Shown here: positions 1-64,000 of the stretch, piece after piece
Layout: every line of letters starts with the position of its first letter
How positions within the stretch are numbered: position 1 is the stretch's first letter
IMG/VR virus record: IMGVR_UViG_3300009347_000008
Reading direction: 5' to 3' (one strand)
Source of the DNA: a virus
DNA length: 64,000 nucleotides
Position numbers and translations under genes: made by a program
Notes under the pieces: generated by a model
Told to the model about the DNA's origin: nothing
Database searches by the model: none
Seen by the model: only the letters and a program-made list of their open reading frames with translations

Positions 1-1201
1 TACTGAAGAATTCTCTATCTTTAATTAACTTAGGAATGCTCTCCCCGTTATAGCGATCTAGAGCTTCACCAGTTGATTTAAGCAAAGACAATAACTCTTT
101 GGCATCACCATAAGTGAAATCACGAAGTGTGACAATCTCAACATTAATATTGTCGTTACCCTTCACTCTTGATCCGTAGATATTCATCTCACGAATCTTT
201 CTACGAAGTTCACTACGAACATCCAGCAAACTAGCTCTATTTCTGTCAAAAGAAACAGACACACGCTTTCCGCCAATCAAGACGCGAGAATGTTTTTCAT
301 TACCTTCTTCGTGTCCACCCTTGAAGATATCTTCATTAGATAACTTGCCAAGAACATCGAAATTAAACAGATTCAGATTCTTGATCATGATCTGCTTATA
401 GGGAGAAATAAATGCTACTGACTTAGCAGTGTCCTTAGACATATTCTCTGTCAACTTGATGGTCTGAGTATAGCCATTTAAGAAATCAACAATAGCTGTA
501 ACGTCTTCTCTGATGATCTTCATGTAATCGCTCTTGGTAGCGATTTTTCTATCTCTACTGAGTTTAGCTGTATTAAGTTTAACCTTAATATCTGATCTCA
601 GAGAGTTACTTTCATTGGTAGCTTCATTGATTCGATCTTCCAGTTTACTTACCTGGAGTCGATAAACTTCAATCAGATTCTTAATACCAAACCAGCGCTT
701 TTCAATTAACTTAGCGATGATATCGTATTCAGAACCAAGATTAATGATACCTTGATTAATCTTCTCGATCAAAGCTTTCGAAAGCTCAGTGGCCTTAATA
801 ACGCCATTGACTGCTGCCTTGCCAGCTTTACCGCCTACTTCAACGGCAGTATTGGCTAGAGCAACTGATGAATGTGCAGCCGATTGAACTAAATCAGTTA
901 AGCCTTCTGTGGCGATATTGAAACCATCGTATTTATGGTTCAAATTAACATTGATCGCTTTAGTAATTATGTTCAGTTGCTTAATATCACGGTCATCGAT
1001 TTCACCTTTAGAGTACATCGTGCTATGATAATCTTCCAGAACATAAAGCGCTTCTAAACCAGTCTTATAGTTATCCATTCTCTCTTCGATTTCTTCTCTG
1101 AGAATAAGATCACTAGAAATCAGGTCATCAATGACTTCTAAGTCGATATCAAGATTATCGGATTCATCTTCTGGCATCACATGGATAGGTAGATCGGACA
1201 T
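1..1201 (-). CDS. Partial CDS (C-terminal part of a protein; N-terminus lies left of the window). ATG at 1199-1201; hypothetical virion-associated protein in the same tandem block as the next three genes.
   Basis: No minus-strand stop codons found in this frame over the first ~120 nt checked by hand. The region is absent from the ORF track, which is consistent with an ORF running off the window edge. The terminator hairpin at 1243-1275 sits upstream of it in the minus transcription direction. Confidence 0.45.
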   Translation of the reverse strand, partial: MSDLPIHVMPEDESDNLDIDLEVIDDLISSDLILREEIEERMDNYKTGLEALYVLEDYHSTMYSKGEIDDRDIKQLNIITKAINVNLNHKYDGFNIATEGLTDLVQSAAHSSVALANTAVEVGGKAGKAAVNGVIKATELSKALIEKINQGIINLGSEYDIIAKLIEKRWFGIKNLIEVYRLQVSKLEDRINEATNESNSLRSDIKVKLNTAKLSRDRKIATKSDYMKIIREDVTAIVDFLNGYTQTIKLTENMSKDTAKSVAFISPYKQIMIKNLNLFNFDVLGKLSNEDIFKGGHEEGNEKHSRVLIGGKRVSVSFDRNRASLLDVRSELRRKIREMNIYGSRVKGNDNINVEIVTLRDFTYGDAKELLSLLKSTGEALDRYNGESIPKLIKDREFFS

Positions 1202-1242
1202 GTTGTTCCTCTTAAATGTTTAACATACGATTTGAAACAACA

Positions 1243-1275
1243 TAAAAAAGGAACACCCGGGAGTGTCCCTTCTTA
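1243..1275. terminator. Rho-independent terminator hairpin (GGAACACCCGGGAGTGTCCC) flanked by A/T runs
   Basis: Inverted repeat with an A-run upstream and T-rich sequence downstream. It lies downstream of the 1278..2477 gene on the minus strand. Confidence 0.6.
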
Positions 1276-1277
1276 CA

Positions 1278-2477
1278 TTATTTAATAGACGAAGCCGCCC
1301 AAGCAATCATGCCACGTAATACAGCATTGTTCATGTAAACAATCTTAGTGTTGATGTCTTGAACTCGACCTCTAAAGATCAAGCTGTTGTAGCCACCAAC
1401 CAAACCGAGGAGTAAAGTCTTACCAACACCCTTAAGAATGTCACTAACACCAAGCTTTGCAGTTCTGTAATAGATTTTGAATGTATGCTCTTGTTCATCG
1501 ATGTGTTTGATCACATCCTCAAGTAATTGAATACATTCTTTCTTAGACAAACTTCTAACAGCACCAGAGTCAGCTTTCTCGGTGAGATTCCACATATCAT
1601 GGTTAAACTGAACTACAAAGTTTGCTTTAAGGTTTCTCATCAAATAGTTGTTATCACTATTGTCAGGAATACGTGCAGTCAGAATAGCACCAGTAAGTTT
1701 ATCTGGATTCAAGTCATATGTGACAGTGCCTTCTGCTTTATGAATAACACGACTATTCATATCGGTTACCAATTTAGCAAGATCGTACTTCGAACCTTCA
1801 CCAGACCCTAGAGACTCATATTTGGAAGTGCTTGCTAAGATTTTCAGAGAATCAATCTGACCCTCCAGCGCCTTCAGAACATCCTTGTAATTATTAAAAG
1901 GTTTAGTCCTGTAACCTCGTTGAAGAGCTAATAGAGTTCTCTTATCTGTAACTTCACCATTCTTGAAATCTGACTCATCTGTATCACGGACTCTGTCGAG
2001 AACGTCTTTGGCATCAGATCTGAGCTTAGCCATACTACCAGTGAACCAAGAGAAATAGTTACTAACGCCATTTCCAAAGTTCTCTAATTTAGCTTTGATA
2101 GTCTTAGCTTTATCAGCATTCTGATTCGTGATAGCTTCTAGGGCAATTTTACTCTTTTGTTTCTGGTCAAGATTCTTATCTTGATACGACTCAAAACCAA
2201 AACCGGTAAAACCTTCTCTACTGTTACTATAGAGACTACCGATAGTTTCCACAGCAATATAGATCTCTTCATCCGTAAGATCTTCACCACGGTTAACTTT
2301 GCTTGACAAAGTATTCTCGATTCTCTTAGCAGCTTCATAAGAAGCTACATCACTGGCCATGTCTTCCAGTTCGATACCATCATTAACAGCTCGTTGGAAG
2401 TCACTGAGATCATGAGTTCCTTCATTATCAACTAAGCCTTCGTAATGGTCTTCCATTGCTTGTTGAATAAGTTTCAT
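1278..2477 (-). CDS. Hypothetical protein (399 aa), acidic N-terminus; member of a local paralogous block
   Basis: Long ORF with coding-like composition; a bidirectional hairpin at 2502-2534 lies upstream. Confidence 0.7.
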   Translation of the reverse strand: MKLIQQAMEDHYEGLVDNEGTHDLSDFQRAVNDGIELEDMASDVASYEAAKRIENTLSSKVNRGEDLTDEEIYIAVETIGSLYSNSREGFTGFGFESYQDKNLDQKQKSKIALEAITNQNADKAKTIKAKLENFGNGVSNYFSWFTGSMAKLRSDAKDVLDRVRDTDESDFKNGEVTDKRTLLALQRGYRTKPFNNYKDVLKALEGQIDSLKILASTSKYESLGSGEGSKYDLAKLVTDMNSRVIHKAEGTVTYDLNPDKLTGAILTARIPDNSDNNYLMRNLKANFVVQFNHDMWNLTEKADSGAVRSLSKKECIQLLEDVIKHIDEQEHTFKIYYRTAKLGVSDILKGVGKTLLLGLVGGYNSLIFRGRVQDINTKIVYMNNAVLRGMIAWAASSIK

Positions 2478-2501
2478 TTGTTACTCCTAAAGTAGATCAT
2501 C

Positions 2502-2534
2502 ATAAAAGGAGGAAGGTTACCCCTCCTCCTTTTT
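2502..2534. terminator. Bidirectional terminator hairpin (GGAGGAAGG-ttac-CCCTCCTCC) between A-run and T-run
   Basis: Palindrome flanked by AAAA and TTTTT. Confidence 0.55.
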
Positions 2535-2563
2535 AACTAATACTCAGTTACCTGAGATCAGAA

Positions 2564-3838
2564 TTACTCAGCAGCCTTAACGGTTGCCAGCGAACGCTCA
2601 GCGTAGTCGATACCAGCCTTAGCGATTTCAGTACCAACCTTACCAGCGAAGGTGAACACCTTGATCGCGCTGTTACCGGTAGCGGTGATAGCACGTTGAG
2701 CAATACGGCTGTCTTCAACCACAGCAGCCTTGCCTTCACCATCAGGAGCGGTTTCAGCAATCTTCTTGGCAGCTTCGATAGCCTTCTTCATGCCGTTCTC
2801 GAAAGCAGCCACAGCAGCCTTTTGACCCAGATTGTATTGAACAATCTTTTCTGCGGCCTTCAGAGCGGTAGCAACTTCAGCCTTCGACAGAGCTTCGATT
2901 TCGGGCTTGTCAGTGAAGGGCAGGTTTTCCTTGATGGTAATACCGAAGTCCTTCAGAGCTTCCCAAGCGCCACGGGCCGTGTCACCAACCGACTTGTCAG
3001 CGAACTTAACATCGATACGAGGACCGATGACTTCACCGCCAACCGACTTGAATGCAGCAGCTTCCTTGTACACGTCCATAGCAGCCTTCGACTTGTCGAG
3101 GAAGCCTTGGTCGTCAGCAGCACCTTGGTTGATGGAGATGGAGCTAGCCATAGCACCCAGACCAACGATGATCTTCTGCGTGTCGCCAGCGACCTTCTTC
3201 AGTTCTTGTTCGGTAGAACCCAGAACCTTCAGAACACCAGCCTTGTCACCCTTGCCAGCGGGCTTGGTGATACCAGAAGCCTTCACGTTGCCGGTGGTTT
3301 CACCCTTGGCAGCAGCAGCCTTCTTTTCCAGCGCGTTGATACGAGCCAGCAGCTTACGGTTACCGTCAAACAGCTTACCGAAGAAGTTCTTCACGAAGTC
3401 GACGATCTTCTGGAAAGCGTTAACCACGGCAGCCCAGATCTTCTTGACGGTTTCCTTGATGTCTTCGATAGCCAGTTGGGTAGCACGCTTACGGCCAGTC
3501 TTGCCACCGAACGATTCGAGAGCAGGATAGGAGCTACGTTGCACGCCCAGGCGAGAGTAGATCGACTCAACAGCCACTTCAGCGATTTCAGCAGCCACGG
3601 GGTCCAGACCACCTTCAGCTTCAGCCGCTTCAGCGGTATCAGCAATGCGTTCCAGGGTGTCAGCATCGGCAGATGCTTGATCGATCTCAGCACCGCCAGC
3701 TTCCACGTCAGCGGAAATGTCAGTAGCTTCCACCAGATCGGCTTCTGCGGACTCAGCACCGGTTTCGTCAATAGCCAGTTCGGCTTCTTGGGTTTCGTCT
3801 TCCATAGCGGCCACTAGGCCCTTAGCGAAAATAGACAT
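2564..3838 (-). CDS. Ala/Glu-rich acidic protein (424 aa), encoded in a conspicuously GC-rich segment; paralogue of the 3973..5619 product
   Basis: Roughly 55% GC versus a ~38% background. It shares the segment VNAFQKIVDFVKNFFGKL with IVNDVWQAIVRMFKALSDWIKDFFFNK in the next gene. The long plus-strand ORFs 2696..3817 and 2907..3530 are antisense artefacts of this GC-rich gene. Confidence 0.7.
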   Translation of the reverse strand: MSIFAKGLVAAMEDETQEAELAIDETGAESAEADLVEATDISADVEAGGAEIDQASADADTLERIADTAEAAEAEGGLDPVAAEIAEVAVESIYSRLGVQRSSYPALESFGGKTGRKRATQLAIEDIKETVKKIWAAVVNAFQKIVDFVKNFFGKLFDGNRKLLARINALEKKAAAAKGETTGNVKASGITKPAGKGDKAGVLKVLGSTEQELKKVAGDTQKIIVGLGAMASSISINQGAADDQGFLDKSKAAMDVYKEAAAFKSVGGEVIGPRIDVKFADKSVGDTARGAWEALKDFGITIKENLPFTDKPEIEALSKAEVATALKAAEKIVQYNLGQKAAVAAFENGMKKAIEAAKKIAETAPDGEGKAAVVEDSRIAQRAITATGNSAIKVFTFAGKVGTEIAKAGIDYAERSLATVKAAE

Positions 3839-3972
3839 GTCTATATCCTTGTTTAAAAAGTTAAAAAAGCGCCTTTTTTCCTTAAGTAGTTTTTTCTACT
3901 CAAATAATAACGAACTTGTTGTAACAAGTGGTAGGCAAACCACTTGTTTTGGACATACTATTTTATAAGTAA

Positions 3973-5619
3973 TCAGGAGATCCCATACTCTTTTACAGAC
4001 TCAGCATGGTAAGCTGATAAGAGCTGAGAGTACTTCTCATAATTATTCTCTATTACCTTATAGCCATTAACAACGACTTTCATTAAGATAACGCAAATTA
4101 AACTAAGTAATTCAGCTATGGTAGCATCGACTTGATCACCAGTTGCTTTGAACTGATTAATAGATGAAGTCATGTTATCAACATCTTTACTAAGAGCAGC
4201 AGCCCTGGCAAGAATAGCTTCACGATTAGTCTGAATAGCTTTCAACCATTCAACAATCTTATTAGCTTGTTCCTTAGTAGTGATTAAAGGAATCTTTGCA
4301 CCCTTATTGCTATCGTCCCCATAGTAGGAACCGAAACGTTGTTGCTTAACAATATTCTTGTCAATACCTCCCTTTGAGTTACCTCTTTCAATAAACTTGA
4401 AATAGTAACCAGTATTCAGTGTAAGGACAGGGGTCTTGTAAGCTACATAGTTGCTAAGATCTTCACCAGGAATCATGGTGGCTTTTTCCAAGCCATCAGT
4501 TTTCAGGTAAGAGCTAATAAAACCACGGGCACCGAGATTCTTAAAGTCATCGAGCTTATCTGCTTTGAAAACATCTTCAGCAAGCTTATCGTAACCATTA
4601 GCAATCTCATTGAGTTTACCAAACTGTTCTTTGAGAGTATCGTTCATCAAAACGAAACTTTCATTGATAGATTTGGCTTCGCTAGGATCTTTACCAGGTA
4701 CTAAAAGATCACCGGCCCTAAGGCTAGAGAAAGTTGCTTCATTAACTGTCTTACCATCTTTGGTCTTACCCTTGAGTTCTTCTCTCTTCTCAAGTCCCTT
4801 AACCAAAGATTTGTTAGAAGCTTCGATACTCTTGAGATCTTCTCGTGCACCCTTAACTGACTTCTGTTTGTTGAAGAAGAAGTCTTTAATCCAGTCACTC
4901 AGGGCTTTGAACATACGGACAATTGCTTGCCATACATCGTTCACAATACCTTCAAAAGCAACCACCATTGCATCAGTATACTTCTGACGTGCCGTAAAAC
5001 CGCTCAGATCCTCCATAGCAGGCATTTCATACTTCTGGGAATGATCCATACCCAAACGAGTCTTAATGCTCTCTACGGAGATGTTAAACGTTTCCAATGC
5101 CGTGTTAGAGAAATTGTTTCTCTCTTTGGCTGAAAGAATAACCTTACGAAGTTTAGTCAACGTAGTATAGCTCTCAGTAGCTTCAGTGAGTTGGGCGGCA
5201 TCTTCGTCCGTCATACCCTCTTCATCTACTTCTGAGTCTTCTGCGTTAGCCTCATCCTCGTCCCCGGCCGACTCGTCAGACGATACATCTTCGTCAGTTG
5301 ACTCGGCGTCATCGGAGGTTTCGGCATCTGATCCGTCCCCTTCGCCCTCAGTAGAGCCGGTATCTTCGGTTGATCCGGTATCTCCGGTAGAGTCGGTTGG
5401 ATCGGTAGTTTCATCGCCTTGAGCCTGTTGCTGTTCTTTCAATGCTGCTAACTCTTCTTTGTAGTTAGCGATCTTGACAACTTTTGCAGGATCGGTAGTG
5501 TCCTCGTTTTGAACCATGTTGTTGGCTTTTTCGAGTTCATCTGGTTTACCGTTTGGATCAGCCAGTCCACCTTCTGCTGGGATGTCTTCCTCAGTTGCTA
5601 TGCTTAGAAATTTTGACAT
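3973..5619 (-). CDS. Acidic Ser/Thr/Asp-rich protein (548 aa), possible scaffold/internal virion protein; paralogue of the 2564..3838 product
   Basis: Long low-complexity acidic stretch (TDPTDSTGDTGSTEDTGSTEGEGDGSD...) plus a conserved block shared with the preceding gene. Confidence 0.65.
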   Translation of the reverse strand: MSKFLSIATEEDIPAEGGLADPNGKPDELEKANNMVQNEDTTDPAKVVKIANYKEELAALKEQQQAQGDETTDPTDSTGDTGSTEDTGSTEGEGDGSDAETSDDAESTDEDVSSDESAGDEDEANAEDSEVDEEGMTDEDAAQLTEATESYTTLTKLRKVILSAKERNNFSNTALETFNISVESIKTRLGMDHSQKYEMPAMEDLSGFTARQKYTDAMVVAFEGIVNDVWQAIVRMFKALSDWIKDFFFNKQKSVKGAREDLKSIEASNKSLVKGLEKREELKGKTKDGKTVNEATFSSLRAGDLLVPGKDPSEAKSINESFVLMNDTLKEQFGKLNEIANGYDKLAEDVFKADKLDDFKNLGARGFISSYLKTDGLEKATMIPGEDLSNYVAYKTPVLTLNTGYYFKFIERGNSKGGIDKNIVKQQRFGSYYGDDSNKGAKIPLITTKEQANKIVEWLKAIQTNREAILARAAALSKDVDNMTSSINQFKATGDQVDATIAELLSLICVILMKVVVNGYKVIENNYEKYSQLLSAYHAESVKEYGIS

Positions 5620-6230
5620 TATTGTCCTGCCACTTTCTTCTCGGTTTTACCGAAGATCAGATGGAGAGAAATGATCATGTCTTCAAAGCCCTTGGGCTGA
5701 GCAGTCCAACGTTGGATAGTGCCAATGACACTATGGTCAGAACTACCGAATTCTTCCTGGAAAGAACTGAAGTATGATTCATAGTCGAATGGAACCTTCT
5801 TACTCTGGAAAGTAGCGTTCTCCTGAGAAAGAGTAAATTCCCATGGTCTAAGACCAAACTGTCGTTCACCAGTTCTGATGAAGTTCAGCGTATCTTCCAA
5901 GAACCTACGATGGTTCTCGGTAAAATAAAAACTGTCTGATTGTAGTTTACACCAATCCTTGAAAGAATAAGTACCGAAGGCTCTCATCGCTTCAATAAGA
6001 ACAGCACGTCTATACGAAAAAGATGTAAGATCACGTTCATGTTTGATAAGCTGGATATACAACTTATCAATCGCTTCATTGAACGTACCGTAACCCTTCA
6101 TCTTTGTAGTAGGTTTCTGGAATCGAACTAGAGCAGCTTGTTTGCGGATGTCCAATGTTGGATCATCCTTTCTAGTCAAGCCGTTTTCAAAACCCAAGAA
6201 ACCTCTGCCATAAATAACGACATTGGCCAT
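5619..6230 (-). CDS. Hypothetical protein (203 aa)
   Basis: ORF in the operon-like minus-strand array; its stop overlaps the start of the next gene (ATGA-type coupling). Confidence 0.6.
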   Translation of the reverse strand: MANVVIYGRGFLGFENGLTRKDDPTLDIRKQAALVRFQKPTTKMKGYGTFNEAIDKLYIQLIKHERDLTSFSYRRAVLIEAMRAFGTYSFKDWCKLQSDSFYFTENHRRFLEDTLNFIRTGERQFGLRPWEFTLSQENATFQSKKVPFDYESYFSSFQEEFGSSDHSVIGTIQRWTAQPKGFEDMIISLHLIFGKTEKKVAGQ

Positions 6231-7132
6231 TAGAGTCCTACACTTTCTTCTTGCTTGCGGATACTCTCGCTGAGCTTGTCGATTCTGGATTGAACCATTT
6301 CGATTTCACGCTCAACACCGGGATCTGCTTGACCAGTATCTCGAATACTAACAAGGTTCATAAGACGCAATTCCAGATTGGACTTGAGTTCCTTATTTTC
6401 CTTATATTTATTACTCTGGTATTCTGCAACAATCAACCCAATATGATAGATTGGGTTCATTGCGAAGCCTTGCAGATTGTGAACACCGGTAGGGTCAATC
6501 TTCAGTGCTCCGAAAGTAGCCAATGCAGCTTCGGTATCCTCGTTAACCAGAACATCAGGCACCGCACGAACGGTCTTGATAAAGTCACGATTACCTTCAG
6601 TGAATGCTTTCAGAACACGACCAAAGAAACTCAGTCGACTACGCAGGTCGTTGATTTCACCCTTTGATAGTTGCTTAGCCAAATAACTCTGCTCGCCCGT
6701 AGTAGCTTCTGTCTCCAGGATGTAGAGATAGTTAAGCAAGCGCAGACTGTAGCGTGAACTGAAACTAATCAGCTCCAATGCCTTAATGAGAGATACCTTA
6801 TAGAGAGTAATGCCAGCAACAACGATTTCGTTTTCGAAATCTTTCTCAACCAAACTCTCAATACCGGAAGCAATCTTCTCCATCTGAAGCATACGGAACC
6901 AGATATCGGCCGCCATACCCTTGCTATTGGTTGCACCAACAGCACGGAAGTATTCTTTCTCAATGGCTTTGATTTCCTTAGAGACAACCTTATTGTTCAA
7001 AACATCCATTGCTTGTTTGTACGAAGGAATGGTCGAATTCTGAAGTTCTGTTCTAACAATGCGTGCGTCTTCAAGCAGTCGATCCTTTTTGAAATTAGGA
7101 AGCAGACTGGCGACATATTTTAAGATTTCCAT
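6230..7132 (-). CDS. Hypothetical protein (300 aa)
   Basis: ORF with translational coupling to the downstream gene. Confidence 0.6.
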   Translation of the reverse strand: MEILKYVASLLPNFKKDRLLEDARIVRTELQNSTIPSYKQAMDVLNNKVVSKEIKAIEKEYFRAVGATNSKGMAADIWFRMLQMEKIASGIESLVEKDFENEIVVAGITLYKVSLIKALELISFSSRYSLRLLNYLYILETEATTGEQSYLAKQLSKGEINDLRSRLSFFGRVLKAFTEGNRDFIKTVRAVPDVLVNEDTEAALATFGALKIDPTGVHNLQGFAMNPIYHIGLIVAEYQSNKYKENKELKSNLELRLMNLVSIRDTGQADPGVEREIEMVQSRIDKLSESIRKQEESVGL

Positions 7133-7163
7133 TTTAGATCCTTGACTATTAGATTATTTACTT

Positions 7164-8288
7164 TTAGAAGACTGGAGCATTACCGCCTTTGAATGCGGCG
7201 AGCACTTCCATGATATTGGGACCAGAGCCCTTATTGGCAACCTTGATATCTCTCAGGCCAACAGATGTACTGGTACTGATACCATAATGGTACATGTTAA
7301 CACGCTCATAGTTTCTATCGATAACTACAAGAATCATGGCATAGGTTTTATCAAAGATCTTTTGACGATCTTTGAAGTTATCCAAGTTAAGATTATGCTT
7401 AACTCTTAATTGCATTGCAGTTTCTTCAGAGATAACCACAATGTTGGAAGCTTCAGCTAAAGAGGGATTCTTAGAGAAGAAACTAGCAAGTTTACTGTTC
7501 TTAGCACGCTTTGCAATTTCGGAATACACTCCGTCTTTATCCGTCATAAGAGTACGCTTCTGCTCGCGGATCAAATCCTGACAGAAGACGAGATCTTTAA
7601 TAAAACTGATACGACCAGCACGCCACTTAAACCAACGTTCAGAGAACGACAGATCCACACTACCTTGTGAGAGCAACTGGACACAAGATGCAGGAGGCAA
7701 AGTGTTGACCATCAAACGGAACGAAATAGGGATAACAGCTTCTTGGCCATTATTCTTAATCGTAACATTGATGATCTTACCGATTGAGAGATTCGTCAGA
7801 TCGGCAACATTATCAACTTTAGCTAACTCTCCGTCTTTCTTGTCGTCTTTGGCTTCTAGAGCTACAGTAGGCAATTTATACTTCAGGGATTCAGAAGCAT
7901 AAGTCAGACTTTCTTTACCAATACCGGCATTTACAATGGTATTCAAGAAACCACTTGTGTCGACTTTTCTATTGGGATTGAGCTTATCCAGTACTCTGCC
8001 GACATTCACATCACCTACATTAGTGATAAGACTCAGAGCCTGTAACCAATATCCAACGAAAATGCTTTGAGTGGATTGAAGAATATCTGGAAGGTATTCT
8101 AAGAATAAACAATCCTTGTCGACAATTACAATAGGCTCAACACGGGCAACGGATGTAGCGCTAACAAGACTACTGGTTTTTAAATGTGAACCAACAGCTT
8201 GAGCCTTCGCGTACGTATCCATAACAGTAGATAGAACGCTACCTGCTGCCAGTGTGCCCTCATTCACGGGGCTTAAAAGAGTAGTCAT
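7164..8288 (-). CDS. Hypothetical protein (374 aa); the size and position in a structural-like block suggest a possible major virion protein, but this is unverified
   Basis: Long ORF with no recognisable enzymatic motif. Confidence 0.55.
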   Translation of the reverse strand: MTTLLSPVNEGTLAAGSVLSTVMDTYAKAQAVGSHLKTSSLVSATSVARVEPIVIVDKDCLFLEYLPDILQSTQSIFVGYWLQALSLITNVGDVNVGRVLDKLNPNRKVDTSGFLNTIVNAGIGKESLTYASESLKYKLPTVALEAKDDKKDGELAKVDNVADLTNLSIGKIINVTIKNNGQEAVIPISFRLMVNTLPPASCVQLLSQGSVDLSFSERWFKWRAGRISFIKDLVFCQDLIREQKRTLMTDKDGVYSEIAKRAKNSKLASFFSKNPSLAEASNIVVISEETAMQLRVKHNLNLDNFKDRQKIFDKTYAMILVVIDRNYERVNMYHYGISTSTSVGLRDIKVANKGSGPNIMEVLAAFKGGNAPVF

Positions 8289-8321
8289 ATTTTCAAAATC
8301 CTTTTTCTGTAAGGAAACTAT

Positions 8322-9525
8322 AATGGACGCTATAAACGATACTAATCTAGTTAAAGTGTCTGTGAAGGACGTTAACCAATTAGGTTTTGGTAATCACTCT
8401 TTGTTCAATATAGATACCGGTGTAAGTCAAGACGCTTTCTTTGATCTCGCAAGATCAGAAGGTAACGAAATGACTAAGAACGTCTACGGTATTAACCATA
8501 GACAAACACCGTTAGCTATCCCACAAAATAAAGATCACTACGGGCTAACATTCTTCACAAGACCTCAATTGAATTTCAGAGCATCGAATCTGAGACAAAA
8601 CAGATTATTTACCAAACTTCTCACTACCGAGCCTCTATCTTATTTTCGTCTGATCAGAAATACTCTTGATCCACGACTAGATAGCGCTTATGGTACTGGT
8701 GTTTCAGGTATCGATAGGATTGAATGTCCCTTGGTTGATCCTCAGCAAGCTTTCATACCTATCTTAACAAATAATCTACTTAATATATCAGGTTGGCCTG
8801 ATGTCAGAGTCGATACCTTTACTTCAAAATCTGGACCTTATAAAGAAGAATGGTCAATAGTAGACGGACTAGCAGTCAACTATTCGGCATACGATTTAAC
8901 AGCTACCTTTAGAAACAGTAAAGGTGACCCAATTACAATGATGATGTATATTTGGGAACACTATATGTCAAACGTTTTTGAAGGTGTATTAAGTCCTTAT
9001 CCAGACTTCTTAATCAATAATGAAATTGATTACAATACTAGAATTTATAGACTGGTATTGGATGCTACAAAACGTTATGTAGTTCGTATCGCTGCTTGTG
9101 GTGCAAGCTTTCCTTATGCTGCTCCTTATGCCTCAGTATTCGACTTCGATGCTACTAAACCTTATCATGATGGTAACAATGAAATTCAAATCCCATTCAA
9201 GTGTATGGGTGCTATCTATGATGATGATATTTTGATTAGAGCATTCAATCAAGTGGTTGGTTATTTTAATTCTGGGATGAAGGTCAATCGTATTCACGAT
9301 GTTCCTGGTCCATCCATGATTAAGATTCCTTTTGAGTATCTGGATATTTTTAACAATCGCGGTTATCCTAGAATTAATCCAAAAACTAGAGAACTAGAGT
9401 GGTATGTAAACGCAGATTACTACGCTGCTAAGATTGATGCATACAAAGAGTTTGATTCTAAATTGGATAATGTATTAGGATTCAATCCAAAAGAAAATGC
9501 CGAATTTGGTGAAGAAGGTGAATAA
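8322..9525 (+). CDS. Hypothetical protein (~401 aa). Start moved to ATG 8322 (MDAINDTNL...), preceded by AAGGAAA; the track start 8254 overlaps the divergent upstream gene.
   Basis: ORF plus RBS-like sequence; divergent from 7164..8288. Confidence 0.55.
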
Positions 9526-9527
9526 AC

Positions 9528-12479
9528 ATGTCAAATAACTTTTCTGATCTTCTATCAGAGGATACAGCGGTAGGCCACGCTTTAAGAAAGCTGGACTTAA
9601 TTAACACTAATCCTGCAAGTATCCAACAAACTTCTTTGGAATTGTTGCAACAATATCTGAACGGTGAAACTGATATTGTAGATGCCACCAATCCTTTTAT
9701 GAAGTTGGTTGAATCTAGTGCTGTGAATACTGCTGGTTTCATCATTGATAACGAGGTAACTACTAGAGCCCAGTATCCAAGCTGCGCTCAGACATTGGAA
9801 GATCTTTATCTTCATATGTCAGATAAAGACTACATCGATAGATTTGCCTCACCGGCTATTACAAAATTCACTATTGTAGTTCCAATGAAGCAAGTGCTGG
9901 CTTCAATGATTACTGATCCAGCGACCGGTATTAAGAAGATTGTTATACCCAGGAACAGTGAATTCATTATCGAAGACACTGTCTTCTCAATCCAGTATCC
10001 AATCGAGATTAAGCAGTTGATCCACGGCGGTATTCAGGTTGTCTACGATACCGACACTAAATCACCTTTGCAATCTTTGTCAACCAACGTTGTCGATTAC
10101 AAGATCACTAAGATCAAGAATTTAGACGATGATGTTTTGATCATGGATGTCGATGTTGTTCAATTCACCATCAAGTCTAAAACCACTGAAATTAATAGTG
10201 CTAAACTGATGCGTCAAACAATTGATTTCAATGATCAATTCTATTACGCAAGAGTTTATTACAAAAACAATGCATCCAACAGTAAGTGGAAAGAAATTAA
10301 AACCACTCATACCGATCAAGTATACGATATCGGTGAAGTTACTGCTGTTTTGAAAGTTATCAACAATAAACTTGAAGTTTATATTCCTCAGATCTATTTT
10401 ACCAATAACATGGTATCTGGTTCTGTCCGTGTTGATATCTATCAAACTAAAGGCGAGATCAGTATCAGTTTAGATAAGTTTAAACCATCTAGTTTCAAAG
10501 CAAGATGGATTGCTATCGATAAAGCTGATAATACTGCTGCTGTGGCTGCTTGGGTAAAGATTCCCGATGTCTTCATTTATTCTAATGAGACTGTTTATGG
10601 TGGTAAGAATCAATTGTCATTTGATCAATTGAGAAAACGTGTAATGACTAATGCAATCGGTGATAGAAATGTTCCTATCACAAACGCACAGATTACTGCA
10701 CACATTGAGAATCGTGGTTTCGATATTGTTAAGACTGTGGATTTGGTGACTAACCGTATCTTCCATGCCACTAGAGCTTTACCTAAACCTTTTGATGAGA
10801 AGTTAATCACGGCAGCATCCACATCGATGGAGTCCATTATTCTGTCTATGGATTCGATTAAGGATCATCCTGCTGTTTTTAATAACGGTGATCGCATAAC
10901 GCTGACACCCGATCTTCTCTATCAAAATAACAACGGCGTTATCAGTATTGTGCAAGCAAATGTAGTTGCTGATATTTTAAGTAAGACGCCTGATCTAATT
11001 GCTCCGTTAGTAAGTTCTGGTAATTACCTCTATACACCTTTCCATTATGTATTGGATGCCACTGCTGAAGACTTTGCAGTTAGACCATATTTCATGGACA
11101 GACCTGAGTTTAAGTTGGTAGAATTTGTCGATCAAAACGACACCACTATGCTTCAGGTTAATACAGACAAGTTCACCATTACTAAAACCGTATATGGTTA
11201 TCAAGTATTGATTGAGACTAAGTCTAACGAAGACTTTAGAAACTTACCAGATGACGCAGTTCATGTTCAGTTATCTTTTGTTCCTGAATATGAAGCTAGT
11301 AGAGTTTTCCTGAATGGTACTTTGCTACAAACGCTTCAATCTGGTGAACGTATATTTAAGTTCGATATCTATACCAGTTTTGATATCGATTCTTCAAATG
11401 TCCTATTCTTGAATTCTTTCAGATTGTTTGGTAATATCTCAACACGTTTCGGTTGTAAGTTATCTCAAGAGTTTGATATCATTTATAGCACTAGCACCAA
11501 CATGAGTGCTGGATGGTCTAAGCATGATATCGATAATTACTTAGGTGAGTTCTTATTACCTACCCGTATTGCGGCTATTACTCATGAGAAAGCCACTTTC
11601 ACTTTCGGTAAATACTTAGAATATCTCTGGACTAGTAACAGAAGTATTGCAAGTAGTGCCCCGTATGAGAAATGGGACGTAAATGTTCCAGCGGTTTATG
11701 GAGAAGACGTTTATAACATTGATCCTATTACTGGCAGCATTTTTAGTTTTGGTACTAATGGCGAATTAGTCTATGACATTAAGCATCGTAAGGGTGATCC
11801 TGTACTGGATGCAAATGGTAATCAGATCTACAAGTACAAAGTTGGTGACGCTAAGTTAGACACGAAGGGTGAATTGATTCCTATTGGACAGAAATATATT
11901 TCTAGGCAATTAGATATCATGTTCGTTGAGGGTCTCTACTATTTCAGCACTGACCCTTCTTCCACTCTTTATAGAGAATCGTTTATCAACACTGTTGTTA
12001 ACTGGATTACTTACGAGATTTCGGAGATGAACAAAGTCGGTCTTGAACAGACCAGAATCTACTTCTATCCTAAATCAAATCTGAGTAACATTCGTGTAAT
12101 GGTTGGTAGTGGCACTATTACACAGTTGGAAGCTAATCAAGCTTTCAACATTAAGTTAACAGTGAATAAACAAGTTTATGAGAACTCTGCACTTTGCATG
12201 TCTCTTACTAACTCCACTATCAGAACCATTGATGAACATCTCAAGAAAGAGACTATCTCAATGTCGGCTATTGTCTCTTCTCTTGAGCGAGTCTATGGCG
12301 ACGACGTGATTAGTTTATCTATATCCGGTTTAGGCGGCGATATGAATCTCGATGCCTTGACTGTGTTGTCAACTGGTGATCGTTGCTCTATCAGAAAGAG
12401 ATTAGCAAATATCGGTGATGGTAAGTTAATTGTGCAAGAAGATGTAAGTGTCGAGTTTGTAAAACACGACTTAGATTAA
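9528..12479 (+). CDS. Large hypothetical protein (983 aa), likely virion structural
   Basis: Long ORF; its start ATG follows the stop of the upstream gene by 2 nt. Confidence 0.7.
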   Translation: MSNNFSDLLSEDTAVGHALRKLDLINTNPASIQQTSLELLQQYLNGETDIVDATNPFMKLVESSAVNTAGFIIDNEVTTRAQYPSCAQTLEDLYLHMSDKDYIDRFASPAITKFTIVVPMKQVLASMITDPATGIKKIVIPRNSEFIIEDTVFSIQYPIEIKQLIHGGIQVVYDTDTKSPLQSLSTNVVDYKITKIKNLDDDVLIMDVDVVQFTIKSKTTEINSAKLMRQTIDFNDQFYYARVYYKNNASNSKWKEIKTTHTDQVYDIGEVTAVLKVINNKLEVYIPQIYFTNNMVSGSVRVDIYQTKGEISISLDKFKPSSFKARWIAIDKADNTAAVAAWVKIPDVFIYSNETVYGGKNQLSFDQLRKRVMTNAIGDRNVPITNAQITAHIENRGFDIVKTVDLVTNRIFHATRALPKPFDEKLITAASTSMESIILSMDSIKDHPAVFNNGDRITLTPDLLYQNNNGVISIVQANVVADILSKTPDLIAPLVSSGNYLYTPFHYVLDATAEDFAVRPYFMDRPEFKLVEFVDQNDTTMLQVNTDKFTITKTVYGYQVLIETKSNEDFRNLPDDAVHVQLSFVPEYEASRVFLNGTLLQTLQSGERIFKFDIYTSFDIDSSNVLFLNSFRLFGNISTRFGCKLSQEFDIIYSTSTNMSAGWSKHDIDNYLGEFLLPTRIAAITHEKATFTFGKYLEYLWTSNRSIASSAPYEKWDVNVPAVYGEDVYNIDPITGSIFSFGTNGELVYDIKHRKGDPVLDANGNQIYKYKVGDAKLDTKGELIPIGQKYISRQLDIMFVEGLYYFSTDPSSTLYRESFINTVVNWITYEISEMNKVGLEQTRIYFYPKSNLSNIRVMVGSGTITQLEANQAFNIKLTVNKQVYENSALCMSLTNSTIRTIDEHLKKETISMSAIVSSLERVYGDDVISLSISGLGGDMNLDALTVLSTGDRCSIRKRLANIGDGKLIVQEDVSVEFVKHDLD

Positions 12480-12502
12480 ACAAAAAAAAATAAAGAGCAT
12501 AT

Positions 12503-12526
12503 CAGAGAGTACCCGAAGGTACTCTC
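12503..12526. terminator. Terminator hairpin AGAGAGTACC-CGAA-GGTACTCTCT (identical copy at 59429-59452)
   Basis: Perfect palindrome with a CGAA loop, flanked by TAAAG/CTTTA. It sits between the convergent genes 9528..12479(+) and 12538..12771(-). Confidence 0.7.
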
Positions 12527-12537
12527 TTTATGCCGTC

Positions 12538-12771
12538 TTACAGGTCAAGAATGATTTCCATTTGATCAATGATATCATCGACCTTATCATGATTTGGAAG
12601 CCCCTTTTGCAGTTCTTCGTGTAGCTTATTGTACAGATTCAATTCATTCTTGTTGAGAGAGCCAGCTTTCACCAGGATGGCGACATAACGATTGATCTTG
12701 ATAACACGCAAAGAACGGATCTTAGCATTGATAGCCATACGTTCCTTGAGAAGTTCTTGCATACTGGTCAT
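12538..12771 (-). CDS. Small hypothetical protein (77 aa)
   Basis: ORF downstream of the promoter-like box at 12829-12856 (minus orientation). Confidence 0.45.
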   Translation of the reverse strand: MTSMQELLKERMAINAKIRSLRVIKINRYVAILVKAGSLNKNELNLYNKLHEELQKGLPNHDKVDDIIDQMEIILDL

Positions 12772-12828
12772 AACAGTTTTCCTTAAAAGTAGGATGATTA
12801 ATGAAACTATGATTATAGCTCAAAACTG

Positions 12829-12856
12829 TTATATATCGCTGAAATGTTTTTATTTG
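12829..12856 (-). promoter_or_regulatory. Conserved promoter-like box (plus-strand TTATATATCGCTGAAATGTTTTTATTTG; minus-orientation CAAATAAAAACATTTCAGCGATATATAA), copy 1
   Basis: The same motif recurs at 39158, 44298, 51985 and 59396, with a weaker copy at 63950. It always lies just downstream (in the minus direction) of a terminator hairpin and 30-110 nt upstream of the next minus-strand start codon. Confidence 0.5.
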
Positions 12857-12860
12857 CGTC

Positions 12861-12890
12861 ATAAAGGGAGACCCGAAGGTCTCCCAGTAT
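12861..12890. terminator. Terminator hairpin GGGAGACC-CGAA-GGTCTCCC
   Basis: Palindrome with a CGAA loop immediately after the stop of 12893..13558. Confidence 0.65.
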
Positions 12891-12892
12891 CT

Positions 12893-13558
12893 TTATCGTG
12901 GAATGAGGAATTCAGAACTATAGAGTTCAGTGATGAGTGCTCTTTTGTCTGGATCTTCATCCGTACCATCTTCAATAACCACATTGTTAGGTGAGAAGGG
13001 TAATTGACCAATACGTGCGATCAGTTTAATCTGTTCGACAGTAAGGTCATTGGCATCAAGGATATCTTTGAGTTTGTCAACTTCCAAATCAATCTTACAC
13101 CATTCGGAAACCTTACCTTTCGGATTCCTAAAGACATCAACTTCGAAGTTCATATCCTTAGCTTTAATCTCGAATTCAAGATCCCCCTTCTTGCCACGGA
13201 TAGTCTCCGCTTTGAACACATAACGAGTCTTGCTCATGAAAGTATCACAAACAGCCATAAAGAGGTTATAAACCTTTTCACTGATACGTTCTGTGGTTTC
13301 AATACTAGCTTGAACACCCTGAGTTTTCTGTTTTTCTTTGCTAGTCATCTCATAGACAGGTTCTTTACCTTCTACTGTGATTTTGCGAATTCGGACAGAA
13401 CCTTTGGCAGACTTAATCTGCGCTTGCTCATGTTGTTCAATATGGACTGCTTGCGCTAATCCATCAGGATTAGTAATCTTGGCATAGATCACTACTTCGG
13501 TTTCTTGGCTTGTATTTTTGTTATCGCCATCTTCCATGGCAATCTTAATAATACCCAT
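12893..13558 (-). CDS. Hypothetical protein (~221 aa). Start moved to the internal Met (MGIIKIAMEDG...), which is preceded by AAGGAG.
   Basis: Strong Shine-Dalgarno sequence 7 nt upstream of ATG 13558. Confidence 0.55.
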   Translation of the reverse strand: MGIIKIAMEDGDNKNTSQETEVVIYAKITNPDGLAQAVHIEQHEQAQIKSAKGSVRIRKITVEGKEPVYEMTSKEKQKTQGVQASIETTERISEKVYNLFMAVCDTFMSKTRYVFKAETIRGKKGDLEFEIKAKDMNFEVDVFRNPKGKVSEWCKIDLEVDKLKDILDANDLTVEQIKLIARIGQLPFSPNNVVIEDGTDEDPDKRALITELYSSEFLIPR

Positions 13559-13568
13559 AATTGACTCC

Positions 13569-14099
13569 TTAACTTGATAGAAGCATTCTGACAATCTCAG
13601 AGAAGAAAGTCACAATGGCAGACAGGATACCTGACTCTGACATAGTGCCGCTAGTCAAGCTAGTGTAGATGATAGTTACAACAATTGCAATCAAGCTAAT
13701 TAAGAGAAGTGAAGAAACAAAGATGAGTAAATATTTTACCCATTCATGCATTCTAGCTCTGTTAATCATTCTTGTCTTGCGTTCATTGAGCTTTTGTTCA
13801 ACAGACTCAGATCTTAACTGTTGTCTGTAGTAAGCTCGCAGAGCTTTCGTTTTATCTTCCTCAGATAGATTAGCGATTGTTGCTGTAATTACATTTTCAA
13901 GAGCTTCATCATCTGCTACGAAAACATCGTTACCACCATCCAGATCATTGAAATCAGTAGGGAAAGGAAATCCACCAGGATCTCTTCCACCCATACCTCC
14001 ACCAGGACCCGGAAACCTACCCATGTTAGGCATTCTCCTAGTAGGTGTGCTCAGGTTATGAACTGAGTCTTTGTCGAAGTCGCCTAAACCTATTCCCAT
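13569..14099 (-). CDS. Membrane protein (176 aa): Gly/Pro-rich N-terminal region and a C-terminal transmembrane segment; possible lysis-associated (holin-like) protein
   Basis: Hydrophobic stretch YLLIFVSSLLLISLIAIVVTIIY; immediately downstream of the spanin pair. Confidence 0.4.
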   Translation of the reverse strand: MGIGLGDFDKDSVHNLSTPTRRMPNMGRFPGPGGGMGGRDPGGFPFPTDFNDLDGGNDVFVADDEALENVITATIANLSEEDKTKALRAYYRQQLRSESVEQKLNERKTRMINRARMHEWVKYLLIFVSSLLLISLIAIVVTIIYTSLTSGTMSESGILSAIVTFFSEIVRMLLSS

Positions 14100-14446
14100 T
14101 ATTTAGACTCCTTCTTCGCTTTATCTCTTTCCTCACCAGCCTTCACTTTTTCATTCATGATGTTTGTGATAGCTTTTTTATCGGCAACACACATTCTCAA
14201 TTCCGAAATCAATGATTGACTATATCGAATCATGAGATCTTCTTTCACTTCGTGAGAAGCGTTTATGTATACACTCTTCTTAGGAGGGCTAGGAATTGTA
14301 TTTAACTTCAATAAGTGAGTAGGGACGGTCACGTAAACAGTTTCTATTTTGTAAACAGGAACTTCCTTGATCTCAGTCTTAACAATCGTACCACAACCTG
14401 TAATGAAGAGTGCGACCAATAGAACGATAAACTTCTTTAGCATCAC
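14099..14446 (-). CDS. o-spanin-like outer-membrane lipoprotein (115 aa)
   Basis: Signal peptide with a lipobox (LFITGC), a Pro-rich segment (IPSPPKK), and a 4-nt overlap with the upstream i-spanin-like gene. Confidence 0.55.
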   Translation of the reverse strand: MMLKKFIVLLVALFITGCGTIVKTEIKEVPVYKIETVYVTVPTHLLKLNTIPSPPKKSVYINASHEVKEDLMIRYSQSLISELRMCVADKKAITNIMNEKVKAGEERDKAKKESK

Positions 14447-14943
14447 TTAGCTCCTTTGCACTCTGGGTCATCATTCGCACCAGCACAGTATGTGTCCCAT
14501 AAAGAGTTAATCCGTGCTGTAGCAATCTCCTTGGCTTTTTGCTTAGTTAAAGTATCCTTCATTTTTTCATCAGACATCGTTGGAACATCTTTATAATGAT
14601 CATTGATTTTATTGATTTTTTCTGAAAGATTTTCCCTAGCTTTATCGGTATCTTTTCTGATACCTTCTTTCTCATCTATATTGACTACAATTTCTTTATC
14701 ATCAATACGTGAGTTATCAACAATGGTATCGTTCTTATCTTTTAAACTCTTGTTCTCATCTTTAAGAACACTGATGACAACAGACTTGCCATCTTCAACT
14801 TTCTTCTCGGCATTCAGATAATGATCACGAATGAGTTTGTTACCACCAACGATGACGAATAAAATAGCTAGGGCAATAAGGATATACTTAAAGTTATCCT
14901 TTAATAGACCTAGTATTAGTTTTATAAACGCTCTAAAAACCAT
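14443..14943 (-). CDS. i-spanin-like protein (166 aa): N-terminal TM segment plus a charged coiled-coil periplasmic domain
   Basis: TM segment YILIALAILFVIVGG followed by a K/E/D-rich helix; adjacent to the lipoprotein gene. Confidence 0.5.
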   Translation of the reverse strand: MVFRAFIKLILGLLKDNFKYILIALAILFVIVGGNKLIRDHYLNAEKKVEDGKSVVISVLKDENKSLKDKNDTIVDNSRIDDKEIVVNIDEKEGIRKDTDKARENLSEKINKINDHYKDVPTMSDEKMKDTLTKQKAKEIATARINSLWDTYCAGANDDPECKGAK

Positions 14944-14944
14944 A

Positions 14945-15517
14945 TTAACCTCTCAATCTTAGTAACTCGCAATAACCTACGGCAGTTGCATCAATAGAGT
15001 GTTCATCAAGGTTATTGAAGTTGACCATCTCTAATTCCTTGATTAGTTTAATGGCTTTCTTGACAGCATCCTTATCTCCTCGTGCCTGTGCTCCTACAGC
15101 TTTCTTCACAGAAGGCGGATCGATCATGTAAAGAGGTTTGTAGTCATCCCAAAGATGTAAAGTTCTTTGCAATGTAAATACCGTCTCTACTAAAGGAGCA
15201 TAAGCATTAGGTCTAAACCTATTGAAGAAAGGGGCTTCTGATGCAACTACTGTGGGGTTATATACGGTCAGTACTTGTGAAAACTTTTCGCTAATTAATC
15301 TAAGTCTACTATATTTAGCTGAATGCATTTGTACTTCAAAGGAATCTTCATCTAAGAATCTCGATACCTTTTCTGTCCACGGAGTAACTGATACTATTTT
15401 GAGATCGTCTATATTAACTGTGATGATAGAAAATCCGATAGTATCAGTACCGGGATCAATACCTAGTATATTGAAAGTTTGTTTTTCGAATATACTACTA
15501 TCGGACACTATCTGCAT
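14945..15517 (-). CDS. ruvC: RuvC-like Holliday junction resolvase (190 aa)
   Basis: N-terminal ILGIDPGTDTIGFSI motif (the RuvC catalytic Asp region) and a C-terminal DEHSIDATAVGYC motif. Confidence 0.75.
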   Translation of the reverse strand: MQIVSDSSIFEKQTFNILGIDPGTDTIGFSIITVNIDDLKIVSVTPWTEKVSRFLDEDSFEVQMHSAKYSRLRLISEKFSQVLTVYNPTVVASEAPFFNRFRPNAYAPLVETVFTLQRTLHLWDDYKPLYMIDPPSVKKAVGAQARGDKDAVKKAIKLIKELEMVNFNNLDEHSIDATAVGYCELLRLRG

Positions 15518-16362
15518 TATTGAGTGAGTTTGAACAGGGGCTCGATAGCACCGACTTCTAAGTCGATATCGAAACCACCACGTTGACTCTTAACAGGTTG
15601 CAGTGCACTGATATGGTGAGTGGTCTGGGCAGCAATAACTTCATTGAAGCTAAAAGAATTACCAGAACCATTAGGTACTGTCACTGAACGATTCACACCA
15701 GAGACCAAACCGATTTCAGAGATGAAAGCATAATCTTCACTGTTGTGGAGAATCATAGCTGCATTCAAAATCTCTTCTGCATCGAAGGCATCTAGAGTAA
15801 TCTTCAGTTTAACGCTAGCGGCAAGATACTCGCCTTTAACAGTATTTACTGCTGTAGGACTCAAGTCTTGCGGAACAGGGTTAAGGTTATCACTGGTAGG
15901 TTCGAACAAAGTAATGGTGGTGTTACCATTTTCCACATGTCGTCTCTCAGGAACCACCGTCAGGGACTGTTTACTAAAACGACGTGCATAGTAAGCAAAA
16001 TATTGCTCACCACCAACCGTTACAGTTGTACGAAGGGCAAAGCGTGCCTGTTGTGCTGTGGTAATATCGTTATTGATAGGGCGCAGGACAAAAGGGAATA
16101 GCTTGAAAGGGGCAGCATCGTCTGATTTATGAATCTTGTTCGAAATCAGAGGAATGTCATCCTGACCAGGTACACTCATGTGACCACCGATACCGATAGT
16201 CATATACCCCACTGATGGCATCTCATTAGCACCAAGTGCAGCAGTAGGCTGAATATTCAATTTCTCATTTAGTGTAGAGAATTTCTGAATCAATGCGGGG
16301 ATACCAAAAAACTGTGCAGCTTGTAAGGTGGCCCCGTAGATAGTTCTGCGGTAAACTTCCAT
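15517..16362 (-). CDS. Hypothetical protein (281 aa)
   Basis: ORF with translational coupling. Confidence 0.6.
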   Translation of the reverse strand: MEVYRRTIYGATLQAAQFFGIPALIQKFSTLNEKLNIQPTAALGANEMPSVGYMTIGIGGHMSVPGQDDIPLISNKIHKSDDAAPFKLFPFVLRPINNDITTAQQARFALRTTVTVGGEQYFAYYARRFSKQSLTVVPERRHVENGNTTITLFEPTSDNLNPVPQDLSPTAVNTVKGEYLAASVKLKITLDAFDAEEILNAAMILHNSEDYAFISEIGLVSGVNRSVTVPNGSGNSFSFNEVIAAQTTHHISALQPVKSQRGGFDIDLEVGAIEPLFKLTQ

Positions 16363-16385
16363 TTTTTAAATCCGTATTGAGAGTT

Positions 16386-16416
16386 TCAAATTAGCTAGGG
16401 GAACTAACCCCTAGCT
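16386..16416. terminator. Hairpin TAGCTAGGGG-aactaa-CCCCTAGCT
   Basis: Perfect 10-bp stem just downstream of the stop of 16435..19599 (minus strand). Confidence 0.55.
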
Positions 16417-16434
16417 CACAAAAGATTTCCTTAT

Positions 16435-19400
16435 TTATAGTCGCCAGTTAGTTATATCTAGGTCAGAGTTGATGTATCTAAAGATCATCTTAGGTATTGT
16501 TCTATGAGAGATGCCATTTTTGTTAGCAAGAGTCTTCTCTAAGAATTGAGTACCGAATGTCTGAGAAACATTATATTCGAATCTAGTTAATCTAACGTTC
16601 GCTAATTCCACATGCCCGATACCAAGCTTAGTTGCAAAGGTTCCATTACCATATCTAAACACCATTGGGTTCATGGTAAATGTACCAGAGTTCATCGTGG
16701 TGGTCTGAGATACTTCATAATCCATCACGAGATAAGTGTAACCACCTAATGGATTATAAGGTGATGGGATTCTAGGCACTGTGAATTGAATGTAAGTAGA
16801 CTTAATATCAAGTTCACGATCACCACCAGGCGACACCAGCGTTCCGGCATCCAAATCATGGGCGACCATCTTCATAGCCTTTAAGGAACCTTCTAAGGAT
16901 CTGTACTGAATGCTAAACTCTGCGTGAGCATAGTTATACCAGTGCATTGCAACATCGAAGTTTAAATATTGAGGTTCGAACACAATACTTCCATCTTCAT
17001 AGACAGTTGTGATTGGTTTCAGTTCAACATCGATATCGCCAGTCTTCTTGATACTGTACAGAGGACCTAACAGAATACCGCCTGTGTATTCTTCGCCCTT
17101 CCAGTTGGTCTCTTCTGGAATCTGTGACATATACTTAAATGACTCTGCTTTATAGTAGCCTTTAAACACCTGATGATTGATAACGAATGTATCTTCGATG
17201 TTATTGTAGAAACCATCCAAGATAACCTTGATATCATCATTATAGAAAGCTTCGTAAGTCTTACTAACATAGAAGTTAACATACGAGTCCATAATGTTCA
17301 GTCTAGGTTTAACGTTGTCGACACCAATCTTCAGAGACTTAGCAATAGTTTCAACGTCCACATTCGGAATGTAATCGTCTGGAGTAGGATAATTTGTATA
17401 GATATCCTTAACCTTCTTCTTCTCCTCTGGTGACAAGTCGTAATAGGGCTTGAACAGAGGTATCTCAAAGAGATTAGATCCGGCACAATAAGGTCCAATG
17501 TGTTGATTGAGTTTAAACATTCCCAGATCAACAATCTTCTTATTACTGATCTTAACATCACCCATGATGTTTACTGGAATGTCAATGAATTCTACTTCTA
17601 AATCTGATCTGAGTGTGAAGTTCTGTAGAATATCTGGTAACTCAATCTCGAACTTAGGATAGTTCTTGATAACGAGTTTAAAAACACGCATTAGAGCTAG
17701 TTGTACTTCGTACATAGCTCTACCAGTATATTTAACATCCCCCAACCTAATGGCAGCCCAGTTAAGAACTTTAATACTAGATTTATTGATGCTCTGGACA
17801 AACTGAATAGAATAACTAGATAGCTGTCTGAGCAACGACACCATTGCCTTTTGTAGATCACTAGTTACACTGGTAGCATTCATATCTAAACCAGTAGCTT
17901 CTTTATAAATCTCAGTATAGAGTCTAATCCAATCATTGGTTCCTAAACCTTCGATGTCGATATTGTTAAACCTTAATATGGAATCGAAATCTTTACCAGT
18001 GAACTCATTCTCAATTACTGCTACCTGATACAAACGACTTACAGCATTGTGCACTAGACCTCTAGTGTACATGTGTTCATGATTCGAGGTGAAATACGTT
18101 TGTTTGATAGCTGCTTCATGGTGGGCTAAAACCCAATCAGTGAAAGCAGGAGTCGAGATAATTGTTTCGTGAGGCTTATGTAAGTCTAAGATAAAATCAA
18201 TGTACTCAATTGGTACATAGTTCTTGTCAACAATAGAATAGATCTCATCTCGTGTTGGGACAGGATCTATAGGTACTCTAGTTGCAACAAGAGGCGGTAT
18301 GGTTTTTACATTAAGACCGTGCGCTTTACAATAAGCATAAAGAAACAGAATCAATCCTACTTTAACATCGACCGTCGTGGTGGCACCGGAGACAGGATTA
18401 GTTACAGGAATGTAGGACGTATATTTATTCTTCTGTGATAAATAGATCCAATTATTCAAGGCAATATCTGCCTGAGTAATAGCCATAGAATCGCTGTAAT
18501 CAAACATAGCCGACTCTAGGACTTTGGTCTTGTATCTATTAATGATACTTCTCTGAAACTTATTCTCTATATCTTTTTCATGTATGGCTCTATACTCGCT
18601 ATTTCCAACAGCTTCGGGTTCTTCCTTAGAGAGAATGTAAGCTAGGTTGTAAATACCAGCATCATGTTCAAAGATACGCGCTTCTTCATTGAGTAAGCGT
18701 TTCCTGAACATTGCCTTAGGAGTATTAGCTTCTGGCATCGAAGCGATATCATGATGCATATTGAATTCGGATATCGGGAGATTTCTATCCGTCATCACCT
18801 TTTCAATCAACCACTCGAATGTCTCACGTTTACCAGAATTACGTTCAATATAGTTAATGTTTCTATAGAAGAACAAAGCCTGCTTACGAGTCATATTGGA
18901 TAGATAGACATCCAACATACCGTGAGATTCTAAATACTCTCTTACATGAAAGCTGTGTGCTTCTGGTGTCTTACAGGACCTCAATCTCAAAGAGATGATA
19001 AGGGGTGGTAATTGTAAGAACATAACAGCTAAGAATGCTGAGATGTAATTAGTATCTGTCAAGTTAAATTGACGATTATACCAACGTTCCTTAAAGCCAT
19101 AAAGCCACTTATTGATATTATCTACTAAAGATACTTCGTTATCTTCTATTAGATTAGTAGGATAACCAATAACGGTGAAATCCTCAGCGTTAATGGCCTG
19201 CTCAATATTGACAGGATAAAGGGCACCTAGGATGAATTGTTCGTATTCTGGATACTGGCTCAGTAATTCTCTATAGTATCGAGTACCATATTCGTAAGCT
19301 TTAGCTGTTGCTCTATGTATAGCTAGACTATCTCTACTAAACTCAATAGTCTGTAGAGTATCCAATGATGTGACATAGATTTTTTTGTCAGTGCTATGGT

Positions 19401-19599
19401 ACTGGCCAGATAAGTTAAGATAGTATTTCCATGTACGTTTATCATCGATATCAAATACGTTGCCGTAGGTAGCCTTTAATCTCTCATTAATTGAGTCTGC
19501 TACTGCTTCTACTTTGATAACCATAGTTTTGGATAGATCCAGAACTTGATTAACGTAGAGTTTGTAATAATTGAGACTCATCAAAAATCTCCATTTCAA
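16435..19599 (-). CDS. Very large hypothetical protein (1054 aa), likely a virion component
   Basis: Uninterrupted 3.1-kb ORF with no polymerase or ATPase motifs detected. Confidence 0.7.
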   Translation of the reverse strand: MKWRFLMSLNYYKLYVNQVLDLSKTMVIKVEAVADSINERLKATYGNVFDIDDKRTWKYYLNLSGQYHSTDKKIYVTSLDTLQTIEFSRDSLAIHRATAKAYEYGTRYYRELLSQYPEYEQFILGALYPVNIEQAINAEDFTVIGYPTNLIEDNEVSLVDNINKWLYGFKERWYNRQFNLTDTNYISAFLAVMFLQLPPLIISLRLRSCKTPEAHSFHVREYLESHGMLDVYLSNMTRKQALFFYRNINYIERNSGKRETFEWLIEKVMTDRNLPISEFNMHHDIASMPEANTPKAMFRKRLLNEEARIFEHDAGIYNLAYILSKEEPEAVGNSEYRAIHEKDIENKFQRSIINRYKTKVLESAMFDYSDSMAITQADIALNNWIYLSQKNKYTSYIPVTNPVSGATTTVDVKVGLILFLYAYCKAHGLNVKTIPPLVATRVPIDPVPTRDEIYSIVDKNYVPIEYIDFILDLHKPHETIISTPAFTDWVLAHHEAAIKQTYFTSNHEHMYTRGLVHNAVSRLYQVAVIENEFTGKDFDSILRFNNIDIEGLGTNDWIRLYTEIYKEATGLDMNATSVTSDLQKAMVSLLRQLSSYSIQFVQSINKSSIKVLNWAAIRLGDVKYTGRAMYEVQLALMRVFKLVIKNYPKFEIELPDILQNFTLRSDLEVEFIDIPVNIMGDVKISNKKIVDLGMFKLNQHIGPYCAGSNLFEIPLFKPYYDLSPEEKKKVKDIYTNYPTPDDYIPNVDVETIAKSLKIGVDNVKPRLNIMDSYVNFYVSKTYEAFYNDDIKVILDGFYNNIEDTFVINHQVFKGYYKAESFKYMSQIPEETNWKGEEYTGGILLGPLYSIKKTGDIDVELKPITTVYEDGSIVFEPQYLNFDVAMHWYNYAHAEFSIQYRSLEGSLKAMKMVAHDLDAGTLVSPGGDRELDIKSTYIQFTVPRIPSPYNPLGGYTYLVMDYEVSQTTTMNSGTFTMNPMVFRYGNGTFATKLGIGHVELANVRLTRFEYNVSQTFGTQFLEKTLANKNGISHRTIPKMIFRYINSDLDITNWRL

Positions 19600-19623
19600 A
19601 AACGTTTACGAAAAAGGTCTGCA

Positions 19624-22308
19624 ATGAGTAAAGATAATTTCAGGGCACTTGTTTCTGCGAATAACAGCGGCAAACAAATCCCAGCAGTTAATTTAGTGCG
19701 AGATACTCCGATTATTGCTGCCACCCTGAGTAAGTTAGTTCAACCAACTGACAGAAAAGAATTCGATCAGAGTGGCAACAGAAAAGTAACTGCACCGAAT
19801 CATTCTAACATCATAGGGATTTCCAAAGATATTGCACAAAAGAAAAAAGACAACACTAATGTCATGGATTTATTTCCAGAATTAGGGTTGGCTGGCGATA
19901 TCTTAATTAGTCTCATTAATTCACCTAAGGACATGTATAGCTCAGAATTGAGTGTTACTGTTCCTAGTGATCTTCTGGTATCTCCTATCACTAATCTGAT
20001 TCTTCCGATTATCGAAGAATACCTGAAAGATGAATACGGCATCAATGAAGAAATTCCAATAATGCTTGAAAAGGTGTTACTGAAAGATGGTGCTTATCCT
20101 GTTGTAGTTATTCCAGAAAACTCTGTGGATGACTTGATCAACGGTAAAGTAGATATCTCTTTAGAGAGTCTGAAAACATACATGGATGACAAGGGTATCT
20201 TTAAGTCAGCGGGATGGTTGGGTGCCAGTACTATTGCACAAACTAATCCAACGATTAGGAATTTTGGTTTAGAAAGTTTCCTTGGAGATGCTGGACCACA
20301 GTCTGGAACGATTGACCCTGTTATCAAGTTCATGGATAAAGATAAGAAAGCTGTAGCTCTAGAAGATATTATCGTGATTGATAATTTCTCTGCTCTTAAG
20401 TTACCAAAGATCATTGAGACCAGGAGAAAGAACAGTTCTAGAAGAATATTAGACGGTAATCTTATCACCAATAAAGTATTCTCAATCGGGACTGAAAGTA
20501 ATAGTAAACTTACTGACAAACAACTGACTAGTTTACTCTATAAGAACAAGCCACACACCACAGTTAGCTTACGTAGAGTTAAAACGAGTAATCAACTCGA
20601 CCGTGAAACAGTTGGAGCACCTCTGATTATCAAATTGCCTACTGAGTCCGTTATTCCGATTTACCAACCAGGCAATCATAGTGAACACGTTGGTTATTTC
20701 GTAGTTCTTGATAGTGAAGGTAATCCTGTTAGTATTGATAGTGACTTCTCTGCTTATGACGATATGCGTTTTAAGCATTCGATGTCCACTAACATGAATT
20801 CAAGCATCGTTCAAAGAGCTGCTGATCAATTCGAAGTGAATTGTGATGCTGTCACGTTCGATAACGTGAGCCGTGTTTATTCGGATATCATTGAAGCTGA
20901 TCTCTTATCACGTTTGAAGAATGGCATCATTGGTGAGAACGTCTCTATTGCTAAACCAGAAGAGATCTTCCGCATTATGACAGCCAGAATGTTGAGTAAA
21001 CAAAGAACTCAAATTCTCTTCGTTCCCAAAGAACTGTTGACCTACTTTGCTATTGACTTCAGAGAAAATGGTACTGGTAAGAGTTTGATTGAAGGAATGA
21101 TGGTTCTCAATGCGTTACGTGCAGCAACAATGTTTGCTAACGTCAATCGTGGTATTGTTAACTCTATCGGTAGAACAGAAGTCGAAATCAACGTTGACGA
21201 AAATGATCCTCAACCGAGAAAAACTCTTGAAATTGCAATGCATGAAGTCCTGAAGACTAAACAGTCTCAGACCCTTCCCGCTACGATTTCACCTGTTGAC
21301 ATTATGACGTACATTAATACGTCAGGTATTCAATTTAAGTTCGGTCAAATTCCTGGTCTACCTTCGACTAATCTGAATTTCAGTGAAGTGTCAACTAGTT
21401 ATGAGAAACCAGATTCCGATTTGGAAGACTCTTTGAGAGAGCGCCAGATCATGGGTATCGGTATTCCTGTAGAAATGGTTGACAATGCTAAGGGTGTTGA
21501 TTTTGCTACTACTGCCACGAACAACAATATCTTACTGAATAAACGTATTATTCAGTATCAAATCAAGTTCGAGCCATTGATTACGAATAATGCTAGGACT
21601 ATTATTCTTAACCATGGTGGTCTGATGGGTAAAATCAAGAACACTATTAAGGAAAATATCTCAAAACTTACAGAGGTTCAAAAGACTAATGAGGTTTTCG
21701 AAGAATATAAAAACAATGAAGATCTTCTCGTTCATCTTCTCTCGTTAGAGATCGTCTCTAACTTTGAGATTAATCTACCTAGACCAGATGTCATTGCTGT
21801 TGATACCATTACCGAAGCTTATACCAAGCACGAGGAGATGGTTGAAAAGGGTATCGATGCATGGTTCAGTTCTGATATTCTGGCTGCTGCCTATATCGGT
21901 GAAGCTAGCAGTGAACGTGTGGATGAAGTCAGAGCCATGATTAAAGCTCAGATGATGAGAAGCTGGATGACTTCTAATAACATGTTGCCTGAGATGGCTG
22001 ATATGTTAACTGTAGATGACGAAGGTAAATACGTATATAACAATGTGGAAACACAGCGTCAACACGTATTTGCTGCTACCAAGTTTATTAGAGATCTCTT
22101 AGAGAAGACTGTGCCTACTGCACAGGCAGCAGATAGAGATATTAATAAGATTACTGGTGGTGAAGATTTGGGTGAAGGATCAGTATCTGGTGGATCTGAT
22201 TATACATCAGACGATACTACAAGTGAGGATTCCCCCACGGATGACACCGGAGGAGGAGATGATGATCTGGATGCAGGTTTAGATATGCCTGACTTCGGTG
22301 ATATCTGA
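19624..22308 (+). CDS. Large hypothetical protein (~894 aa) with an acidic Asp/Gly-rich C-terminus. Start moved to ATG 19624 (MSKDNFRAL...).
   Basis: The track start 19546 overlaps the divergent 1054-aa gene; ATG 19624 follows an AAAAGG RBS-like sequence. Confidence 0.6.
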   Translation: MSKDNFRALVSANNSGKQIPAVNLVRDTPIIAATLSKLVQPTDRKEFDQSGNRKVTAPNHSNIIGISKDIAQKKKDNTNVMDLFPELGLAGDILISLINSPKDMYSSELSVTVPSDLLVSPITNLILPIIEEYLKDEYGINEEIPIMLEKVLLKDGAYPVVVIPENSVDDLINGKVDISLESLKTYMDDKGIFKSAGWLGASTIAQTNPTIRNFGLESFLGDAGPQSGTIDPVIKFMDKDKKAVALEDIIVIDNFSALKLPKIIETRRKNSSRRILDGNLITNKVFSIGTESNSKLTDKQLTSLLYKNKPHTTVSLRRVKTSNQLDRETVGAPLIIKLPTESVIPIYQPGNHSEHVGYFVVLDSEGNPVSIDSDFSAYDDMRFKHSMSTNMNSSIVQRAADQFEVNCDAVTFDNVSRVYSDIIEADLLSRLKNGIIGENVSIAKPEEIFRIMTARMLSKQRTQILFVPKELLTYFAIDFRENGTGKSLIEGMMVLNALRAATMFANVNRGIVNSIGRTEVEINVDENDPQPRKTLEIAMHEVLKTKQSQTLPATISPVDIMTYINTSGIQFKFGQIPGLPSTNLNFSEVSTSYEKPDSDLEDSLRERQIMGIGIPVEMVDNAKGVDFATTATNNNILLNKRIIQYQIKFEPLITNNARTIILNHGGLMGKIKNTIKENISKLTEVQKTNEVFEEYKNNEDLLVHLLSLEIVSNFEINLPRPDVIAVDTITEAYTKHEEMVEKGIDAWFSSDILAAAYIGEASSERVDEVRAMIKAQMMRSWMTSNNMLPEMADMLTVDDEGKYVYNNVETQRQHVFAATKFIRDLLEKTVPTAQAADRDINKITGGEDLGEGSVSGGSDYTSDDTTSEDSPTDDTGGGDDDLDAGLDMPDFGDI

Positions 22309-22320
22309 TACAGCATAAGT

Positions 22321-22346
22321 AGGAGTGGCCTAGGCCACTCCTTTTA
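22321..22346. terminator. Terminator hairpin GGAGTGGCC-TA-GGCCACTCC followed by a T-run
   Basis: Perfect palindrome between convergent genes. Confidence 0.65.
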
Positions 22347-22353
22347 TGCCGGA

Positions 22354-23634
22354 TTATTCACACATGTCAAGCATGTACTTATTAATCACTTCATAGACAG
22401 CGAAGATCGCACCAATGTCAGCCAGTAGAGCAGACATGAGGAATTTAGCTTCATTGATCTTACCGGAATACTCTAAGAGAGCATCCAGACTATCCTTCAA
22501 TGTACTATTGTCCTTTTGCGTTTCAAGTTCACTAGTCTTTTCAAGGGTATCACGAATAACTTGTCTACAATAATCGTAAGCTGCAATACGGCTTTGAATA
22601 ACTGTACTCAGTTTACCTGTACCAATGAAACCGAAGATACCACCGATGGTGCAGCTATTACTAAAGGAGCTTTCGCTACCAATACAAGTACTGTTATCGT
22701 ACTTCCAAGGTTTGTATTCACCGGTGGCTGGGTCAATTACGTAAGTCTTGGGACCATTAGTAACTTTATAGAAGTCACCAAACACTACTGTCCGAATAGT
22801 GCCATCGACTGAGTCGCTACGGAAGACCTTGGATAGATTTTCAATAAACTCACCAGTCTTAGTACCTTCGAAATCAGATCTCATGACTTCTGCACGTCTA
22901 CGACCTTCTTCGTATTCGATCAGATGCGGCCTCAAGAGATATAAACCCACACCCATCAAATCAGCCCACTTCAGATGTTTACTGAAGGAACACTTCACAG
23001 TTTCGAGATCATCAGATTCGTATTCGTTCAGGAATCGGATAATGTTCTTATTAAACTGTACACTGATATCAGTGTAAGCCAAACGCTTCTCTTGAAGTTC
23101 TTGTTCCGACACATCCAGAAGTTTCTTGCCTAAGTCAATGACAGTAGCTTTAAGATCAGTGTATGCCTTCTCGTAATTAGATCGCATCAATGACAAAGCA
23201 GGCTTGTATTCTGTCTTTGACTTCTCTTCTGTATAGAGATTAGGATTACCCATTGGTTGTTTACGAACAGGTGGGGTTTCCTCTTCATCAGATTGTTCTG
23301 GAGGTTTTTGCTGCTCAGGAGGAGCTTCTGTGTCATTACCTTCCAAATCTTCAATAATAGATTCGACAGCAATCACATCTGCTCTACTGATACCGCCGGA
23401 TTCTTCAATCTCAGCGGATTTATCTGCCAGCTCAACCAAACGATCTTCTCTGGATTTTTGGATAACAAACTCAGCATCCAATTCTGGAAGACGGCGTACC
23501 TGAATACCTTGAGTGAAAATAGTTTCATCAGATACATCATTAGATGCTTCTCTACCACGGGCAGGAGTATCTAGTACAGCGGTTCTTCCTTCAGGATTAC
23601 CGAACTCGTTATCGACTTCGTCATTCAGTCCCAT
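22354..23634 (-). CDS. Hypothetical protein (426 aa)
   Basis: ORF. Confidence 0.6.
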   Translation of the reverse strand: MGLNDEVDNEFGNPEGRTAVLDTPARGREASNDVSDETIFTQGIQVRRLPELDAEFVIQKSREDRLVELADKSAEIEESGGISRADVIAVESIIEDLEGNDTEAPPEQQKPPEQSDEEETPPVRKQPMGNPNLYTEEKSKTEYKPALSLMRSNYEKAYTDLKATVIDLGKKLLDVSEQELQEKRLAYTDISVQFNKNIIRFLNEYESDDLETVKCSFSKHLKWADLMGVGLYLLRPHLIEYEEGRRRAEVMRSDFEGTKTGEFIENLSKVFRSDSVDGTIRTVVFGDFYKVTNGPKTYVIDPATGEYKPWKYDNSTCIGSESSFSNSCTIGGIFGFIGTGKLSTVIQSRIAAYDYCRQVIRDTLEKTSELETQKDNSTLKDSLDALLEYSGKINEAKFLMSALLADIGAIFAVYEVINKYMLDMCE

Positions 23635-23636
23635 TT

Positions 23637-24932
23637 TTAATTACCTCTTAATTGTGCAGCCTTAATGAATAAGTCATTCGAGGCAAGTTCTTCTAACAAA
23701 CGTTGAGTATTCTTTCTTGAAGAGAGAACCCAGTTACTTGGATAGATGATGTTACCAGCAAGACCCATGATGGACGTAAAGTCTTTGGTTTCATCGATGA
23801 TCTTATCCACAGAAGCCAGTGTGACCAAAGTCTTACTAGCGATTCCCCTATCAAGACTCTTGACTTTCAATCTGGAGATTAGTTGTTCTCTGATTCGCTT
23901 ATATCTGGTCTTCAGATTGTCGTATACATTATTGGTGTCAGAACCAATAGAACTATTCCAAGAAATCAGGAAGAACAATGCCGCCCCGAAGCCAAGGAAC
24001 GGTAAAACACCTACAGCACCAATCAACATCATGTAGCTGATCAAAGACAACTCTACTAAATTGATCAAGAATCGTGTCTCACCAGAATACTCAGGAGATC
24101 CATAAGCACGATGAATTTTCTCAAGACCAGTTACCAACTCACGGCCTAATCCCATACGGGTTGCATAGTTATCGGCTAGTGCTTCGTAAGTAGTCTTATC
24201 GTAGGCAGCAGTACCCAATTCAGATACACGCTTTTCTTGGATCTTAGCCAGAACAACAGTAGTCACCACGGTAGTATCGGTCTCATCCCTGAGTTCAGCA
24301 TAAACACCAGTACTAGGGCCAATCTTCTTCTCCGCCAGCTTCAACGAATATTCAAAGAGTTGTTGATCCTTAGCAACTAAGGATTTGTGTAGCGCTAAAA
24401 GAATCTGATTAGTTTGAATGGTATTGAAAGCCAACTCATAAGCAACGAACGCATGACCAACTTCATGCATAAAGACGGCAGCTACTTCAGCAGCAGACAA
24501 CTTCAAAGTCTTCAAATGTCTAAAACCCATGAAGATTTGAGTTGGAACAGTCGAGAATGCACCGCCAACCTTGGCAGACTTCAAATCAACAAATGTCTTC
24601 TCATTATCTTCAAGTTGTTTGATGATCTTATTTGCATCCTTGCTGTAGTATGCTTTAAAGACATCGTCACCAAGAATACTATTCGGGCTAATATGAATTG
24701 GAAGCATACATGGAGGATACTCCGTGTTAAACTTCAAATCAATCTTCAGACCGGTTTCTTTCTCGATATAGGTCTTAAGTGTTTTAGCAGCTTCTGATTC
24801 ATCTGCCTCCTTACCACTCTTGGATTTTAGGATATCTTCCATAAGCACAGTCAGTTGATCAGCGACTACAGAAGATTGGAAATCAATCGCCTCCGTAGCA
24901 ACATTCGTGCTGTTGATGTCTAAAAAATTCAT
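23637..24932 (-). CDS. Membrane-associated zinc metalloprotease-like protein (431 aa)
   Basis: HEVGH (HExxH) motif in AAEVAAVFMHEVGHAFVAYEL plus a C-terminal TM segment LISYMMLIGAVGVLPFLGFGAALFFLISW; overall resemblance to M48/HtpX-type peptidases. Confidence 0.5.
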   Translation of the reverse strand: MNFLDINSTNVATEAIDFQSSVVADQLTVLMEDILKSKSGKEADESEAAKTLKTYIEKETGLKIDLKFNTEYPPCMLPIHISPNSILGDDVFKAYYSKDANKIIKQLEDNEKTFVDLKSAKVGGAFSTVPTQIFMGFRHLKTLKLSAAEVAAVFMHEVGHAFVAYELAFNTIQTNQILLALHKSLVAKDQQLFEYSLKLAEKKIGPSTGVYAELRDETDTTVVTTVVLAKIQEKRVSELGTAAYDKTTYEALADNYATRMGLGRELVTGLEKIHRAYGSPEYSGETRFLINLVELSLISYMMLIGAVGVLPFLGFGAALFFLISWNSSIGSDTNNVYDNLKTRYKRIREQLISRLKVKSLDRGIASKTLVTLASVDKIIDETKDFTSIMGLAGNIIYPSNWVLSSRKNTQRLLEELASNDLFIKAAQLRGN

Positions 24933-25017
24933 TTTGTATTCCTAGGAAAAAATGTACGTGAATATTCAAATTATTAAGTACTTAATAACTAATATGCGAA
25001 AGCGAAAGGATTAGAAA

Positions 25018-26481
25018 ATGAAAGACTTTTTAAATTTGAAACAGGGTGAAGTTGGAATCGAATGTCGCTTCGCAACGTACGTCAAATCACCCCAACCCGA
25101 GTTGCCGGATTTACATCTTGTAAAAGAGCAAGTACATAAGGATGACGGTACAATTGTACCAACCGTAAAGCCTGTCTATAATTACGAACGACCTTATTGG
25201 ATTGTTAAAAAAGGTTGTCGTAATTTCAATCAGCCTAAAGAGTGGATTGAAAAAGAACGTGTCAATGAATTCTATTCGACACAAACAGACCTCCTATACA
25301 AGGCAGCATCGTCTCTAGGTAAACCATACTTTAAGAAGTCAATTAAAGACCTAGCAGCAGAGAGCCCGTATCTCTTTGGTATCGACATTAAGAGTACAGC
25401 AGTTATCAAGCAGGATTACATGGTTAAGTATCCTGATCTAAAGACTGAATATTCAGTAGGCGTGTTCGATACAGAAACTGATGTCATCCATGGGACTGAT
25501 GAAATTACCATGGCTACTTTTAGCTTTGGTAAGATTTGCTTCACAGCAGTACAGAAGAGTTTCTTCAAAGGTATTGCCAATCCAGAGCAAGAGGTTCTTG
25601 AAAAGACTAATAAGTATCTCGATCAATATATAACTAAGCGAGGTATCAAACCTGTATTAGTTATTGTGGACTCCGAGATCGATGTTCTAATTGAGACATT
25701 CAAAGTCATTCATGAAGCTAAGCCAGACTTTCTCTCTATCTGGAACATGAAGTTCGATATCGGTAAGATTCTAGAAGCTTGTGAACGTGCTAACTTCCCG
25801 ATTGAACATTTGATGTGTGATCCGTCTGTACCTAATGAGTACAGATCTTTCAAGTTTATTCTTGGCCCTAATCAAAAGAAGACTGCTAGTGGGTTGGTCA
25901 TGCCAATCAAACCAGCAGCGCAATGGCATACTGTCAAATGTCCTGCCTCCTTCTACGTGATCGACGCGATGTGTGCTTATAAACACACTCGTATGGGTGA
26001 ACAAGAAAAGAAGTCGTATAGCTTAGATTTCATTTTAGGTGAGGAGTTAAACTTAGGAAAGCTTAAGTTTGAAGAAGCCAATCATCTATCAGGTCTAGAT
26101 TGGCATAAATTTATGCAAGAGTTCTACCCTGTCGAATATGTAGTATATAACAGATTCGACTGTATTGGTATGGAACTACTTGAAGATAAAGTTAAAGACA
26201 TGCGAGTTGTGCTTCCGCAATTCTCTGGTTCTTCTGACTTTGAAGACTTTAAGTCTCAACCACGTCGTAAGATGGACGCTCTACATTGGTTCGTTCAGAA
26301 ACACGGCCGTGTAATGGGGTGTACTTCCTCAGCTTTGGTTGATGAAGAACTCGATCCAATGATCTTGGGGCGTGATGAATGGATTATTACTCTAGCTCCT
26401 TCACTTATTACGAGAGAAGGTCTACGAGTCATTGAGGAGAATCCAGAACAAGTTACAACGATCTATGGTCACGTTGGAGAT
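25018..26481 (+). CDS. Family-B DNA polymerase, exon 1: N-terminal domain plus 3'-5' exonuclease domain. The terminal stop codon of the ORF is probably intronic.
   Basis: Exo I-like FDTETD, Exo II-like WNMKFDIGKIL (NxxxFD) and Exo III-like YVVYNRFDCIGMELL (YxxxD). The ORF ends ~95 aa after Exo III, exactly where polymerase motif A is expected. Confidence 0.65.
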
Positions 26482-28166
26482 TAACTAAAGATACTGACAC
26501 GTCTATTATATGTTGTAGCTTATATAATAGGTTTAACGTGTTTACAAGAAAAGAACTTTACGTACCTTTTTCTGGAAGAAGATATATTATCACTAATACT
26601 GGTAAGATATTAGATTCTGAGAAGAAAGAAATTCCTGTTGAAATAATTGATAGGTCTATTTTTGTGGAAATTGATTGGTTACTTGGTAGGAGAAAATATC
26701 TCTTGTCTGTAATAGTAATGTTCACTTATGGATCTCTTAAAGTACCAGATCATCTACTAGACTTAGTAGAACCTCTTTACGTTGATGGTGATTTTAGAAA
26801 TTTAACACCCCAGAATCTTATCTATAGATTCAAAACCCCACTAGAAGTAGAAAACTATCCTGGTTTTTTCCTTATACCCTTTTATGTTAATTACGCTTTA
26901 AGTAAGAATGGCTCATTAATTAATATAGAAACTGGTAAGGAAAAACAATGGTCAGTAACATCAACTGAAAACAATAAAAAGAATCAAAAAGGTGGCTATT
27001 ACTTTAGCCGTGTACTTAATGATTTCGGTTTCAGTAAGTGTTTATTTCTACACAGAGCATTATGTTTAGTTTTCAAAGAGTACGATAACAAAGTCCAGTC
27101 ACTTGTGGTCAATCATAAGGATGGTAATCCATCTAATAACCACTTAGATAATATCGAATGGTCTACTTATAAAGAAAATAATAATCACGCTATTGCCATG
27201 GGTCTTAGATCAGATAATAAACCTATCTTATCGAAGAACATTAAAACTGGTGAGATCATGAAATTCTCCAGTATTAATGAATGTGGAAGGTATTACAATG
27301 CTCCTAGAGCAGGTTTTATCCAACATAGGTTGAAGAAATCTGGCAATAAAATATATTCGGATTATTTATTATTTAAGTATGACGACGGGACAGAGTGGCC
27401 ATCGATAGACCTTAATAAAGTCGAAATTATCCGAGGCGGCAGAAGTGACTTAATCAAAGCTAGAAATGTCTTTACTGGTGATGTTATTTTATTCTTAGGT
27501 GCTGAAAAAGGCTCTCACTTAACAGGTGTTAAAAAAGCTACTATTTTAAATCACGTAAAAAAAGGACACTTGATACCTTGTAAAGGTTGGAATTTTAAAT
27601 GGGACAACGACGAGACTCCGTGGCCTAACCACACACATCGTCATTTGAAAGTCTATGAAAAATTCCCAATCTTTCCTCCCACTGGTGCAATTATTTTTGA
27701 TACGGAATTAAACGAGGAGCTTTTCTTTGAGAGTGTAGCTTTAGCGTGTAATTTCTTAAATATCACTAAACATGTTTTTAGTGATTACGCTAAATCAAAA
27801 ACTTTATTAAAGAAAAGATATTCGCTTACGTATTTTCATCTTGTGAAAAGTCTAGGTCTCCCTACAGAGTAATCTGTAGTAAAAAACTATGTGAATTGAC
27901 TGGAACAAGCTTAGAGCCTCATACACTCCCTACTCCAGTAATGAGAGTAGTACAGTAAAAGAGATGAGGATTGTTTAACCAGCAGCCAAGCTTCCTGACC
28001 AACGACGTGAGTCGCCGTCAGGGTGAAGGTTCAGAGACTACATACCACAAGTGTGGTTAGCGCATAGCCCCATTATTCAATGGGTGAAGATATAGTCCGA
28101 TCTATAAGGAAACCTTATAGCGGGTGCCATAGCGTACCGGCTTAGTCTAACGAACTAAGTGGACAG
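26482..28166 (+). mobile_element. Group I intron (~1.7 kb) in the DNA polymerase gene, carrying an HNH endonuclease ORF; boundaries approximate
   Basis: Canonical P7 elements: R = GGTTCAGAGACTACA (28026-28040) and S = GAAGATATAGTCC (28088-28100), with the P7 pairing GACTA/TAGTC. A P9 hairpin TATAAGG-aaa-CCTTATA follows. The intron ends with G28166, directly before an in-frame exon whose first residues are KLDVSASYPN (polymerase motif A). Confidence 0.6.
26538..27872 (+). CDS. Intron-encoded HNH homing endonuclease (444 aa; GTG start)
   Basis: HNH core VVNHKDGNPSNNHLDNIEWSTYKENNNHA; located inside the group I intron. Confidence 0.7.
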   Translation: MFTRKELYVPFSGRRYIITNTGKILDSEKKEIPVEIIDRSIFVEIDWLLGRRKYLLSVIVMFTYGSLKVPDHLLDLVEPLYVDGDFRNLTPQNLIYRFKTPLEVENYPGFFLIPFYVNYALSKNGSLINIETGKEKQWSVTSTENNKKNQKGGYYFSRVLNDFGFSKCLFLHRALCLVFKEYDNKVQSLVVNHKDGNPSNNHLDNIEWSTYKENNNHAIAMGLRSDNKPILSKNIKTGEIMKFSSINECGRYYNAPRAGFIQHRLKKSGNKIYSDYLLFKYDDGTEWPSIDLNKVEIIRGGRSDLIKARNVFTGDVILFLGAEKGSHLTGVKKATILNHVKKGHLIPCKGWNFKWDNDETPWPNHTHRHLKVYEKFPIFPPTGAIIFDTELNEELFFESVALACNFLNITKHVFSDYAKSKTLLKKRYSLTYFHLVKSLGLPTE

Positions 28167-28384
28167 AAGTTAGACGTTAGTGCTAGTTATCCTAATGGAG
28201 AGACGTGTTTCAACATTAGTAAAGAGACCACAGTGCGTGAACTATCTACTATTGATGGTATTCCCGAAGCTGTGTTCAGAAAACAGAACATGGGGATCAG
28301 TGCTGGTCATGTAAATGCACTCGATTACTGTTCTACAATGTTGGGCTTCCCAACACTATTTGAACTGGAAGAAATGACATGGTA
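28167..28384 (+). CDS. DNA polymerase B exon 2 (72 codons) containing polymerase motif A; the frame terminates at TAA 28382-28384
   Basis: KLDVSASYPNGETCFNISKETTV resembles the T4/RB69 polymerase segment DLTSLYPSIIRQVNISPETI (recalled from memory). The frame is continuous with exon 1 once the intron is removed. Confidence 0.5.
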
Positions 28385-28738
28385 ACCTACTCTTTTGCTG
28401 CTGAAGCGAAAGAGATTTTCAAGGGGGCGGAACTTTCCGCCCTTATTGAATATCTTGATCGTAAGACTGTCTGTATTCTTCATGGACATAAATTAGACGA
28501 GATTGACCGTATCGGATTCCTACAGGAATTTGAGAAGGTTACAGAAAGCCTTGATCCCAAAATTCTTGAGGATTTGGTTATGCTTCGTATTTACTATAAT
28601 AACTGCATTGGCGGCTCTATTAAAGTAAGTACTGAGCATCAGATTCAGTTCGATATTCTTGTCAAACGTTTCCAGGAGTATACACAAGATGCCATTGTCC
28701 GCAGAATTCGAACTCACGGCCTTAAGGAATACGTCTAA
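28379..28738 (+). CDS. Hypothetical 119-aa ORF in the -1 frame relative to exon 2; possibly a further polymerase fragment (weak motif-B-like RIYYNNCIGG)
   Basis: Its ATG overlaps the exon-2 stop (ATGGTAA). RIYYNNCIGG is a weak match to the Kx3NSxYG motif. No motif C (YGDTDS) was found downstream. Confidence 0.35.
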   Translation: MVTYSFAAEAKEIFKGAELSALIEYLDRKTVCILHGHKLDEIDRIGFLQEFEKVTESLDPKILEDLVMLRIYYNNCIGGSIKVSTEHQIQFDILVKRFQEYTQDAIVRRIRTHGLKEYV

Positions 28739-29222
28739 AAGATTGAGTGAGACTATCTCACTTCTTTCCCAAGAAACGAATCTCTTTACCTTTAAAAGGC
28801 TAAAGTCCACCTCCTCTATCGTGGGGGAATGGACTGCTTTGAATCTTCATACTTTCTCCACCACTAAAGCCATCTTAAAATATGCGGAGAATTTTCTACC
28901 TTCTTTCGTTTATTTTGAGAATAAGATACGTGAGTTGAAAGGGGAATTCATTTCACTCACTATTCTCTATGAAAATGACGAGACTCAAAAGTCTATTAAT
29001 AAATTTGAGGAGCTATACTTCAGCGCGATGAATGAGTTGAATTCTATTCATTCGTTATCTGGAGTTAGTTTTAGAGAGTTCAACAAGAAGATGGGAAACG
29101 CTACCTTTAGGGTCAACCGTCTAATTGATTTTACCAGTCATTTTCATTTGAGGATGCTCCATGATATCGCAATCCAAAGCGCACAAAATGGCTCAACTAC
29201 AAAGAGAGTACCCAACGTATAA
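28689..29222 (+). CDS. Hypothetical protein (~177 aa from MPLSAEFEL...)
   Basis: ORF with an AGGAG sequence ~12 nt upstream of ATG 28689; overlaps the previous ORF. Confidence 0.4.
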   Translation: MPLSAEFELTALRNTSKRLSETISLLSQETNLFTFKRLKSTSSIVGEWTALNLHTFSTTKAILKYAENFLPSFVYFENKIRELKGEFISLTILYENDETQKSINKFEELYFSAMNELNSIHSLSGVSFREFNKKMGNATFRVNRLIDFTSHFHLRMLHDIAIQSAQNGSTTKRVPNV

Positions 29223-29652
29223 CTTGGGTCTTCAAGATTATCTTGACAAGTTCTATATCTTAAAAGATGCAGAACCTATTCGCTATGTGAAGCTGACTAA
29301 AATCCAACGAGTATGGCATTTCTTCTCTTACAATAGAGAAGCTTTGCTAACTCACTGGGGGAAGATTGTTCCTTACGTCACTCTTATTTATAACAATGTT
29401 CTTGCGATAAATATTCTATTTAAGCAAGCTAATGTTAACTCTAACCTCTTGGTGGCTAAGAGTATCGACAAACTAAGATTTTACAGAAGGAGGATTCTCT
29501 CAAACCGTTTGAATCTTGAATTAGGCATAAAGAAAATGTCTAGAAGACAAATCAATATCAAGATCAATCAGATTTATGACGATGCTTTGTCTTTTCAACT
29601 AATCGCGGATGATCTTTATAAGAGGATGCATAATGGGTTTTATTACCACTAG
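29161..29652 (+). CDS. Hypothetical protein (163 aa)
   Basis: ORF overlapping both neighbours, in a different frame. Confidence 0.4.
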   Translation: MISQSKAHKMAQLQREYPTYNLGLQDYLDKFYILKDAEPIRYVKLTKIQRVWHFFSYNREALLTHWGKIVPYVTLIYNNVLAINILFKQANVNSNLLVAKSIDKLRFYRRRILSNRLNLELGIKKMSRRQINIKINQIYDDALSFQLIADDLYKRMHNGFYYH

Positions 29653-30109
29653 ACGAATCATAAAAGCTTTGTCTAGTCTTGAGAAGGAAGTTAATCTGAT
29701 CGAAATAGATCTACTTACGTTTTTGAGCTACTTCAATAAAGATCCTAATACTTTCAGAGGTATAACGGATTTCTTCTATAGAGATAGAGCACTCAAAGAT
29801 AAACGCTTCTCAAGATTCGGCGAGGCAATAGCAACAAATGTACAATCAATTATACTTCATATGGAAAGAATGAAGCTAATACTTGATAAACAAAAACACA
29901 ATGGTTGTGCTCATACTTCCGAACTACGTAAACTAATAAATCTAAGAAAAGGGTTCTTAGATAGGAAGTGTGATGAGTTCCTAATTGCTGTTTATGATCT
30001 TCGTATTGAGGATATGGAGATTGATAAGACGCAATTAAAGTTCAGCATTGTTGATACATTAGAACGCCTTAAAATTGAGACTAGAAACTATTCTCTTAGA
30101 CTTCAATGA
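29609..30109 (+). CDS. Hypothetical protein (166 aa)
   Basis: ORF, followed by the terminator at 30121-30153. Confidence 0.4.
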   Translation: MIFIRGCIMGFITTRRIIKALSSLEKEVNLIEIDLLTFLSYFNKDPNTFRGITDFFYRDRALKDKRFSRFGEAIATNVQSIILHMERMKLILDKQKHNGCAHTSELRKLINLRKGFLDRKCDEFLIAVYDLRIEDMEIDKTQLKFSIVDTLERLKIETRNYSLRLQ

Positions 30110-30120
30110 AGTACATACGA

Positions 30121-30153
30121 CATAAAGGGAGTCCCGAAGGACTCCCGTTTATG
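30121..30153. terminator. Terminator hairpin CATAAAGGGAGTCC-CGAA-GGACTCCCGTTTATG
   Basis: A ~14-bp perfect palindrome with the conserved CGAA loop, between convergent genes. Confidence 0.7.
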
Positions 30154-30274
30154 CTGTTTATGAAGAAAGAAAGTTAGCGTTTCCTAAACAATCAACACCT
30201 AATCCTAAGTGAGCGGGAAACTTGGAGTCGTTCCATCAACTTAGCTTGTCCTGTAGAGCGGACTCTACATATTA

Positions 30275-30700
30275 TTAGACTGTCTTCTGAACGTATTGAT
30301 TAGGCTGATAGAAGAGTCGAACATCGGTAGAGTATTCGATTTCATCTCCACCAATGTAGCGATAGATCATCTGGATTTTAAAGTTGTTAACAGCATTCGT
30401 GTCAACTCTACGAACAATGTAAACAAACACAACGTCCAGTACTTCAATATTAGGAACCACTCTAGGGAACCCAATGGATTTGAAGTCTTCGATGAAGTTA
30501 TTAACACCCAGATTCAAGATCTGTAGATCCTTCAATTCTTTAATGCAACGGTTGTAGCCTTCCTGTAGTTGGAAGTACATGTCGTTAGCATCAGAGTAAT
30601 TGGTCTTAGGAAATACGGCATAACCTGCAATCTTGTTAGGATCATGGTTACGTACATCCTGGATCATTTTGTTGATCTGACGTTCTGTTAAACGGCTCAC
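30275..30700 (-). CDS. Hypothetical protein (141 aa)
   Basis: ORF coupled to the downstream dcd-like gene. Confidence 0.5.
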   Translation of the reverse strand: MSRLTERQINKMIQDVRNHDPNKIAGYAVFPKTNYSDANDMYFQLQEGYNRCIKELKDLQILNLGVNNFIEDFKSIGFPRVVPNIEVLDVVFVYIVRRVDTNAVNNFKIQMIYRYIGGDEIEYSTDVRLFYQPNQYVQKTV

Positions 30701-31332
30701 ATCTTTCTCCTAGGCAGAACTGGCTCCGCTGGTTGATCTTGATACTTACCACTACGGTCAGCATAAGAGACTTCGCATGGTTCATTACCATGAATGAATA
30801 GAACTTGACAAATACCCATACCAGGTGTCAGCTTGATAGGTGAGTCAGTCTTATTGCTAAGCTCCAGAGTAACATAGCCTTCCCAACCAGCTTCCAAAGG
30901 CGTTACAGTCACGCAAAGGCCACAGCGCGCAAGTGTGCTCTTTTCCATACAGATCGCAGTAAACTCATCGCCGAGCTTAATACGTTCTTTTGAAACACCA
31001 AGCATGAAACCATGAGGCGGAATGGTAATGCATTCATCATCTCTCAATTCATGACGTGATGCGATAGCTTCATTAAAGTTAACAGGATCGATAACGTCTG
31101 GACCAATTGAATCACGAACAGATCTAACTTCAACGTTTAGGTTATTAGGATTACTACGATTGAAGAATCGGAAGATATTACCTAGACGAATGTCATAACC
31201 GAAACTAGAGAGACCGTAACTAGTTACAGGTGTACCATCTTCATTACTACTACGGGATTCAGCATGAAAAGGTACGATCAGTTGATCATTTTCAGCTTTG
31301 AACTTAATCCATTTATCCGACATGATAGGCAT
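30697..31332 (-). CDS. dcd: dCTP deaminase-like protein (dUTPase superfamily; 211 aa)
   Basis: SSFGYDIRLGN and KSTLARCGLCVTVTPLEAGWEGYVTLELSN resemble conserved Dcd/Dut-family segments. Confidence 0.55.
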   Translation of the reverse strand: MPIMSDKWIKFKAENDQLIVPFHAESRSSNEDGTPVTSYGLSSFGYDIRLGNIFRFFNRSNPNNLNVEVRSVRDSIGPDVIDPVNFNEAIASRHELRDDECITIPPHGFMLGVSKERIKLGDEFTAICMEKSTLARCGLCVTVTPLEAGWEGYVTLELSNKTDSPIKLTPGMGICQVLFIHGNEPCEVSYADRSGKYQDQPAEPVLPRRKM

Positions 31333-31383
31333 AAACTACTCCTTATTGTTTTCTATGCAGAATATTCAAATCTTAGGTAAAAA

Positions 31384-32247
31384 TTAGATTTGTTTATCCA
31401 GGGATCTGAACCATTTTGTAGCGATCCACTTCGTACCTTCGATAACAGGCGTTCCTGCATGAAGTGTCTTACTCTGAGGGGTAGGGTTAGGATAAGCAAA
31501 GAAAAGCGCACTGCCCTTCTTACAATGAACATGAAGATTCAATTCGGGGAAATATGTAGTACCTCCTCGTGTCGGATCACCTAAATAGAGAATCAAAGTA
31601 GCTACACGTTCTCCAACACCTCTTACAAAGGTACTTCCATCCGCAAAGTAATCGTGATGAGGTTTGTATTGTTCACCAATACGATAGCGAAGTACTTGAA
31701 GACTATCAGTATCATTGTTATTCCAGTTAAACAAAATACTAATACGATCTTCCACATTTTTGACAATGTCGTCTTGTCCTTTACTAAGTCCAGTGCTATC
31801 ACTGGTTCTATAGTCGGAGAGTGTCGATTGTCCTTGACCATGTATCGCTACAGTGCTCTTAGATAAACTGACCATAGCAAGATCAATCAAATGTTGACAT
31901 TCAATTGGGTCAAGGAAATTCTCTAGGAGAATAACTTCTGGATTCTCCATAGACATCAGAATATTAATCTCTCTGCCTTCAACTTTTAGTACATTGTGTT
32001 TTTCTTTCATTTGTTTAATGTACGGATTGATTGTAGAGATTCTAACGTTATTAACCGCAATGGTTTCTGTCAAAGCTCCTTTAGCTTGATCATTCAAGGC
32101 TATGACAGTATTGATTAGGTCTTTCGAGTCTTGGATGGATAATCCAAACTTAGTTACTAGATCGCTAATAATGGCGGTATCTGCTCTAAACTGTGAGAGC
32201 GCAGTTCCAATGAACTGATGATATTCAGGTGTAAGTTTCGTTGGCAT
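31384..32247 (-). CDS. 2OG-Fe(II) oxygenase, prolyl 4-hydroxylase-like (287 aa)
   Basis: HxD...H facial triad (PHHDYF ... TLHAGTPVIEGTKWIATKWFR), as in the P4H C-terminal domain. Confidence 0.65.
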   Translation of the reverse strand: MPTKLTPEYHQFIGTALSQFRADTAIISDLVTKFGLSIQDSKDLINTVIALNDQAKGALTETIAVNNVRISTINPYIKQMKEKHNVLKVEGREINILMSMENPEVILLENFLDPIECQHLIDLAMVSLSKSTVAIHGQGQSTLSDYRTSDSTGLSKGQDDIVKNVEDRISILFNWNNNDTDSLQVLRYRIGEQYKPHHDYFADGSTFVRGVGERVATLILYLGDPTRGGTTYFPELNLHVHCKKGSALFFAYPNPTPQSKTLHAGTPVIEGTKWIATKWFRSLDKQI

Positions 32248-32309
32248 TTTGATTCCTAACGGTCATAAAAAGGGTATCCAAAGGATACCCTTTTATTGTT
32301 ATTTATGCA

Positions 32310-32636
32310 TTAAGCAGCATCAACAACAGTACCGTTGAGTTCAACAGACTCGGGCTCCATAGCCAGAACCGTGACTTCCAGAGTACCAGTCAGGGGCGAA
32401 TCCAAACCACCACCCGACACAGTCAGACTAACGGTAGCAGTGCCAGGGGCAACGGGGGTCACCTTACCAACAGTATTACCAGCGCCAGTACCTTCCACGG
32501 TAACAAACTCGCTACCAGCGGTCACTGACCATGCATAAGTAGCGCCAGCAGGGGCAGCCACCACGGAACCGAGCTTGTCCTTGAAAACAGCATCGATGTT
32601 AACTAGCTTACCTGCAACGTCAACTGAAACAGCCAT
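32310..32636 (-). CDS. Small Ig-like (Big_2-type) domain protein (108 aa), GC-rich; possible capsid/virion decoration protein
   Basis: Ala/Gly/Thr/Val-rich beta-sandwich-like sequence (GTATVSLTVSGGG); local GC is well above background. Confidence 0.5.
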   Translation of the reverse strand: MAVSVDVAGKLVNIDAVFKDKLGSVVAAPAGATYAWSVTAGSEFVTVEGTGAGNTVGKVTPVAPGTATVSLTVSGGGLDSPLTGTLEVTVLAMEPESVELNGTVVDAA

Positions 32637-32670
32637 AATTAACTCCTAGTTATTTAACAAAAAACGTTGA

Positions 32671-33030
32671 TTAAGGATTATCCTCAACTGTTGATTCGAA
32701 ATCAACAGCAGTAGGTAATTCTTCACCGATCAACACAGTGAAGGTATTAGTCAAAGTGACAGGACGATCATCATCAAAAGTATCTTTGAAAGCGACCGTA
32801 CAAGTAACCTTAACAGTACCCTGTCCACCACCAGCTTTAGGGGCAATCTTTCTAATTGTTCCATCGCCAGGTGTAATTTCGGAGATCGTAGCAATCACTG
32901 GATTGTCGATAGCCCATGTAAATACTGCATCCGAAGGAAACGGAAGTTTAGTATTCTCTGAGTTTTTTCCGACCACAGTGAGTGCCAGAAACTTCCCTTC
33001 AACAGGTATTAGTACTGACATAGTTATCAC
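32671..33030 (-). CDS. Second small Ig-like domain protein (119 aa)
   Basis: Similar Big_2-like pattern (ATISEITPGDGTIRKIAPKAGGGQGTVKVTCTV). Confidence 0.45.
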   Translation of the reverse strand: MITMSVLIPVEGKFLALTVVGKNSENTKLPFPSDAVFTWAIDNPVIATISEITPGDGTIRKIAPKAGGGQGTVKVTCTVAFKDTFDDDRPVTLTNTFTVLIGEELPTAVDFESTVEDNP

Positions 33031-33508
33031 TTCTCTCGTACTTTAATATATTAAAATTGATACCAGTCACAGAGCGATGGGATGATTTTGTGATTATTTT
33101 CCACTCATCCGCAAGTTCTTCAACGGTAGTATCGCCTTCATAGTTATTAAGTATTTCGGTCACGATAACAGTGTCTGCTACCCTCAGTGCTTTCTTAATT
33201 ACATTGCTTCCACCAATGAACCAGATATCCTTTCTTCGATAGAAAGCTTCGTTAGTTGCTTCCAAAATCGAACGAGATGTAATAACTTCTGGATGATAGA
33301 GAGGGGAGCTAGTTAATACGAGATTTTCTCTATTAGGCAGTGGTTTAATTGGGAGTGATTCCCAAGTCTTTCTACCCATAGCTATTATACAGCCTTGTGT
33401 GGTTTCTTTGAAATGCTTTAAGTCTTCCGGTAAATGCCAGGGTAATTTGCCGTTATTACCAATGACATTATTGAGACTCCTAGCATAGATAACACCGACT
33501 TTCATCAC
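32999..33508 (-). CDS. folA: Dihydrofolate reductase (169 aa)
   Basis: VIGNNGKLPWHLPEDLKHFKETT and LVLTSS ... FIGG are the hallmark DHFR motifs. Confidence 0.85.
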   Translation of the reverse strand: MMKVGVIYARSLNNVIGNNGKLPWHLPEDLKHFKETTQGCIIAMGRKTWESLPIKPLPNRENLVLTSSPLYHPEVITSRSILEATNEAFYRRKDIWFIGGSNVIKKALRVADTVIVTEILNNYEGDTTVEELADEWKIITKSSHRSVTGINFNILKYERSDNYVSTNTC

Positions 33509-33933
33509 TGATTCTCAATGAATTTCTTGATGCCTCTAGCATCCGCCAAAGCGTTGTGAGGCTGTTCACTTGGAGCATCCACACGTTTGAGTACGAAGCT
33601 GAGTTTGTTTGGTGTTTTAACACAAACACCCGGTGCAACAAGTAATGCTTCGCAGAGATACTTGATATCGTCAGGCCAATCGGCTACTACAACAAGATCT
33701 TTGTATCTGTTAATGAAAGCTTCAAGCTTTTGCTTAAAGTCATGTGGTGCAATGGGTTCCTTATTAAGGATAGGCATCACATTTTCTGCTACCCAAGAGA
33801 CTGGATTAGGACAACCTAATACTTCATAGAAATAGTTATCGTCATCGATAACTAATGCTAATGAAATCAAGTCACCTTTATAACCGTTAAATTCACAATC
33901 AAGATACGCTACTGTCATTTTGACTCCTCTCAA
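33505..33933 (-). CDS. DEDDh-type 3'-5' exonuclease (RNase T/oligoribonuclease-like); the true start may be the internal Met (MTVAYLDCEF), 15 nt downstream
   Basis: YLDCEF (Exo I DxE), VADWPDD and HNALADARG (the H-x4-D Exo III motif of DEDDh enzymes). Confidence 0.55.
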   Translation of the reverse strand: MRGVKMTVAYLDCEFNGYKGDLISLALVIDDDNYFYEVLGCPNPVSWVAENVMPILNKEPIAPHDFKQKLEAFINRYKDLVVVADWPDDIKYLCEALLVAPGVCVKTPNKLSFVLKRVDAPSEQPHNALADARGIKKFIENQ

Positions 33934-34138
33934 ATTTCTTCAGGTTGATTTCTCTGATACGATTCTCGATATCAGTAACGGAACATCTCATCCAGTCTAG
34001 TGTTGGTCCTTGGGCCTCACCATCATCCATATATGGTAATTCTTCATGAGCAACACAGAGCAGTCTTCGCAACTTACGCTCATCCTGACTAGCTGGCATT
34101 CCGTCTGGTCTTCTCTCGGTGGTCATCTTAATCTCCAA
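33899..34138 (-). CDS. Small hypothetical protein (79 aa)
   Basis: ORF between the exonuclease gene and nrdF; weak support. Confidence 0.3.
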   Translation of the reverse strand: MEIKMTTERRPDGMPASQDERKLRRLLCVAHEELPYMDDGEAQGPTLDWMRCSVTDIENRIREINLKKFERSQNDSSVS

Positions 34139-34140
34139 AC

Positions 34141-34166
34141 ATAAAGGGAGGCCGAAGCCTCCCTTT
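34141..34166. terminator. Hairpin GGGAGGC-CGAA-GCCTCCC
   Basis: Palindrome with a CGAA loop, flanked by ATAAAG/CTTTAC. Confidence 0.6.
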
Positions 34167-34168
34167 AC

Positions 34169-35176
34169 TTAGTTACCTCTCCAACCTGCCCAATCGGCAT
34201 CGGTAGTAGGTTCGACACGCAGCATTGCGTATGCTGAACCGCCACCAGAGAAGAAATCGTGAGTTTCATCTCCGGCAGGAACCAATGATGCCATGACGGC
34301 AGGATTGACCTTACAAATCTCCGGTGGGAACATAGGATCAAAACCCATATTCATCAATGCCTTGTTGGCATTGTAATGGAGATAATTGATAACGTCTTCT
34401 GTCATACCCAGATCATCGTAGATGCTTCGGGTATATTCGATTTCGTTCTCATACAACTCCATCAGGAGAGAGTATGCCTTATCTCGGATTTCTTCTTGTC
34501 GTTCAGGAGTAAGTTCCCTGAAAGCCAATTGGAATTTATATCCGATGTAATGGCCATGAACACCTTCATCAGACAAGATCAATCGAATTATGTCGGCAGT
34601 GTTAGTCAGCTTACCGCGACTCGACCAGTAGAATGGAAGGTAGAAACCAGAGTAGAACAGGAAAGATTCCAGCAATACACTAGCTACCTTACGCATCATC
34701 GGACATTGACCATCGTAATGACTGAGGACGATAGTTTGTTTCTTGATGAGTAGTGGATTCTCTCCAGTCCAGCGGAACAAATCATCAATTTCTTCTGAAC
34801 TACAAAGAGTAGAGAAGATACTGGAATAGCTCTTAGCATGGATAGCTTCCATGGCTGCAATGAATTCCAAGTTAGCATCCTCATGAGGAGTACGCGCATC
34901 TGGTTTCATCGAAAGAGCACCAACTTGTGACTGAACGGTGTCAAGTAAAGTCAGTCCAGCAAGGACTTCCATAGTCCTACGCTTTTCAAGATCAGTCAAT
35001 GTTCCCCACGTCATTATGTCGTTAGAAACTGGAACACGTTCAGGCAACCAGAAGTTGCTGGTCATGCGGTTCCATACTTCAAGATCTTTAGGGTCTTCAA
35101 CTTTATTCCAATTGATAGCTGGAATGAGTTTTGGAGTTGTGTTATTTTCCATTTGAAAGCTTTTCTCTTTCTGCAT
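34169..35176 (-). CDS. nrdF: Ribonucleotide reductase class Ib beta subunit (335 aa)
   Basis: Ferritin-like R2 motifs, including the conserved Glu/His ligand pattern (e.g. LSDEGVHGHYIGYKF; the second ligand block is ambiguous between two candidate segments and is not cited). Confidence 0.85.
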   Translation of the reverse strand: MQKEKSFQMENNTTPKLIPAINWNKVEDPKDLEVWNRMTSNFWLPERVPVSNDIMTWGTLTDLEKRRTMEVLAGLTLLDTVQSQVGALSMKPDARTPHEDANLEFIAAMEAIHAKSYSSIFSTLCSSEEIDDLFRWTGENPLLIKKQTIVLSHYDGQCPMMRKVASVLLESFLFYSGFYLPFYWSSRGKLTNTADIIRLILSDEGVHGHYIGYKFQLAFRELTPERQEEIRDKAYSLLMELYENEIEYTRSIYDDLGMTEDVINYLHYNANKALMNMGFDPMFPPEICKVNPAVMASLVPAGDETHDFFSGGGSAYAMLRVEPTTDADWAGWRGN

Positions 35177-35299
35177 TCAGGTGATTGATTTCTTCGTCTG
35201 TTGTCTTGATCTTGTTACGCCTAGAGATTTCCTCATCGGTAAGAGTCAGATCGCACAGATCATTGTTTGTCTATTGCTCGATATGTTTCTTCGAGGATG

Positions 35300-35626
35300 T
35301 CAGACTTTACTATAAGTCTCTAGGAAAATATCTTCTTTGATTGGATAAAACTCACCCTTAGTTCCTTGAACAATCCAATCGCCTTCAGTGGCGATATGGT
35401 CAACTTGATGTGAGCTTCCAGCTTCACCATCTTCTAAAGTAACAATACGTGCTTGTGCTTTAGAGCCAACGTGTCGAGCTTTCGTAATGTCCTTGATGTT
35501 TTCACCAAGGAAATCTAGCAGGTCTTGACTAGGGGGATAGGTGAATTGAATTGCACGGACTCGGACTGGCTTCTTGACGAATTCACCAACACCGGGCGGT
35601 AGTTTATCGATCTCAATAATTGACAT
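35300..35626 (-). CDS. Hypothetical protein (108 aa) between nrdE and nrdF
   Basis: ORF. Confidence 0.5.
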   Translation of the reverse strand: MSIIEIDKLPPGVGEFVKKPVRVRAIQFTYPPSQDLLDFLGENIKDITKARHVGSKAQARIVTLEDGEAGSSHQVDHIATEGDWIVQGTKGEFYPIKEDIFLETYSKV

Positions 35627-35643
35627 CTTCGTTTCCTATTTGA

Positions 35644-37776
35644 TTAAACAGCGCAAGACACGCAACCTTCCACTTCAGTTCCCGACAGAATCGACTTACG
35701 CAGACGAACATAATAGATCGTCTTGATGCCCTTACTGCGTGCGTAGATCTGCATCTTGTTAATGTCTCGGGTGGAAACATTATCAGGCAAGAAGATCGTC
35801 AGAGACAATCCTTGATCAACGTGGGGTGTAGCAGCAGCGTAAACATCGATAACAGCTTTGTAACCAAGCTCGTATGCATCAACGAAGAACTCAAGGTTAT
35901 CGTTGGTCATGTGTGGAGCGGGATAGTAGCTACGACCAGTCTTACCTTCCTTACGGATTTCAATCTTAGCTGCGATTGGGTGAATCGAAGCTGTCGAATT
36001 GTTCACATAAGAAATAGAACCAGTTGGCGGGATAGCCATACGGTACTGGTTATACAAACCGTGTTCCATTACCAGATCACGAAGAGCTTCCCACATTTGT
36101 TTAGTAGGAACTTCGAAACCATATTCAGCAAACAGCTTTTTGATCTGCTCGGTCTGTGGAGTCAAATCACGATTAAGGTATTGGTCGAAATAAACACCGC
36201 TAGCGTAATCAGACTTCTCAAAACCTTGGAATGTTTCCTTCTTCTCTTGAGCAATCTTGCAGCTCGACAAAATCGAATGATAATTCACTGCCATGAAGAA
36301 CAGATCAGTGAAGTCAATGGACGCTGGACTACCATACATGATACGGTGATGACCAAAGAATCCATGGAGATTCATTGCACCCAGACCAATGGCATGGGAG
36401 ATCTTATTACCGTTATCAATCGAAGGAACACACGCAATGTTCGATAGATCAGAAACCTTGGTCAATGCGCGACATGCAACTTCAATAGTCTTACTGAAGT
36501 TAGGTGAATGGAATGTCTTGAAAACGTTCAGTGAACCGAGGTTACAGGAGACATCTTTACCCACAACCTTATAGCTACCATCTTCGTTCATTTCCGAATC
36601 AGTCTGTACTTGCAGGATTTCACTGCAAAGATTAGACATACGAACATAGCCATCAATCGGATTAGCAGCGTTAACTACGTCTTCGTTCATGATGTAAGGA
36701 TAGCCTGATTCGCCGTTAATCTTACCGATAGCTTCCATTAGCTTACGAGCATTGACCTTCTTCTTACGAATCCCCTTGTTAGCTACGAGTTCATGATACC
36801 TTTCAGTAACATTAATCATACTCAGAGGAATACCGTAGATACGTTTCACATCGTAAGGTGAGAACAAATATAAAGCTTCGTTCTTCTCAGCTACCTCATA
36901 CAAGATGTCTGGAACAACAACCCCAATACTCAGAGTTTTAATACGAACCTTCTCATCCGCATTTTCACGCTTGGTATCAAGTACTGCCATGATATCTGGG
37001 TGGCACGCATGAACGTACACTGCGCCTGCACCATCGCGTTGTCCAAGTTGATCAGCGTAGCTGAAACCATCTTCGTATAGCTTCATAACAGGTACTAGAC
37101 CTGCGGCAGCGCCGTCGATACCCTTAATAGGAGCGCCAGCTTCACGAACGTCGGTCAAGCAAAGAGCAACCCCGCCGCCACGTTTAGACAATTGGAGTGC
37201 AGAGCCAATTGAACGAGCAATTGATTCCATGTCGTCAGGGACATTAATCAGGAAACAACTTACAGGTTCACCGCGTTGTTTACGGCCTGCGCTCAAGAAT
37301 GTAGGTGTAGCTGGCTGATAGCGTCCAGAAATGATTTCTTCTGCGTAGTCAAGTGCTTCTAGGATGTTACCATCGCCCAAATAAAGAGAACACATTGCCA
37401 CTCGATCTTCCAAACGTTCTAGATAACGTTGGCCATCATTGGTCTTTAGTGCATACTGCTTATAGAACTTGTAAGCACCTTGAAAAGACGCAAAACGGAA
37501 TTTGTGGGCATAAACAGATTTGAATAGCTTCTTGATATCTTCGTAGGAGTATTTATCAAGAAGTTCTTTCTCGTAATACTGGTTATCAACGAGATAATCA
37601 AGCTTTTCCTGAAGATCATGGAAGAACACCATGTTCTTATTCACATGTTGCAGGAAATATTGGCGAACGGCAATCTTATCCTTGTCAAATTGAATTTGAC
37701 CTTCTTCACTTAGCTGGTTAAGCATTGCATTGTAAGAGAAGTAGTCTTCTGCTACATTACTAACTGTTTGATCCAT
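35644..37776 (-). CDS. nrdE: Ribonucleotide reductase class Ib alpha subunit (710 aa)
   Basis: NLCSEI active-site Cys motif, a C-terminal CxxC pair (EGCVSCAV), and the overall R1 length and order. Confidence 0.9.
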
Positions 37777-38167
37777 TTTCGATCCTCAATTGTTTCTGAA
37801 TGATTTTTTGTACATTTAAGACATCGGATGGTGTACCCGATATCTCGAATTGATACAATAGTCTAGTCTTGAAGAAATGACTGACCACTTTAGCAGCTAT
37901 ACAGAACTTGCTACCGAAGTCAGTATTCCCTCCACCGATCACACCACGCATTAAGCTACTGTTTTTCTTATTAGCTAAGAATCTATTAACAACTTTTGGT
38001 ATCGCTGTTTCAACAGTATCTCCATAGCTCGGTAAGATGAGGATAAATGGTTCATCTATCTCGATCTCACACGTACCATTCAAAGGAAGCCTAATATTTT
38101 CAATATTAAGTTTTTGAACGAATCGATGAGTGCTTTCGGACTTACTAGACCAATAAACTACTTTCAC
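37760..38167 (-). CDS. nrdI: NrdI flavodoxin-like protein (135 aa)
   Basis: [16 protein letters not shown]...LILPSYGD is the NrdI pattern; positioned between nrdH and nrdE. Confidence 0.75.
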
Positions 38168-38385
38168 AGAGCACCCAATAGGTCAGGACGGAATCCAGAC
38201 CAGTGCTTTTCACCAGAAACAACCACAGGAACCTGTCGATAACCCAGATCAGTGACGGTCTGAGCTGCATTTTTATCTTGGCTGATGTCAATTACTTCAA
38301 AAGCAATGCCTCTTTGTTCCAACTTTTTCTTCGTTTGGGTGCATTGAGGGCAATTTGGCTTTGAGTAAACTGTTACATTAGACAT
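38164..38385 (-). CDS. nrdH: NrdH glutaredoxin-like redoxin (73 aa)
   Basis: CPQC active site at the N-terminus; first gene of the nrdHIEF array. Confidence 0.75.
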   Translation of the reverse strand: MSNVTVYSKPNCPQCTQTKKKLEQRGIAFEVIDISQDKNAAQTVTDLGYRQVPVVVSGEKHWSGFRPDLLGAL

Positions 38386-38511
38386 CTTGGTTTCCTTTGA
38401 ATTGGTTAGTTAGTGAGAAAAAAAGGGGTTTTGGGTTTTCCCCTTCATGCAAAGGATTTAAAGATAAACTTTAAATATTGACAAAAAACAAAAAAATAAA
38501 ATAAGCACCAT

Positions 38512-38535
38512 AAGGAGAGACCCGTAGGTCTCTCC
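38512..38535. terminator. Hairpin GGAGAGACC-CGTA-GGTCTCTCC
   Basis: Palindrome flanked by CATAA/TTATG. Confidence 0.6.
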
Positions 38536-38549
38536 AATTATGTTCTTTT

Positions 38550-39074
38550 TTACAGAATCAGGGGGTCTTTTTTGTTAGTTGAGCAAGGATTTTGGCATCC
38601 AATATGGATAACCTTATGTTCGTCGTCAATCACGAAGTTGCGTGGATCACTCTCGCAATACTTGATTTTGTCTTCATAATCAACCTGAATCTCCCATGGT
38701 GGGCATTTGATATGTTCAGGATGATCACCATGATACTGCCAACCCAAAACCTTACCACCATTACGAATAACTCGTAGGTAGTATTGGATCTCATGGAATT
38801 GCCCACCCATTTTGATAATGCCATCAGTATCAATGGAGAACCATTCACCATGTTTTCCGACATAGAATTGACCTTCGACACACTGGTATGCGTCAACATT
38901 TTTATAACCGGATGACAAAATATGCTTCTTCATCCAATCTGGGATGAAAGTAGCTTCCTTGAGAAGAACCCCTACAGCATTGTTGGGATAGTGAAAATGA
39001 CCTTTGGTCTCGTAATTGATCCACTGACGAATGTTATCCATAGCCACAGCGTCAGTATAAATAGTAACTTGCAT
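38550..39074 (-). CDS. Hypothetical protein (174 aa)
   Basis: ORF downstream of promoter-like box copy 2. Confidence 0.55.
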   Translation of the reverse strand: MQVTIYTDAVAMDNIRQWINYETKGHFHYPNNAVGVLLKEATFIPDWMKKHILSSGYKNVDAYQCVEGQFYVGKHGEWFSIDTDGIIKMGGQFHEIQYYLRVIRNGGKVLGWQYHGDHPEHIKCPPWEIQVDYEDKIKYCESDPRNFVIDDEHKVIHIGCQNPCSTNKKDPLIL

Positions 39075-39157
39075 GATGTTTTTACCTTTAAAAATGTCTA
39101 TTAGTTATCAGTTAATAGACTGGTTAGTTTTACTAAGTGAATCTTAGCTCATTTTTG

Positions 39158-39185
39158 TTATATATCGCTGAAAGTTTTTTATTTG
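39158..39185 (-). promoter_or_regulatory. Promoter-like box copy 2 (TTATATATCGCTGAAAGTTTTTTATTTG)
   Basis: Near-identical to the copy at 12829-12856; lies between the terminator at 39195-39218 and the start codon at 39074. Confidence 0.5.
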
Positions 39186-39194
39186 ATCAAAAAA

Positions 39195-39218
39195 GAAAAG
39201 CACCCGAAGGTGCTTTTC
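39195..39218. terminator. Hairpin GAAAAGCACC-CGAA-GGTGCTTTTC
   Basis: Perfect palindrome with a CGAA loop after the stop of 39226..40410. Confidence 0.65.
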
Positions 39219-39225
39219 TTAGCTG

Positions 39226-40410
39226 TTACGCTGTAGGTTCCTGATGAACTTCAGGATCTTCAGTAGTGGTAGTAGGTTCTTCAACAGTTACTTCTTCCAC
39301 TCGATCTGAAGCCAGAGCTTCAGCCAAGCGACGAGCAGTATCGACAAAACCCGTGAAGACGTAGAGTTGCGCCATACCATCAATTACACCATACATGTAT
39401 TTGATGTCCTCTTCCTTATCTTTGTTCAGCTTAATGAACTTAGCAAGGATTTCAATTTCTTCATCTTTCAGTGGACGCAATGCCCCCATCTTCATGAAAA
39501 TAAACTGAATACATTCAGCCATATTGGCAGGCTTGAATGTCAGGTTCGAACCGGCAGCTTCTACCGTAACGCCAAGCTTCTTGCGTGTTCCGAAATCGAC
39601 TTCGAAGGTTTCGAATTCCTTTGCAAACAAGTTAGTGGCCAGAACAATGACAGCCATACGAAGAGAGCAAGCATCCAGATCGGTGACCTGATCTTCTTCA
39701 GCAAGTTCATTGATGCGGCGAACAAATCGTTCATTGATGAGTTCGACACGTTTTTGGTAGATACCGATATTCAACAGCGACAACAAATCGTAGTTGAAGA
39801 GGTTGTTATTGTTCGCAATGTGGGATGCGAGCATGTAGATGTTGGCTTCATCTTCCTTAGCATTGAAACGCTCTTCCCAGAGTTCTTCACTCTGTTCTGC
39901 CGACTTATGATAAGGATCATAATCCCCAGAGGTATCCACAACTTCCGTTTCAACCTTTTCCTGCATCGCTTTAATAGCAGCTTCTTCCGCACCAGTGAAA
40001 GCTCGGAAACCTGGGGGGAAGTGTTGCTCCGCTACTTCCTGAAGCTCCAACGAGTTAACGATTGGTTTGTCAGTATCGGGGTTGATCGAAGTTTCATCGA
40101 CGGCTGGTTTACCCAGTACTTCGATTTCAATACCACGAACCCACAAATTGATCTTCAGGAACTCTTCTCGCATTCGATTGAATGCTTCTCCATTTCCGCT
40201 ATCGACTTGTTGATTCAGATAGTTCAAAATGGTGATTCGGGCAGAAGACAGATCGATGAGTCGTTCTTCAACCTCACCAATGATGCCAGAAATGTATTCG
40301 TCTTCGTCGACCATATTGCCGGTACGAGGAGATGGAACCATACCGATGGTCTTTGCAATTTCACGAGTTTGTTCGATGAACATCTCGATTTGTTTTTCAC
40401 GGAATTCCAT
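39226..40410 (-). CDS. Hypothetical protein (394 aa), acidic C-terminus
   Basis: ORF; the antisense ORF 39367..40416 is Phe-rich and artefact-like. Confidence 0.6.
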   Translation of the reverse strand: MEFREKQIEMFIEQTREIAKTIGMVPSPRTGNMVDEDEYISGIIGEVEERLIDLSSARITILNYLNQQVDSGNGEAFNRMREEFLKINLWVRGIEIEVLGKPAVDETSINPDTDKPIVNSLELQEVAEQHFPPGFRAFTGAEEAAIKAMQEKVETEVVDTSGDYDPYHKSAEQSEELWEERFNAKEDEANIYMLASHIANNNNLFNYDLLSLLNIGIYQKRVELINERFVRRINELAEEDQVTDLDACSLRMAVIVLATNLFAKEFETFEVDFGTRKKLGVTVEAAGSNLTFKPANMAECIQFIFMKMGALRPLKDEEIEILAKFIKLNKDKEEDIKYMYGVIDGMAQLYVFTGFVDTARRLAEALASDRVEEVTVEEPTTTTEDPEVHQEPTA

Positions 40411-40442
40411 GATTGATCCTTTCAGACAGAGATGTCATTGAT

Positions 40443-40799
40443 TTACGGCTGAACTTCAGCACGGTTGGTATTGACGTAGAAACCACGTCGTTTGAACTCG
40501 TTTATGAGATAATCCAAAACCACATCAACGTGTGAGATGTGATTGTGGTACTCAGATCCAAGAACCAGCTTCTTATCGTTCAAAGCTTGCTGAACCATGT
40601 CATTGAGCTGTGGCATGATTTTATCGCTCTTCAAACTAACAGAATTCTTGAACCAGCGATTGTATTTGTTGTAAGCAAATTGTCGTTCACTTACACTATC
40701 CATTGGATAGGTCATGCCCAGAGGACGATCATCGAGATTGATTTTCGCGGCATTGTTGGTAGAGTTACCAACCACATCGATGTATATCACTTCAGCCAT
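40443..40799 (-). CDS. Hypothetical protein (118 aa)
   Basis: ORF. Confidence 0.5.
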   Translation of the reverse strand: MAEVIYIDVVGNSTNNAAKINLDDRPLGMTYPMDSVSERQFAYNKYNRWFKNSVSLKSDKIMPQLNDMVQQALNDKKLVLGSEYHNHISHVDVVLDYLINEFKRRGFYVNTNRAEVQP

Positions 40800-40827
40800 G
40801 ATATCATCCTTCCTTTACAAAGTACTC

Positions 40828-41571
40828 TTAGAGAGTTGGAGTTGACGTGTCAAGGTCTCCGATCATCTTGACAAAAGAATCGTCCTGTACATCCTTTTTG
40901 GCAAGGACATCGAATACAGATACGACCATTCGGTTTTGGAAGTACGACAACGTGTAAGTGAAGTATTCGCCAATACCCACAACCTTGGCTTCGACGATTT
41001 TTGCACCACGTTGAACATAAACCAAGTCACCGATGGATACTTCTGGCTCCTTATCTTTCATAAGCTTGGCTCGCAGAAGTTCCATATAAACCCGAATTAC
41101 AAGTTTCGGGTCCAAACCAAAGACCGCACTGCGGGCATCGGTTCGTCCTGTTCGAACGAAAGGACTTACGTCCTGCCATAGGTCAGCGTGGCCCCATGTT
41201 CGTTCTTGTTTCTCGATGTAATGATGTTTGAAGGTTTCCCAAAGACCAGTGTATTCTTTGGTCAATTTACCGACACGATTACCATCGAGGTGTTTGTTCA
41301 GTTCGTCTTTGATAGAATCCAGTTGAGATTCTTCAGCGATCACAAACATTGGAACTTCCTTGGTAGTGGAAGAGCCTTTGAATGTGAGATCCAGACGATG
41401 GATCTTCGGAAGGTTCTCAAGCATGTTAGCCCAGGAACGGCTAACTGACCCGAATTCGAATTCGGCAGAACCCATATAATCGCCAACCAAGAAGCGTCCA
41501 ATAGTCGGAATACTGTTTGCTTCTTTTTGGTTTACTTTGTCTTTTGTGTTGTAACGTTGAATGTAGTACAT
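40828..41571 (-). CDS. Hypothetical protein (247 aa)
   Basis: ORF. Confidence 0.55.
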   Translation of the reverse strand: MYYIQRYNTKDKVNQKEANSIPTIGRFLVGDYMGSAEFEFGSVSRSWANMLENLPKIHRLDLTFKGSSTTKEVPMFVIAEESQLDSIKDELNKHLDGNRVGKLTKEYTGLWETFKHHYIEKQERTWGHADLWQDVSPFVRTGRTDARSAVFGLDPKLVIRVYMELLRAKLMKDKEPEVSIGDLVYVQRGAKIVEAKVVGIGEYFTYTLSYFQNRMVVSVFDVLAKKDVQDDSFVKMIGDLDTSTPTL

Positions 41572-41608
41572 TTGGATTTCCTTTTAAAGATGCACTGTTG
41601 ATTTACAA

Positions 41609-42394
41609 TTAGTCGGAAGAATAATTAAAATCTTTCCAGAGTGGGGATTTACTTTTTAACCTCGCTATCATGGTATTAATCTTAATACCATATTCAGCGG
41701 CAGCTTCTGAAATAGAAGAATAGATTTTACCTTCGCAGATAACTTTACGTGTTTTAGGTCGAATATCAAGTAAAGAACAATTTCCATTATGGAGTCTGCT
41801 TCTTATTGTCTGGACAGCTACCCCAGTTTCCCGGCTAGCTTCTCTAACGGAGTTATATTCTACACCATCAACAACTATATTTTCTCCCATTGATGAGATC
41901 ATTTTTGATCTAAGTAAACTATTCTTCCATCTTTCTTTAGAAAGATTAGAAGCTAATATTCTACCTTCCTTCGATTTACTAAATTGATTCCTCAATTCAA
42001 CAGGAATCGAATTAGCTGCAAAAGCATTTACTGCATTACTAGCTATATTAAAGAGTATTCCGCTATTAATACCTTCATTTAAGATACACTGTTCTCTTTC
42101 TTGTGCATTTTCTACACTTGTTTCTAAGGAAATATGAACAATAAAGTTATCTTTATCATTCTCATCATAGTTTTTTTGAAGATTTCTATTTCTGTGTACT
42201 GATCTCTCCAATTCACTTAAATGATTCTTAAGCCTCAGATTTACATTATTAGTACTCCCAACATAGAAGCAGCCAGTTTTATTATTTTCTATAGCATAAC
42301 AAGCAGGCAATAATGGGACACAAAGTAATCTTAAATCTACTAATTTTAAAATTATCCTGTTATTAATATTATCTAGGAAGAAATTCGATTCCAT
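41609..42394 (-). CDS. Free-standing GIY-YIG homing endonuclease (261 aa) with C-terminal NUMOD-like DNA-binding repeats
   Basis: CYAIENNKTGCFYVGSTNNVNLRLKNH (GIY-YIG core) and two IxVxGxxYxSxxEAA repeats; the coding region is very AT-rich. Confidence 0.65.
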   Translation of the reverse strand: MESNFFLDNINNRIILKLVDLRLLCVPLLPACYAIENNKTGCFYVGSTNNVNLRLKNHLSELERSVHRNRNLQKNYDENDKDNFIVHISLETSVENAQEREQCILNEGINSGILFNIASNAVNAFAANSIPVELRNQFSKSKEGRILASNLSKERWKNSLLRSKMISSMGENIVVDGVEYNSVREASRETGVAVQTIRSRLHNGNCSLLDIRPKTRKVICEGKIYSSISEAAAEYGIKINTMIARLKSKSPLWKDFNYSSD

Positions 42395-42548
42395 ATTTCA
42401 TCCTTTTTTTTTCAAGTACACTGATAAAGCACTTCAATGGTTAAGTTATCGAAACGCTTTATCTTTGCAGAGAAGGCAGAGAATCGTTTATCACCCTTAG
42501 ATGATATCTCGTAGCCACCTCTTCTAGCCCATGAGTAAGGCTGATCCA

Positions 42549-42866
42549 TTAATCGTCCTCACCCAAGATGATTTTACCATCTTCTTGGATAGCTTCAAGG
42601 GGGCGACCAGTGTTACCATATTCAGCAACCCAGACAGGAGTGTTATCTTTGATTGTGTAAACTCCCCCTTTATAACCATGGAGTGTGGAACCTTGGAGCT
42701 TTTCACAGACATCCAGCAAGATACCTGCTTCCATGGTTTGACTGGAATCAATCTCGAAAGCGAGGTGATCATAATGACCACGATAGCTATGAGGATTAGT
42801 CAACTTGAATACTGGGACTCGTGGATCGAGTCTTCTCAGCGCTTTGATCATTTCGAGCAACGTCAT
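42549..42866 (-). CDS. Hypothetical protein (105 aa)
   Basis: ORF; competing overlapping ORFs on both strands make this call uncertain. Confidence 0.4.
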   Translation of the reverse strand: MTLLEMIKALRRLDPRVPVFKLTNPHSYRGHYDHLAFEIDSSQTMEAGILLDVCEKLQGSTLHGYKGGVYTIKDNTPVWVAEYGNTGRPLEAIQEDGKIILGEDD

Positions 42867-42871
42867 ATCGG

Positions 42872-43138
42872 TTACTTTCCAGAAGTTTGCAGAAGAATTG
42901 TATCTTCTTTAGGACGAGAGTTTTTGTTCAAGGTCTCGGACCTCCCCCAGCAGATTTTACCATCCGTGAAGCCAGCAGAGATCAACTCACGGAACTCACG
43001 ATTCCAATCACGCTCGTGGCCTTCTTTGATGTAGCTGAGCACTTCATAGAACCGATTGTGGTCAATGCCCTTCTCGAAGATGAAGATTTGCTCAGGGCCG
43101 TCGTGGGTCTTCGTGACCACGTATTTCATTTCACGCAT
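42872..43138 (-). CDS. Hypothetical protein (88 aa)
   Basis: ORF. Confidence 0.4.
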   Translation of the reverse strand: MREMKYVVTKTHDGPEQIFIFEKGIDHNRFYEVLSYIKEGHERDWNREFRELISAGFTDGKICWGRSETLNKNSRPKEDTILLQTSGK

Positions 43139-43150
43139 CGGTATTCCTTT

Positions 43151-43510
43151 TTAAGTTGATGCTACAAGAGAATGCAGTTCGTTCGAATTCTTACAGATAA
43201 CAGGTTTTTTATTACCGCTATCAGGATAACGAACATGGATAGTTCCATCGGATTCGCAACTGAGAATAAAAACTTTCAGTTTGCGTTTATTGGGAGATGG
43301 AAGTTCAGTCAGGGTATAAACAATGTTGTTGTTGCTACCCAGTGTAGCTACAGGAATGCTGTAGTTAGCCGGAATGTGATAGAGAAGGTGATAAGCGCTA
43401 TCACTAACTTTTGGGAAAAGTTTACCGGCTTTGTTCCAATCGCGTAACTTATCAAGTTCGACATTGAAGTTCCCCATCTTAAAGATTGCTGGATCTGTTG
43501 CTACGGTCAT
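43151..43510 (-). CDS. Hypothetical protein (119 aa)
   Basis: ORF. Confidence 0.45.
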   Translation of the reverse strand: MTVATDPAIFKMGNFNVELDKLRDWNKAGKLFPKVSDSAYHLLYHIPANYSIPVATLGSNNNIVYTLTELPSPNKRKLKVFILSCESDGTIHVRYPDSGNKKPVICKNSNELHSLVAST

Positions 43511-43848
43511 TTTACACTTCCCTGTTGTTTGGCTACTTCATCGAGATATTGCTTCACGATAGTTTCGCCATTCTCCGGCACACTCTTGAGGAACTTTTCA
43601 ATATCCTCAATTGTGGCTGTGCCATCTTTAATCGAATGAAGCCACCACAAGGCATTCATTCGATGTCGATCATATTGAATAGCCAGATTGCGCCATTTGG
43701 TGAGAAGATCTTGCTTCTCACCAACCTGCTTTTCTAGACTTGTTGCTAAGGCATAGAGCTTATTAAACTCTACAGCACTTACAAAGATACCCTCGCCGAT
43801 AACTGAATGCAATGGGGTCTTTCCATCAGCAGCAGTACTGGTAGTCAT
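43507..43848 (-). CDS. Hypothetical protein (113 aa)
   Basis: ORF; 4-nt overlap with the downstream gene. Confidence 0.45.
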   Translation of the reverse strand: MTTSTAADGKTPLHSVIGEGIFVSAVEFNKLYALATSLEKQVGEKQDLLTKWRNLAIQYDRHRMNALWWLHSIKDGTATIEDIEKFLKSVPENGETIVKQYLDEVAKQQGSVK

Positions 43849-43859
43849 GTTTGTTAAGA

Positions 43860-44240
43860 TCAGAGGATATTACTAGACACCGCATCGAGGCGGCGGATTG
43901 CAACCGGACCAATAGATTGATCAGGCAACGTACCGAGAATCACCAAGTCCCCGATATTCAAAGGTGAAAAGTTCTTGGTGAGGCGACGCAGAAAATCGGT
44001 AGGGATTCCAATATCAGGACCGCTGCGACCACGGACGATTGTCATGTCAGTCTTACCTTCTTTGAAGAACTGAGTCACAACACCGTGAGACCCGATGAAA
44101 GGACGCTCAAACGGGTAGAAGCTGCTCTCAGGAGCAACAGCTTGTACATCTACTTCTTCAACAACTACTTGCTCAGTATTGTCTGTTTGTTCTTCTTTAG
44201 GAGGTTTCTTTCCGAAACCAACTTCAATAACGTTTGACAT
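43860..44240 (-). CDS. Hypothetical protein (126 aa)
   Basis: ORF downstream of promoter-like box copy 3. Confidence 0.5.
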   Translation of the reverse strand: MSNVIEVGFGKKPPKEEQTDNTEQVVVEEVDVQAVAPESSFYPFERPFIGSHGVVTQFFKEGKTDMTIVRGRSGPDIGIPTDFLRRLTKNFSPLNIGDLVILGTLPDQSIGPVAIRRLDAVSSNIL

Positions 44241-44297
44241 TAATTACCTTAAAAAGTTAGGTTATAGAATAGGCACAGATACTAGTACCATCGACAT

Positions 44298-44320
44298 GAT
44301 ATATTGTTGAAATGTTTTCG
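44298..44320 (-). promoter_or_regulatory. Promoter-like box copy 3 (GATATATTGTTGAAATGTTTTCG)
   Basis: Same hairpin-then-box arrangement as the other copies. Confidence 0.45.
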
Positions 44321-44330
44321 TATACAACAT

Positions 44331-44359
44331 AAAGAGAGTCCTATAATAGGACTCTCTAG
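44331..44359. terminator. Hairpin AGAGAGTCCT-ataat-AGGACTCTCT
   Basis: 10-bp perfect stem after the stop of the Thg1-like gene. Confidence 0.6.
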
Positions 44360-44370
44360 TATGATATTGA

Positions 44371-45162
44371 TTATCCAAATATACGTTTGTTTCTTTCGTC
44401 GATACTGCTATTAGTAAATGACTCTGGCTGAATTTCAATAACGTACTTACTGAATTCATCACCTTCTAAATGTACTTTCTTTCGCTTGATATAGATACCA
44501 TTCTTGAACTTGGTATTAATATTATCCCAATCGTATTTGTGTACTTCTTTGATAATACGGATACGTTCAACAAAAGTTTTATTATCAATATCTTTACCGA
44601 TACCTAAATCACTGCTGATAGCAATGATACATTTCTTGCTATTCTCTCTTTCTGCCCAAAGTAGAGCGTTGCCTGTTTCAGTTCTGTTAGGTACTCTGAA
44701 GATAGTAACATCAAAAGCTGGATAGACTCCACGATCATATAGTTCATCGATGTCCCTAGACTCTGCTAGTTTCAAAGAGAAGTGGGTGGCAGCAGAACTA
44801 GTAACAGCGCTTACTAGTTTTTGTTTCTTACCGCCATATTCAAGGGGAGCTTTCTCAGTTCCATGAATGACCATCATGATCTCTGAAACGCCCACATGTG
44901 CGTACTTAGCTTTAAAGGTGTTAAGCAGATAAGTAGCAGTTTGTTGCATTAGATCAAAGCATCCAAAATCGAATGGAGTTTCAAACACTTTGGAGAAACG
45001 TCGAATATTCTTGAAAGAAATCCTTACAAGAAGGACACTATTGGTAGGATTGAATGCTTGATCTTTCTCCTGATCTTGGTAGTAAGACATTCGTTCATAT
45101 AGACACATTCTACTTTTTTCTTTAGTAGTTAGTGGTTGGCCGGTCATAGGCTTTTCTCTCAT
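44371..45162 (-). CDS. Thg1-like protein (tRNA-His guanylyltransferase / 3'-5' nucleotidyltransferase family), ~263 aa from the internal Met (MREKPMTGQP...)
   Basis: LLVRISFKNIRRFSK resembles VVVRLDGRNFHRF of human THG1L (recalled). HVGVSEIMMVI is a weaker resemblance to the downstream GQSDEYSFVF block. An AAGGTGA RBS precedes ATG 45162. Confidence 0.5.
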   Translation of the reverse strand: MREKPMTGQPLTTKEKSRMCLYERMSYYQDQEKDQAFNPTNSVLLVRISFKNIRRFSKVFETPFDFGCFDLMQQTATYLLNTFKAKYAHVGVSEIMMVIHGTEKAPLEYGGKKQKLVSAVTSSAATHFSLKLAESRDIDELYDRGVYPAFDVTIFRVPNRTETGNALLWAERENSKKCIIAISSDLGIGKDIDNKTFVERIRIIKEVHKYDWDNINTKFKNGIYIKRKKVHLEGDEFSKYVIEIQPESFTNSSIDERNKRIFG

Positions 45163-45249
45163 CACTGTCACCTTTAAGTTACTGTATAATAACGGTATTA
45201 TACACATAATGTTTTTTGTTTATTTTATTTATCATTAGTACGGCATAAA

Positions 45250-45271
45250 GGACAGGGGTGTAACCCTGTCC
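45250..45271. terminator. Hairpin GGACAGGG-gtgtaa-CCCTGTCC
   Basis: Palindrome flanked by CATAAAG/CTTTATATG. Confidence 0.55.
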
Positions 45272-45281
45272 TTTATATGTG

Positions 45282-45680
45282 TTACGCAATGCCCTTGTTT
45301 CGACTACGGTGCATTTCAGCACGACTGGCTTTGGTCTCAACAGCTCGTTCGTGTAGTCGTTTCTTCTTCATACGTAGTACTCGATGCAAGAAGTAATTCA
45401 GATGTTGTTCTTCATTACCCTTGGTTGTCATCATGTATGCAGCATTGTGTTTCTCACAGTAATTAAACTGTCCCAGAGATTCGATCTTGAATCCCATACT
45501 ATGGCCTGGAAATACAATACGGCCATTGTCGCTCACATAGGAAGGGGGTGCGTGAGTTGCAAACTTGTCTTCACTCAAGTCATAGGAAAACGTAATGACT
45601 CGTTCTTCCTTGGGAACTTTGGATGTCAATACATGCCATTCCCGATCACCTTCGATGACGTTCTTAAGCTTTACTGCCAT
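45282..45680 (-). CDS. Hypothetical protein (~132 aa from the internal Met)
   Basis: ORF; the start is ambiguous (the track start 45770 overlaps the upstream gene). Confidence 0.4.
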   Translation of the reverse strand: MAVKLKNVIEGDREWHVLTSKVPKEERVITFSYDLSEDKFATHAPPSYVSDNGRIVFPGHSMGFKIESLGQFNYCEKHNAAYMMTTKGNEEQHLNYFLHRVLRMKKKRLHERAVETKASRAEMHRSRNKGIA

Positions 45681-46125
45681 TTTCGTTACCTTTGCTAGCG
45701 ATATACCGAACGCGTGGAATACCACGCAGTGATTCAATAGGAATGACTCGAAGTTCATACCAACTATCAAATACCATTTTCAGAACACAATCCAATTCTG
45801 ATTGCATCTCTTTAATAGTGACATCGAAGTTGTTAGGCTCAATGGTTGTACCATTGTCTTTCCTGGCCTGTTCAAACAATTGGCCAAGAGTCGTTTCTTT
45901 GGTAAGGGACATGTCTGTTACTTTCTTTTTGCTGAGTAGACTAAACTCTTTTTGTGTCCAAGTTATCAAAAAAGAAAAAGCAGCAAAAAGAACCATCCAC
46001 CGAAGTGGATGGCCTTTATGCGTTTGATGATTCCATGCTGTCTTAGTAAAGAGATTTTCAGAAGAAGAATCTATTATTCTCGATAGTATTAATAATAGAT
46101 GATCTATATTGATAACTCTTAACAA
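45664..46125 (-). CDS. Hypothetical protein (start ambiguous)
   Basis: ORF. Confidence 0.4.
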   Translation of the reverse strand: MLRVINIDHLLLILSRIIDSSSENLFTKTAWNHQTHKGHPLRWMVLFAAFSFLITWTQKEFSLLSKKKVTDMSLTKETTLGQLFEQARKDNGTTIEPNNFDVTIKEMQSELDCVLKMVFDSWYELRVIPIESLRGIPRVRYIASKGNENGSKA

Positions 46126-46305
46126 TCCTCACCGAAGTGAATGCAGTCTAGGAACCACCCTAAACCATGCTCTTTAGAGTCCAGTTTAGGTTCCCCCGTT
46201 GCCTGAAGCTGGTGGGTTAATCCGGTCAGTATGTAATTAGTAAATAATAGTATTACCTCTATAACTTAATGTTAAAGAGATGAATACTAGATAGTGTATA
46301 AGCGT

Positions 46306-46352
46306 CGCGTTAGGGGAGTTAACCCCTAACGATCCCGGCCTTCACGGGATTG
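46306..46352. terminator. Two tandem hairpins (CGTTAGGGG-agttaa-CCCCTAACG and ATCCCG-gccttca-CGGGAT) downstream of the GC-rich gene at 46367..46876
   Basis: Perfect inverted repeats on the 3' side of the minus-strand gene. Confidence 0.55.
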
Positions 46353-46366
46353 GACCTAGCGCACTT

Positions 46367-46876
46367 TTACTTGCGAGGAGCAGCCTTGGTAGCAGCGCGA
46401 GGAGTTGCCTTCTTCGCAGCAGCCACGGCTTGACCTTGTTCCTTGAATGCAGTCAGCACCTTCTCAGCATTGGCTTGCAGCCATTCGAGAGGAACACCAT
46501 GTTGCAGTTCACGAGAAACAGGAGCACCCAGCAGAACCATCAACGGGATGTAATCGCGGGTTTCAGCACCGTAAGCACGAGCCAGTGCAATGTTCTTTGC
46601 GCTCTCGCGAGCAGCAGCGATCACACGGTTCGCATTACGAATGGCTTCGAACTGAGCACGCAGTTCAGCATCGGCAACACTATTGATTGCCATGATTTCC
46701 TTGACAGCAGCGCGAGTTGCTTCCTTACGGTTAGCAGCCAGTTCTTCTTCCATGATAGCTTGGATCTCAGCATCATGAATCACGGGCAGACCGAATGCAG
46801 CCAGAGCTTCCTTTTCAGCAGTGGAAGCAGCCAGATCAGTCAGGGCATGGATGTTAACAGCGATGAGCTTGTTCAC
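46367..46876 (-). CDS. Ala-rich protein with a basic C-terminal tail (169 aa), strongly GC-rich; candidate abundant DNA-binding/virion protein
   Basis: Composition (A/E/K-rich, C-terminal AAAKKATPRAATKAAPRK) and GC content far above background. Confidence 0.6.
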   Translation of the reverse strand: MNKLIAVNIHALTDLAASTAEKEALAAFGLPVIHDAEIQAIMEEELAANRKEATRAAVKEIMAINSVADAELRAQFEAIRNANRVIAAARESAKNIALARAYGAETRDYIPLMVLLGAPVSRELQHGVPLEWLQANAEKVLTAFKEQGQAVAAAKKATPRAATKAAPRK

Positions 46877-47073
46877 TTTGATTTCCTTTGTAGAAAGTTT
46901 TGGTTTGTATCCGCATTGCGGACTGTTTACTTCAATATCTCTTTCATAGCTACCGCCACGTCCATTAGCTACTTAGCTACTAGTTTGTGGGAAATGCAAG
47001 AGATACTAAGTATTACCCCATTTGCTGGGTGTTGTAACATATTAGTAGTCTTTCAAGTTAAACTTTCATTTCT

Positions 47074-47739
47074 TCATTTGGTGTATCCGAAATGATCGAT
47101 CATTTGTTTCACAGTGACTCCATCACTGTAACCACATTTAACACTGTTGTATTGGGCAGCCACTTTATCTCTAATGTGGGCACCCTTACCATCAGATCTC
47201 ACGTAATAAAGATTCACGCCATCACAGAAAGAACCTACGATCTTACCAGGATGGTCTTGCAACGAGTTAGCTAGTTTGGCAACTTTGTAAACCAATTGGT
47301 CATATGTACCATTGTTTTCAATGATGACATCGAATTCATCTTTCGGGATATTGAAAGATGTAATTGGTTCCAAAGGAACACCTCGACCACTAGCATCAAC
47401 CCAAACCTTTAGATCATAGAGATGTTTAGATGCATTAAATTCTTCAAGATCACGCATCCCTACATAGATTTGGTGTTCCTGTAGAATCTCTCTAGACAGC
47501 CTTGCCTTGTCGGGAGTATTGTAGTTCCTGATAAGCTCATAGAGATAAGGTCTATGGAGACTTCTCTTCTCGTAACATTCGGCAAAGCTACTATATCCAG
47601 TATGTGCCATAATGACATCTTCTAGGACTTTCATAGCATATGCTGATGATGAACTAGCTTTATAATTGTTGAAATCACAAAGCAGATCAGCTACGGAATC
47701 TTTACCATGACGGCCATGTCCACATATAAGTAACTTCAT
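47074..47739 (-). CDS. Deoxynucleoside monophosphate kinase-like P-loop kinase (~221 aa from MKLLICGHG...)
   Basis: MKLLICGHGRHGKDSVADLL resembles the N-terminus of T4 gene 1 dNMP kinase, MKLIFLSGVKRSGKDTTADFI (recalled from memory). Confidence 0.5.
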   Translation of the reverse strand: MKLLICGHGRHGKDSVADLLCDFNNYKASSSSAYAMKVLEDVIMAHTGYSSFAECYEKRSLHRPYLYELIRNYNTPDKARLSREILQEHQIYVGMRDLEEFNASKHLYDLKVWVDASGRGVPLEPITSFNIPKDEFDVIIENNGTYDQLVYKVAKLANSLQDHPGKIVGSFCDGVNLYYVRSDGKGAHIRDKVAAQYNSVKCGYSDGVTVKQMIDHFGYTK

Positions 47740-47932
47740 GTGAAAACTTTCATTGCTAAAGATCAATTTATTCGAAATCACGGATCTTAGAAAAAACAAT
47801 ATCGATAGTCATTTTTCAGTCTCTTTGAAAAAATGATGGCATAAAGAGTGTTGGACTACCGCTACTCATCATTAGGTCTCTGGAGGGTGGAGGGAGGAGA
47901 GAGACCTAATAACTTTCACAATAGCCCAAACA

Positions 47933-48474
47933 TGGTGCCCCGAGCCGGAGTCGAACCGGCACGCTACTTAATTCGCAGGAGATTTTCTTACCACTATAGT
48001 TTTCACTACCAAACAACTTACCATACGTTAAAGGATCTTAGTTTGTTTGTGGTCTGGACTATGCCTTGATCATGCCCACGTCTGGGTTTAGATCGGAACC
48101 GTCTAGTCTCTACACTTTCCTAATCACTGATTAGGCTTAGCTCGGCGTTGTCATGTTAATATCCAGAGGGTTACTTCTAGTGTAACATAGGTAGCTGGCA
48201 CTACACACCCTATACCGGGATTATCCTATTAATTTAGAGTTCGCCGAATTTGATTCCATTCACCTAGTAACTCCGACTGACATATAGGTCTTTCTCCTAT
48301 ATTTAATGCGCTTATCGGATGGCGTCGATACAGATAACTGTTGTCGTTACTATTTTACCGTCTTTCGATTGACTGTTACGCCTATAATAGACTACCAATC
48401 ATTTTTTCGGTGGTGCTCAATATAGCTATCGCTATCTTAAAGTCTCCGGTGTCTACCAATTTCACCATCGGGGC
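47933..48474 (-). tRNA. tRNA-Leu(UAA): tRNA-Leu(UAA) split by a group I intron. Exon 1 is 48440..48474, the intron is 47987..48439, and exon 2 is 47933..47986 (CCA encoded).
   Basis: Exon 1 reads GCCCCGA-TG-GTG-AAATTGGTAGA-CAC-C-GGAGA-CUU. Exon 2 reads AAAA-TCTCC-(17-nt variable arm)-GCCGG-TTCGACT-CCGGC-TCGGGGC-A-CCA. The acceptor stem (GCCCCGA/TCGGGGC) and anticodon stem (GGAGA/TCTCC) pair perfectly. The anticodon is U34|A35A36, with the intron inserted exactly between U34 and A35. Confidence 0.8.
47987..48439 (-). ncRNA. ORF-less group I intron (453 nt) inside tRNA-Leu(UAA)
   Basis: Minus-strand P7 elements: R-like GTGTAGAGACTAGACGG (rc of 48100-48116) and S-like AAGGCATAGTCC (rc of 48053-48064), pairing GACTA/TAGTC. 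P8 is the hairpin CCCA-gacg-TGGG. P9 is the 8-bp stem CAAACAAC/GTTGTTTG. The 5' splice site follows U34 and the last intron nucleotide is G. No ORF of 60 aa or more lies inside. Confidence 0.75.
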
Positions 48475-48493
48475 TAATCTTTCCTACATCTTA

Positions 48494-49351
48494 TTACTTC
48501 GATGGAGTAAGATTTTGAAGATTTACAAAAGGTGTAGCTTCACCAACCACTTGAGGAAGAACACCATTCCATTTCTCAATTGCGAGTTGAGTCAGGACTT
48601 GAGGGTTAGCACGAAGAGCTTCACCACGGATACGGGCTGCTTCTGCTTCACCCTTAGCCAACGCAATAGCTTTGGCAGCATCTGCATTGGCTGCACGCAG
48701 TTCGTTTTCCTTTTGTTGTGCAATCTGTGTAGCAGCAATCTTGTTATTGATTGTCTTATACACAGCTTCAGGGAGTTTCATCTGTCCAACAAAGTAAACA
48801 CTTTCAATAGTGATACCTACTGCTTCTGCACGCTTACGGACATCATCTTCAACCTTTTTTTGCAGCTCAGCTTTACCTGCGCCATATGCATCTTCAACCG
48901 TAACTGAAGAAGCTGCAAGATTCAGAGAATCACGAATCATTGCACGCAGATATACTTGAGTAATCTCATCCACACCACGGCGGTATTTCTGAAAGACTGC
49001 TGGAGCATTCTCTGACTTGATGTAGTAGCTGATACCAAGATCAGTCTTTACAGACAGACCTTCAACTGTTTGGAAAGCAAACGATTCATCAGAGCGACCA
49101 TCTGCTTTGTCGTTGGTATTGTCATTACCACTAGACCAAACAAACGATTGGGTGAATGTTGGGAAAAGGAATAGATCCGTATTAGGACCAATCCAATAAC
49201 GCCCTGGACCAAGTACCGTAACGTTGACACCGCGTTCATCACCGTATTTGTCAATCTTCACACCAACATTGCCTGCTGGCACTGGACTACATCCGGTAGC
49301 GAAGATACCCATTGTAATAACAGCAACAATCATCCAAAGACGCTTAAACAT
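48494..49351 (-). CDS. SPFH/Band-7 (stomatin/HflC-like) lipoprotein (285 aa)
   Basis: Signal peptide with a Cys lipobox (MGIFATGC), followed by a conserved SPFH core and a long Ala/Glu-rich coiled-coil tail (AEAARIRGEALRANPQVLTQLAIEKW). Confidence 0.7.
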   Translation of the reverse strand: MFKRLWMIVAVITMGIFATGCSPVPAGNVGVKIDKYGDERGVNVTVLGPGRYWIGPNTDLFLFPTFTQSFVWSSGNDNTNDKADGRSDESFAFQTVEGLSVKTDLGISYYIKSENAPAVFQKYRRGVDEITQVYLRAMIRDSLNLAASSVTVEDAYGAGKAELQKKVEDDVRKRAEAVGITIESVYFVGQMKLPEAVYKTINNKIAATQIAQQKENELRAANADAAKAIALAKGEAEAARIRGEALRANPQVLTQLAIEKWNGVLPQVVGEATPFVNLQNLTPSK

Positions 49352-49565
49352 TTTCTTCTACCTCTTTTTTAGATTTGATAAAAAACAGTTTCTTAACCAC
49401 TGCAAAGACTATCCAAATGTAGAGGAACCACACGAGTGGAACCAATGCAAATGTGAATGTGCTGTTATAATTAACCAGCATTGGTGTAATGCTTCCGATC
49501 AAATAGACGGAAAACATCAGTAGTACTAAGAGTACAAAGGTTTTAAAGAATGTAAAATTCTTCAT
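49344..49565 (-). CDS. Small two-TM membrane protein (73 aa) overlapping the SPFH gene start; possible NfeD-like partner
   Basis: Two hydrophobic helices; its last 8 nt overlap the start of the downstream SPFH gene. Confidence 0.45.
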   Translation of the reverse strand: MKNFTFFKTFVLLVLLMFSVYLIGSITPMLVNYNSTFTFALVPLVWFLYIWIVFAVVKKLFFIKSKKEVEENV

Positions 49566-49774
49566 GATTCGTCTTCTTCCTTGTCCTTAAGGACTGCCAA
49601 TCGTTCACAGAAATCAATGGTGGTTGCTTCTGCTATCTCTTCGACAGATTGATTCTCAATCTCTTCGATTGTTTCGAGTCTACCGCAACGTCTCTCATCT
49701 TCCCAAGCTGCGAACAACTTATACAACTGAGCTTTAGTAGCCGTAATCGTTTCATTGGAATTTGAGATATGCAT
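49562..49774 (-). CDS. Small acidic protein (~70 aa from the internal Met)
   Basis: ORF; the track version (49562..49894) overlaps the macro-domain gene, so the start was moved to the internal Met. Confidence 0.35.
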   Translation of the reverse strand: MHISNSNETITATKAQLYKLFAAWEDERRCGRLETIEEIENQSVEEIAEATTIDFCERLAVLKDKEEDES

Positions 49775-49775
49775 A

Positions 49776-50285
49776 TTAGATACTACAAACGTAGATTTGA
49801 ATTGGATACTTCTGGGCAACGTCTTGTACCAATGGATACACTTCTGTATTCCAATCAAGGCCACCAAACCCACAACCGATCTTCGGCATTGCAATTGATT
49901 TAGGGAGAGACTCTGTGTATTGCACAGAATGAGCTAAATGCAGTAGTGCTGTATGAATACTAGTTTGATCAGCATATTTAGCACCGTCTTTACCGTAGAA
50001 GTTCTGGGTAAAGAGATTAGCAATGAAAGTATCTTTGTCTTTCACTATTTGGGAAAGACCAAGTAATTGATTAGCTCTATTTGGATCGCAGAAACGTCCG
50101 AAAATAAAAGACTCACCAGAATTACCTGTAAGGTACAGCCTCATGTACTCTTCATAAGCCTTTGGGTATTGCGCTCTTACCTGTTTGGCTACACCAGAAT
50201 TCATTTTACCTTGACAGTTAACACCATGAGCAATAACTGAGGTATTAGAGAAATCAAAAACAGACTGGCTTCGATATTCGATCAT
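49776..50285 (-). CDS. Macro-domain protein (ADP-ribose binding/processing; ~169 aa from MIEYRSQ...)
   Basis: VIAHGVNCQGKMNSGVAKQV (like the macro NAAN...GGGV segment) and PKIGCGFGG (like the GIGxxG segment). The track start 50327 would overlap tRNA-Met, so the start was moved. Confidence 0.65.
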   Translation of the reverse strand: MIEYRSQSVFDFSNTSVIAHGVNCQGKMNSGVAKQVRAQYPKAYEEYMRLYLTGNSGESFIFGRFCDPNRANQLLGLSQIVKDKDTFIANLFTQNFYGKDGAKYADQTSIHTALLHLAHSVQYTESLPKSIAMPKIGCGFGGLDWNTEVYPLVQDVAQKYPIQIYVCSI

Positions 50286-50299
50286 AATAAGAATCCTAG

Positions 50300-50374
50300 T
50301 GGTGGGAAAAGCGGGATTCGAACCCACGCCTTAACGATTATGAGTCGTCAGTACTACCGCTATACGATCTTCCC
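50300..50374 (-). tRNA. tRNA-Met(CAU): tRNA-Met or tRNA-Ile2 (anticodon CAU), CCA encoded
   Basis: GGGAAGA acceptor stem pairs with TTTTCCC; anticodon arm GACGA-CTCATAA-TCGTT; T arm GTGGG-TTCGAAT-CCCGC. The G1-C72 pair argues for an elongator type. Confidence 0.75.
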
Positions 50375-50383
50375 TTATTATTC

Positions 50384-50800
50384 TTATTGACTAGACATGT
50401 AACCCCACTGTCCGTTAAGAGCAGTAGCTGTTAATTTGAATTCATGTAGAGCAACTTCTGATGGAACATTATCACCAGTTAGAAACACCTCTATAAACAC
50501 TTTAGCGTGTTTATAATCACCTAATAAACGAGCTAAAAGATTGATACGTTTTTTATCCGATTCACTAACTGAATGGATATTAAATACGCCAAGACTTTTC
50601 ATGAAGAGTGTTATCTTCGAGTGGTAAGATTTATTGTAGTCCTTACCAATACTAATAATACTCTTACCATCTTCAGAAATACCTTCACTTACAGAGGTAT
50701 CTTTAAAGATATTGATATAAACAATTGGTTGTTTATTAGCAACGTTACGAAGTGAAAAATCACGTAATTCGTAATTGTTAGATTCATCAAAAAGTTTCAT
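50384..50800 (-). CDS. Hypothetical protein (138 aa)
   Basis: ORF between two tRNA genes. Confidence 0.5.
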   Translation of the reverse strand: MKLFDESNNYELRDFSLRNVANKQPIVYINIFKDTSVSEGISEDGKSIISIGKDYNKSYHSKITLFMKSLGVFNIHSVSESDKKRINLLARLLGDYKHAKVFIEVFLTGDNVPSEVALHEFKLTATALNGQWGYMSSQ

Positions 50801-50846
50801 TTCAAACTACTTTCTTTTCGATTAAGAAGAAAAAAAAATCCTCTTA

Positions 50847-50920
50847 GGGATAGCCACTATGGATCGAACCCAGAACCACAGGGGTCACATCCCTGCGCTC
50901 TACCATTGAACTAAGATGGA
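50847..50920 (-). tRNA. tRNA-His(GUG): tRNA-His(GUG)-like gene with a non-canonical acceptor region; possible pseudo-tRNA or a gene needing 5' repair
   Basis: D arm TA-GTTC-AATGGTA-GAGC and anticodon arm CAGGG-ATGTGAC-CCCTG are perfect. The T arm CTGGG-TTCGATC-CATAG has one G-A mismatch. The 3' strand reads TGGCTATCCC with no CCA. The 5' strand TCCATCT cannot pair with it. Confidence 0.45.
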
Positions 50921-50926
50921 ATGTAT

Positions 50927-51316
50927 TTATTCAACAATGACTCGTCCATGAGTCAAAGTAGTAACCTTATCTAATTTCTTCTCTTGCCAAGTTTCCATCC
51001 AAGGCCCACGGAAACTAATAGCCCAAGTTACTTCCTGCGCTACGATCTTGTGGAAACAATCTCTTGGTGTGAATTTAGGCTTAAGGCTAGGACGCCAAGG
51101 TAGTGGTGTTCTGTCATCAGCAAAGTACTCCATGACTCTACCCTTGATCCACCAAGTCCATGCATTGAAAGCATGGCTGTGAAATGCTTCACGACTACCT
51201 TTAGAGAATCTCAATATCACAATTGAGAAACCTAACTTCCATTCAATCAACCAATACCCAGTAACTCCTGAGTTTGGTCCACCATCGTGACTCTTTTTAA
51301 AGAGTTCGATTTTCAT
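50927..51316 (-). CDS. Hypothetical protein (129 aa)
   Basis: ORF. Confidence 0.5.
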   Translation of the reverse strand: MKIELFKKSHDGGPNSGVTGYWLIEWKLGFSIVILRFSKGSREAFHSHAFNAWTWWIKGRVMEYFADDRTPLPWRPSLKPKFTPRDCFHKIVAQEVTWAISFRGPWMETWQEKKLDKVTTLTHGRVIVE

Positions 51317-51368
51317 AGCTTACTCCTTAAAAAGAAAAAAAGAATACCGAAAGATATTCTTTTAGAAA

Positions 51369-51956
51369 TCACCAGTATTTCATTACTGTATTTCTGGAGA
51401 TTTTTAATTGATCTGCGATCTTGTAAACACTTAAACCTTGGCTCCTGAGAGCTTTGATTTGATTAATAATATCTTGACTCTTTGTTCGACCTACAGGAAA
51501 AGCTTCTGGATTTGTTTCTATTTGATATTTAGCTTTACATGAATTAGAACAGAAGATTAGTCCACTACCATTATTAGTATAATGTTTGTAGAACTTTTCA
51601 CCCATACTTCTTTCAGTTAAAGTAAAATCTTTACCACAATATGGACAAGCTAAATCAAATTTCTGCTGTACATTATTGATGTAATGTAAGCGTTGCTTCT
51701 CTCGATTTTGTTCAGGTGTTAGGATTTGAAGATTGTTAGGATCATCATTGGTTTTATTATTGTCAATGTGGTCTACTTCTTCTTGGTCAGTTAAGAAGCG
51801 ACCAAGCTTAACCGCCATTAAATATCTAGCCAATGTAGTTCCTGTTAGAGAACCATCAAATCTTTTTAATGTGACAGCTCTCCTGCCTTCATTATTCACA
51901 TAAACATAACCTGCCTGATACTCAGTATTAAAAGGATATTCTAAATCTATTTTCAT
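51369..51956 (-). CDS. Free-standing HNH endonuclease (195 aa) embedded in the tRNA cluster
   Basis: VDHIDNNKTNDDPNNLQILTPEQN (HNH_3-type) followed by a Cys cluster (CPYCG...CSNSC) and a C-terminal HTH-like segment. Confidence 0.65.
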   Translation of the reverse strand: MKIDLEYPFNTEYQAGYVYVNNEGRRAVTLKRFDGSLTGTTLARYLMAVKLGRFLTDQEEVDHIDNNKTNDDPNNLQILTPEQNREKQRLHYINNVQQKFDLACPYCGKDFTLTERSMGEKFYKHYTNNGSGLIFCSNSCKAKYQIETNPEAFPVGRTKSQDIINQIKALRSQGLSVYKIADQLKISRNTVMKYW

Positions 51957-51984
51957 AGCAACTCCATTAATTGTTCAGATTAAT

Positions 51985-52006
51985 GATATATTGCTGAAAT
52001 GATTTT
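51985..52006 (-). promoter_or_regulatory. Promoter-like box copy 4 (GATATATTGCTGAAATGATTTT)
   Basis: Conserved box immediately 3' of tRNA-Arg and ~30-50 nt upstream of the HNH gene start. Confidence 0.45.
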
Positions 52007-52015
52007 AGAAATAAA

Positions 52016-52090
52016 TGGTGGGCGATCCAAGAATCGAACTTGGAACTAAAACTTAGAAGGTTCTTGTTATTTCCATTTAACTAATCGCCC
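52016..52090 (-). tRNA. tRNA-Arg(UCU): tRNA-Arg(UCU), CCA encoded
   Basis: Acceptor GGGCGAT/ATCGCCC; D stem GTTA/TAAC; anticodon arm AGAAC-CTTCTAA-GTTTT; T arm CCAAG-TTCGATT-CTTGG. Confidence 0.8.
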
Positions 52091-52176
52091 TTGTCCTTTA
52101 CTCTAATCCAACTGAGTTACAGACGCTTTATCTTTAAGCTGTTGCTACTATTCGCTGAGCTATGGGCAGTTATGTT

Positions 52177-52464
52177 TCAATTCTTCGGTGGTTCAGGTTC
52201 ACCGAACTGTTCTAGACATCTAGCTGCTGGCTGACTCTTATCAGCAAAACATGCTGTAAATTCAGCACGAGCAGGTCCAGTAGGATCACCACATTTCTCC
52301 AAGATAGCACCAGCTTCAATGTACCATCCTGGTGATAACTCATTAGACTCTTTGACTGCTGTGTCTAGCAATTGACAAGTCTGATACGTAGTTTTGTATG
52401 GCACTACAGTACAACCACTAAGAAGTACTGCTGCTACTGCTAACGCAGTCTTTACATTTTTCAT
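52177..52464 (-). CDS. Small Cys-rich secreted lipoprotein (95 aa)
   Basis: Signal peptide with a classic lipobox (LLSGC) and six further Cys; GC above background; located between tRNA-Arg and tRNA-Ser. Confidence 0.55.
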   Translation of the reverse strand: MKNVKTALAVAAVLLSGCTVVPYKTTYQTCQLLDTAVKESNELSPGWYIEAGAILEKCGDPTGPARAEFTACFADKSQPAARCLEQFGEPEPPKN

Positions 52465-52478
52465 GTTTACTCCTTAAA

Positions 52479-52566
52479 TGGCGGAAGAAGTGAGATTCGA
52501 ACTCACGGATAGTCACCCATCGCCGGTTTTCAAGACCGGTCCATTAAACCACTCTGGCACTCTTCC
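52479..52566 (-). tRNA. tRNA-Ser(UGA): tRNA-Ser(UGA) with a long variable arm, CCA encoded
   Basis: Acceptor GGAAGAG/TTCTTCC; anticodon arm CCGGT-CTTGAAA-ACCGG; long variable arm; T arm GTGAG-TTCGAAT-CTCAC; 88 nt. Confidence 0.8.
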
Positions 52567-52819
52567 TATTTGATTAGACGGTTTATTCCAGTACATCACC
52601 GAAAGTTTCTTAACTATCTGGAACTTAGGCAGGTCAATATTAATTACAATCGTCAGACCTTTATGGCGTTCTACCAAGATAGAATTATTTTGCTGCTTTG
52701 TACCCAACATCGCAACAAACCCGCCTGCAATTGAGATTGTAATGTACAGCCGATCGTGTCAACTTTTGTACATAATAATAATTCTAACAATAAAAAATAC
52801 ATATTAAAGAAAAAAGAAA

Positions 52820-52835
52820 AGCACCCGAAGGTGCT
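52820..52835. terminator. Short hairpin AGCACC-CGAA-GGTGCT in an A-rich/T-rich context
   Basis: Member of the CCCGAAGG hairpin family downstream of 52957..53529. Confidence 0.45.
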
Positions 52836-52956
52836 CATCTTTATCGGAAGAAGTATCGTTTGATCTTTTCCCAGAATTTCAGCGATGAGACGAGCTAGAT
52901 GTCTTTACCCAAAATCAAACCATTTAATTTAGAAAACGGCTCTGGATTTGTGGTAA

Positions 52957-53529
52957 TCAATTGGTAAGATCATCGAAATCTTCATGGCTGACAACAATAT
53001 CTGAATCGAGAATGTGATCAACGATTCCATGTTGACTTAGCATTTCTTTTATCTCTTGGAGATTCATCCGTGTTGTATGACGATGCGGGTCGTAGACTTT
53101 GTCATAGATTTTGAGGAACTCTTCGTAGGTGTCTGTTCCGAAAAGAATCGTAGCCACATTTTCACAACCCGTTCCACTTGCATCATGAATGGATTTAACT
53201 CCAAGACCTGTGCAAATTTGTTGTACGAAGAACTTGAACTTGGTTTTCTTACCGATGGACAAAGAGAAGAGATCACCATCGGGACTGACCAAATAAACGA
53301 AGTTGTCAAAAGCAGACAATCTCTTTTGTTTTGTTTCTGTCGGATTCTTCAAGTAATCCAACACCTGGAATTCAGACCTATTAGTCGGAATGAAGAGACC
53401 GTACTTGGTTATGAAGTGACGAGGATCAAAGATTTCGGTGGTCGGTTTATCGTTAGGTGTTACCTTGAAACGATGATTGAAGATGATGTTATCGCCGTGG
53501 ATAATCATTGGACGGCTAGTGGTGGCCAT
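52957..53529 (-). CDS. Hypothetical protein (190 aa)
   Basis: ORF; the opposite-strand ORF 53056..53880 was judged an artefact. Confidence 0.55.
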   Translation of the reverse strand: MATTSRPMIIHGDNIIFNHRFKVTPNDKPTTEIFDPRHFITKYGLFIPTNRSEFQVLDYLKNPTETKQKRLSAFDNFVYLVSPDGDLFSLSIGKKTKFKFFVQQICTGLGVKSIHDASGTGCENVATILFGTDTYEEFLKIYDKVYDPHRHTTRMNLQEIKEMLSQHGIVDHILDSDIVVSHEDFDDLTN

Positions 53530-53550
53530 TGTCTTTTACCTTCTAAGTGG

Positions 53551-54084
53551 TTAGATGAACTTCTTCTTTTTCAAGTCGTAAGCCGTGAACTCTCTACTGA
53601 TAGTGCCCTTATACTGGGAAACACCCTTGAACACTTGTGCAGGTGTCATACCAGCATTGAGCATTGCAAAGACAAAGGAAGGTGTAAACAGCCTCGCCTG
53701 ATCTTTATCGCCGTTATGGTTAACTACACGTTTGTCACCACGGCCAGCAGCAGTAACCAAAGAGAAATATTTCTTAGCACTGGTGCGGAAGATTGCCAAC
53801 ATATCAACATCAATATTCATGATGATTTGATCGAACGTGAGCATAGAGCTATCGAGGTCTTTCTTTGCTTTTATGTCTGACTTCCAGACATCATAACCAC
53901 GTTCGAGACGTTCGAGAATATCAGGAATGTTCTCAGGAACATTATCCATGATCGCAATTATTACTTTACCTGATTCGGAGACAAAGATTTTGTTATCTGT
54001 CAAAGAAGGGGCGAAGTTCTTGTAGTCATGAATCTGAAAACAATCAGCATACAGGACATCATTATACAGGAAACACATCGACAT
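53551..54084 (-). CDS. Hypothetical protein (177 aa)
   Basis: ORF. Confidence 0.55.
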   Translation of the reverse strand: MSMCFLYNDVLYADCFQIHDYKNFAPSLTDNKIFVSESGKVIIAIMDNVPENIPDILERLERGYDVWKSDIKAKKDLDSSMLTFDQIIMNIDVDMLAIFRTSAKKYFSLVTAAGRGDKRVVNHNGDKDQARLFTPSFVFAMLNAGMTPAQVFKGVSQYKGTISREFTAYDLKKKKFI

Positions 54085-54126
54085 TCTTCTATCCTTTCAA
54101 AAAATGGAACGTCATAAAAAGAAAGA

Positions 54127-54152
54127 GCACCCGAAGGCACTCTTTCTTTGGA
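54127..54152. terminator. Imperfect hairpin of the CCCGAAGG family (AAGAGCACC-CGAA-GGCACTCTT)
   Basis: Palindrome with two internal mismatches, flanked by CATAAAAAG/CTTTGG. Confidence 0.45.
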
Positions 54153-54158
54153 TATCAA

Positions 54159-54434
54159 TTATGCGCAGCTAGCTTCGAACTGAGCGCGTTGGGCAGCCGT
54201 CAGAACAGGATTGCCCTTACCGGTCTTCTTGGGCTTTTCTTCAGCGACCAGTGTCCAATTGGTGGAGCCTTCTTCTCGCGTCAGGAAAACAGTTTGACCG
54301 ACTTCAGGATCTTTGATGGCGGAGACATCCACCTTGTATTCACCTTCACGACCCTTAAGGGTGATGCCGTCTTTCTCGATCAGATCAACGATTGCGAAGT
54401 TCTTTTCTTTGCGAACAAAAGGTACGAAAGACAT
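54159..54434 (-). CDS. Small GC-rich protein (91 aa), function unknown; probably highly expressed
   Basis: ORF with markedly elevated GC and its own hairpins on both sides. Confidence 0.5.
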   Translation of the reverse strand: MSFVPFVRKEKNFAIVDLIEKDGITLKGREGEYKVDVSAIKDPEVGQTVFLTREEGSTNWTLVAEEKPKKTGKGNPVLTAAQRAQFEASCA

Positions 54435-54536
54435 GAGTTTCCTTTAAAGAAGGTTGTTAATTGGTTTGGTTGTCAAAGTATTACATGGTAATACATAAAC
54501 ATGATATATGGTTGTAATTATTTTAAATAAACATCA

Positions 54537-54567
54537 TAAGAAGGAGTACCCGAAGGTACTCCCTTTA
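54537..54567. terminator. Hairpin GGAGTACC-CGAA-GGTACTCC within CATAAG...CTTTATG
   Basis: Perfect palindrome with a CGAA loop. Confidence 0.65.
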
Positions 54568-54739
54568 TGACCCCTTGGTGATAGCGTCAGGCTTACGATC
54601 TAAACAACATTTGAAAGGATAGAAAGAAAAATGTAAGATCAAACACGAAAGCGCTATCGCAACGAGAAACTGATTAAATATAAATACCTAGTCATCCAGT
54701 GTATTCTTTCCGTAACACACTTTCTAACCACATACTATA

Positions 54740-54991
54740 TTAGCCTAGTTTATTTTTAATAAACTCGACTACAGCGTTGACTGTGAAGGGTTTACCTTGG
54801 AAGGCATCTTCCCAGTCTTCATCAGGGATCTCAAGATTGAATTCATCTTCAAGACCCATGACAATCTCTACATTATCCAAGGAATCGAGTTCACCCGATA
54901 GATCCTTTTCATGATCAACTTCACTGATGTCCAACATGGCAACATCATTGATCACTTCTTTAACGCGTTTGAGGATTTCGTTCTGTTCCAT
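54740..54991 (-). CDS. Acyl carrier protein-like (83 aa)
   Basis: [21 protein letters not shown] matches the ACP phosphopantetheine-attachment motif (DSLD with the modified Ser) and helix II. Confidence 0.7.
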
Positions 54992-54997
54992 TTTATC

Positions 54998-55945
54998 TCA
55001 CTTGATATTCAAGAGTTTGTTAACAAGGACGGTGTCTTCCAGATTACCATTGAAGACAAGCTTGGCAGCATCTCTGTACATATCTTGAATTTCATCCATA
55101 CTGAGATTAGAAATATACGCACTAAAGAATTTAATCTTAGCGTTATATTCCTTGCTACCTATCTTGAGATTCTTGACTTGATTAAAGACGAATGGGAATT
55201 CAGACTTATAACCAGGGGCCGGAGTATCAGCATGTGTATCTGCCTGAGCTACTTCAGTCTTCTCTTGAGAAAGAACCTGATCAATAGGAACTGCTACAGG
55301 TATTGCCTTTGCATCAGTCAAAGCTATCTCGATCAAACTAAGCGCAGTAACGATACCCGAACTTACAGCTTCATTAACTTCGGAGAAAGAACTCGTAGGA
55401 TCATTCACCAGATTAATGAATTCAGCAGATCGTTTACTAACCATTGCTGCTGCTTGTACACGATCTTCACGCTTGAGACGTTTGATGATCTCAGCGAGTG
55501 CCTTGTCAGAGTTTTCAATACTCAACATATTGGTTGAGTTTACCAGATCATCAACAGCGGCAACGAACTCATCCAATACTGGAACCACAAAGGAGGTGAA
55601 AGCTTCTGGTTTCTTCGTATGCAGAGCCAACAGATGCTGGCATTCGTGAACGAAACGCAAGGCGCCCACATTAGAGTTGAGGTTATACTTCGTGATGTCG
55701 CCCAACATCTTACGAACGGTATTAACCTTCATCTCCATACCAATGTATTGCGAACCATTATCACCCATCAAATCGTTGTTGACTTGATTGATATAATCGG
55801 CAGCCATATGGAAATCGCCACTACTAATAGTGGTATCAATACCAGAACTCAAAACATCGTGAAGATACTTGAATTGCTGATATTCCTTAGACTGGAATAG
55901 TTGACGTACAGCGTCTAGAAAAGAAATTTCAGGCATTTTAGTCAA
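54998..55945 (-). CDS. Hypothetical protein (315 aa), immediately downstream of the ACP gene
   Basis: ORF; contains a His/Cys cluster (HECQHLLALH). Confidence 0.55.
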   Translation of the reverse strand: MTKMPEISFLDAVRQLFQSKEYQQFKYLHDVLSSGIDTTISSGDFHMAADYINQVNNDLMGDNGSQYIGMEMKVNTVRKMLGDITKYNLNSNVGALRFVHECQHLLALHTKKPEAFTSFVVPVLDEFVAAVDDLVNSTNMLSIENSDKALAEIIKRLKREDRVQAAAMVSKRSAEFINLVNDPTSSFSEVNEAVSSGIVTALSLIEIALTDAKAIPVAVPIDQVLSQEKTEVAQADTHADTPAPGYKSEFPFVFNQVKNLKIGSKEYNAKIKFFSAYISNLSMDEIQDMYRDAAKLVFNGNLEDTVLVNKLLNIK

Positions 55946-56357
55946 TCAGTTGATTTGTATTGATAGCGTGCAAAGTGCTATCAAGGAATTGAACAAAGTA
56001 CTGGATATACATAGCGTTACCCAGCCAGACAGCTTCATGGGGGAAGTTAGGCTCTTGAGTTTGAATCAAGTTAGACTTAGCCACCTTACCATTGACCATC
56101 AACAAAGACAGAGGTGTGCCACCACGACGATAGTGCATCATCAACTCACCCGCTTCTGAGGTATCGATGTACAAGAACTTGATGCGTCCATTGTAGACCT
56201 TTACCATGGTCTCCAGCGTACCCAGCATTTTACCACAGCTACTGCAACCACCGGCAGTAAATGTAAGCATAACTGGAATAGGGCTGTTGGCTACTTCATC
56301 GACAAACTCAGTAGCATTGATTCGTTTGACACCTTGTGCCGCAAATGTTTGGTTCAT
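55938..56357 (-). CDS. Thioredoxin-fold protein (139 aa)
   Basis: CxxC motif (TAGGCSSCGKM) preceded by a beta strand (VMLTF), as in thioredoxin-like proteins. Confidence 0.5.
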   Translation of the reverse strand: MNQTFAAQGVKRINATEFVDEVANSPIPVMLTFTAGGCSSCGKMLGTLETMVKVYNGRIKFLYIDTSEAGELMMHYRRGGTPLSLLMVNGKVAKSNLIQTQEPNFPHEAVWLGNAMYIQYFVQFLDSTLHAINTNQLID

Positions 56358-56389
56358 TTCATATCCTTCGTTAGGTTGTTGTACCTAAA

Positions 56390-56839
56390 TTATTCTTTAT
56401 CCTTGTTAAAAAATAAAACTTGATTGGTGTATAGAGGACGCCTCTCATCAGAATAATAACTCTCATGTATTTGTTTCTTCTCCTGGGCTATTCTAAAAGC
56501 TTGCCAAGGATCTAAGAACCAATCATCTAAAGTACTAAAACCTACAATATACTCTTGTATTCGAGCATATAAAGGATTAGCACCCAGATACATATAAAGA
56601 GCAGTTATACTGTCGTGGTGTGTGATGAACCTAGTGCTGCTAATAGCTTTGCCCTGGTAGAGTAAAGCTATAGCATGGATTTTATCTACTTTATCAGCAG
56701 TTAACTCACTAGCAATTTTCAACGATGGACCTTTGACACCTTCTAGTATTTCTCCATCAGCCAAATTATACATCTGTATATAACCTTTGGAGTCCACTTG
56801 TCTATAGTTCCATGTAAGATAATCTTCAGGTAACGGCAT
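56390..56839 (-). CDS. Hypothetical protein (149 aa)
   Basis: ORF. Confidence 0.5.
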   Translation of the reverse strand: MPLPEDYLTWNYRQVDSKGYIQMYNLADGEILEGVKGPSLKIASELTADKVDKIHAIALLYQGKAISSTRFITHHDSITALYMYLGANPLYARIQEYIVGFSTLDDWFLDPWQAFRIAQEKKQIHESYYSDERRPLYTNQVLFFNKDKE

Positions 56840-57297
56840 TACGCTGTCTTATTACCTGCTGCATTCTTCATCTTGAATGGCTTGAGGTCTTTGATCACAT
56901 ACGGGGCTGCGAGTTTAAAACCTTCGGCTATTCCACTTTTGTAGAACTCTTGGGCATTTTTATTAAACAACTCTATTCGTTGCTCAACGCCTAAGTTCTC
57001 ATATGCCAGAGGAACACTGTGTTTTTGTCTGGTGCCTACAGCACCTTCCTCATAAGCATCGTAGTAATAAGGACGAATACAAATACGAACCTTATCAAAG
57101 ATTAAGAAAGCTCCAAGGTTCTTATCACCTTGCCACAATACAGCAGCATGACCTTTTTCAATCTTTACCAAAGTGTTATTCGTCTCTTCCTCTACATAGC
57201 CACCTAGTTTCTTCACATGACCTATGAGAGTATCCACATCCATTATCTTATCGGCATCTGTGTAACTTGCCATTTCTAATCCTCTAAAAGATTGCAT
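56839..57297 (-). CDS. Hypothetical protein (152 aa)
   Basis: ORF. Confidence 0.5.
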   Translation of the reverse strand: MQSFRGLEMASYTDADKIMDVDTLIGHVKKLGGYVEEETNNTLVKIEKGHAAVLWQGDKNLGAFLIFDKVRICIRPYYYDAYEEGAVGTRQKHSVPLAYENLGVEQRIELFNKNAQEFYKSGIAEGFKLAAPYVIKDLKPFKMKNAAGNKTA

Positions 57298-57550
57298 CCT
57301 TGATGAACATGAAATGCTCCATCAATTCGTCTTTGTTCTCACATATTTGTTTAGTCAAGCAAACAGAAGTTTCATTCTTTTGTTTCATCAACTTAACATG
57401 ATAGGTATCTTGTCCTGCTACCATGACCTTACTCACCAGCAAGGATAGTACGTCATTACTTTGATAGATGGAGTGCTTTTGGTTAATAGCTTGTTGAAAG
57501 AAACTATTGACTTTATCCAAACTACCCACTACTGCTACTGACTGTCTCAT
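57284..57550 (-). CDS. Hypothetical protein (88 aa)
   Basis: ORF. Confidence 0.4.
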   Translation of the reverse strand: MRQSVAVVGSLDKVNSFFQQAINQKHSIYQSNDVLSLLVSKVMVAGQDTYHVKLMKQKNETSVCLTKQICENKDELMEHFMFIKDAIF

Positions 57551-57568
57551 GGTAGAATCCTTTCGCCT

Positions 57569-58129
57569 CTATGGCTCCAATCGTAAGCTCGCTACTATAG
57601 TCCTAAAGCTCAATGACTTGAACTCAATCTCCCTCAGATAGCGATCACATTTATGGTTGAATGCTCCTTGACTCTCTATCAAGTAAACATAACTTCCACT
57701 TCTCAATTCTACTTCCTTGAAGTATTCACTCAGCTCATGAGAGGCCACATGGTACTGAGGTCTGAAGTGAATATATTGAGTACAGTACTGATCATGTTCC
57801 CAATCAGGAACACTAAACAATTGAGCAGTTGTCTGTGCCAACCAAGGAAGCATCACATTATCAAGATGTTCTATGGTAAGTAAACTAGCTCTAGCTACAT
57901 TCGTGAGGTGTTCTTCTACGTTCTTTTGTTCTTGCTTTACTCTGCTTTGTAGACGTTTATCGTAAGTGATTGGATGAAACACATCACTAAACCTAAAGAG
58001 TGGTTTTGGATCTTTTTTCAAAGCTAGTATATGGTCCAGTGCTCCCTTGAACTCTGACCTAGCCATATGCAGCTCCATTACTAACTTGTCATACCTATCG
58101 CTGTTTTCATATATCTTAGTAAAGTCCAT
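57569..58129 (-). CDS. Hypothetical protein (186 aa)
   Basis: ORF. Confidence 0.5.
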   Translation of the reverse strand: MDFTKIYENSDRYDKLVMELHMARSEFKGALDHILALKKDPKPLFRFSDVFHPITYDKRLQSRVKQEQKNVEEHLTNVARASLLTIEHLDNVMLPWLAQTTAQLFSVPDWEHDQYCTQYIHFRPQYHVASHELSEYFKEVELRSGSYVYLIESQGAFNHKCDRYLREIEFKSLSFRTIVASLRLEP

Positions 58130-58605
58130 TTCATTATCCTTTCATAAAGTCATAGATACTGACTCTTTATGTACTATTAAAAAAATACTGTTACTATTGA
58201 TACTGTGGGTACGTACATACATACATAATGGGGGGCTACGCCCCCCTAGTATATATTATTAAGTTAGTATGTCTACTGCGTAGAAGACTCCGTAGGATGG
58301 TCTTCGCTCGCTGGTATAGTCTCATCCTTCGTCTACCTTCGGTATCCTCAGTCCTCGTCTATCCTCTAGCTCGCTCAGACTGAAAAAATCAATCTGAGCA
58401 TACTATTGAAGTATCAATAAAATTTAGATAAAAACAAATAGATTAATAAAGTAAAGCTTCTAGCTTTACAATGAAATCATTTAATTTAATAGAGTATATA
58501 CGAGTAGTAAACTACTCGATTAAGAGAATGATAAAGACATGTATATATAGGGCGCAAAAATTGTGATTTGGATTTTTTAAGTTATCTAGAAAAAAAAACA
58601 AAAAA

Positions 58606-58630
58606 AAAGACTCTCCATATGGAGAGTCTT
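58606..58630. terminator. Hairpin GACTCTCCATATGGAGAGTC between an A-run and a T-run
   Basis: Perfect palindrome at the right edge of the 520-nt non-coding region. Confidence 0.6.
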
Positions 58631-58649
58631 TTATGACGCTTACTATGGC

Positions 58650-59330
58650 TTAACTACAGTGCGCTTTGACGATGCGTTCCATGAGAACTTTTCCATCTAG
58701 TCCAAACTCACTGAACTTCATCTCGGCCATTTTGCGTGCATCGTTGCCACGGCGCCATACTCTGATGCCGTCACTGTAGTCATAGCTATGATCAAGGGAG
58801 AAGGCAAGGTCAACCAGATCTTTAAAGCCGTCATCCTTAGACATAGTCAGGATTTCAGCCTTGAGGTCAGCAATTTTCTTTAAGTATGCTTGACTCCTAG
58901 CTTCTTCTTCATTGCGACGCTTGACTCTCTCGGCATGTGCAGCCATGAGCTTCTCAGTAGTCTGATCATTCATGTTGTTCATGAAGTTACCACTGAAATA
59001 ACCAAGCGACTTACTCAATTCTACCTTCAAGACAGTGTAATCATCGTAGGTGAAAGTATCTGTTTTGTTATCGACTTCACCAACCAGGATCAGACCATAG
59101 ATTGAGGTAATGTAATCCCGTCCCCCCTTAGTAGTGCCAAGATTATATCTTTCGTTGGCCGCTTCGGTTTGCTTCTTAAACTCTTCAATGACTTCTGGAT
59201 CGATGATCCAGAGGGTCTGATTACTGTAGAAGGCGTTGAATGCTCCAAAGGAGTAGTGGCTGCTTACCAATGTCAGATTATTGGCGTACCATTGTTGCAG
59301 ATTTGTCAGCATGATGTTTTTTCCTTTCAA
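58650..59330 (-). CDS. Hypothetical protein (226 aa)
   Basis: ORF downstream of promoter-like box copy 5. Confidence 0.55.
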   Translation of the reverse strand: MKGKNIMLTNLQQWYANNLTLVSSHYSFGAFNAFYSNQTLWIIDPEVIEEFKKQTEAANERYNLGTTKGGRDYITSIYGLILVGEVDNKTDTFTYDDYTVLKVELSKSLGYFSGNFMNNMNDQTTEKLMAAHAERVKRRNEEEARSQAYLKKIADLKAEILTMSKDDGFKDLVDLAFSLDHSYDYSDGIRVWRRGNDARKMAEMKFSEFGLDGKVLMERIVKAHCS

Positions 59331-59395
59331 ATTGTCTAACGATCATCACTCGTTAGACTGGTTTATAAAGAACTTATAACTAAGCTCATTTTTAC

Positions 59396-59420
59396 TATAT
59401 ATTGCTGAAAATTTTTTATT
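59396..59420 (-). promoter_or_regulatory. Promoter-like box copy 5 (TATATATTGCTGAAAATTTTTTATT)
   Basis: Same hairpin-then-box arrangement; ~60-90 nt upstream of start codon 59330. Confidence 0.5.
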
Positions 59421-59428
59421 ACTGCATA

Positions 59429-59452
59429 AGAGAGTACCCGAAGGTACTCTCT
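59429..59452. terminator. Hairpin AGAGAGTACC-CGAA-GGTACTCTCT (an exact copy of 12503-12526)
   Basis: Identical 24-mer at the two loci. Confidence 0.7.
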
Positions 59453-59455
59453 TAA

Positions 59456-60415
59456 TCAATAAAATATTCTAGTCTTTACAGCATCACTGATGAACTTAGA
59501 CTTTAGGTTTATTCCTAATTTACTCTCCCATTGTTCACGGGTTCTGTAGGTGCCTAGTCCATATCTTTTCATATCCACCAAGTTAGATGGATTTCTTACA
59601 TAATCTATATCGAAGAGATACCTTAGTCTGTCGTAAGCGACTTGGTTGAATTCATTCACTTTCTTGTTATGGTCTTCCCAGTGTAGAGTCCTATCTCTTA
59701 TATTGGTTCTATCCATGATGTTGTAATAGTGGTACATATAGCTTTCAGTCGGTGCATATATGTCTATACCATGGGTGTAAAGCCTCAGAGCATAGCTAGG
59801 CTCTTCTCCAAAGAAGTAAAGGTTCGGATCATAGGGTACGGTGTCAAAAACGCTCCTATGGCCAAATAACGAACCACCAGCTATCCCAAAAGTTCCGCAT
59901 TCATTGATTGGCTTTATTGCTCTAGGTAATATCCCTGAAGAGAAACGCGGTATACCTGGATCATTTATCTCTTTAATAACAAAATAGATGTAGGGATTTT
60001 CTTTGTAGTTTATAGGTTGATTGGGTGTGTAGTTTGGCGGATAGTACGTTATGACAGCATTACGTTTACCAAGCTGACTGTACATGTTAAGTAAAGTCTC
60101 ATCCCATCCAGGTTTAAATCTGGAATGTGAATCGATCTGAAGAACATATTCTTCCTGTTCTCTTAACTTAGTAAGTATTCTTGACCTAGCCCAACACACT
60201 CCTTTAGAATCCCTATAGTCCATGACCTCTTGCCTAATACGTCTACCGAAAGAAGATAAGAACTTGAACTCTGTTCTTCTATCGATTTGGCTTAATATAC
60301 CGACGTATACGCGTTCAGGGTACTTAGCCTTAGCCAAGAGATCAGATACGGTCATAAACGTCTCTGGGTCTCTATACGAGGCCACAGAGACGAATATGGT
60401 TGAATCTTTATTCAC
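59456..60415 (-). CDS. Glycosyltransferase-like protein (GT-A fold; 319 aa)
   Basis: N-terminal STIFVSVASYRDPE...VYVGILSQID resembles the start of GT-A (family-2-like) transferases; the call is tentative. Confidence 0.45.
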   Translation of the reverse strand: MNKDSTIFVSVASYRDPETFMTVSDLLAKAKYPERVYVGILSQIDRRTEFKFLSSFGRRIRQEVMDYRDSKGVCWARSRILTKLREQEEYVLQIDSHSRFKPGWDETLLNMYSQLGKRNAVITYYPPNYTPNQPINYKENPYIYFVIKEINDPGIPRFSSGILPRAIKPINECGTFGIAGGSLFGHRSVFDTVPYDPNLYFFGEEPSYALRLYTHGIDIYAPTESYMYHYYNIMDRTNIRDRTLHWEDHNKKVNEFNQVAYDRLRYLFDIDYVRNPSNLVDMKRYGLGTYRTREQWESKLGINLKSKFISDAVKTRIFY

Positions 60416-60782
60416 TCAGTACAGTTTCAGACACAATGTCGCCGTCGCTGTCATAGACAACCCTGTATCTGGCCTCTTGAAGAATGGTAATACCATCTTT
60501 AGCAAAGACAGTCACTACCTTAAGATTCAACTTAGGTGGTACTTCTGCTGGTTCATCAGGGTCAATCTCATAAGTAGTCCTCCTGATTACTGTGCCATCT
60601 ACTCGTTTATGAGTAATGGTTTTAAACTTACCTGTAATAGGATCTTTATTCTCGTAATCAGTGTTGACATCCAAGGCGCTATGAATGGTGATATTCTCTA
60701 AGAATAAAATACGATTCACGACTGCCGTTACATCAGCAGCAGTACGTTTAGCCAACGCTGTAGCTTCAGACCAAACACTCAT
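60408..60782 (-). CDS. Hypothetical protein (124 aa)
   Basis: ORF with overlapping stop/start on both sides. Confidence 0.5.
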   Translation of the reverse strand: MSVWSEATALAKRTAADVTAVVNRILFLENITIHSALDVNTDYENKDPITGKFKTITHKRVDGTVIRRTTYEIDPDEPAEVPPKLNLKVVTVFAKDGITILQEARYRVVYDSDGDIVSETVLSE

Positions 60783-61594
60783 TATACATTCCTTTCAATA
60801 AATGTACTACCAGTGGCAGTACCAAGAGCTGCCGTATACTCCGCAACTAAATCTACGGGATCACCAAGATCTTCTTTACTAGCGGCACCAATGTTATTTC
60901 TAGCTTGGCCCTTTTGCGCAACAGTTAAACTCTGACCTGTATTGTATCTAACCATGTTTCCTAATTCAGTAGCTAAACTAGTGGCCAGATTAGGATCAGT
61001 TGCCAGATATGCAGCTAAGGAACTGAGCGCATCATAAGCTGCGGCATGGTTATCAAGTAGATCATTCTTAACTGCTATTTGTGATTGCAGAAGTTGGTCG
61101 ACAATCTTAGCCACAGACCAAGTAGCGTCTGTAGCAGTGGTAGAATCATCCTTGATTGTTACAGCGCTGGTGATTAAGTCCAGCTTGTGTTTCATGTTAG
61201 AGATATCAAGGAGAATGTCTTTGATGTCTCTACCAATTGTGAAGATAGTCTGATTGTACGGTTTAGTTGGTACAGGCGTATTACTAGCACCTGTTTTACC
61301 ATTCGTATAATCAGCTATAGCGTTGAAGTATTCACCAGCTAACTTGAAACCACCATCTTGTCCGTAGGCAATAATGTTATCAGGATCTTCACTCACGAAG
61401 ACAATCAAACCTCTAGCACCTGCCGAGATAGCGTAGGGTAAGGCATTCCATGCATGGATACCGTTACCAATTTTAAAGAAATTTGAATCTCTTTCTACAC
61501 CGATTTCAAGATTGGCTAATACTGGATTGCTGGTAGTCCATTGTGCACTACTATTCTTAGTAATGACATATGTTCTATTCGGAGCAGTTGCCAT
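60782..61594 (-). CDS. Tail-fibre-like protein (270 aa)
   Basis: AQKGQARNNIGAASKEDLG resembles the ARxNLG/IGA repeat seen in phage tail-fibre proteins; GC is moderately elevated. Confidence 0.4.
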   Translation of the reverse strand: MATAPNRTYVITKNSSAQWTTSNPVLANLEIGVERDSNFFKIGNGIHAWNALPYAISAGARGLIVFVSEDPDNIIAYGQDGGFKLAGEYFNAIADYTNGKTGASNTPVPTKPYNQTIFTIGRDIKDILLDISNMKHKLDLITSAVTIKDDSTTATDATWSVAKIVDQLLQSQIAVKNDLLDNHAAAYDALSSLAAYLATDPNLATSLATELGNMVRYNTGQSLTVAQKGQARNNIGAASKEDLGDPVDLVAEYTAALGTATGSTFIERNV

Positions 61595-61602
61595 ATAAAA
61601 CC

Positions 61603-62121
61603 TTAATTACAGTAAAACAAATTGAGGTCAATGACCTCATAAGACAACTGTTGAGCTTCATTAAAGACATTGACCAGATTTTTAGGACAAAGCATCAGAT
61701 CGAGTTTGCCAGAAAAACGTTTATGTATGTCTGCACGATCACCTGGCTCTGTCTTGGAAGAATTCACATAAGTCAATAAATCAATAACAACTTCATCATC
61801 AGTTAGAGAAGTGTAGAAACGAATACCAACATCCTTTTGTTTGTATTCAGTTACTACCAGAACTTTCGAGAAATCCAAGAGAATAACTTGTTGACTTGCA
61901 GAGAAAGCATTTCTGTATTCAGCCAACAAACCACCATCATAAAATTTAACTTCCCAGATGTCCTTGAGTTTCTGAACTCCTCCGTTTTCTATCCCTACAG
62001 TCATCTCACCAATATGGTGGAGAGATTTACATAGATAGACTTCAGCAATACTTGGTATAGCTCTACCATCGTGAGAGTCTCGGTAGGTATCGTTATAATA
62101 AGTGTGGATTTGTGATTTCAT
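61603..62121 (-). CDS. Hypothetical protein (172 aa)
   Basis: ORF. Confidence 0.5.
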   Translation of the reverse strand: MKSQIHTYYNDTYRDSHDGRAIPSIAEVYLCKSLHHIGEMTVGIENGGVQKLKDIWEVKFYDGGLLAEYRNAFSASQQVILLDFSKVLVVTEYKQKDVGIRFYTSLTDDEVVIDLLTYVNSSKTEPGDRADIHKRFSGKLDLMLCPKNLVNVFNEAQQLSYEVIDLNLFYCN

Positions 62122-62190
62122 ACAAAGAAAAAATAAAAGACAACCACTGAAGACGCATATGCGTCATAATCAGATAATTGCCTCTTACTT

Positions 62191-62691
62191 TTATAATTTC
62201 AGTTTAAGCTGTTCATAGAGATAAACGTTTACATTTTTACAATTGCCAACGTTCTTAAAACCCATCTCTACACCAAAGAGTGCAATAGCACCAGATCGAC
62301 TAACACCCATATCACATTGAACGATAACATTCAAATTCTCAGCCAGAGCTTTGGCTAATATGGAATGAATCTTATCAATGTCTTGTTGACTAGGTTTAGT
62401 TTGATCGAAGCCATGATCAGTTTTCTTGACATCATGAAAAAAGAACCTATGACGGTTCTTTTCTCTTACCCAATCAGATAAACCTTTTGGGTAAGTATTA
62501 ATGTCGAAAGCACTGATCTGTATCAGAACACAGTCTGATTTATACTTGAATAATTTATCCTTTTTAAAGGAATACCCAGAGTACAAATCAAATCTAGAAA
62601 AGTTACAGATCCAAGGCATGTTACCTCTTGATAACAGTGGCAGGCGCACAGCGGTAATTAGTCCGGGTACTACGATCACTGAGTGCTTCAT
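62191..62691 (-). CDS. Dual-specificity/protein-tyrosine phosphatase (166 aa)
   Basis: CX5R P-loop: VQCDMGVSRSGAIALF (HCxxGxxRSG signature), with an upstream Asp-containing general-acid region. Confidence 0.65.
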   Translation of the reverse strand: MKHSVIVVPGLITAVRLPLLSRGNMPWICNFSRFDLYSGYSFKKDKLFKYKSDCVLIQISAFDINTYPKGLSDWVREKNRHRFFFHDVKKTDHGFDQTKPSQQDIDKIHSILAKALAENLNVIVQCDMGVSRSGAIALFGVEMGFKNVGNCKNVNVYLYEQLKLKL

Positions 62692-62839
62692 AATGGCGCT
62701 GCAATGATTCGCAGCTATTTCGATCTTTGAACTCTTCCAGCTTGGTAGGGGCGAAGCTACCGTTAGAACTTACAGCGATCAATACCCAGATTGCAAATTC
62801 GGTCATCATGATTTTCCTTAAAAGTACGGATACATAAAA

Positions 62840-62858
62840 AGGAGAGCCGAAGCTCTCC
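62840..62858. terminator. Hairpin GGAGAGC-CGAA-GCTCTCC
   Basis: CCCGAAGG-family hairpin flanked by CATAAAAA. Confidence 0.55.
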
Positions 62859-62862
62859 CCAC

Positions 62863-63891
62863 TTATTGTTGAACTGGAACAAGAGCCACAACGGTCTCGC
62901 CTTCTTCCCAGATGTAGGTTGCCTTCATTTGATGAGCAAATTCCAAACTACGTTTCTTGTCCTCTGTCATGAAACGATAAAGTTCGTAGTCACCAATAGT
63001 TTCGTAAGTGATACAAGAACCTTTCACAGGCAAAATGGTTTTCATCACATCGCGGCTCATACCCGATGGGCAGGAGAAAGCTTTGATGATGAAACGACGA
63101 GGAACGCCAGTGAGGAAGTTTTTGATGCCCTTAGTAGGAATGACCAACAAACGTTCCTTACCGTGGATCTTAGAGATCTGACGAACTTGATCCAAACGGA
63201 GTCGATAGCCATCAGGGTCGTCAATCAGACGCAGATCACGGATAGCACTGCGAATATTCGCTTTACTGAATGCTCGCTCAAGAGTCACACGCAAGTTATG
63301 AATCTTGACTTGATTATCAACTGTTTTCATACCCTTGTGGGCATAGTTGATGTAGAGTGCAATGTCACGAACCAAAGACACCAGACACATAGTGGTCGAG
63401 GGCTTTTCATTCATGAACATTTGTTGATTGACATTGTAAGCAATACTATTGTCAACCAGTGCTTGTTCAGCACCATACCAATCGTCACAGGGACGAATGA
63501 TTTCCAGGCTGTCAGTTTCCTTGAGGTTCTGATACATGTTACGATAGACAAACATCTTGGTATGATGTTTACCCATATAACCCTTCAGATACTTTTCAGG
63601 AATGTAGCAGCCAAAATTAATGACTTGATCATAGTCACCAACAGGTGGAGTAGCTTCCAAGGGATGGAAGGAATGGACACTGATATTTTTATCGAAGTCC
63701 AACTTGCTGATCCATAGAGCAGCACCTACCATCGAATCGATATTGTTCTTATCGACCAAACACAGAATCGTCTGACATTTATTCTCGATGGTCACTTCTT
63801 CCACATCCAGAACAATGGGATCAATTTTGCGACGAGTAAATGATCCGAGATCGTGGAAGAAAGACTTGTTGTCGAGCACGATAGAAGACAT
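62863..63891 (-). CDS. Hypothetical protein (342 aa)
   Basis: ORF; the antisense ORF 62866..63717 was rejected. Confidence 0.55.
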   Translation of the reverse strand: MSSIVLDNKSFFHDLGSFTRRKIDPIVLDVEEVTIENKCQTILCLVDKNNIDSMVGAALWISKLDFDKNISVHSFHPLEATPPVGDYDQVINFGCYIPEKYLKGYMGKHHTKMFVYRNMYQNLKETDSLEIIRPCDDWYGAEQALVDNSIAYNVNQQMFMNEKPSTTMCLVSLVRDIALYINYAHKGMKTVDNQVKIHNLRVTLERAFSKANIRSAIRDLRLIDDPDGYRLRLDQVRQISKIHGKERLLVIPTKGIKNFLTGVPRRFIIKAFSCPSGMSRDVMKTILPVKGSCITYETIGDYELYRFMTEDKKRSLEFAHQMKATYIWEEGETVVALVPVQQ

Positions 63892-63949
63892 GGGGGTTCC
63901 TTTTAAAATAGGTTAAATTGCGTAGAGTCATTTCTAACTCATAACAAGA

Positions 63950-63976
63950 ATATATCGCCAAGATATTTTTATTTAA
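63950..63976 (-). promoter_or_regulatory. Possible sixth, weaker copy of the promoter-like box (AATATATCGCCAAGATATTTTTATTTA)
   Basis: Shares ATATATCGC...TTTTTATTT with the other copies; the window ends before any following hairpin. Confidence 0.3.
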
Positions 63977-64000
63977 CCTTGATGGAAAAAGAAAAAAAAA

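Follow-up and report, generated by a model that had tools for sequence, protein, structure and literature searches.

A tRNA-His(GUG)-like element with an unpaired acceptor stem is very probably an Asn/His hybrid pseudogene made by deletion inside a phage tRNA gene cluster

A tRNA gene whose two acceptor strands do not pair raises the question of whether it is simply broken, or whether its product is repaired or used in some other way. Such a gene lies within the window analyzed here, a 64,000-nt stretch of the IMG/VR virus record IMGVR_UViG_3300009347_000008. It is a tRNA-His(GUG)-like element on the minus strand, its RNA running 5' to 3' from window position 50920 to 50847. An earlier note, made from the letters of this window, weighed three possibilities: the element might be a pseudo-tRNA, it might mature through unusual 5' editing that could involve a nearby Thg1-like gene, or it might act as a regulatory tRNA-like decoy. 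Our analysis suggests that the element is very probably a hybrid tRNA pseudogene, in which a deletion has joined the 5' acceptor strand of one tRNA to the body of another.

The element opens with the 5' acceptor strand UCCAUCU (50914..50920) and UA, followed by the D arm (50911-50897; GUUC-AAUGGUA-GAGC), a single G, and the anticodon arm (50895-50879; CAGGG-AUGUGAC-CCCUG), whose 7-nt loop carries the anticodon GUG (50888-50886). The variable loop UGGUU (50878-50874), the T arm (50873-50857; CUGGG-UUCGAUC-CAUAG), the 3' acceptor strand UGGCUAU (50856-50850), C73 (50849) and CC (50848-50847) complete it, all on the minus strand, and UAAGAGGA then U9 stand directly 3' of it. All three arms are recovered in the Rfam alignment, which confirms that the D arm and the GUG anticodon arm are well formed. 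The T arm, described in the same terms by the earlier note, has the canonical UUCGAUC-type loop and four of five stem pairs, one of them G.U, and also a G52.A62 mismatch that had gone unmentioned. The acceptor strands do indeed fail to pair: UCCAUCU and UGGCUAU match at only two of seven positions (U5.G68 and C6-G67), leaving positions 1-4 and 7 unpaired. The absence of an encoded CCA from the element, which reads CCU after C73, and its presence in the tRNA-Leu, -Met, -Arg and -Ser genes of the window also proved correct. Despite C73, the element has neither G-1 nor a His 5' strand, and thus lacks the bacterial-type His identity pair of G-1 opposite C73.

No tRNA finder produced a paired acceptor stem for this locus, in keeping with the hand-fold of the earlier note. 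ARAGORN left the element uncalled while finding the Met, Arg and Ser genes, and the Rfam tRNA model matched it only locally (50857-50913, model positions 8-63), with 28.8 bits against a gathering score of 29 and an E-value of 0.0076 in 7 kb or 0.07 in the whole window. That the match is not due to chance is evident from its 63/70 identity to an intact tRNA-His at the same locus of a relative, L003, introduced below. When 74 nt and 111 nt were folded thermodynamically, no cloverleaf emerged, and stability was unremarkable compared with shuffled sequences (z = -0.25 and -1.09). The ensemble centroid pairs CC-UCU of the element's 5' end with a downstream AGAGG, enclosing the body. A long-range helix of this kind, between the 5' UCC(A)UCUUAG and the 3' CUAAGAGGA, was considered and rejected as coincidental, because AGAGGA predates the fusion, the same hairpin occurring in relatives without the Asn strand (L007, L008, L020). 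The element's 3' end overlaps a short hairpin-like sequence, CCCUAAGAGG, followed by A and U9 (50830..50849, minus strand), a possible weak terminator whose stem was too short to be called in the terminator scan. Its sequence is kept in relatives with or without a tRNA-His (L003, CCCCTAAGGGGATTCTTTTTTT; L007, GCCCCTAAGAGGATCTTTTTT; L020, CCCAAGAGGATCTTTTTTT).

The element sits in a run of minus-strand genes, in the order tRNA-Ser, a 95-aa ORF, tRNA-like debris, tRNA-Arg, an HNH homing-endonuclease ORF, a 129-aa ORF, the element itself, a 138-aa ORF, tRNA-Met, a Band-7 protein, and a tRNA-Leu(UAA) split by a group I intron. The upstream 129-aa gene (50927..51316; PHROG 4786), whose stop codon lies 6 nt before the element, and the downstream 138-aa gene (50384..50800), which has no assigned family, serve as synteny anchors. 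The HNH ORF (51369-51956) lies about 450 nt upstream of the element. ARAGORN places tRNA-Met at 50300-50374, tRNA-Arg-UCU at 52016-52090 and tRNA-Ser-UGA at 52479-52566, all on the minus strand; these three match the Rfam model over their full length with 54-65 bits and have normal acceptor stems. The exons of the window's tRNA-Leu align end to end with an intact tRNA-Leu in L003, and the group I intron of tRNA-Leu(UAA) varies among relatives, some of which lack it. Abutting tRNA-Arg, the minus-strand segment 52091-52165 looks like a 5' tRNA fragment, GCGTCTG-TA-ACTC-AGTTGGATTA-GAGT, and may be the possible fifth tRNA of the earlier note; it has no Rfam tRNA match even at E <= 10, and only its first 26 nt match L003. 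Judging from its ribonucleotide reductase, DHFR, dCTP deaminase-like and GIY-YIG endonuclease genes, the window looks like part of a large lytic phage. Amongst 30 window ORFs scanned there was no integrase, and the element's neighbors are the HNH endonuclease and small ORFs.

The origin of the mismatched strand becomes apparent when the window is compared with L003, a locus on the 259-kb contig JAVWTF010000001.1, which is filed as an Aurantimicrobium MAG and was reached via a homolog of the Thg1-like protein. The L003 Thg1-like protein is 86% identical to that of the window, and the surroundings are syntenic: the 129-aa gene has 96.8% DNA identity to L003 2316-2705, and the 138-aa gene has 96.3% to a 139-aa gene. 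Between these anchors L003 has 500 nt versus 126 in the window. Within the longer gap ARAGORN finds tRNA-Asn(GUU) at 2712-2787, tRNA-Ser(GCU) at 2797-2885, tRNA-Cys(GCA) at 2903-2986 and tRNA-His(GUG) at 3088-3161, with an odd, unscored tRNA-like sequence separating Cys from His. Full-length matches to the Rfam model, with 66.0 and 64.4 bits, were obtained for Asn and His, respectively. In L003 the Asn gene follows directly after ...GAATAGATACAT and reads TCCATCT-TAGCTCAGTCGGTAGAGC, and the His gene reads GTGACCA-TAGCTCAATGGTAGAGC-G-CAGGGATGTGGCCCCTG-TGGTT-CTGGGTTCGATCCCCAG-TGGTCAC-C-CCT.

The window reads ...GAATAAATACAT-TCCATCT-TAGTTCAATGGTAGAGCGCAGGG..., and its two halves match two different genes. 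Its GAATAAATACAT-TCCATCTTAG is identical at 21/22 positions to L003 2700-2721, which comprises the stop-codon flank of the 129-aa gene and the first 10 nt of tRNA-Asn. From position 8 onward the window is instead 63/70 identical to L003 tRNA-His (3095-3164), so that the segment 50847..50913 corresponds to a tRNA-His(GUG) body from position 8 to the 3' end, as the local Rfam match also indicates. A global alignment from the 129-aa to the 138/139-aa gene contains two well-conserved blocks, 0-403 (96.8%) and 488-895 (96.3%), which flank the His body (74/83); its single large gap, of 376 nt, falls in the window sequence at 50907..50913. In a multiple alignment the window agrees with Asn through TCCATCTTAG and with His thereafter, and the switch falls inside a heptamer, TAGCTCA (tRNA positions 8-14), that the L003 Asn and His genes have in common and that the window carries as TAGTTCA. 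Past this point the two parents diverge, Asn reading TCCATCT-TAGCTCA-GTCGGTAGAGC versus His GTGACCA-TAGCTCA-ATGGTAGAGC, and the window continues with the His-type AATGG. The stretch common to both genes is 7 nt, with 8 more past a 2-3-nt difference. The window sequence that spans the junction is TCCATCTTAGTTCAATGG.

What distinguishes a hybrid tRNA gene is found here: two parental genes that are neighbors in a relative, a single deletion, and a junction in common sequence. The acceptor stem is unpaired because the 5' strand comes from tRNA-Asn(GUU) and the 3' strand from tRNA-His, the partners of both (AGAUGGA in the case of the Asn strand) having been deleted; the His 5' strand and G-1 are missing because the 5' side belongs to tRNA-Asn. 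The pseudo-tRNA reading of the earlier note is thereby supported, and made precise as an Asn/His deletion hybrid. At the level of sequence, the alignments establish the homology of both parts, the adjacency of their sources in the syntenic L003, the single 376-nt gap, the junction in common sequence, and the variability of the locus described below. On grounds of parsimony, we infer a deletion in the window lineage rather than an insertion in L003, because both genes are complete and score highly in L003, whereas the window has two halves that do not match. The ancestral state rests on one comparison plus parsimony, since the arrangement with Asn first occurs only in L003. An identical hybrid recurs on a contig from JGI sample 3300009351, which shows 1-2 mismatches to the window over 6.4 kb (99.97-99.98% identity). 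With this second, non-identical record carrying the same junction, a one-off private assembly error seems unlikely.

To place the hybrid among related genomes, further contigs were fetched via homologs of the 138-aa protein; all relatives were recovered solely by protein homology search, followed by retrieval of the contigs encoding the homologs. Amongst the contigs recovered, the intergenic site takes at least six states. L003 has five tRNA-type genes. L008-L013 carry an uncalled tRNA-like sequence, a Ser(GCU) gene and a His gene that is intact and belongs to a different allele (52.7 bits). L022 combines Ser(GCU) with a decayed His homolog that has the anticodon AUA and many transitions in its D loop, T loop and stems, and that ARAGORN calls as 'Tyr-ata'. 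Of the fourth L003 tRNA-like gene, L016-L019 retain no more than the T arm, the 3' strand and CCA. The site in L007 and L020/L021 contains the terminal hairpin and nothing else; the L020 junction falls in CACCC(C), a sequence found both in the upstream flank and at the 3' end of His in the L008-type allele, and the 9-kb L007 contig keeps the Thg1-like gene (89% identity), with no tRNA-His found on it. In L014, L015 and L023 the gene upstream is a different one, and His is missing. The hybrid state occurs only in the window's genome and in the 99.97-99.98% identical contig, the relatives having an intact His, a decayed His, or none. These data indicate that tRNA genes at this site have been lost repeatedly in the contigs recovered, apparently through short-repeat deletion or point decay, and this repeated deletion suggests that the tRNA cluster is dispensable.

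Searches of other collections added little to this picture, and no close relative turned up among GenBank phages. A megablast of 3 kb against GenBank phages gave no match, and a distant blastn of 6 kb gave scattered matches only, with mainly Burkholderia phage Band-7/lipoprotein genes among the matches listed. Exact-pattern scans of viral_contigs (for the T-arm/3' strand and for the end of the 129-aa gene) and of metagenome_contigs (for the His core and the junction) were likewise empty, as was a search of viral_contigs with the Thg1-like protein; both collections apparently lack this lineage.

The His body has also accumulated changes of its own. Relative to L003 tRNA-His it carries seven substitutions (C11->U, G37->A, C62->A, C63->U, U69->C, C70->U and C72->U), which are concentrated on the 3' side of the T stem and on the 3' acceptor strand, with no compensating changes. 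C11->U leaves a G.U pair, and C62->A with C63->U gives G52.A62 and G51.U63. The residues T11, A62, U63, C69, U70 and U72 are absent from the intact alleles, and T11 and T72 are common to the window and the decayed L022 copy. The uncompensated T-stem and acceptor changes would fit drift after inactivation. The remnant differs from L003 at 7/66 positions versus 28/810 in the flanks (Fisher p = 0.012). We dropped a reading of this excess as relaxed selection, as the intact tRNA-Met and tRNA-Ser-UGA genes also differ strongly between the window and L003; their divergence points to tRNA clusters being mosaics of alleles. The body is otherwise well preserved, with seven substitutions and an intact anticodon and T loop, such that either the deletion is recent or some constraint persists.

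Two further peculiarities of the 3' end can be viewed in the same comparison. The missing CCA is ancestral and no sign of decay, because the intact His homologs of L003 and L008 also read C73-CCT. The earlier note also drew attention to the likeness of G-UGGCUAU to the 5' end of bacterial tRNA-His. The likeness is literally true, and it has no support beyond coincidence, because the nearest homologs read UGGUCAC (L003) and UGGUCAU (L022) at this place. The 5' strand that would complement it, AUAGCCA, is absent in the His-bearing relatives whose 5' strand is readable, which have GUGACCA (L003 and L022) or GUGGCCA (L008). As an observation in its own right, the intact tRNA-His genes of L003 and L008 have T at -1 and no encoded G-1.

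A plausible course of events starts from an ancestor in which the 129-aa and 138-aa genes were separated by several tRNA genes in a row, tRNA-Asn(GUU) first and tRNA-His(GUG) last, as in L003. Recombination or double-strand-break repair between the near-identical D-arm TAGCTCA sequences (positions 8-14) of the first and last genes would have removed about 376 bp, comprising the rest of Asn, Ser(GCT), Cys, the fourth tRNA-like gene and the His 5' acceptor strand, and would have left the 5' acceptor strand of Asn fused, in register, to the body of His. The route could have been microhomology or homologous recombination, possibly provoked by the neighboring homing endonuclease. A transcript of the product, if made, would have no acceptor stem and would be no substrate for RNase P, CCA addition or HisRS. 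From this lack of an acceptor stem, the hybrid gene is most likely dead.

Genes of this kind have precedents. Hybrid tRNA genes arising from deletions in the phage T4 tRNA cluster were reportedly described by McClain and Foss in Cell in 1984. Like those, the present element would derive from a deletion between two tRNA genes of one cluster, with a crossover in common sequence and an in-register join. The junction here, unlike in the T4 hybrids, lies at positions 8-14, so that the first gene contributes no more than the 5' strand of the acceptor, and a stem is impossible. The T4 tRNA cluster is described as harboring a homing endonuclease, SegB, encoded by segB within it (PMC2330249), and here too a homing endonuclease, the HNH ORF, lies near the cluster. 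Unlike T4, the phage is an uncultured relative of the 259-kb contig and no T4-like coliphage, and its hybrid is known from sequence alone. The element also resembles phage and organelle tRNA pseudogenes in its local similarity to the tRNA model, the failure of tRNA finders and the uncompensated stem substitutions, and resembles their remnants in that presence and decay vary among close relatives (decayed in L022, a 3' fragment in L016, empty in L007). Unlike the usual remnants it is unusually complete (His positions 8-73), with a clean swap of one strand versus scattered mutations.

The other system that comes to mind is the 5' editing of amoebozoan mitochondrial tRNAs by Thg1-like proteins (TLPs), where, as here, a mismatched 5' acceptor strand and a Thg1-family protein occur in one genome. 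TLP-dependent 5' editing is not known to replace more than the first three nucleotides. The tRNAs edited in this way have mismatches only in the first 1-3 pairs, are many per genome, and keep this state conserved. The present case is unlike them, in that 5/7 positions are unpaired, the mismatch is limited to a single gene and lacks conservation, and both metal-binding aspartates of the protein are missing. Judged on such structural features, the hybrid would be neither a canonical tRNA nor a TLP-edited one, and has the makeup of a T4-type hybrid.

The Thg1-like gene pointed out by the earlier note is real: a Thg1-family ORF (44371-45207, minus strand; Pfam PF04446, E 2.2e-14) lies 5.6 kb downstream of the hybrid on the same strand. 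Phage-encoded Thg1 proteins occur sporadically, e.g. in Bacillus phage Bc431v3 (PMC3601020), and Thg1 in some jumbo phages has been discussed as a 5' tRNA repair enzyme (PMC7824862). With the 3' acceptor strand as template, TLPs can restore truncated tRNA 5' ends in vitro, on substrates that lack 1-2 nucleotides (PMC3701042); an account of bacterial and archaeal TLPs likewise speaks of repair of 5'-truncated tRNAs in vitro (PMC4820378). In BtTLP, D30 and D75 coordinate two Mg2+; the metal-coordinating carboxylates are essential, and D75A impairs activity (PMC3701042). In the phage protein, D30 is replaced by S64 (VRIDG in BtTLP versus VRISF) and D75 by S108 (SDE versus VSE), with E76 kept as E109, and E12 of BtTLP corresponds to Q44; phmmer against 4KGK (4kgk_A) and hhalign of the phage family (probability 92%) agree on this alignment. 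An equivalent of R28 is kept, and Lys and Asn positions are invariant across the phage family. Seven homologs were found in a large protein collection; the first aspartate is missing in 7/7, and the second is present only in P0006. This conserved phage Thg1-family protein without both metal-binding aspartates is itself worth recording. Judging from these residues, a function as a 3'-5' polymerase is doubtful, and templated 5' repair by such a Ser/Ser protein is unlikely. We find no support for a functional link between this ORF and the hybrid, and treat it as context only.

These observations bear directly on the proposal that the element encodes a functional tRNA-His precursor, from which seven 5' nucleotides would be removed and the strand re-made in the 3'-5' direction by the Thg1-like protein on the UGGCUAU(C) template. 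The proximity of a Thg1-family ORF 5.6 kb away on the same strand, the in vitro repair of truncated tRNAs by bacterial and archaeal TLPs, and the intact D arm, anticodon arm and T loop all speak for it, and we nonetheless regard it as very unlikely. The 5' strand can be traced to the tRNA-Asn acceptor, having been put there by a deletion, and the mismatch is not conserved: the Thg1-bearing L003 has an intact His, and on the 9-kb L007 contig none was found. Seven nucleotides exceed both the known range of TLPs and the 1-2 nt lacking from the in vitro substrates, the Met, Arg, Ser and Leu stems are normal, and the T stem has its own G.A mismatch. Serine stands at both aspartate positions, one of which impairs BtTLP when changed to alanine, and the editing hypothesis is therefore weaker independently of the comparative evidence. 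The suggestion of a tRNA-like decoy or regulatory RNA, acting without decoding as a sponge for an anticodon nuclease, HisRS or a modification enzyme, or as a transcript-end structure, is highly improbable. It could draw on the preserved anticodon arm and T loop, and on the ensemble fold in which 5' CC-UCU pairs with downstream AGAGG around the body. The pairing is coincidental, however, as AGAGGA is present in L007, L008 and L020 without the Asn strand, and the fold energy is no better than that of shuffles. The arrangement is moreover found only in this genome and its near-identical contig, at a locus freely emptied or rearranged in close relatives among the contigs recovered. Taken together, we see a very small chance that the hybrid is transcribed and its His-like body used, either salvaged to a chargeable tRNA-His or as a decoy for host tRNA-targeting defence. 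Salvage, if true, would require removal of the Asn strand, templated 3'-5' resynthesis, and activity of a divergent Thg1-like protein despite its missing aspartates.

Explanations that take the junction or the gene structure differently fare no better against the deletion hybrid. An assembly artefact, in which the resemblance of two D arms led to the collapse of their tRNA genes while the true genome retains the complete cluster, would suit a metagenomic source (the matching contig is from a JGI metagenome) and the short repeats that tRNA genes contain. However, the 7 nt of common sequence, even with 8 more past the 2-3-nt difference, are far below assembler k-mer sizes, the second record has the same junction with 1-2 mismatches over 6.4 kb, and the remnant has its own substitutions (T11, A62, U63, C69, U70 and U72), absent from the intact alleles, making such an artefact extremely improbable. 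A split or permuted tRNA is scarcely credible, and so is an integration site of the attP type derived from the 3' part of a host tRNA gene, even if a tRNA body with a genuine-looking 3' acceptor strand and C73, and without its 5' strand, fits an attP core or a 3' half-gene. A search of the window for the missing 5' strand, ATAGCCA, returned 15 occurrences, with only one on the minus strand (26993-26999), 24 kb from the element. The integrase-free set of 30 ORFs and the lytic appearance of the window (RNR, DHFR, dCTP deaminase) also speak against integration, and in relatives complete phage tRNA genes occupy the corresponding site.

The Asn/His deletion hybrid would then be one more tRNA pseudogene, an ordinary broken gene of a known kind and no new form of tRNA editing. 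Its value lies in being an unusually clean example of gene loss in phage tRNA clusters, by a D-arm deletion next to a homing endonuclease. It also carries a warning for annotation: where a tRNA with an unpaired acceptor stem lies near a Thg1 gene, its relatives should be checked before editing is invoked. More promising than the hybrid itself are the side observations, namely the Ser/Ser Thg1-like protein, the tRNA-His genes without G-1, the variable intron of tRNA-Leu, and a conserved twister-sister ribozyme that lies in the same region.

Loss of tRNA-His at the locus of the window's hybrid pseudogene is not confined to a single route. Intact phage tRNA-His genes are found in two related loci, L003 (3087-3161), which lies on a 259-kb contig syntenic with the window, and L008 (675-751). 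Unlike typical bacterial tRNA-His, neither encodes G-1, because position -1 is T; the discriminator is C73 in both, and their 3' ends read C73-CCT, with CCA absent. In a further related locus, L022, the His homologue (585-658) has decayed almost wholly via transitions, which have changed the anticodon from GTG to ATA, the D-loop GG to AG, and the T-loop TTCG to TTTG. This point decay is a second, independent way of losing tRNA-His at this locus.

Other tRNA remains were found in the window and its relatives. On the upstream side of tRNA-Arg, the window carries adjoining tRNA-like debris (52091-52165, minus strand) that reads GCGTCTG-TA-ACTC-AGTTGGATTA-GAGT and resembles a 5' acceptor strand and D arm, the rest of the tRNA being missing; a further fragment (GCCCATAGCTCAGCG...) lies ahead of it. 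The debris gave no Rfam tRNA match even at E ≤ 10. These fragments are probably additional deletion remnants. L003 also features an odd tRNA-like gene (2990-3066) that was called by neither ARAGORN nor the Rfam tRNA model. Its acceptor stem (GCATCCA/TGGATGC) pairs perfectly and it has both a T arm and CCA, but no D arm can be recognized and its anticodon loop is atypical. A remnant of this gene is present in the related locus L016 (~770-800), and a weak YrlA-like match (24.5 bits, E 0.47) lies near the L003 copy.

The window's tRNA-Leu(UAA) (48474-47933, minus strand; exons 48474-48440 and 47986-47933) is split in its anticodon loop after U34 by a 453-nt group I intron (48439-47987; boundary ambiguous by ~1 base), and was therefore missed by ARAGORN. 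The Rfam group I intron match within it (48035-48341, 36.2 bits) falls below the gathering score, and the insertion site is the one classically seen in cyanobacteria and plastids. The intron is present in tRNA-Leu(UAA) of L008 and absent from that of L003 (5549-5637), L007 and L016. A second, strong group I intron match in the window (27826-28120, plus strand; 66.5 bits, E 1e-14) starts within the end of an ORF (26538-27872). Group I intron-like matches were also detected between the genes for the 95-aa and 129-aa proteins in L003 (1880-2194, 37.9 bits) and L007 (625-1038, 30.7 bits), whereas tRNA-Arg(UCU), in the corresponding interval of the window, has no intron and precedes a gene for an HNH endonuclease. 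The difference suggests turnover of introns and homing endonucleases around tRNA-Arg.

The window encodes a Thg1-family protein (44371-45207, minus strand; PF04446, E 2e-14) that is conserved in its phage clade (homologs P0001-P0007), and whose active site is doubtful as judged from its residues. Both Mg2+-binding aspartates of BtTLP, a Thg1-like protein of known structure (4KGK), are replaced by serine (D30 by S64, D75 by S108), and the E12 position is Q; among the homologs, only P0006 keeps the second aspartate. The counterpart of R28 is retained, as are lysines and asparagines that do not vary within the family. The protein may be a pseudo-enzyme, or may use an alternative active-site solution.

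Upstream of the Thg1-like gene, among small ORFs, a twister-sister self-cleaving ribozyme match occupies a syntenic position in the window (46289-46367, minus strand; 41.9 bits), L003 (8809-8886; 36.6 bits) and L007 (3875-3953; 30.1 bits), the first two exceeding the Rfam gathering score of 34 and the last falling slightly below it. A 241-aa ORF of the window (47074-47799, minus strand) is syntenic with a 350-aa L003 protein (6086-7138) with a weak RNA-ligase match (PF09414); its shorter length may reflect N-terminal truncation, another start, or interruption.

What the first reader, a model, noticed from the sequence alone, without database searches (positions are those of the whole stretch)
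58130..58649. A 520-nt non-coding region with strong hairpins, short direct repeats and a tandem ACAT tract: candidate replication origin or non-coding RNA locus
No ORF of 60 aa or more lies on the coding (minus) strand here. The region contains a perfect GC hairpin (GGGGGGC-tac-GCCCCCC, ~58224-58240) and an ACAT/ACGT tandem tract (GTACGTACATACATACATAA). It also contains imperfect direct repeats of the form CCTTCGTCTACCTTCGG / CCTCGTCTATCCTCTAG (~58300-58360). Further palindromes are AAAGCT-tcta-AGCTTT and GAGTAGT-aaa-CTACTC. Very AT-rich flanks end in a terminator. Iteron-like repeats next to an AT-rich unwinding element would fit a replication origin. Alternatively the structured GC-rich core could be a stable small RNA.
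Basis: seen in the sequence. Interest (0 to 1): 0.55.

Follow-up and report, generated by a model that had tools for sequence, protein, structure and literature searches.

The report
Jumbo-phage intergenic small RNA candidate
The 520-base gap is a transcription boundary of an uncultured phiKZ-like giant phage, with three terminator hairpins and a probable ~175-nt structured non-coding RNA next to an empty homing-endonuclease slot; it is an ordinary kind of element for such phages and not a demonstrable replication origin.

Summary
The GC hairpin is at 58230-58246, not 58224-58240.

The window comes from an uncultured phiKZ-like jumbo phage. On the coding (minus) strand the gap reads as follows:
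- The terminator of the upstream gene.
- An AT-rich promoter-like box, followed by two stem-conserved hairpins.
- A variable AT spacer and an invariant TATG.
- About 170 nt of folded RNA.
- The GC hairpin followed by TTAT, which is the phiKZ-type terminator.

The "iteron-like repeats" are the two arms of one purine-rich hairpin containing four tandem G·A pairs. Across 9 haplotypes, the changes in stems are compensatory or G-U compatible on the minus strand only. A frameshift rules out the small ORFs.

The homology break next to the ACAT tract is the empty site of an HNH homing-endonuclease gene. That gene is intact, truncated or replaced in relatives.

phiKZ has a northern-validated 141-nt RNA with the same TATG-to-terminator layout, but the two share no sequence homology. 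There is no Rfam match.

The origin reading has no support: only two repeat copies and no skew inflection. I have no expression data and the RNA's function is unknown.

Verdict: a new member of a known kind, of modest interest.

The parts
58586..58632 (-). T1: intrinsic terminator of the upstream 226-aa gene (AAAAGACTCTCCAT/ATGGAGAGTCTTTT followed by T9GT9). On the plus strand the same hairpin is followed by TTTTATGACG, so it is bidirectional.
   Evidence: The stem is retained with 1 mismatch in relatives.
58541..58555 (-). Left edge of the conserved module: GCGCCCTATATATAC, an AT-rich promoter-like box. It resembles the window's recurrent intergenic motif TTTCAGC(G/A)ATATAT(A/C)A.
   Evidence: Homology to L008 and L026 starts here although their upstream sequence is unrelated. 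The motif was compared by eye. Promoter function is inferred.
58501..58518 (-). HP1: 8-bp-arm palindrome CGAGTAGT-TT-ACTACTCG. It is followed by a second TATATAC at 58494-58500.
   Evidence: The stem is invariant in all relatives, while the central TT becomes AA in L026.
58445..58469 (-). T2: hairpin GTAAAGCT-AGA-AGCTTTAC followed by TTTATT. It is terminator-like on the minus strand.
   Evidence: The stem is constant, while the loop differs among haplotypes: AGA, TCT, CTTAA, CTTTA.
58403..58444 (-). AT-rich spacer, the most variable stretch of the gap.
   Evidence: Measured on 58403-58449, it is 79% identical between the window and relatives and 18% GC.
58399..58402 (-). TATG, inside ATAGTATG. 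Proposed phiKZ-type start, with +1 at the G (58399).
   Evidence: TATG is invariant while the flanking bases vary. ATAGTATG also occurs at two other intergenic sites on the coding strand, 3960 and 54737. The phiKZ late promoter rule is from PMC4666361. Use as a start site is inferred.
58225..58399 (-). Candidate ~175-nt non-coding RNA (P1-P2-P3-P4-T3).
   Evidence: One copy per genome, scoring 155-171 bits with model R1.
58373..58399 (-). P1: 11-bp 5'-terminal hairpin.
   Evidence: U-A<->A-U at pair 9, and C-G<->U-G at pairs 2 and 8.
58310..58370 (-). P2: purine-rich rod hairpin. Watson-Crick pairs alternate with four symmetric tandem G.A/A.G loops, and the apical loop is GAA.
   Evidence: z = -4.0 for 58300-58372. 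Changes seen: C-G<->G-C at the base, G-U<->A-U, U-A->U-G, and a change in the loop. Two haplotypes each break one pair, L021 and L026.
58283..58305 (-). P3: GAAGAC/GTCTTC hairpin with a C-rich loop. The inner 3 bp are re-registered by a 1-nt indel between haplotypes.
58266..58277 (-). P4: small 4-bp hairpin inside the invariant stretch GTAGACATACTAAC.
   Evidence: It never varies, so variation neither supports nor contradicts it.
58225..58246 (-). T3: GGGGGGC-GTA-GCCCCCC followed by ATTAT, a phiKZ-type terminator (GC hairpin + TTAT).
   Evidence: The motif definition is from PMC10914365. Relatives carry GGGGGC-GTTA-GCCCCC extended by AAUAAUA/UAUUAUU.
58209..58228 (-). The ACAT tract. On the coding strand it reads TTATGTATGTATGTACGTAC, that is three overlapping TATG. 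It lies next to the point (~58214) where homology to endonuclease-bearing relatives stops.
58143..58164 (-). Weak hairpin AGTCA-GTATCTA-TGACT followed by TTATG, then the Shine-Dalgarno sequence AAAGGA and the start of the 186-aa gene at 58129.
   Evidence: This stretch is shared with L015 just upstream of its 186-aa gene.

Best explanation
The gap is a compound transcription boundary of a phiKZ-like jumbo phage, and it houses a stand-alone structured RNA.

Reading the coding (minus) strand:
1. T1 ends the upstream operon.
2. A compact AT-rich promoter-like box, a palindromic hairpin and a second terminator-like hairpin (T2) follow.
3. After a variable AT spacer, transcription starts at the G of an invariant TATG (58399).
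4. It makes an RNA of about 175 nt. The RNA consists of a 5' protective hairpin (P1), a long purine-rich rod held together by Watson-Crick pairs alternating with four tandem G.A pairs (P2), a hairpin with a C-rich loop (P3), an invariant single-stranded or weakly paired stretch (GUAGACAUACUAAC), and the GC hairpin + TTAT terminator (T3).
5. TATG motifs directly after T3 restart transcription into the downstream genes.

Between T3 and the 186-aa gene lies the insertion site of a free-standing HNH homing-endonuclease gene. This site is empty in this genome.

Shown here: the sequence anatomy, the strand-specific structure-preserving variation, the absence of coding potential, the single-copy status, the class membership of the terminators, and the endonuclease indel.

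Inferred: that the RNA is made, where its ends lie, and that it acts as a free RNA. My best guess for its role is a protein-binding or base-pairing regulator, as proposed for the short terminated RNAs of phiKZ and 201phi2-1.
For: Phage identity:
- phiKZ_IP domain on the 548-aa ORF.
- The 1054-aa protein matches 290 jumbo phages at 41% identity or less.

Transcription signals:
- Three terminator-like hairpins lie on the minus strand.
- GC hairpin + T-rich + TATG occurs 26 times in the window, against 0-4 in shuffles.
- This matches phiKZ's conserved hairpin+TTAT terminator (PMC10914365) and its TATG late promoter with +1 at the G (PMC4666361).

Structure:
- Fold z-score is -4.1 on the minus strand and -1.4 on the plus strand.
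- The RNAalifold structure has 57 pairs.
- On 9 haplotypes, 98.7% of cells are paired. Two pairs show double changes. All five one-sided changes are G-U compatible on the minus strand only. Slid controls give 30-40% paired.
- Loops vary while stems stay constant in HP1 and T2.

Coding potential:
- The 29/23-aa ORF is frame-shifted between haplotypes while its nucleotides stay conserved. The plus-strand 51-aa ORF loses its start.

Independence from neighbouring genes:
- The module is kept whatever gene follows it: nothing, an intact or truncated HNH gene, or a DUF6624 gene.
- It is also kept in L026, which lacks the upstream 226-aa gene.

Precedent:
- In phiKZ, the distance from the TATG G after PHIKZ303 to the hairpin+TTTATA is 141 nt. 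This equals the northern-validated 141-nt intergenic RNA.
Against: - There are no expression data of any kind.
- The relatives are nearly the same phage: neighbouring genes are 94-99% identical. Conservation alone therefore says little.
- The variation amounts to roughly ten events carried on two main haplotypes that recombine.
- The structure was derived from the same sequences on which it was scored.
- Two haplotypes each break one pair in P2 (L021 G.G, L026 G.G).
- TATG is a 4-mer with 471 copies in the window.
- Whether this phage's polymerases follow the phiKZ rules is assumed, not shown.
- No target stands out within the window.
- No homologue was found outside this clade.
Confidence: 0.5

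Rival explanations
1. Cis-acting leader. The folded RNA and T3 form a conditional terminator (attenuator) that doses read-through into the downstream genes, rather than a free-acting RNA.
For: - phiKZ short RNAs arise by premature or conditional termination in 5' UTRs, with two read-through modes (PMC10914365; PMC11512511).
- T3 lacks a U-run, so it may be leaky.
- In both haplotypes the C-rich P3 loop (CCCCU or UCCUA) is complementary to UAGGGG at the 5' foot of T3. I read this from the alignment. It would allow an anti-terminator contact. This is my inference and is weak.
Against: - The gene after T3 differs between genomes or is absent.
- The 186-aa gene has its own hairpin+TTATG motif just upstream.
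- TATG motifs directly follow T3.
- No long alternative pairing is evident.
Confidence: 0.2
2. No RNA function beyond punctuation. The hairpins are only terminators and promoters, and the rest is spacer or the recognition and recombination zone of the neighbouring homing endonuclease. On this view the apparent covariation is a by-product of two co-converted haplotypes.
For: - The locus is a diversity hot spot beside an HNH endonuclease slot.
- The variants fall into two linked haplotypes with recombinants.
- Many metagenome contigs break in this region.
Against: - All five one-sided stem changes and both double changes preserve pairing, and only on the gene-sense strand.
- The 60-nt purine rod folds far better than shuffles.
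- The core is identical between L008 and L009 although their adjacent 226-aa genes are only 78% identical.
Confidence: 0.17
3. Replication origin: an AT-rich unwinding element plus iterons and hairpins bound by an initiator.
For: - A stretch of 18-25% GC at 58400-58549.
- Palindromes, and one pair of direct repeats.
- To my knowledge, the origins of phiKZ-like phages are unmapped, so nothing excludes this reading outright.
Against: - Only two repeat copies, 75% identical.
- The repeats pair with each other, and their substitutions are G-U compatible on one strand only.
- No skew inflection occurs at 58 kb within the window.
- No recognisable initiator, helicase or primase gene lies next to the gap.
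- The AT-rich part is the least conserved.
- Every hairpin fits a transcription-signal class.
Confidence: 0.05
4. A small protein gene: the 29-aa minus-strand ORF starting at the ATG of GGATGAGAC, the plus-strand 51-aa ORF (58228-58383), or the plus-strand 31-aa ORF (58471-58566).
For: These ORFs exist in the window. AAGG motifs precede the 29-aa ORF.
Against: - A 1-nt indel changes the reading frame of the C-terminal half between haplotypes while the nucleotides stay invariant.
- The start codons of the plus-strand ORFs are lost in relatives.
- No Shine-Dalgarno sequence sits at proper spacing for the plus-strand ORFs.
Confidence: 0.03

Closest known systems
phiKZ 141-nt intergenic small RNA upstream of PHIKZ302 (TU237/T131), together with the 5'UTR-derived short RNAs of phiKZ and 201phi2-1 (PMC10914365, PMC11512511)
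   Same: - It lies between a structural-gene block and small downstream genes on the same strand.
- TATG sits at the inferred 5' end.
- A conserved-class hairpin+TTAT terminator sits at the 3' end.
- The size is 140-175 nt.
- TATG-rich sequence follows the terminator.
The phiKZ sequence was read. The 141-nt length matches the paper.
   Different: - No sequence or structure homology. Model R1 finds nothing in phiKZ 255-280 kb.
- The phiKZ RNA has no purine rod.
- The phiKZ RNA is experimentally detected, whereas this one is only predicted.
phiKZ conserved intrinsic-terminator motif (GC hairpin followed by 5'-TTAT-3'; PMC10914365)
   Same: T2 and T3, and 26 sites across the window, are GC hairpins followed within a few bases by TTAT(G/T).
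   Different: - The stem sequences differ. This phage favours GGGAG..CTCCC arms with a TTCG loop, and T3 is G6C/GC6.
- Termination was not measured here.
Free-standing homing-endonuclease genes in phage intergenic regions (the T4 seg/mob genes; recalled from my own knowledge)
   Same: The slot between T3 and the 186-aa gene holds an HNH endonuclease that is intact (287 aa), truncated (142, 109 or 101 aa), replaced by another gene, or absent. The flanking sequences are mosaic.
   Different: This concerns the neighbouring slot, not the RNA itself. The cleavage site and homing activity are untested.
Iteron-type replication origins of plasmids and phages
   Same: An AT-rich stretch, palindromes, and one pair of direct repeats.
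   Different: There are two imperfect copies rather than an array. No initiator gene is adjacent, there is no skew signal, and the repeats are the arms of a hairpin.
CsrB/RsmY/RsmZ-type protein-sponge RNAs (a resemblance only)
   Same: Several GGA motifs in a short terminated RNA: four to five within the purine-rich part.
   Different: The GGA motifs lie in helix arms as G.A pairs, not in hairpin loops. No Rfam match was found even at E <= 10. The host and its CsrA status are unknown.

Membership tests
phiKZ-type intrinsic terminator | GC-rich stem-loop | tested here: met
   T3 has 7 G-C pairs, T1 has 12 pairs, and T2 has 8 pairs of which 3 are G-C.
phiKZ-type intrinsic terminator | 5'-TTAT-3' directly after the stem | tested here: met
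   T3 is followed by ATTATG and T2 by TTTATT. T1 has a T-run on the minus strand and TTTTATG on the plus strand. The motif definition is from PMC10914365.
phiKZ-type intrinsic terminator | Mapped transcript 3' ends at the site | not testable with these tools
   No transcriptome is available for this uncultured phage.
phiKZ-type late promoter | TATG with transcription starting at the G | tested here: inconclusive
   TATG at 58399-58402 is invariant in all haplotypes while its neighbours vary. However, a 4-mer is not specific (471 copies), and the start site cannot be mapped here.
Stand-alone bacterial/phage small RNA | Own terminator and no coding potential | tested here: met
Stand-alone bacterial/phage small RNA | Secondary structure supported by covariation | tested here: met
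   Two compensatory pairs and five wobble-compatible one-sided changes, with 98.7% of cells paired. The support is limited: 9 haplotypes and few independent events.
Stand-alone bacterial/phage small RNA | Detected transcript of defined length | not testable with these tools
   No RNA data are available.
Any Rfam 15 family | Covariance-model score at or above the gathering threshold | tested here: not met
   No hit in 58130-58649 at gathering thresholds. At E <= 10 there are only sub-threshold chance-level hits, and none on the minus-strand core.
Iteron-type replication origin | Array of three or more direct repeats | tested here: not met
   One pair, 20 nt, 75% identical. TRF finds only the poly-A run.
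Iteron-type replication origin | AT-rich unwinding element | tested here: met
   18-25% GC at 58400-58549.
Iteron-type replication origin | Strand-composition switch at the site | tested here: not met
   Cumulative GC skew declines steadily across 57-64 kb. Only 64 kb of a genome of about 259 kb is available, so the test is partial.
Iteron-type replication origin | Adjacent initiator gene, or mapped initiation | tested here: inconclusive
   The neighbouring proteins have no Pfam or PHROG function. The 186-aa protein is a helical bundle with no informative fold match.
CsrA/RsmA sponge RNA | Repeated GGA motifs exposed in hairpin loops | tested here: not met
   In the consensus fold the GGA motifs lie in the arms of P2.
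Type III toxin-antitoxin RNA (ToxI-like) | Tandem near-identical repeats immediately upstream of the toxin gene | tested here: not met
   Two imperfect units only. The downstream gene is variable or absent. No PADLOC hit on the neighbours.

The most novel reading that the evidence does not exclude
The ~175-nt RNA founds a new class of structured jumbo-phage RNA. Its rod of four consecutive tandem G.A pairs is a docking platform for a phage or host protein, acting as a decoy, sponge or scaffold. It is maintained next to a homing-endonuclease hot spot because the phage needs it.
Probability: 0.12. Interest if true: 0.55.

Novelty: new member of a known kind. Interest (0 to 1): 0.33.

Why it matters
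If the RNA is real, it adds a conserved non-coding RNA with an unusual fold (a tandem G.A rod) to the few short RNAs known from nucleus-forming giant phages, none of which has a known function. It also shows two things:
- The phiKZ rules (TATG start, hairpin+TTAT stop) can be read directly in an uncultured relative to predict such RNAs.
- "Iteron-like" repeats in purine-rich DNA can simply be the two arms of a G.A-rich hairpin.

This is a useful annotation, not a surprise to specialists.

Tried and rejected
- **Rfam:** no family at gathering or E <= 10 thresholds.
- **INPHARED phages:** no match by megablast or blastn to the region, nor by tblastn to the two flanking proteins.
- **IMG/VR:** two protein scans and two DNA-pattern scans found nothing. 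Four loci carrying a 37%-identical glycosyltransferase homologue lack the RNA.
- **Paralogues in the window:** none by blastn-short or with covariance model R1.
- **Homology to phiKZ:** R1 finds nothing in the last 25 kb, which holds the 141-nt RNA.
- **Small ORFs:** rejected by a frameshift and by start-codon loss.
- **TATATAC as a general promoter word:** not enriched, 8 copies against 8.6 expected.
- **Sigma-70 promoter scan:** not above chance.
- **Target prediction:** RNAduplex against all gene starts in the window was no better than shuffled RNA (one search timed out).
- **Function of neighbours:** no Pfam, PHROG or PADLOC hit for the 186-aa and 226-aa proteins. A PDB profile search gave nothing. 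The AlphaFold model of the 186-aa protein (pLDDT 82.6) is a helical bundle with no Foldseek match below E = 0.15.
- **phiKZ supplementary tables:** the tables with start-site coordinates are not held.
- **Considered and dropped:** CsrA sponge, type III antitoxin and retron RNA were excluded by tested features (see the membership tests). The IS110 bridge RNA idea was dropped because no partner gene is present.

Full report
**What the window is.** Rfam and ARAGORN find three tRNAs, a group I intron and a twister-sister ribozyme. One ORF carries the phiKZ internal-head-protein domain. A 1054-aa protein matches 290 jumbo phages at 41% identity or less: Pseudomonas, Erwinia, Burkholderia, Xanthomonas and others. 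No cultured phage is close at the DNA level. The window is therefore part of an uncultured phiKZ-like jumbo phage. Around the finding all genes lie on the minus strand.

**The observation.**
- The gap 58130-58649 lies between the stop of a 226-aa gene (58650-59330) and the start of a 186-aa gene (57569-58129). It has no minus-strand ORF of 30 aa or more.
- All listed features are present. The GC hairpin is at 58230-58246, the ACAT tract at 58209-58228, and the direct repeats at 58321-58340 and 58347-58366. The repeats are a single pair, 75% identical, spaced 26 nt apart.
- The two small palindromes are at 58451-58469 and 58501-58518. The terminator is at 58605-58632.
- Terminator-like sites number 6, against 0.3 expected. 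The 138-nt core folds with z = -4.1 on the minus strand and z = -1.4 on the plus strand.

**Relatives.**
- The flanking proteins have metagenomic homologues: 15 for the 186-aa protein and 107 for the 226-aa protein. I fetched 25 related loci, mostly from sewage or wastewater assemblies.
- One of them, L026, is part of a 259-kb contig binned as an Aurantimicrobium MAG. It is probably the whole phage genome.
- An important caveat: these relatives are nearly the same phage. The 270-aa, 124-aa and glycosyltransferase genes are 94-99% identical in DNA. The 226-aa gene (74-89%), the gap (about 87-95%) and the 186-aa gene (about 80-85%) form a local diversity hot spot. Conservation by itself is therefore weak evidence, and what counts is the pattern of change.

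**Anatomy on the minus strand**.
1. T1 is a strong terminator.
2. The conserved module begins abruptly at GCGCCCTATATATAC (58555). Upstream of this point L008 and L026 are unrelated, and L026 lacks the 226-aa gene altogether. This box resembles a motif that recurs in the window's intergenic regions, TTTCAGC(G/A)ATATAT(A/C)A. phiKZ early promoters are AT-rich with an extended -10 (PMC8244752). Promoter function here is inferred.
3. HP1 and T2 are hairpins with constant stems and varying loops.
4. A variable AT-rich spacer follows.
5. TATG is invariant within ATAGTATG.
6. Next come about 170 nt that fold into P1, P2, P3 and P4.
7. T3 is the GC hairpin followed by ATTATG.
8. The tract TTATGTATGTATGTACGTAC follows, which is the ACAT tract read on the coding strand. 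Then comes a weak hairpin+TTATG and the 186-aa gene.

**The punctuation class.**
- A perfect GC hairpin followed within 5 nt by TATG occurs 26 times in the window, against 0-4 in shuffles. Many of these sites work on both strands.
- In phiKZ, 61 intrinsic terminators share a hairpin followed by 5'-TTAT-3' (PMC10914365). Late promoters are TATG with +1 at the G (PMC4666361).
- T2 and T3 fit the terminator class. The striking GC hairpin is thus ordinary punctuation for this kind of phage.

**The repeats are hairpin arms.** In the consensus fold, the purine-rich stretch 58310-58370 is one long hairpin. It reads 5'-GGAUAG A C GA G GA CU GA G GA UACC [GAA] GGUA GA C GA AG GA U GA G A CUAU A CC-3'. 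Watson-Crick pairs alternate with four symmetric tandem G.A/A.G loops (z = -4.0 for 58300-58372). Because 5'-GA-3' faces 5'-GA-3', the two arms look like direct repeats.

**Variation.** Nine distinct haplotypes were aligned (alignment A4).
- 98.7% of pair cells are standard pairs.
- Two pairs change on both sides: P1 pair 9 (A-U/U-A) and the base of P2 (C-G/G-C).
- Five pairs change on one side only. All five are C-G/U-G or A-U/G-U changes, so they pair on the minus strand but would be A.C mismatches on the plus strand.
- The slid controls give 30-40% pairing.
- P3 keeps a 3-bp inner extension through an indel plus two substitutions. T3 keeps a perfect stem in two different versions.
- Exceptions: L021 (G.G at the base of P2) and L026 (G.G inside the rod).
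- The events are few and are carried by two recombining haplotypes, and the structure was derived from these same sequences. The support is real but modest.

**Not coding.** The 29-aa ORF starting at the ATG of GGATGAGAC is 23 aa in other haplotypes. A 1-nt indel puts its second half in another frame while the nucleotides stay invariant. The plus-strand 51-aa and 31-aa ORFs lose their starts.

**Copy number and homology.** Covariance model R1 finds exactly one copy in the window and in each relative, scoring 155-171 bits. It finds nothing else in the 64 kb, nothing in phiKZ 255-280 kb, and nothing in four IMG/VR loci with a distant glycosyltransferase homologue. There is no Rfam family.

**Precedent.** phiKZ makes a northern-validated 141-nt intergenic RNA upstream of PHIKZ302, ended by a conserved terminator. 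In the phiKZ sequence, the G of ATTATG just after the PHIKZ303 stop lies 135 nt before the end of the hairpin GCCTCCCTTCGGGGAGGC. Adding 6 nt of the TTTATA tail gives 141 nt. The same reading here gives 58399 to about 58225, roughly 175 nt. 201phi2-1 has 11 such short RNAs.

**The neighbouring slot.**
- Homology between the window and most relatives stops right after T3.
- Relatives carry there a 287-aa gene that PHROGs identifies as an HNH endonuclease (phrog_3377, E = 1.4e-61). Others carry its 142-, 109- or 101-aa truncations, or a DUF6624 gene with a remnant of the first endonuclease codons. The window, L006b and L026 carry nothing.
- This is the presence/decay/absence pattern of a free-standing homing endonuclease. 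It probably explains the local mosaicism and the many contig breaks.
- The RNA module is kept in all of these states, and also without the 226-aa gene. It is therefore tied to neither neighbour.

**Origin reading.**
- There are only two repeat copies, and they pair with each other.
- The cumulative skew shows no inflection at 58 kb.
- No initiator-like neighbour is present.
- The AT-rich stretch is the least conserved part.
- Sequence alone cannot exclude an origin, but nothing favours it.

**Function.** Function is unknown. I commit to a stand-alone small RNA made from the TATG start and ended at T3 (confidence about 0.5). A cis-acting conditional terminator is the main rival (0.2). The P3 loop is complementary to UAGGGG at the foot of T3 in both haplotypes, which would suit that rival. 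A search for base-pairing targets in the window gave nothing above shuffles.

**Verdict.** The finding is real, and the origin idea is unsupported. The small-RNA idea is plausible, and on that reading this is a new member of a known kind. Interest is modest.

Noticed in passing
L002 3125-3988; L004 1705-2568; L008 4149-4577; L010 4181-4510; L012 4179-4484; window 58130-58214 (empty site): A free-standing HNH homing-endonuclease gene (287 aa, phrog_3377 E = 1.4e-61) occupies the slot between T3 and the 186-aa gene in many relatives. It is truncated to 142, 109 or 101 aa in others, replaced by a DUF6624 gene in L007, L009 and L015, and absent in the window, L006b and L026. Pfam did not detect it.
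   Followed up: partly
window 58650-59330 (-): The 226-aa gene is far more variable among relatives (74-89% nt identity) than the genes to its left (94-99%). It is missing altogether in L026.
   Followed up: partly
whole window, e.g. 12863, 32267, 38512, 44331, 45247, 54538, 59428, 62836 (-): GC hairpin + T-rich + TATG punctuation occurs 26 times, against 0-4 in shuffles. Typical form is GGGAGxCC-TTCG-GGxCTCCC-TTTATG(N)CG, and many copies carry TATG on both strands. It matches the phiKZ hairpin+TTAT terminator motif.
   Followed up: partly
window minus-strand intergenic regions 12772-12892, 39075-39225, 44241-44370, 51957-52176, 59331-59455: A second recurrent motif, AAAAnnTTTCAGC(G/A)ATATAT(A/C)A, probably marks another promoter class of this phage.
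   Followed up: no
window 54492-54739 (-): A second non-coding gap with the same layout: ATAGTATG right after a stop codon, about 190 nt of foldable sequence (z = -3.4), then a hairpin followed by CTTATG. It may be another small RNA. No Rfam match.
   Followed up: partly
window 46289-46367 (-): Twister-sister ribozyme match (41.9 bits, gathering 34) inside a 659-nt gap of a jumbo phage.
   Followed up: no
window 27826-28120 (+): Group I intron (66.5 bits) overlapping the end of a 444-aa ORF (26538-27872) that carries an HNH_3 domain.
   Followed up: no
window 50857-50913 (-): A tRNA-like sequence scoring 28.8 bits, just under Rfam's 29-bit threshold. Only model positions 8-63 match, and ARAGORN does not call it. 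It may be a decayed tRNA (a GUG anticodon loop by eye).
   Followed up: partly
L026 (NZ_JAVWTF010000001.1, 259,245 bp): A contig labelled as an Aurantimicrobium MAG is a relative of this phage (82-92% nt identity over 8 kb). It is probably a complete jumbo-phage genome binned with a bacterium.
   Followed up: partly
window 58195-58204 and 58410-58419: A perfect 10-nt inverted repeat (TATTGATACT / AGTATCAATA) brackets the RNA core plus T3. It is present only in the endonuclease-free haplotype and may be chance.
   Followed up: no
L006 1-2180; L017 3' end: L006 is a palindromic chimera joining the endonuclease-bearing and endonuclease-free alleles, so both alleles coexist in one sample. L017 ends in Illumina adapter sequence (AGATCGGAAGAGCGTCG).
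   Followed up: no
window 58310-58370 and 58266-58277 (-): The pentamer TAGAC occurs three times in the 137-nt RNA core, as (A/G)UAGAC(G/A). About 0.13 copies would be expected by chance. It could be a protein-recognition word.
   Followed up: no
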